A stretch of DNA of 25,084 nt from Gammaproteobacteria bacterium (GTDB taxonomy: Bacteria > Pseudomonadota > Gammaproteobacteria > Poriferisulfidales > Poriferisulfidaceae): the NCBI GenBank assembly GCA_007571105.1, contig RKRZ01000188.1, positions 1 to 25,084 on the forward strand, read 5' to 3'. Shown one piece after another: positions 1-25,084 of this stretch. Under the pieces are notes generated by a model. It made no database searches and was not told where the DNA came from. It worked only from the letters and a program-made list of their open reading frames with translations. Every line of letters starts with the position of its first letter. The first letter of the stretch is position 1. Position numbers and translations under genes: made by a program.

Positions 1-1023
1 GCGCACGCGCATCGTCTCTCCATACTTCAAATCATGGTGGCTGGACGTGATGGTCTGCACGCGCAGTCCGGATTCAAGCTCCAAGGTGTACATAGTGGAA
101 TCTCCCTGAAACGCCTTGTCCACCACCACGCCCACCAGCGGCCCTTCGGGGTCCACCAGCACATCACTGCGGCGAAGCAGCAACTGCATGTGAGTCCCTT
201 CCGGCAGAGAATGCGGATGCTTGCTGCGGATTAGGCCTAATTCCGTCTCCAGTTCATGTTCCGAGCGCAGTTCGGCCTCCAGAAACAGCCCGCGATTCAG
301 GAAGGCGGCCACTTCGCGGGAGAGGGGTTCGTGATACAGGTCGAAAGGCGTATCCATCTGCAAAATCATACCGCCGCGCATCACCCCGACCCGGTCTCCC
401 ATCGAAAGGGCCTCATTGAGGTCGTGCGTCACGAGCAAAGCAGTCGTCCCCACTTCCCGCAGAATCTTATGCACTTCCACGGACAGACGCTCGCGCAAAG
501 CCGGATCCAGACCTACAAACGGCTCGTCCAGCAGCAACAGGCTCGGTCGCGGCGCCAGAGCACGCGCCAGCGCCACGCGAGCTTGCTGTCCGCCTGACAA
601 TTGATGCGGGTAGCGATGTTCCAGCGCATCACGGCCCGGCCCGGAACCCAGGTAGGTCTTCTCCAGCATTTCCTTTACACGCTGGCGTTGGGCGGATCTG
701 GAGTCTTTTCGGATGCCCAAAGTGATATTCTCGGCCACCGTCAGATGCGGAAACAAGGCGAAATCCTGAAACACCAGACCCACTGCGCGCCGCTCCGGCG
801 GGATCTCGAAACCCGGACGCGCCACCACACGCCCGGCAATGCGGATTTCGCCGCCCAATATCGGCTCAAACCCGGCAATGGCGCGCAACGCGGTCGTCTT
901 GCCGCAACCTGAAGCTCCAAGCAGCACCACGATCTCGCCTTGCTCAATCTCCATCGAAAAAGCGCGAAGCACCGGATGCTCGCCCGGTGAGCAATCGACT
1001 CGATCCATTTCAAGAAGCGCCAT
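1..1023 (-). CDS. fbpC: Fe(3+) ABC transporter ATP-binding protein (FbpC/PotA-like), partial: 3' end runs off the window
   Basis: Not in the ORF track because it has no stop in the window. Hand translation from ATG at 1023 (SD GGAGGGGG) gives MALLEMDRVD..., Walker A GASGCGKTT, Q-loop VFQDFALFPHLTV, signature LSGGQQARVALARAL, Walker B LLLDEPF and H-loop VTHD. The frame is open to position 1. Confidence 0.93.
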   Translation of the reverse strand, partial: MALLEMDRVDCSPGEHPVLRAFSMEIEQGEIVVLLGASGCGKTTALRAIAGFEPILGGEIRIAGRVVARPGFEIPPERRAVGLVFQDFALFPHLTVAENITLGIRKDSRSAQRQRVKEMLEKTYLGSGPGRDALEHRYPHQLSGGQQARVALARALAPRPSLLLLDEPFVGLDPALRERLSVEVHKILREVGTTALLVTHDLNEALSMGDRVGVMRGGMILQMDTPFDLYHEPLSREVAAFLNRGLFLEAELRSEHELETELGLIRSKHPHSLPEGTHMQLLLRRSDVLVDPEGPLVGVVVDKAFQGDSTMYTLELESGLRVQTITSSHHDLKYGETMRVR

Positions 1024-1032
1024 CACCCCCTC

Positions 1033-2640
1033 CTAGCGTCGGCTGCGGCCCGCCAGCAAAAACACCGGAATCAGCCCCACCAGTACCAGCGTCACGGAGG
1101 GCAAGGCGGCTCGTTCCCACAACCCTTCTGCCGTCAGGCCATAGATGCGCACCGCCAGTGTGTCCCAACCGAACGGGCGCAGCAATAAGGTTGCCGGCAT
1201 TTCCTTCATGACATCCACCATCACCAAAAGCGCGGCCGTCAGCAAGCTGGGACGGAGCATGGGAATATACACCCGGCGGGCGGCTTCTGTGCCGACGATG
1301 CCCAGCGACTGTGCCGCTTCTCTCAAACTCGGTTTGACTTGTTCCAGTGCCGAATCAATCGGATTAAACGCCAGTGTCAGAAATCGCGCGAAGTATGCCA
1401 GCATCAAACTGGCCATGCTGCCAACCAGGATGGTGCTCGTTGCAACGCCTGTGATTGCCTCCCATATTCCTCCCAATTGGCGATCGATCCAGCTCAGCGA
1501 GAGCATCACGGCCACCGCCAGCACAGAGCCCGGCAAAGCGTAACCCAGCGTGCCGACCCGCGTGGCCATGTGGGTGATGGGCCCGGGATTCTTTCGCAAG
1601 GCGTAAGCCATCACAAAGGCGCCCGAGGTGATCACCACTGCTGCCATCACGCCCAGCAGGAGCGTGCGTCCCACCAGCCCCAGATACCCGGAGCTCGGTG
1701 CCGCCACACTGTCCCAAACCCAGAACAGCAACTGCCCCATCGGAATGATGAAGGCTACCGCCAATACCAGCGCGCACGCACCGCTTGCGAGAAGCGCACG
1801 CCCCCCGCGCAATTGCGGAACCACCAGACCCACTGTCCGGCCTTGCGTGACGTAGCGCGCCCGCGCCCGACTGTAGCGCTCCAGGCACAGCACCACAAAT
1901 ACAAACGTCAGAAGCAAGGATGCCAATTGGCTGGCCGCGCTCAGATCGTAAAACCCAAACCATGTCTTGTAGATTGCCGTCGTGAACGTGTCGAAATTGA
2001 ACACCGCCACCGCGCCAAAATCCGCCAATGCCTCCATCACCGCAAGACTGACTCCGGCGATAATTGCCGGGCGCGCCATCGGCAACGCTACACGCAGAAA
2101 GCTTTGCCATGGCGTCAGGCCCAGCGAGCGCGCCGCGTCCAGCGGCGCCGTACCTTGCTTCAGGAAGGAAGCGCGGGCCAGCATATACACATACGGGTAC
2201 AGCACCAGCGTCATGACGGCCAGTACCCCCAGGGGATGGCGCGCCTCTACATACCAGGAGCCGGGCAAATCAAACCAATCGCGCAGCGCCTCCTGCACCG
2301 GACCCTGAAAATCCAGAATGCCCAGGAACACAAAGGCCATCACATAGGTCGGCACCGCAAACGGCAGCATCAGCGCCCAATCAAAGATCCGGCTACCCGG
2401 AAAACGATAGGCCGACACCAGCCAGGCCAGAGCCACGCCGAGGACGGAGGTGCCGACGGCGACGCCGGCGGCCAGAAGTAATGTGTTGCCAAGCAGGCGC
2501 GGCAGCACTGTCGCCGCCAAGTGTGACCAGATTTCGGTGGCCGGCTCAAGCCAAGCCCCGAAAATAATCAGCAGGGGAATCAGGATGACTGCTGCGAGCA
2601 GCCCGCTCCCCCAATGCCAGAATGCGATCGGAACACTAAT
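1033..2640 (-). CDS. fbpB: Fe(3+) ABC transporter permease (FbpB); start codon uncertain
   Basis: Two permease halves with EAA-like loops (DAARSLGLTPWQSFLRVALPMARP; EAAQSLGIVG). The frame stays open upstream of the ORF-track TTG at 2520 through an extra hydrophobic helix (FWHWGSGLLAAVILIPLLIIFGAW) up to an in-frame TGA at 2683-2685. There is no ATG/GTG/TTG in that stretch, so the start is placed tentatively at ATT 2640. Confidence 0.9.
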   Translation of the reverse strand: MSVPIAFWHWGSGLLAAVILIPLLIIFGAWLEPATEIWSHLAATVLPRLLGNTLLLAAGVAVGTSVLGVALAWLVSAYRFPGSRIFDWALMLPFAVPTYVMAFVFLGILDFQGPVQEALRDWFDLPGSWYVEARHPLGVLAVMTLVLYPYVYMLARASFLKQGTAPLDAARSLGLTPWQSFLRVALPMARPAIIAGVSLAVMEALADFGAVAVFNFDTFTTAIYKTWFGFYDLSAASQLASLLLTFVFVVLCLERYSRARARYVTQGRTVGLVVPQLRGGRALLASGACALVLAVAFIIPMGQLLFWVWDSVAAPSSGYLGLVGRTLLLGVMAAVVITSGAFVMAYALRKNPGPITHMATRVGTLGYALPGSVLAVAVMLSLSWIDRQLGGIWEAITGVATSTILVGSMASLMLAYFARFLTLAFNPIDSALEQVKPSLREAAQSLGIVGTEAARRVYIPMLRPSLLTAALLVMVDVMKEMPATLLLRPFGWDTLAVRIYGLTAEGLWERAALPSVTLVLVGLIPVFLLAGRSRR

Positions 2641-2659
2641 TGAACTTCCCCGAGAACGC

Positions 2660-3658
2660 TCAGCGCCAGCCGGCCCGGTCCATCAACTGCACGGCCGCCG
2701 CCTGCAGCCGCCCTGTTTCGCTCAGGTTCAGGGAATCTGCCTTGAATTCGCCCCAGACCTGAACCTCGGGAACCGCCGGAATTTCCGGGTTGACCGGAAA
2801 TTCCTGATTCAGTTCGGCAAACAACCCTTGCGCCTCGCCCTGCGAAAGCCACTCCAGAAAGGCGCGCGCCGCCGCCGGGTGCCTCGCGTTCTTCAGCACC
2901 CCGCCTCCGGAGATATTCACGTGCACTCCGCGATCTTCCTGATTGGACCAGAACAGATCGAGCGGCAAGTCCGGCTCTTCGCGCATCAACCGGCCGAAAT
3001 AGTAGCTGTTGACGACCGTGACATCGCACTGCCCGGACGCCACTGCCTTCAATGCCTTGGTGTCATTGGAAAAGGGCGCCATTGCAAGGTTTGCGACCCA
3101 GCCGCGAACAATTTCTTCGGCCTTTTCCTCACCGTGATGGGCGATCAGGGTTGCCGTCAGCGATTGGTTGTAGACTTTTTTGGAAGTGCGCAGACACAGG
3201 CGGCCCTTCCATTGCGGCTCTACCAGCGCCTCATAGGTGGACAATTCTTCCGGAGAAGTCGCCTGCGTGTTGTAGGCAATGGTCCGCACGCGTCGAGAGA
3301 AGCCAAACCATTGGCCTTCCGGGTCGCGGAGCGCTGCCGGGACGGATCGGGTTAGGGTCTCTGAGCCCAACACAGAAAATAAGCCGCGTTGGGCCGCATG
3401 CCAGAGATTTCCGGCATCTACCGTCAGCAAAATATCGCCGTCCTCGCCATTCGCCGAAAGCCGCTCCAGCAAAGGCCCAGGCTTGCCCGTGTGCAAGTTG
3501 AACGCCACACCTGTCTGCTCGGTGTACAAATCCAGCACCGGCTCAATCAAATGCGCCTGGCGCGAAGAATAAATTGTCAGTGTGTTCGGCTCTTCAGCCG
3601 CATGCACAAAACCGGCGATCAGCGTGAATGCCACCACGCCCGGAACCAAACCGCGCAT
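2660..3658 (-). CDS. fbpA: Fe(3+) ABC transporter periplasmic binding protein (FbpA/FutA family)
   Basis: Signal peptide (MRGLVPGVVAFTLIAGFVHA), YSSRQ, DILLTVDAGNL, KVYNQSL, VVNSYY (Tyr-Tyr iron ligands), GVHVNISGGG. SD AAGGGA. First gene of the operon. Confidence 0.93.
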   Translation of the reverse strand: MRGLVPGVVAFTLIAGFVHAAEEPNTLTIYSSRQAHLIEPVLDLYTEQTGVAFNLHTGKPGPLLERLSANGEDGDILLTVDAGNLWHAAQRGLFSVLGSETLTRSVPAALRDPEGQWFGFSRRVRTIAYNTQATSPEELSTYEALVEPQWKGRLCLRTSKKVYNQSLTATLIAHHGEEKAEEIVRGWVANLAMAPFSNDTKALKAVASGQCDVTVVNSYYFGRLMREEPDLPLDLFWSNQEDRGVHVNISGGGVLKNARHPAAARAFLEWLSQGEAQGLFAELNQEFPVNPEIPAVPEVQVWGEFKADSLNLSETGRLQAAAVQLMDRAGWR

Positions 3659-3677
3659 AGAATTCCCTTTCTTTAAC

Positions 3678-3700
3678 TAATGAGATGATACTCATTATTA
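3678..3700. promoter_or_regulatory. Fur-box-like operator upstream of fbpA
   Basis: Inverted repeat TAATGAG-N6-CTCATTA at 3678-3697. The minus strand reads TAATAATGAGTATCATCTCATTA and abuts the -10 of an iron-uptake operon. Confidence 0.75.
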
Positions 3701-3728
3701 TTATTGTCCCTTTTTCTAATAAAGTCAA
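3700..3728 (-). promoter_or_regulatory. sigma70 promoter of fbpABC
   Basis: Minus strand TTGACT (3728-3723) - 17 nt - AATAAT (3705-3700). Confidence 0.7.
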
Positions 3729-3730
3729 AA

Positions 3731-5497
3731 TCAAATCACGTTCAATTGCAGCCAGCGCTCCAGCGCTGCCGCATGCCACAAAAGGTTGCCGTCGATCCGG
3801 CTGCGCTGGTCCGGCTCGCGCAGCAATGCATCCAGATATTCCGGGCGAAACAGGCCGCGATTGCGGCACTGTGGCGATCCCAGCACGTCGCGCGCCCAAT
3901 CAAAAAAAGCGCCGCGAACAAACTTCAGCGCCGGAACCGGAAAATAGCCCTTGGGCCGGTCAATCACCGAATCCGGCAATCGGCCGCGCGCTAATGCGCG
4001 CAGCGGGTATTTGCCGCCGTCGCGCAACTTCATTTCTGCCGGCATCCCGGCGATAGTCTGCAAAAGTCCAGCATCCAGGTACGGCACCCGCGCTTCCAGC
4101 CCCCACGCCATGGTCATGTTGTCGACCCGCTTGACCGGATCATCCGTAATCAGCATGGTCACATCCATGCGCAACACCGCGTTGAGAAATTCGCCTTCCC
4201 CGCCCTCGGCAAGCCGCTCCTGCAGCAACGCGCGCGTGTGGTCTTCGCCGGCCCATGGAGGACATACGGCCGAGAGCAATTCCTCGTGCGTGCGGTCCAG
4301 ATAATGCCGACAGAAAGCCTCCAGGCCATCGGCGCGTTCTTCATGCATTCGGGGATACCAGAAATACCCCGCAAAGGCTTCATCCGCGCCCTGCCCACTC
4401 AAAACCACTGAGACATCCCGGCTCACCTGCTCGGACAGCAAATAAAACGCAATCGCATCCTGCGCCACCATCGGCTCACTCATGCAGGCAACCATTTCAT
4501 CCAGACGCGGCTGCAATTCGCTGTTGTCCACAAAGTAGCGATGGTGCTGGGTGCCGTAGTGCGCCACCACGGCATCGGAATACTCAAACTCATCGCCCGC
4601 CTCCTCTTCCGCGCTCTCGAAACCAACGCTGTAAGTCCGAACCGGCGACACGCCCGCCTCATCGAGCAGTGCGACCAGCAAACTGGAATCCAATCCCCCC
4701 GACAGCAAGACTCCCACCGGCACATCCGCCACTTCCAAGCGGCAGTGCACGGCTTCGCGCAACTGTTCATGCGCCCGCTCCAGCCACTCGTCCTCGGTGC
4801 GCTGCACATCCGGATTGTGCGCATCCAGCGTCCAGTACGCCCGACTGCGCACAGCGCCATCGGCCGATACCGTCATCGTATGTCCAGGCGCCAACTTGCG
4901 CACGCCCTTCAATAAGGTGTGCGGCGCCGGCACGCTGCCGTGCAGGCTCAGGTGATAGTGAAGCGCGACGGCATCCAGGTCCCGGTCCACTTCACCGGTT
5001 GCGAGCAACGCTTGGGTATTGGAGGCAAAATGAAAGTGGTCCTTGGTCTGCGCGAAATATAGGGGCTTGATCCCCAGTCGGTCGCGTGCCAGAAATAACC
5101 GCCTCGCTTCTTTGTCCCAGATTGCAAACGCAAACATCCCGGCCAGGCGTTCCACGCATTTCTCCCCCCACTCGGCATACGCCTTCAGAATCACTTCGCT
5201 GTCTCCTTCGGTAACAAACTGATGGCCGCAGCCGCTCAAATGCGCACGCAACTCCCGATAGTTGTAGATGCAGCCGTTGAACACCAGCCGACAGCCGGTG
5301 GCCTGGTCCTCAAGCGGTTGGTTAGAGCGCGGATGCAGGTCGACGATGCGCAGACGGCGATGGCCCAGGGCCACCGCCTCCTCCACCCAGCGGCCTTCGT
5401 GGTCCGGGCCGCGCCGCGCCAAGTGCGGCAACATGGCGTCCAACACGTCCGGGCGCGCCGCTTGCCGAAAACTCACCTCGCCAGCTATCCCGCACAT
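3731..5497 (-). CDS. asnB: Class II glutamine amidotransferase, AsnB-like; best resembles N-acetylglutaminylglutamine amidotransferase (AsnO type, TIGR03104)
   Basis: True start is MCGIAGE (ATG 5497, Ntn Cys2). Motifs RGPD, LGHRRL, FNGCIYNYRELR, LARDRLGIKPLY, LLSGGLDSS, SGQGADE, DDPVKRVDNMTMAWGLEARVP, IDRPKGYFPVPALK. The last two are recalled as typical of the NAGGN subfamily. 588 aa. Confidence 0.85.
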   Translation of the reverse strand: MCGIAGEVSFRQAARPDVLDAMLPHLARRGPDHEGRWVEEAVALGHRRLRIVDLHPRSNQPLEDQATGCRLVFNGCIYNYRELRAHLSGCGHQFVTEGDSEVILKAYAEWGEKCVERLAGMFAFAIWDKEARRLFLARDRLGIKPLYFAQTKDHFHFASNTQALLATGEVDRDLDAVALHYHLSLHGSVPAPHTLLKGVRKLAPGHTMTVSADGAVRSRAYWTLDAHNPDVQRTEDEWLERAHEQLREAVHCRLEVADVPVGVLLSGGLDSSLLVALLDEAGVSPVRTYSVGFESAEEEAGDEFEYSDAVVAHYGTQHHRYFVDNSELQPRLDEMVACMSEPMVAQDAIAFYLLSEQVSRDVSVVLSGQGADEAFAGYFWYPRMHEERADGLEAFCRHYLDRTHEELLSAVCPPWAGEDHTRALLQERLAEGGEGEFLNAVLRMDVTMLITDDPVKRVDNMTMAWGLEARVPYLDAGLLQTIAGMPAEMKLRDGGKYPLRALARGRLPDSVIDRPKGYFPVPALKFVRGAFFDWARDVLGSPQCRNRGLFRPEYLDALLREPDQRSRIDGNLLWHAAALERWLQLNVI

Positions 5498-5503
5498 ACC
5501 GCT

Positions 5504-5511
5504 AGTATAGT
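5504..5511. promoter_or_regulatory. Overlapping divergent -10 hexamers between asnB-like gene and queG
   Basis: AGTATAGT contains TATACT on the minus strand (5509-5504, 6 nt before ATG 5497) and TATAGT on the plus strand (5506-5511). The spacer is only 37 bp. Confidence 0.5.
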
Positions 5512-5534
5512 AAGCGCCGAATCTCTTCGCCCCC

Positions 5535-6587
5535 ATGTCTGAATCGCTCGCCACACTCGCCCGGAACATTCACCAATGGGGGCACGCGCTGGGGTTTGAC
5601 CGGGTCGGCATTACCGATCCGGGGCTGGAAGAAGACGAACGCCATCTGCTCAACTGGCTGGGTCGCGGCTGGCATGGGGAAATGGACTACATGGCCCGCC
5701 ACGGCACCCGCCGCTCCCGCGCCGCCGAATTGATGCCGGGCACTCAGCGCGTGATTTCGGTGCGCATGAATTATCTGCCGCATGCACTCGGCGAAGCACG
5801 TTCGGCGCTTGAAGACCCCGCATCCGGATACATCTCACGCTACGCGCTGGGGCGCGACTACCACAAGGTTCTGCGCAGCCGCCTCAAGCGCCTGACCCGG
5901 CGAATTGAGAAGGCCGCCGGAGTCTTTCGCTGCCGCGTCTTTACGGACAGCGCGCCGGTGCTGGAGAAAGCACTGGCGCAAAAAGCCGGATTGGGCTGGA
6001 TCGGCAAGCATACCAACCTGCTGGCCGAGGACTCCGGGTCCTGGTTCTTCATTGGCGAGATCTACACCAACCTGCCGCTGCCCGCCGATCAGCCCCGGCA
6101 ACAGGAACATTGCGGCGAGTGCCAGGCCTGCATTGATGTCTGTCCCACGGACGCCATCATCGCGCCATACCAACTGGACGCCCGGCGGTGCATTTCCTAT
6201 CTGACCATCGAGCTGAAAGGCTCCATCCCCCTCTCCCTTCGCCCCCTGATCGGCAACCGCATCTACGGCTGCGACGACTGCCAACTGGTCTGTCCCTGGA
6301 ATCGCTACGCACAACTCTCTGCCGAGCCTGACTTTCGCGCCCGCACTCCCCTGACAAACCTCGCATTGACCCAAGCCATGAGCTGGAGCGAAGAGACTTT
6401 TCTGCGCCACACGGAAGGCTCCGCCATGCGCCGCATCGGCCACTTGCAATGGTTGCGCAATGTCGCTGTAGCGCTGGGAAATGCGCCGCGCACCGAATCT
6501 GTGATTGCTGCCCTGCGCGCACGCGCCACGCATCCGAGCGAGATGGTGCGCGAGCATGTGGATTGGGCGCTGCAGCGCCACAGTTGA
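5535..6587 (+). CDS. queG: tRNA epoxyqueuosine(34) reductase
   Basis: GWHGEMDYM, YISRYALGRDYHKV, DSAPVLEKALAQKAGLGWIGK, GSWFFIGE; 4Fe-4S motifs CGECQACIDVCPT and YGCDDCQLVCPWN. Confidence 0.96.
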   Translation: MSESLATLARNIHQWGHALGFDRVGITDPGLEEDERHLLNWLGRGWHGEMDYMARHGTRRSRAAELMPGTQRVISVRMNYLPHALGEARSALEDPASGYISRYALGRDYHKVLRSRLKRLTRRIEKAAGVFRCRVFTDSAPVLEKALAQKAGLGWIGKHTNLLAEDSGSWFFIGEIYTNLPLPADQPRQQEHCGECQACIDVCPTDAIIAPYQLDARRCISYLTIELKGSIPLSLRPLIGNRIYGCDDCQLVCPWNRYAQLSAEPDFRARTPLTNLALTQAMSWSEETFLRHTEGSAMRRIGHLQWLRNVAVALGNAPRTESVIAALRARATHPSEMVREHVDWALQRHS

Positions 6588-6657
6588 AGCCGCCGATTGC
6601 TCTTGGCGGAACGCCCCCTTGGCTATAATGCGCCGCACAGCCGCAATCTCCTCTTCC

Positions 6658-7401
6658 ATGCGTCTCCGTCTCCTGCCCTTGTTCCTTTGCGCAAGCCTGA
6701 GCGCCGGGTGCGATGTCGGGTTGGAGGACATTGATCTGTCTGCGGTCGACTTCGGAATTGGCGACGATGAGGGAGATAATCTGATTGCCGCAAGCGCACG
6801 TGATTTCGTCACCTGCAACCTGGGCAAGGAGTGCGACTATCTTTGGAGTCAGGCGCGAATTTGGCTTGAAGAAAATGCCCGTTTCAGTGTGGACCTCAAG
6901 AACGATTCCACCTTGACGGCCTACAACGATGTGCCGGACAAACACCGGCAAGAATTCCAATACCGCGTTACTCGCCTCCCCTTAGCCGGCGGCGTTGCCA
7001 AAATCAAAGTTGAATCCTTTTGCGCCGATGTTGAAGCTTGCGAAAACACCACGGTGGAACAGGTCCACAAGATTAATGAATTCCTTCGGGCGCACCAGCG
7101 CGCACTGGCTTCGGGCCGCATCGAACTGGAAGGCTTTGATGAGCCGGAATTGCCGCGTGCGGATAAGCCGGCCGCCACCAGCGAGAAATTCGAGAGCTTG
7201 ACGATAGAAAAAGAGTACCAGCGCGGACAATTTCAGACTCAGGCCCAGCAATCCTTAGCCGGAGCCGGTTGCCTGAAGCAAAGCAAAATGGCTTTGCTTA
7301 AATCCGACAACAACGAGGATATCTACGAGGTGGAGTGTCTTACGGGCGTGCGCGAAATCATGTTCCGCTGTGATCGCGACGGCTGCAACGTCCTCGAATA
7401 A
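6658..7401 (+). CDS. Hypothetical lipoprotein, Cys-rich, probably two domains
   Basis: MRLRLLPLFLCASLSAG-C is a lipobox signal peptide, followed by an acidic linker and eight further Cys in two clusters of four. TATAAT at 6624-6629 upstream. 247 aa from ATG 6658; an alternative in-frame ATG lies at 6628. Confidence 0.75.
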   Translation: MRLRLLPLFLCASLSAGCDVGLEDIDLSAVDFGIGDDEGDNLIAASARDFVTCNLGKECDYLWSQARIWLEENARFSVDLKNDSTLTAYNDVPDKHRQEFQYRVTRLPLAGGVAKIKVESFCADVEACENTTVEQVHKINEFLRAHQRALASGRIELEGFDEPELPRADKPAATSEKFESLTIEKEYQRGQFQTQAQQSLAGAGCLKQSKMALLKSDNNEDIYEVECLTGVREIMFRCDRDGCNVLE

Positions 7402-7404
7402 GGC

Positions 7405-8169
7405 TCACGCAAAATCAAAAGTGGCAACCACGGGCGCGTGATCAGACGGCGCCTCCCAGGTGCGCGGCTTCGAATCGATCCGGCATGAGTTACACGCTTC
7501 CGCTGCCTGAGCGTTCGCCAGAATCAAATCAATGCGCACACCGAAGTTGCGGCGGAACGCGCTGTTGCGGTAGTCCCACCAACTGTATGATTCCGCCGGC
7601 TGCTCAAACCGGCGGAAACAATCCTCAAAGCCGAGCTGGCAAATAGCGCGCAACCCTTCTCGCTCAGGCTCGGAACGCAGTAATTCTGAATCCCAATCCT
7701 CCGACAAATCTCTGTCTTCCGGCGCGATATTGAAATCGCCCACAATCACGTAGCGTTCATGACGGCCCGCGTCGTCCTCCAGGTGTTGCTGCAGCTTTGA
7801 TAGCCATTTGAGTTTATGCCGGTACTTGGGATCTCCAACCTCCTTGCCATTGACCACATACAGATTGAGTACGCGTACGCCGTCAATGGTGGCGCCCAAA
7901 ATCCGGCGCTCCTCGTCCTCCAGTCCCGGAATCGATGTCTGCACGTCCTCAACCGGCTTGCGCGTCAGCAAGGCAACGCCGTTATAGGCCTTCTGCCCGC
8001 AAAACGTCGCGTAGTATTCAAGCCCCTGCAAATCTTCCAGCGGAAAATCCTGGTTCTGGCATTTGGTCTCCTGCAGACACAGAACATCCACCGGATTCTC
8101 GTCCAGCCAGTAGCGCACATGGGACGCCCGCTTGCGCAGGGAATTCACATTCCAGGTCGCGATCTTCAT
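7405..8169 (-). CDS. xthA: Exodeoxyribonuclease III (AP endonuclease)
   Basis: True start MKIATWNVNS at 8169; LCLQETK, GDFNIAP, YSWWDYR, RIDLIL, SDHAPV. Its ATG overlaps the prlC stop (ATGA). Confidence 0.95.
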   Translation of the reverse strand: MKIATWNVNSLRKRASHVRYWLDENPVDVLCLQETKCQNQDFPLEDLQGLEYYATFCGQKAYNGVALLTRKPVEDVQTSIPGLEDEERRILGATIDGVRVLNLYVVNGKEVGDPKYRHKLKWLSKLQQHLEDDAGRHERYVIVGDFNIAPEDRDLSEDWDSELLRSEPEREGLRAICQLGFEDCFRRFEQPAESYSWWDYRNSAFRRNFGVRIDLILANAQAAEACNSCRIDSKPRTWEAPSDHAPVVATFDFA

Positions 8170-10205
8170 GCGGCCAGACCCATTTGCCGCAATAGCGCAT
8201 CCGACTGCGGTTCCCGGCCGCGAAACGCCGCGAACATCTCGGCTGCCGGGCGTACCCCGCCGGCAGACAACAGGCATTTCTCAAAACGCTGCGCCACCTC
8301 GGGGTTGAACAGCCCCTCTTCCTCAAAAGCCTCAAAAGAATCGCCCGACAAGACTTCGGCCCACTTGTAGCTGTAATAGCCCGCCGTGTAGCCGCCTGAG
8401 AAAATGTGCTCGAAGGCTTGCGCCGTCCGCACAAACGAAGGCGTGTCAAGCAAATCGATTTCGGCGCGGATATCAGACAACAATTCCTCTACCCGCGCAC
8501 CCTGCCCGGGCTGATATTCCAAGTGCAGGAGAAAATCAAACAGGGCAAACTCCAACTGCCGCATGAGTGCCAGACCGGCCAGAAAGCGCCGGCTCTCCCG
8601 AAGCCGCTCCGTCAGCGCATGCGGAATTACTTCCCCCGTTTGGTAGTGCCGCGCAAAACGCTGCAGCACCTGCGGCTCCCAGCACCAATTCTCCATCCAT
8701 TGGCTCGGCCACTCCACCGCATCCCACTCCACGCCTTCAATGCCGGAGACGCTGGCACAATTCACCCGCGTCAGCATGTGATGCAGACCGTGCCCGAATT
8801 CATGAAACAGCGTCACCACGTCGGCATGCGTGAACAAGGACGGCACTTCCCCTGCCGGCGGCATGCCATTGCAGGTGAGATAGGCAACCCCGGGTTGGAT
8901 TTCGGCATCGCGCTGGCGGCGCTGCATGCAGACATCCATCCACGCGCCCCCATGCTTATCGGAACGAGCATAGGGATCAAGATAAAACTGGCCGCGCAAA
9001 TCACCCCCTGAATCCCTGATTTCGTAAAACCGGACATCCGAATGCCAGACCGCAGCATCCTCGCGGCGCACAATCTGAAGCCCGAACAATTCGGACACCA
9101 GATCCAACATTCCTTGAATGGTGGGGTCTGCGGCAAAGTAGGGCGCAACTTCTTCATCCGATAAATTGAGTTCACGCTCCCGAAGGCGCTCACTGACCCA
9201 GGCAAGATCCCAACGCTGAATGGGCTCTAATCCATATTCATTTTGAGCAAATTTTCTCAACGACTCTAATTCATTTTTCGCGGTCTGCTTCGCTCGATCT
9301 CTCAGATCGCCTAAAAAATCCAGCACTTCTTGGGGATTTTTCGCCATCCGGGTCTCCAGCTGGTGTTCCGTGATATTGTCGTATCCCAGCAGGCGCGCCG
9401 CTTTGTGGCGCAATTCGAGAATCTGTTCAATCGTCTCCGTATTGTCGTGTGTCGGATCGTGTGGCCCTTGATCCGATGCGCGCGTGGCGTGCGCGGTGTA
9501 GACCTCGCGCCGCAATTCCCGGTCCTGGGCATGAGAGAGAACCGCTTGCACACAGGGTGGCGTCAGATTGATTCGCCAACCCGACTCTCCGTGCGCTCGC
9601 GCATCGTCTTGCAACAGGGCGCGAACTCGTTCGGGTAAGCCCTCCAGGCGTGATTCGTCTGTAATCGACAATGACCAGGCTTGCGTGGAATCCGTGACAT
9701 TGTCGGTGAATTTCGCACAGGTGGCTGCCAGCGTCTGCTGGATCTGCGCAAATTCCGCTTTTTCTTTCTCCGCAAGCGCCACGCCGCCCAAGCGGAACGC
9801 TTGCAGTGCATGGCGGAGCTCCGCTTGGCGCTCAGTCGAAAGCGAGGCACCCAAATCGCTTTGATCAAGTTCAACGAATTTTGCATAGATTCCTTTATTT
9901 TGCGCTAAATATGTCTCATATTCCGTTATTTTCTCCAAACATGCGTTATAGGCCTCGCGCCATTGCGGCGTATTGAGTACCGCACGCAGGTGGCGCACCG
10001 GAGAGAATGCTTCATGCAGACGAGCCTCCGCCTGCTCAAGCGGAACCAGCAACTCCGCTTCCGTTGCTAATGCCGAGCACAGCGTCTCAAGCAATGCCTG
10101 ATTCTCTTCAATGATCTTCGTGATCGCGGGGACCGCATGCTCCGGCAGAATCCGGTCGAATGCGGGGAGCGGCAGCGCATCCAGCAGAGGGTTGGACGCG
10201 GGCAC
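8166..10205 (-). CDS. prlC: Oligopeptidase A (M3A)
   Basis: SNPLL N-terminus, KHGGAWM, TLFHEFGHGLHH (HEXXH), WDAVEWPSQWMENW, FSGGYTAGYYSYKWAEVL. GTG start directly follows the gyrB TGA. Confidence 0.95.
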   Translation of the reverse strand: MPASNPLLDALPLPAFDRILPEHAVPAITKIIEENQALLETLCSALATEAELLVPLEQAEARLHEAFSPVRHLRAVLNTPQWREAYNACLEKITEYETYLAQNKGIYAKFVELDQSDLGASLSTERQAELRHALQAFRLGGVALAEKEKAEFAQIQQTLAATCAKFTDNVTDSTQAWSLSITDESRLEGLPERVRALLQDDARAHGESGWRINLTPPCVQAVLSHAQDRELRREVYTAHATRASDQGPHDPTHDNTETIEQILELRHKAARLLGYDNITEHQLETRMAKNPQEVLDFLGDLRDRAKQTAKNELESLRKFAQNEYGLEPIQRWDLAWVSERLRERELNLSDEEVAPYFAADPTIQGMLDLVSELFGLQIVRREDAAVWHSDVRFYEIRDSGGDLRGQFYLDPYARSDKHGGAWMDVCMQRRQRDAEIQPGVAYLTCNGMPPAGEVPSLFTHADVVTLFHEFGHGLHHMLTRVNCASVSGIEGVEWDAVEWPSQWMENWCWEPQVLQRFARHYQTGEVIPHALTERLRESRRFLAGLALMRQLEFALFDFLLHLEYQPGQGARVEELLSDIRAEIDLLDTPSFVRTAQAFEHIFSGGYTAGYYSYKWAEVLSGDSFEAFEEEGLFNPEVAQRFEKCLLSAGGVRPAAEMFAAFRGREPQSDALLRQMGLAA

Positions 10206-12647
<2,442 letters not shown>

Positions 12648-12656
<9 letters not shown>

Positions 12657-13718
12657 TGAAATGATCCCCTGTTCCACGTGGAACATTCGGCCTTCTGAAG
12701 CCATCGGAAAGGCCCCGGAAGGCCCGCCCACACAGCTGGCAAACAGCTGCGCTTCGCAGGCCGCCAATGCCTCCATCATCCGTTCCATATGACTGGCATC
12801 CAGCTCCGCCGCCAAGTCATCCACCAGCAGAATGCACCGCTCTCCTCGAATCTCCTGAAACAGCGCAATCTGTCCGAGCAACAGGCAGCCGGCAAGCAAT
12901 TTGGTCTGTCCCCGGGATGCGCAGCGCGCTGCCGGCATCCCGTCGAGCATCAATTCCACATCAGCTCGATGCGGTCCCACATCCGTCGCGATCCCCGACT
13001 GGCTCTTGTTCAAGGCCTCAAACAATCCCGTTTCTCGGTCAAATCCCGGACGATACGCAAATTCCAGTTGCTGGCCCGGAAGCAAAATCTGCGCAAACCC
13101 CTCAATTGAATCACGCGCTTCCGCCAAATAGCGGTCGCGCTGCTCATCCATGAGCGTGCCGGCCTCGGCCAGGGGGGCGTTCCAGGCTTGCGGGTTTTGC
13201 TGCGCTTTAAGTGCGGCGTTGCGCTGCTTTAATGCGCGTTGATAACTTGCCCAGGTGCTCCGATATTCCGGTTCCACGTGGAACACGCCCCAATCCAGCC
13301 ATGATCGGCGCCGCGCCGGCGCGCCATGCACCAAAGCCTGGCTGTCCGGGTGAATGCTCTGAACTGCCAGTCGCGGCGCCAAGTCCGCCAGTCCCTTCAA
13401 TGTCTCCTGACCACAGCGCAATTCCAAGGAATCGGCAGTCCGTTGCTGGCTCAGCCAGAAGGGCGGTGCCTCTTCTTTTGCGCCTTCCGGCTGCACTTGC
13501 CCGCGGATCAGATAATGTGTTTCGCCCTGCGTAATCAACTCGCGGGCCTTGTCCGTTCGGAAACTGCGCCCCCGTGCAAGCAGGTCGATGGCTTCCAGCA
13601 GCGTGGTCTTGCCCGCCGCGTTGGCCCCCGTAATCAGATTTAATGTAGCGTGAAACTCAAGTTCCGGAACTTCACGCAGACAACGCAACCCCTGGACTTC
13701 CAGGCGGGACAAGTGCAC
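12648..13718 (-). CDS. recF: DNA replication/repair protein RecF
   Basis: GANAAGKTTLLEAI, GRSFRT, PARRRSWLDWGVFH, GPHRAD, SRGQTK, LLVDDLAAELD; position between dnaN and gyrB. Confidence 0.96.
12670..12685. other. parS centromere site (perfect palindrome)
   Basis: TGTTCCACGTGGAACA, a perfect 16-bp palindrome matching the tGTTtCACGTGaAACa consensus in its Pseudomonas-type CC/GG form. Encodes MFHVEQ in RecF. Confidence 0.9.
13270..13285. other. parS centromere site
   Basis: GGTTCCACGTGGAACA, 15/16 identical to the site at 12670. Encodes VFHVEP in RecF. Confidence 0.85.
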
Positions 13719-13724
13719 CGGAAA

Positions 13725-14837
13725 TCAGGTTCGCATCGGCATGATGATGTGCGTGCCGTCTGTTTTCTCTCCGGACGTCAACAAAATGCTGCTGGTCTCA
13801 TTCTTCAGCCAGAGCACCACGTCGTCGGCCTGCATATTCTGGAGCGCATCCGATAAGTATTTGATACTCATAGAAATTTCTACCGGGTCGCCGGAATATT
13901 CCACTTCGAATTCCTCGACGCCTCCATCCCCCACATTGTTCTGGCAACTGATTTCGAGCCGTTCGCCAAGGCTCAGCTTAATGCCCTTGAGCGCCTCATC
14001 CGAAACCGACTCCAGGCGCTCGGTCGCCGACAAAAAGCTGCGCCGATTCACCGTGGCGCTGATTTCCCGATCGGTCGGAACCACGGCGCGATAATCCGGA
14101 TACTTGCCTTCCACCAAAATTGTCTGCAAAACCTGGTTGCCGCCGCCAATCTCCGCGCGCAGATGGTTGCCGGCCAGCCGAAGCACAACGTCGCCTTCAG
14201 AATCGCCCTGCAGGCATTTGATTAATTCCTCCACGCTCTTGTTGGGCAGAATCAACTGTGTCGGCTCCCGGATTCCCGTCTCCAGCGGGTATTCCATCAC
14301 CGCCATGCGGTGTCCGTCCGTCGCGGCGGCAGCGATCTTGTCCGGAGCCACATCCAACAGAACTCCCATCAAGTAATAACGCATGTCGTTCGCCGCGGTG
14401 GCATATTTCACCGGCGCAAGCAGACCCATCAGAATTTCTGCAGGAATTTCAATGCGTTGCTCTTCCTCTTTGGATTCCATGCTGGGGAATGCTTCCGGGT
14501 CCCGCGTCACCATCGTGTAGTTGCTGCTCTTGTGGTTGAAGCGCATGAGGTTCTGCTCGGCATCGTGCTCGAACACAATCTCCGCATCACTGGGAAACCG
14601 GGAACAAACGGCCAGCAATTTTCTGGCAGGCAGGGTGCAGGGGATCAGGTCCTCCCCCTTGACTTCGACCATAAAACTCAAGCGCAAATTGTTGTCGGTC
14701 GCCGTGAACGTCACGCTGTCGGAGGTCGGCTCAATAAGAAAATCAGTCGTGGCGCTGACCGTTTGGGGTCCGGGAACAATGCCGGCGAGCTTGCTCAGCG
14801 GCGCCACGAGTTGAGATTGTTCAATAGTAAATTTCAT
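13725..14837 (-). CDS. dnaN: DNA polymerase III beta sliding clamp
   Basis: FTATD, LPARKL, DMRYYLMGVLL, AATDGHRM, EGKYPDYRAV, IIMPMR; 370 aa; SD TAGGA. Confidence 0.96.
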   Translation of the reverse strand: MKFTIEQSQLVAPLSKLAGIVPGPQTVSATTDFLIEPTSDSVTFTATDNNLRLSFMVEVKGEDLIPCTLPARKLLAVCSRFPSDAEIVFEHDAEQNLMRFNHKSSNYTMVTRDPEAFPSMESKEEEQRIEIPAEILMGLLAPVKYATAANDMRYYLMGVLLDVAPDKIAAAATDGHRMAVMEYPLETGIREPTQLILPNKSVEELIKCLQGDSEGDVVLRLAGNHLRAEIGGGNQVLQTILVEGKYPDYRAVVPTDREISATVNRRSFLSATERLESVSDEALKGIKLSLGERLEISCQNNVGDGGVEEFEVEYSGDPVEISMSIKYLSDALQNMQADDVVLWLKNETSSILLTSGEKTDGTHIIMPMRT

Positions 14838-14902
14838 GGGTCCTAATTCTTGTTGTTATTAAGCCGCGGCGGATTCGGGGAAAAGCCAAAAAACACTATG
14901 GA

Positions 14903-14915
14903 TATCAAAGCGTTT
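14903..14915 (+). promoter_or_regulatory. IHF-like binding site
   Basis: TATCAA-AGCG-TTT, one mismatch to WATCAANNNNTTR, preceded by A-tracts (AAAAGCCAAAAAAC). Confidence 0.5.
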
Positions 14916-14929
14916 CCTGGTCGCTCTGC

Positions 14930-14938
14930 GGTGGATAA
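14930..14938 (-). promoter_or_regulatory. DnaA box (1 mismatch)
   Basis: GGTGGATAA = TTATCCACC on the minus strand. Confidence 0.65.
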
Positions 14939-14998
14939 GGGAATGTGGGGTGGGCATGAATCCGGAAGCGGAGAGGGGATCAACAGAGAAGCGTCAGT

Positions 14999-15017
14999 TG
15001 TGAATAAGTTATCCACA
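14999..15017. promoter_or_regulatory. Inverted pair of consensus DnaA boxes
   Basis: TGTGAATAA-G-TTATCCACA. Both match TTWTNCACA and lie 14 nt past the dnaA stop. Confidence 0.9.
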
Positions 15018-15031
15018 TGATTTTGCCCGAC

Positions 15032-16377
15032 TCAGTTTAGCAGTTTTCGCTTGATGTTCTTATAGGCATCACGAATGCTTTGGCTTTCTCCGCCGATACT
15101 GTCGTCCTCGCCGTTGAGGATGGCGTCGATTTTATGGCAGGCGTGCAGGACGGTGGTGTGGTCACGCCCGCCGAAGGCTTCTCCGATGGAAGCCAGGCTC
15201 ATGGAGGTCAACTCGTGCGTCAGCTTCATCGCCAGCTGGCGCGGAACCACGATCTCTTTAGGCCGGCGCCGAGAACGGATGGCTTCTTCCGGGATTCCGA
15301 AGTATTCCGTGACGGTGGCGCGAATGCGCGAGACATTGATGAGCCGCTCGCGCACCGGCATGAGGTCGCGCAGCGCGTGGCGCGCAAAAGCGACATCAAT
15401 TTCGGCCTTCTCGATCCCGGCCTGCAGCAGCACGCGCGACAGCGCGCTCTCCAACTCCCGAATGCTGCCGATCATGTTCTCGCCGATGAAGTAAGCAACG
15501 TCATGCGGCAGGGTGACTCCGCGTTGCGCCGCTTTATTGAGAAGGATGGCGGCGCGGTGTTCGGTGCTGGGCGGATCAATGGCGGCAGAGAAGCCGCCGC
15601 CCAGGCGTGAAGACAGGCGCGTCTCAAGCCCGTCGATTTCTTTCGGATAGCGATCGCAGGTTGCGACGATCTGCCGTTGTTTGCCGACTAAGGCATTGAA
15701 TGTATGGAAAAATTCATCTTGCGAACGCTCCTTGCCGGCCAGGAATTGAATGTCGTCGATCAACAGCAGGTCGACGCTTCGATGAAAAGCCTTGAATTGT
15801 TCCACGCGCTTGTATTGCAGCGCGTTGACCAGCCCCTGCACGAACTGTTCGCAATGCAGGTAGACCACGTGAAGCTCCGGCTGGGTTTCCTGCACGTGGT
15901 TGCCGATGGCCTGCATCAGGTGTGTTTTGCCCAGCCCGACGCCGCCGTAGATCAGGAAGGGATTGAAATTGCTCTGGCCGGGTTCGCGGGCGATCTCGTT
16001 CGCCACGGTGTGCGCGATTTCGTTGGAGCGTCCGACAACAAATTTCTCGAACGTGAATCGCGGCAGCAGGGGGTCTTCAGAAGAGGGATTTTGCAGAGGC
16101 TGGGGGGGGGATTTTCGGCGGTCTCGGGAGAGCCGACCAGCAGCTTGACTTCTCTGACTTCGCTGTGAGCATGGTCTTCGGAGTGGATGAAGAAGTGTTC
16201 GATTCGGCCAAGAAAGCGGTTGCGGACCTGCTGGAGGACCACCAGATTGGGCGCCAGCAGACGAAGGATGTTGGAATCCTCCTCTGCGAACAGCGGGCGC
16301 AAAAAAGTATTGATTTCAGATTCGGGGAATTCCGTTTCCATTCGACGAAGACAAGCTTGCCAGGCAACAGAAGTCAC
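15032..16377 (-). CDS. dnaA: Chromosomal replication initiator DnaA, split by a 1-nt frameshift at 16102-16110
   Basis: Domain I (GTG 16377: MTSVAWQACLRRMETEFPESEINTFLRPL...APN) is in one frame. The AAA+ and DNA-binding domains (LLPRFTFEKFVVG, YGGVGLGKTHL, LLIDDIQF, RLSSR, IRELES, GGRDHTTVLHA) are in the -1 frame. C10 in place of C9 gives one 448-aa ORF. Confidence 0.95.
16102..16110. repeat. G9/C9 homopolymer at the dnaA frame junction
   Basis: TGGGGGGGGGA on the plus strand; the longest homopolymer noticed in the window. Confidence 0.95.
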
Positions 16378-16454
16378 GAACCGAATCCCGAGAGTGCTCG
16401 TTTTCTTTTCCCCGTCTGGTGGAACAGGCGCGAAAATCGTGGAAAGGGCCAAGC

Positions 16455-16589
16455 ACTATACGACATCCGAAAACCCGCCTCTGCAAGTATCGGAAATTTC
16501 AATAATATTGCTGAAAGCCCTTTTTTCAGAGTGCTTATATCTTATTGATATTAAATAATTTTGATGGGGTTAGGCGGAAGTTTTGCACA
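16455..16589 (-). promoter_or_regulatory. dnaA upstream region: -10 candidate, AT-rich tract, IHF-like site and DnaA box
   Basis: TATAGT (minus, 16460-16455); AT-rich about 16497-16563; TATCAATAAGATA (minus, 16550-16538, one mismatch to the IHF consensus) with an upstream A/T tract; TTTTGCACA (16581-16589) matches TTWTNCACA. Confidence 0.55.
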
Positions 16590-16651
16590 GAAATGACTGC
16601 AATTACAATAGCCTGGAGTCTTTGCGGTGCGGGCGCACTTTTCCGGTGGGC

Positions 16652-17146
16652 CTACGGGTAGATTTCGATGGGCGTGTTGAGGTCCACCAGATCCCAGACC
16701 TCTTTCATGTGCATGTTGCTAAGCGCAATGCAGCCGTCCGTCCAATTGCGGCCGCTGAACATCAGCAGGCTGCGCTTTTCCAGACCCGGCATGCCGTGAA
16801 TCATGATGTCGCCGCCGGGAGATTTGCCGAGCGTGCGGGCGTGGACACGGTCGGCGGCATTCGGGTAGGACAACTTGATCGAGCGGTAAAACCGGCTTTT
16901 CGTGTTGCGCTGATACAGCAGGTAGCGCCCTTCCGGAGTGCGCAAGTCTCCTTGATGACGTTTGTGCCCGACCGGATTGCCGCCGAGATAGATCGGATAA
17001 CTGCGGACTTTGCGCTGCCCGGCCATCAGTGACAGTTGCTGTTCAGATTTGTAGACGACCACGCGGTCGATCGGGCTGTCGGCAACCGCGGTTGCCGGCA
17101 GCACAGCGCACAAGATCCCTCCCCAAAACAGGCGGCGCGTGCTCAT
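16652..17146 (-). CDS. YkuD/L,D-transpeptidase-family protein (YafK/DpaA-like)
   Basis: GHKRHQGDLRTPEGRY, GGDIMIHG (His), WTDGCIAL (catalytic Cys); N-terminal signal peptide with TRRLF. Its ATG overlaps the M23 stop (ATGA). Confidence 0.85.
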   Translation of the reverse strand: MSTRRLFWGGILCAVLPATAVADSPIDRVVVYKSEQQLSLMAGQRKVRSYPIYLGGNPVGHKRHQGDLRTPEGRYLLYQRNTKSRFYRSIKLSYPNAADRVHARTLGKSPGGDIMIHGMPGLEKRSLLMFSGRNWTDGCIALSNMHMKEVWDLVDLNTPIEIYP

Positions 17147-17997
17147 GGCGCTGTGGCGGTGTCTGCCGATTCGGGCATCGGGCCGACCAAGAGCGCGGGG
17201 TCGACGCGGGTGTCAAACCAGTTCATGCGCCAATCCAGGTGCGGTCCCGTTGAGCGCCCGGTTGAGCCGACAGTCGCGAAGCGTTCGCCCCGACGGAGCT
17301 CTTGTCCGAGTTCGGCTTCGATGGCCTGCAGATGGAGGAACGTGGAGGAGACGCCATAGCCGTGATCCAGAATCACGGTGCCGCCGGTGTAGAACATGTC
17401 CGGGTGCGCCAGTGTGATGCGCCCGGAAGCCGGCGCATAGACTGGGGTGCCTTCCTCGGCTGCGATGTCGATGCCGTAGTGCGGATTGCGCGGTTCGCCA
17501 TTGAGGACGCGCGCACTGCCGTACACTCCGGTGATGACGCCTTCGACGGGCCATTGGAAACGCTCGGTGAACCCGAGCAGTGCGCTGGATTCGGCGCGGG
17601 CCTCGGCTACTTGCGCCTGGTCCTCGCGAATGCGCGTCAGGTCCTCTTCCTTGGGAGAAACCAGACGCGACGGCAACCCTTTAATGTGTTGCACCTGATA
17701 CTCGCGCGGCGCGATGCGCAAGGAATGTTGCGCCGTGGTGCCATCCGGGCTGGAGACGGTCAGGACGGAAGTCTCGGGATGATCGCGTCCGAAACCGAAG
17801 GTAAAGAACCCGTCCGGGGTGGTGGCGACAGGCTCGCCATCGAGCGTGACCTGTGCCCCGGGCGCGACCTGCCCGCGCAGCAAACCGCCTTGAGTCAGCG
17901 TGCCGTCCAGTGAGAGATCCATGGCGAGCAGGGCAGGGGCGCAGACGAGCAGCAGGGCGAGACCAAGTCGATGCGGCAAGAATGAGAGACAGCGCAT
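17143..17997 (-). CDS. M23 family metallopeptidase (peptidoglycan DD-endopeptidase-like), secreted
   Basis: Start re-placed at ATG 17997 (MRCLSFLPHRLGLALLLVCAPALLA signal peptide). WPVEGVITGVYG, PHYGIDIAA (HxxxD), DHGYGVSSTFLHL, GSTGRSTGPHLDW. Confidence 0.88.
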   Translation of the reverse strand: MRCLSFLPHRLGLALLLVCAPALLAMDLSLDGTLTQGGLLRGQVAPGAQVTLDGEPVATTPDGFFTFGFGRDHPETSVLTVSSPDGTTAQHSLRIAPREYQVQHIKGLPSRLVSPKEEDLTRIREDQAQVAEARAESSALLGFTERFQWPVEGVITGVYGSARVLNGEPRNPHYGIDIAAEEGTPVYAPASGRITLAHPDMFYTGGTVILDHGYGVSSTFLHLQAIEAELGQELRRGERFATVGSTGRSTGPHLDWRMNWFDTRVDPALLVGPMPESADTATAP

Positions 17998-18103
17998 TTG
18001 GGCGCGACAGTATACCGCCTGGGTCGGGGACAGGTTGTAGAATGGAACGGACAGGGAAGGACTCGCAGTTCTTTTTGGAAACTTCGTCTGCAGGAGCGAA
18101 ATC

Positions 18104-18646
18104 ATGGCAGAAACCTTCACGATGGATCTGGAAGCCATTCGCGAGCGCGCGCGCCGGAAAATGGAGGACGGCGCGGTCACCGGCGCCTATGGGGCCGACG
18201 TCAATCAGGTCATTGATGTGTTGAATGAGGTGCTGGCGACCGAGATCGTCTGCGTGCTGCGCTATCGCAACCACTACTACATGGCGAGCGGGGTGAATTC
18301 GCCGACCGTGGCGGCGGAGTTTCTCGAGCACGCCAACGAGGAGCAGATGCATGCGGACTGGGCGGCGCAGCGGATCACGCAATTGGGCGGCGCACCGAAT
18401 TTCAACCCGGAAGGCCTGGCGACGCGGGCGCATGCGGAATATGCGGAGGGCGAGACTCTGGACGAGATGATTCGCGAGGACCTGGTCGCGGAGCGAATCG
18501 CGATTGAGACCTATTCGGAGATCATTCGTTGGCTGAAAGACAACGATCCGACCACCCGGCGGATGATCGAGGACATTCTGAAAATGGAAGAGGAACACGC
18601 CGACGATTTGGCCAACCTGCTGGAGATGGTGGAAAGCGGCGCATAA
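18104..18646 (+). CDS. Ferritin-like protein, DpsL/bacterioferritin-like (resembles Pseudomonas PA4880 family)
   Basis: LNEVLATEIVCVLRY, EFLEHANEEQMHAD, AERIAIETY, DPTTRR, EEEHADDL (di-iron ExxH motifs); N-terminal extension RERARRKMEDGAVTGAY; SD CAGGAG. Confidence 0.82.
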   Translation: MAETFTMDLEAIRERARRKMEDGAVTGAYGADVNQVIDVLNEVLATEIVCVLRYRNHYYMASGVNSPTVAAEFLEHANEEQMHADWAAQRITQLGGAPNFNPEGLATRAHAEYAEGETLDEMIREDLVAERIAIETYSEIIRWLKDNDPTTRRMIEDILKMEEEHADDLANLLEMVESGA

Positions 18647-18667
18647 CCGCGATCCTGGGCGAGAGAC

Positions 18668-18744
<77 letters not shown>

Positions 18745-18763
18745 GTCTCAGGCCCCCAAGGTT

Positions 18764-18769
18764 TATAAT
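18764..18769 (+). promoter_or_regulatory. Candidate -10 for the nuo operon
   Basis: Perfect TATAAT about 100 nt upstream of nuoA; no good -35 at 17 nt. Confidence 0.4.
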
Positions 18770-18868
18770 CGCAAGGCATTGATGCCGCCTGAATTGGTTG
18801 CTGATGAGACTCGCAGGAACGTCTTCTGAAAAGTTTGAAATCCACCGCCCGAAGAGGCCGGAGGCCTG

Positions 18869-19225
18869 ATGCTTGACGAGTATCTGGCGGTGTTGTTGTT
18901 CCTGGGGCTGGGCGGTGGCATCGGGGTGGCGACGCTGATGGTCAGCTGGCTGCTTGCGCCGCGCGAGCCGAATCCGGAGAAGGTGCTGCCGTACGAGTGC
19001 GGATTCGACGCCCTCGGCGATGCCCGCATGAGCTTTGATGTGCGCTACTACCTGGTGGTGATCCTGTTTGTGCTGTTTGATTTGGAGGTGGCGTTTCTGT
19101 TTCCGTGGGCGGTGGCGCTGCAGGACGTGGGCACTTATGGCCTGATCAGCATGGCGGTGTTTCTGCTGCTGCTGGCGGCCGGCTTTATTTATGAGCTGCG
19201 CCGGGGAGCGCTGGAATGGGATTGA
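18869..19225 (+). CDS. nuoA: NADH-quinone oxidoreductase subunit A
   Basis: [34 protein letters not shown]; SD GGAGG. Confidence 0.97.
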
Positions 19226-19731
19226 GTCTGCCCGAACAGGAGCCGGTCTGGCCGCAATCGGCCGGCACGCTCAAGCAGGAAGGATTTATGGTCACCAGCG
19301 CGGATTCGCTGGTGCGCTGGGCCCGCTCCGGTTCGTTGTGGCCGATGACTTTTGGGCTGGCCTGCTGCGCAGTCGAAATGATGCATGCGGGGGCGGCGCG
19401 CTATGACCTGGACCGTTTCGGCATGCTGTTTCGCCCGAGTCCGCGGCAGTCGGATGTCATGATCGTGGCCGGCACGCTGGTCAATAAGATGGCGCCGGCG
19501 TTGCGGCGGGTGTACGACCAGATGCCGGAGCCCAAATGGGTGATCTCGATGGGCTCGTGCGCGAACGGTGGGGGCTACTATCACTATTCGTACTCCGTCG
19601 TACGCGGTTGCGACCGGATTGTGCCGGTAGACATTTATGTCCCGGGCTGCCCGCCGACCGCGGAGGCCCTGCTTTACGGCATTCTGCAACTGCAGCACAA
19701 AATCCGCCGCGCACGCAAGAAGGCCCGCTGA
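19216..19731 (+). CDS. nuoB: NADH-quinone oxidoreductase subunit B
   Basis: [39 protein letters not shown] (N2 cluster). Confidence 0.98.
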
Positions 19732-19746
19732 TCTAGAGGCCGCTGA

Positions 19747-20424
19747 ATGGATTCGGCCGAGACAGCTCCAAACCATGCGCTGGCCGAGCGTTTGGGTGAG
19801 CGGGCCCAGTGGCAGGAGCACGCGGACGGGCCGGCCCTGGAAGTGGCGGCGGCGGATTTGCTGGAAGTCATGAGCCTCTTGCGCGATGATCCCGAGGCGC
19901 GCTTTGAGCAATTGATGGACCTCGCCGGCATGGACTATGCCGAATTCGGCCAGAGCGAGTGGAAGACCGAACAGGCGAGTGCGACCGGATTCTCCCGCGC
20001 CGTGCATCCGGCGACCTCCGCACGCTATTCTTTCGATGCGCCGCATCCGCCGATCTCCGGCGAGCGCCGTTTTGCCGTGGTCTATCACCTGCTGTCGTTG
20101 AGCCGCAATCAGCGTCTGCGCGTGCGCGCCTATTGCGAGGACGGGGAATGGCCCTCCGTGCCGTCGGTTCGGGAACTCTGGCGTTGCGCCGACTGGTACG
20201 AGCGCGAGGCCTTTGATCTGTTCGGCATCGTGTTTGAAGGCCACCCGGACCTGCGCCGCATCCTGACCGATTACGGCTTCATCGGCCATCCGCTGCGCCG
20301 CGACTTCCCGCTCAGCGGACACATGGAGGTGCGTTACGATCCCGAATTGCGCCGGGTGGTGTACGAACCGGTCTCGATCGAGGCGCGCGTGGGCGTTCCC
20401 CGGGTGTTGCGGGAGACGGCCTGA
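19747..20424 (+). CDS. nuoC: NADH-quinone oxidoreductase subunit C (separate from D)
   Basis: [47 protein letters not shown]. Confidence 0.96.
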
Positions 20425-21692
20425 TGACGGAAATTCACAACTACACAATGAACTTCGGGCCGCAGCATCCGGCCTCGCACGGCGTGCTGCGCCTGGTGAT
20501 GGAGCTCGACGGCGAAGTGGTGCGCCAGATTGATCCGCACATCGGCCTGCTGCACCGCGGCACCGAGAAGCTTGCCGAGAGCAAGCCGTACAACCAGAGC
20601 ATCGGTTACATGGACCGGCTCGACTACGTGTCGATGATGTGCAACGAGCACGCCTATGTTCGCGCGATGGAGCAGTTGCTGGAGATTGCGCCGCCGATTC
20701 GCGCGCAATACATCCGGGTCCTGTTCGATGAAATCACCCGAATTCTGAACCATTTGTTGTGGCTGGGCGCGCACGCGCTGGACATTGGCGCGAGCAGCGT
20801 GTTTTTGTACACCTTCCGCGAGCGCGAGGACTTAATGGACTGTTATGAAGCCGTCTCGGGCGCCCGCATGCATGCGACGTATTACCGCCCGGGCGGGGTG
20901 CATCGGGACCTGCCGCAGAAAATGCCGCGCTACGAAGCACCGCGCTTCTCTGCCCTGTCGCGCAAAGTTCGCCACACACTTAAATGGCGCAATCGCGACC
21001 GCGGCGGCAGCCTGCTGGATTTCCTCGAGACGTTTTCCGAACGCTTCCCGCGCTGCGTCGATGAGTACGAGGGTCTGCTGACGGACAACCGGATCTGGAA
21101 GCAGCGCACCGTGGACATTGGCGTGGTCAGTCCGGAACAGGCGCTGCAGTGGGGGTTCACCGGACCCATGCTGCGCGGTTCGGGGGTGTCCTGGGATTTG
21201 CGCAAGCGCCAGCCTTATGCGGTGTACGAAGCGCTTGATTTTGACGTGCCGGTCGGCACCCGCGGCGATTGCTACGATCGCTATCTGGTGCGCGTCGAAG
21301 AGATGCGCCAGTCCAACCGGATCATCAAGCAGTGCATCGATTGGTTGCGGGAAAATCCCGGACCGGTTATCTCGGACAATCACAAGATCACCCCGCCGCC
21401 TCGCCCGCGCCTGGAATACGACATGGAAGCGCTGATCCACCACTTCAAACTGTTCTCCGAAGGCTTCTGCATTCCGCCGGGGGAGACGTACGCGGCGGTG
21501 GAGCACCCGAAAGGCGAGTTTGGCATCTATCTGGTATCGGACGGCGCCAACAAGCCGTACCGACTCAAGATTCGGGCGCCGGGCTTTGCCCATCTGGCCG
21601 CGCTTGATGAATTGGCGCGCGGGCATATGCTGGCGGATGTGGTGGCCTTGCTCGGCACGCTGGATCTGGTGTTTGGCGAGGTGGACCGATGA
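20424..21692 (+). CDS. nuoD: NADH-quinone oxidoreductase subunit D
   Basis: [48 protein letters not shown]. Confidence 0.98.
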
Positions 21693-22177
21693 GCGTGAGT
21701 CTGAGCACGGAGTTGTGTACGCGAATCGATGCGTGGGTGCGCCGCTTTCCTGCCGAGCATCGCCGCTCGGCTGTGCTCGGAGCGCTGCGGGAGACGCAGA
21801 AAGAGTACGGACATCTGACCCCGGAGCGAATGGACGCGGTGGCGCAGTATCTGGAATTGCCGGCGATCCAGGTCTACGAAGTCGGCTCCTTCTATACCGG
21901 GTTCAATCACCAGGAGGTGGGGCAGCGAACCATCTCGGTGTGCACCAACATCTCCTGCTGGCTGCGCGGCGGCGAAGAAATTCTGAACCACTTGAGTGAA
22001 CGCTTGGGCGTGGCGCCCGGCGAGTCGACCGAGGACGGGCGCTTTTTTCTGAAACAGGAAGAGGAGTGTCTGGCTGCCTGCTGCGGCGCGCCGATGATGC
22101 AGATCGATCATGTCTACCATGAGAACCTGACGCCGGAACGGGTCGATAAGATTCTGGAGCGCCTGGCCGATGATTGA
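21689..22177 (+). CDS. nuoE: NADH-quinone oxidoreductase subunit E
   Basis: CTNISC and CLAAC (N1a 2Fe-2S ligands), APMMQI. Confidence 0.96.
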
Positions 22178-23450
22178 GCACCACAACAGTTACTGCTTCG
22201 CGACGATGGAGGCTGCGTCACCGTGGGCGCTTGAGACTTATGAGGCGCATGGCGGCTATTACGCCTGGCGCAAGATTTTGGAGACTCGTCCGCCGCGGCG
22301 AGAGGTGGTCGAGCAGGTCAAGGCCTCGGGATTGCGCGGGCGCGGCGGCGCCGGATTCCCGACCGGGCTGAAATGGAGTTTCATGCCGGATGTCGAGGAG
22401 AGTTATCTGGTCTGCAATGCGGACGAGTCGGAACCGGGCACCTGCAAGGACCGGGACATTCTGCGCTTCAACCCGCATGCCCTGATCGAGGGGATGGCCA
22501 TCGGCTGTTATGCGATCGGCGCGACGCACGGCTACATTTACTTGCGCGAGGAGTTCTGCGAGGAGCCGCATGAGCGTTTGTTGACGGCGATGGAAGAGGC
22601 CTACGCGCAGGGGTTGTTGGGAGAGAACATTCGCGACAGCGGCATCACCGTCGAGTTGCGCGACACGCTGGGGGCGGGCGCCTATATTTGCGGCGAAGAG
22701 ACCGCGCTGCTGGAGTCCCTGGAAGGCAAGAAAGGACTGCCGCGCTTCAAGCCGCCATTTCCGGCAAGTTACGGTCTGTGGGGCAAGCCGACCAGCGTCA
22801 ACAATGTCGAGAGTCTGGCGCTGGTGCCGGCGATTGTGCGCGACGGAGTCGAGCAATTTACCCAAGTCGGCACGGAGAAAAGTCCGGGCACCAAATGCTT
22901 TTCCGTCTCCGGACACGTCGCGCGGCCGGGCAACCATGAGTTGCCGCTGGGCACGCCGTTCGCCGATCTGCTCGAGCTGTGCGGCGGCGTGTGGAACAAC
23001 CGCCGCCTCAAGGCGGTGATTCCAGGCGGTTCTTCGGTGCCGGTGCTGCCGGCGTCGGCGATGGAGGGGCTGACGATGGATTTCGAAAGCATTGAAGCGG
23101 CTGGTTCCCTGCTGGGTTCGGGCGCGGTGATCGTGATGGACGACACCACCGACATGGTGCGCGCCCTGCAGCGCATTTCCCGGTTTTACTTCCACGAGTC
23201 GTGCGGCCAGTGCACGCCGTGTCGGGAAGGCACGGGCTGGCTGTATCGGGTGCTGACGCGCATCGTCGAAGGGCAGGGTGAGCCCCGCGACCTGGAGGTG
23301 CTCGACACGGTGCCGGCGCGGATTGACGGGCACACCATTTGTGCGTTGGGTGCCGCCGCCGCCTGGCCGGTGCAGAGTTTCCTGCGCCACTTTCGCGAGG
23401 AATTCGAGCATTACATCGAACATGGCCGCAGTCTGGTGACGCCGGCATGA
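22170..23450 (+). CDS. nuoF: NADH-quinone oxidoreductase subunit F
   Basis: [49 protein letters not shown]. Confidence 0.98.
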
Positions 23451-25084
23451 GTGAGACCATCACCATCACGCTGGATGGGCAGCCCGTCGAGGCGCAGCCG
23501 GGTGAGATGCTGATTGCGGTGGCCGATCGCGCGGGCGTGCCGATTCCGAGGTTCTGCTATCACCGCAAACTTTCGGTCGCCGCCAATTGCCGCATGTGCC
23601 TGGTTGAAGTGGACGGCGCGCGCGGCCCGGCGCCGGCCTGCGCGACGCCGGTGACCGACGGCATGGAAGTGCACACGCAGTCGGAGTTGGCGCGCTCATC
23701 GCAGCGCGCCACCATGGAGTTTTTGTTGATCAATCATCCGCTGGACTGTCCGATTTGCGATCAGGGTGGCGAGTGCGAATTGCAGGATTTGGCATTGGAG
23801 TATGGGGACGATCTTTCCCGTTATGCGGAAGCGCGCCGGGTGGTGCCGGACCCGGATCTCGGGCCGTTGGTGTCGACGGACATGACGCGCTGCATTCACT
23901 GCACCCGTTGCGTGCGCTTCACGGAGGAAATTGCCGGCGAGCAGGAACTGGGCGCGTTCGGGCGGGGAGAGTTCATGAAAATCGGCACCTACATCGAGGC
24001 GGCGCTCAATTCGGAGTTGTCCGGCTGCGTGATTGATCTGTGTCCGGTCGGTGCGCTCAATGCCCGGCCCTCGCGCATGAGCGCGCGCGCTTGGGATCTG
24101 GTGGCGCATCCGGGTTTGGGCGAGCACGACGGCGCCGGCTCGCATTTGACGCGCCACGTGCACGACGGGCGCCAGATCCGCAGCGTGCCGCGGGACGAAG
24201 ACTCCATCAATGAGACCTGGCTGTCGGATCGCGATCGCTTCAGTTATCAGGCAGCGAGCCACCCGAAGCGGCTGACCGAACCGATGATCAACTATGGCAA
24301 CAGCTGGTTTGCGCTCAGCTGGGAGGAAGCGCTGGATCAATTGGCGCAGTGGCTCAACACTGCGGGACCCAAGGCCGGGCTGATCCATCCGTCGGCGACG
24401 CTTGAAGAGTGCTTTCGTTTTCAGCAATTGCTGCGCGCGCGCGGCGGGCGCACGGTGGAGCATCGGGTGCGGATGAGCGATTTTCGCTATGGCGAGCAGT
24501 ATCCATTGATGCCGGGGCTCGGCTGCACGCTCGATGAACTCCCCGAGCACGACCTGGTGGTGCTGGTCGGCTCCTTTCTGCGACACGATCAACCCATCAT
24601 CAATCATCGGCTTCGCGCCGCCGCCCGCGCCGGCACCGAGGTCTGGGCGCTCAATCCCTGCCGGTTTGACTGGAACTTTCCGCTGCACCAGGAAATCGTG
24701 ATGTCGCCGCGCGAGTGGGTGTCGTATTTGACGCCGGCGCCAAGAAAACGGCGGCCGTTGCACCAGCGCCTGAAAAAAGCGCGCCGCCCGCTCCTCTGGC
24801 TGGGCCCTCTGGCGCTCAACCATCCGGATGCAAGCCTGCTGTATCACCAGGCGCAGGAGTTGTGTCAGCGAAGCGGGGCCGTTTTGGGTCTGCTGCCGGA
24901 AGGAGCCAATGCGCCCGGAGCCTGGTTGAGCGGGTGCGTGCCGCACCGCCTGGCCGGCGGGCAGCCGACCGTGGGGCCGGCGCTGGATGCGGCGCTTGAG
25001 GAGCCTGCGGATCTGTGGCTTTTGTATGGCGTGGACTCCCGCTGCGATGTGCACAATCCGCGACAGACGCATGCGGCGCTGCAT
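23447..25084 (+). CDS. nuoG: NADH-quinone oxidoreductase subunit G, partial (runs off the window)
   Basis: Not in the ORF track. Hand translation from ATG 23447 (ATGA overlap with nuoF) is open to the end: [55 protein letters not shown]. Confidence 0.97.

Follow-up and report, generated by a model that had tools for sequence, protein, structure and literature searches.

The dnaA gene in the stretch of DNA analyzed here (the window, 25,084 bases in its whole length) is probably intact, and the run of nine C residues (C9) that breaks its reading frame would then be no control device, the low-coverage assembly having either under-called the tract or captured a length found in a minority of the population. 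As assembled, the window lacks one continuous DnaA reading frame, which is present in a 99.65%-identical contig. On the minus strand, dnaA starts at the GTG at 16377 and its frame is broken by the C9 run at 16102-16110, where the coding-strand letters are GAA AAT, nine C and AGC. The parts of the gene are listed here with the evidence that defines them.

Positions 16111 to 16377, minus strand: 5' part of dnaA in frame A, with the GTG start, domain I and the start of the domain II linker, 89 codons to ...ETAEN (translation, Pfam).
Positions 16102 to 16110, minus strand: C9 homopolymer (G9 on the plus strand), the point at which the reading frame breaks (frame-model switch; sole indel against contig L023).
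Positions 15952 to 16101, minus strand: out-of-frame tail of the frame-A product, 49 foreign codons and a TGA (translation).
Positions 15032 to 16101, minus strand: 3' part of dnaA in the -1 frame, with the remainder of the linker (QPLQNPSSEDPLLPRF...), the AAA+ domain III, the DNA-binding domain IV and the stop (translation, Pfam).

Translated from GTG 16377, the product opens with VTSVAWQACLRRMETEF..., a typical DnaA domain I, and runs to ...SPETAEN. Frame A as assembled encodes 141 aa, of which 92 are native residues (ending in ENPPP) and 49 are foreign, with the TGA at 15954-15952. From the C9 run onward, the -1 frame stays open until the stop at 15034-15032; it encodes QPLQNPSSEDPLLPRFTFEKF... 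and, after this, the AAA+ and DNA-binding domains. Pfam families were assigned to both pieces: DnaA_N (PF11638) to the frame-A piece, at E = 1.2e-7 and 31.8 bits against a cut-off of 24.6, and Bac_DnaA (PF00308, 1.3e-64) and Bac_DnaA_C (PF08299, 1.5e-27) to the second-frame piece. The predicted product would have 448 aa with a run of ten C (C10) and 447 aa with a run of seven (C7). An earlier, sequence-only reading of this DNA had reported the C9 run, the 141-aa product and the 448-aa product restored by one extra C, and its coordinates and numbers for dnaA were all correct on retranslation.

A periodic Markov model of the coding frame, trained on the long open reading frames of this genome, placed the change of frame exactly at the C9 run, with negative frame-A coding potential downstream of it. 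All other frame switches in the window are ordinary gene junctions with a start codon. No start codon explains the switch in dnaA, because the first one available to the second frame, a GTG at 16006, lies about 100 bases past the run. An arrangement as a pair of genes or a split gene was considered and rejected: a start at GTG 16006 would remove conserved domain III residues, and the locus is therefore a break and not two genes. This is also the single full copy of dnaA in the genome, the second match being a 228-aa Hda-like AAA+ protein on another contig. The C9 run is the only C/G run of at least 8 bases in the whole window, and its occurrence is statistically unremarkable, as 34 of 100 shuffles of the window gave at least as many C8 matches.

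Downstream of dnaA, the neighborhood contains the following features.

Positions 13725 to 14837, minus strand: dnaN (beta clamp), intact, the next gene downstream of dnaA (370-aa open reading frame).
Positions 14930 to 15017, no strand assigned: DnaA box cluster in the dnaA-dnaN spacer, with perfect TTATNCACA boxes at 14999-15007 and 15009-15017 and a one-mismatch box at 14930-14938.

The DNA_pol3_beta Pfam families were found on the counterpart of dnaN in contig L024. The two perfect boxes stand in opposite orientation, 1 base apart, and are the sole perfect matches in the 25-kb window; the cluster fits a putative origin or dnaN control region at 14930-15017.

A contig from an independent JGI metagenome (L023) is 99.65% identical to the window over positions 13781-16342 (2563 bases), and the single indel between the two falls at the C9 run. 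Here L023 has TCCTCCCCCC, ten bases in frame, so that AAT, nine C and AG in the window correspond to AAT TCC TCC CCC CAG in L023, coding for ENSSPQ; this allele is interrupted, with a maximum of six consecutive C. The DnaA of L023 (P0123), found in the 90% cluster of the window's 324-aa C-terminal open reading frame, is intact at 436 aa, the end of the contig cutting off its N-terminal residues. From METEF (window position 16341) onward, the N-terminal parts of the two proteins are identical except for one A/D change beside the run. Of the nine differences between the window and L023, three lie within 11 bases at the run (16118, the one-base gap and 16108) and the other six are in dnaN. Across the 1070 dnaA bases downstream of the run there are 0 differences, and the second frame thus shows no decay.

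The comparison was extended to 40 relatives, 15 of them congeneric, and in all 40 DnaA matched over domains II-IV with no internal stop, in frames of 430-513 aa. The linker was read in 19 relatives (14 congeners and five from other families), and its DNA was inspected in seven congeners. Since C runs in these 19 linkers did not exceed C7 and were all in frame, the C9 run is strain-specific and not a conserved recoding site. The sequence-only reading had proposed looking for a C run at the same site in sister genomes, and no such long run was found there. The congener linker is rich in proline and serine and carries the homologous motif TCC TCC CCC CCG CAG (SSPPQ) or close variants of it; the C9 run differs from this pyrimidine-rich stretch by T-to-C changes and a one-base deficit.

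The source genome is metagenome-assembled and comprises 1.24 Mb in 205 contigs (77% complete, 56.5% G+C), with an estimated full size near 1.6 Mb. Its closest named genomes are Candidatus Porisulfidus metagenome-assembled genomes, and the organism is an uncultured sponge symbiont. The window is one entire contig and the longest of the genome, in which, in round numbers, no contig exceeds 25 kb. The stretch is present in four public sponge-metagenome runs (X1-X4), all from one study, whose contigs (and not reads) gave depths of about 2-6x over positions 12000-20000, none of them crossing the C9 run. Run X1 has the SNP pattern of the window and a hole over 15914-16185, and runs X3 and X4 are likewise without cover at the C9 run. 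The contig of run X2 stops exactly at 16111, with one differing letter and three unaligned letters, as would be expected if the interrupted allele had been aligned without gaps. Run X2 also has the five dnaN SNPs of L023 (14191, 14297, 14646, 14710 and 14827) while run X1 matches the window, indicating that at least two strains are present in the sponge samples. One of these sponge strains so appears to carry a stable, interrupted and in-frame version of the site.

Searches for further copies of the junction were negative within the collections used. A 61-base query centered on the run (three sampled words) matched no public run, and no RNA dataset was among those listed as containing the stretch. 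Exact flanks with a variable gap gave 0 matches among metagenome contigs, a collection apparently without near-identical records; the best match of a protein-guided scan there reached only 48% identity. A protein search with 101 residues across the junction returned only the window's own 129-aa fragment. Neither the contigs of the four runs nor these searches yielded a sequence with C10 from the strain of the window.

The assembly as a whole is not generally prone to homopolymer errors, and its pattern resembles that of short-read data. Frame switches occurred at 24 of 3216 homopolymers of 5-8 bases, compared to 0.88% at random positions, and no assembly-wide excess of frame breaks was found at runs of this length. 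Of the seven G/C runs of at least 9 bases in the genome, the one in dnaA alone was flagged for a frame switch. As short homopolymers elsewhere are without excess frame errors, an under-call would be specific to the C9 run, and in short-read data a consensus miscount at 9-10 bases would arise only if depth was very low, PCR had stuttered or the population was truly mixed.

Altogether, these observations are most consistent with a dnaA that is, in the living population, an ordinary initiator gene, unbroken and present in one copy, and we infer that the run is truly ten bases long in the strain of the window. The true sequence at the site would most likely be C10 (ENPPPQ), a substitution variant of the sister TCC TCC CCC C (ENSSPQ). 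The deposited contig would be one C short because a long G/C run provoked stutter during sequencing or PCR, or because a consensus was picked at low depth in a mixed-strain metagenome. The C9 may also stem from a slipped subpopulation that exists but is small; since the genus is rich in long, hypermutable-looking G/C runs, true variation in length at this site is plausible. Nothing would be programmed in either case, and the run would be a lineage-specific accident in a proline/serine-rich linker that tolerates changes in length.

A homopolymer under-call in an intact essential gene had already been preferred by the sequence-only reading. This explanation is favored here on indirect grounds, namely the in-frame ten-base version in a near-identical strain, the low-depth runs, the lack of a second dnaA and the intact genes of relatives. 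The locus resembles known homopolymer miscalls from low-coverage metagenomes in that a single-base deficit occurs at the sole 9-10-base G/C run in a core gene, the runs are of low depth, their contigs end at the C9 tract and an intact, nearly identical allele is present in another metagenome. It is unlike them in that the short homopolymers of this assembly are read without excess frame errors. Until reads say otherwise, the C9 break is best treated as no real feature, and the appropriate annotation for dnaA in this contig is intact or 'frameshifted; low-quality sequence', not pseudogene. More generally, when a Candidatus Porisulfidus assembly shows a single-base break at a G/C run, the reads should be checked before a biological reading is attempted.

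The C9 could instead be real and dominant, a very recent one-base slip that inactivated dnaA. Such a null allele would be a dead end beside intact copies in polyploid cells, or it would mark the onset of dnaA loss in a symbiont that is confined to its host, has a reduced genome and can start replication in another way. The lack of a general excess of homopolymer frame errors in the assembly is in keeping with this explanation, as are the many long G/C runs in the genus, which suggest frequent slippage and make even a C9 majority in one sponge conceivable. Precedents exist as well, dnaA having been lost or pseudogenized in several insect endosymbionts, with losses described in Blochmannia, Wigglesworthia, Baumannia, Carsonella and Sulcia (PMC4389277, PMC5448010). 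The organism studied here shares with them host association, a reduced genome and a disrupted dnaA. However, those symbionts have far smaller genomes in which dnaA is absent or carries many lesions, whereas here a single lesion is found, the relatives are intact and a genome of about 1.6 Mb is far from the extreme reduction that accompanies dnaA loss. A null allele also has to be reconciled with an intact dnaA in 15 of 15 congeneric genomes and in the 99.65%-identical strain, with unchanged sequence over the 1070 downstream bases, with the DnaA boxes that are kept and with intact MutS and MutL. We consider this explanation unlikely.

We regard it as very unlikely that the C9 is real and that some full-length DnaA, in small amounts, is made from it by decoding errors, whether ribosomes slip by -1 on C CCC CCC without any programming or RNA polymerase inserts an additional C. 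Leaky decoding of this kind would resemble what is seen with broken poly(A) tracts in Buchnera genes or with indels in the G runs of herpes thymidine kinase. In the zero frame, C CCC CCC fits the X XXY YYZ pattern of a slippery heptamer, and a -1 shift there gives the correct frame; the fit is a formal one only. No GGAGG or AGGA-like element, as expected of a Shine-Dalgarno-like stimulator, was present in the 24 bases upstream of the run when these were read directly. A 136-nt RNA spanning the run had a folding energy of -23.5 kcal/mol, whereas its shuffles averaged -27.7 kcal/mol (z = +1.27, that is, less structured than the shuffles), and no stem in this fold began within 10 nt after the run. 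The observation of the sequence-only reading that a Shine-Dalgarno element and a strong hairpin stimulator are missing was thus borne out. On C runs, proline tRNAs favor +1 shifts. A +1 shift was considered as a means of rescue and rejected, as the +1 frame meets a stop about 8 codons beyond the run.

The composition of the run speaks against slippage of the RNA polymerase. The C9 has the length associated with transcriptional slippage (about 9 or more) and lacks the A or T composition that gives a weak RNA:DNA hybrid. In the transcriptome-wide data of Traverse and Ochman, 100% of the insertions within homopolymers fell in A/T runs and none in G/C runs, which led the authors to regard G/C runs as not slippage-prone (PMC5574713). 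A large review of recoding describes compensatory frameshifting at low level on G runs, and no mention of dnaA was found in the part of its text that was searched (PMC5009743). The break is common to no relative, and neither the shift site nor the two-frame layout is conserved in the relatives or in the near-identical strain.

Two known systems invite comparison with a leaky or programmed reading of the run. In Buchnera and Blochmannia, frameshifts at poly(A) tracts are reportedly read through by means of polymerase slippage, a finding that is attributed to Tamas et al. in 2008 and is mentioned in PMC5009743. These constitute the nearest true parallel, as they too are one-base frame breaks in a homopolymer of at least 9 bases in a symbiont. 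They differ in that the breaks occur in A/T runs, are common to sister species and leave both halves under selection, whereas here the run is C/G and is absent from the 99.65%-identical strain and from all congeners. The dnaX gene of E. coli, with its tau and gamma products, is likewise a replication gene with a slippery heptamer and possible short and long products. In dnaX, a conserved A AAA AAG is combined with an upstream Shine-Dalgarno-like stimulator, a downstream hairpin and a functional short product. Unlike dnaX, the C9 site in dnaA has neither stimulator, is not conserved, and would yield a short product ending in 49 unrelated residues. The dnaX-like ratio of products and the transcriptional slippage raised by the sequence-only reading found no backing in these results, given the missing stimulator, the lack of conservation at the site and the reported absence of transcriptional slippage on G/C runs (PMC5574713).

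A more novel reading, in which the C9 occupies most genome copies and the strain lives on a trickle of full-length DnaA, made by occasional -1 decoding or supplied by C10 copies that arose through slippage in polyploid cells, appears highly improbable to us. If true, it would mean that the supply of the initiator is set by run length, in a lineage of sponge symbionts with genomes rich in hypermutable G/C runs, and would amount to a stochastic brake on replication that has not been described for any bacterium.

That the run is an evolved slipped-strand switch, a contingency locus acting on replication initiation or on the ratio of full DnaA to a domain-I fragment in the service of dormancy or host control, is hardly credible. 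In its favor, long G/C runs do occur in this genome (in or at the start of glycan-related genes) and across the whole genus, and the linker in which the run lies is the only region of DnaA where changes in length are tolerated (PMC5448010). Against it, the site lacks conservation: the version in the nearest strain is interrupted and stable, and the congeners have at most C7. A run of 9-10 bases is also shorter than the other long runs of the genome (11-14). The off state of an essential, single-copy dnaA would be lethal and not merely silent, and its product would consist of domain I and 49 junk residues, without any conserved alternative C-terminus. Nearly all bacteria require DnaA (PMC5448010).

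The poly-G/C contingency loci of Campylobacter, Neisseria and Haemophilus are similar to the dnaA site in that the length of a coding G/C homopolymer sets the frame, and runs of 11-14 bases in glycan-related genes are present in the same genome. In dnaA, a long coding G/C run breaks the frame as in phase-variable loci, and the gene, the only dnaA present, is not a dispensable one. Variation of run length between near-identical strains with the run itself kept was not seen, the one near-identical strain having the interrupted version. Known contingency genes are non-essential and mostly surface-related, with the run kept across strains. Unlike these, dnaA is essential and its run is strain-specific and shorter. 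We know of no contingency locus that is an essential replication gene. The on/off switch of initiation suggested by the sequence-only reading is unsupported, its site not being conserved. Were the break real and maintained, it would be the first length-variable run to control an essential replication initiator, and it would bear on the throttling of symbiont growth by the host or by the symbiont itself.

Apart from the question of dnaA, the long G/C runs of this genome and genus were surveyed as a subject in their own right. Run lengths in the genome are bimodal, with 24 runs of 7 bases, four of 8, one of 9 (in dnaA), none of 10 and six of 11-14. The six longest, all outside the window, are located as follows (contigs of the source genome, G000).

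Contig C77, positions 6417-6427: G11.
Contig C117, positions 138-151: C14.
Contig C130, positions 2803-2814: G12.
Contig C158, positions 3741-3752: G12.
Contig C158, positions 3870-3880: C11.
Contig C169, positions 12437-12448: C12.

One of these runs lies inside a polysaccharide pyruvyl transferase gene, one at the 5' end of a family-2 (GT2) glycosyltransferase gene and one in codons 2-6 of a gene for a FAD-dependent, geranylgeranyl-reductase-like oxidoreductase, the two orthologues of which in the genus are without the run; the three others are near contig ends. G/C runs of at least 10 bases were found in all 16 genomes of the genus (G000-G015), with overlapping 10-mers numbering from about 13 to nearly 600 per genome, and the longest runs reach at least 21 bases (e.g., G002, contig C8, positions 125381-125401). 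Together, the long runs of this genome and the genus-wide counts look like classical slipped-strand phase variation of surface glycans. No literature linking sponge symbionts with homopolymer phase variation was found, and cluster look-ups for the genes with long runs, intended for a comparison of lengths between strains, returned singletons only.

Loss of mismatch repair was considered as a cause of instability and rejected, since MutS and MutL are both present and open in this genome. Across the genus, MutS was found in 16 of 16 genomes and MutL in 15 of 16.

The survey also bears on the annotation of the oxidoreductase. The public call for this gene (G000, contig C130, positions 1706-3166, minus strand) has 474 aa, the frame being open over 116 further codons before the ATG that lies ahead of the C12 run. 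Because the orthologues start at the ATG preceding the C12 run, the 474-aa call is probably over-extended.
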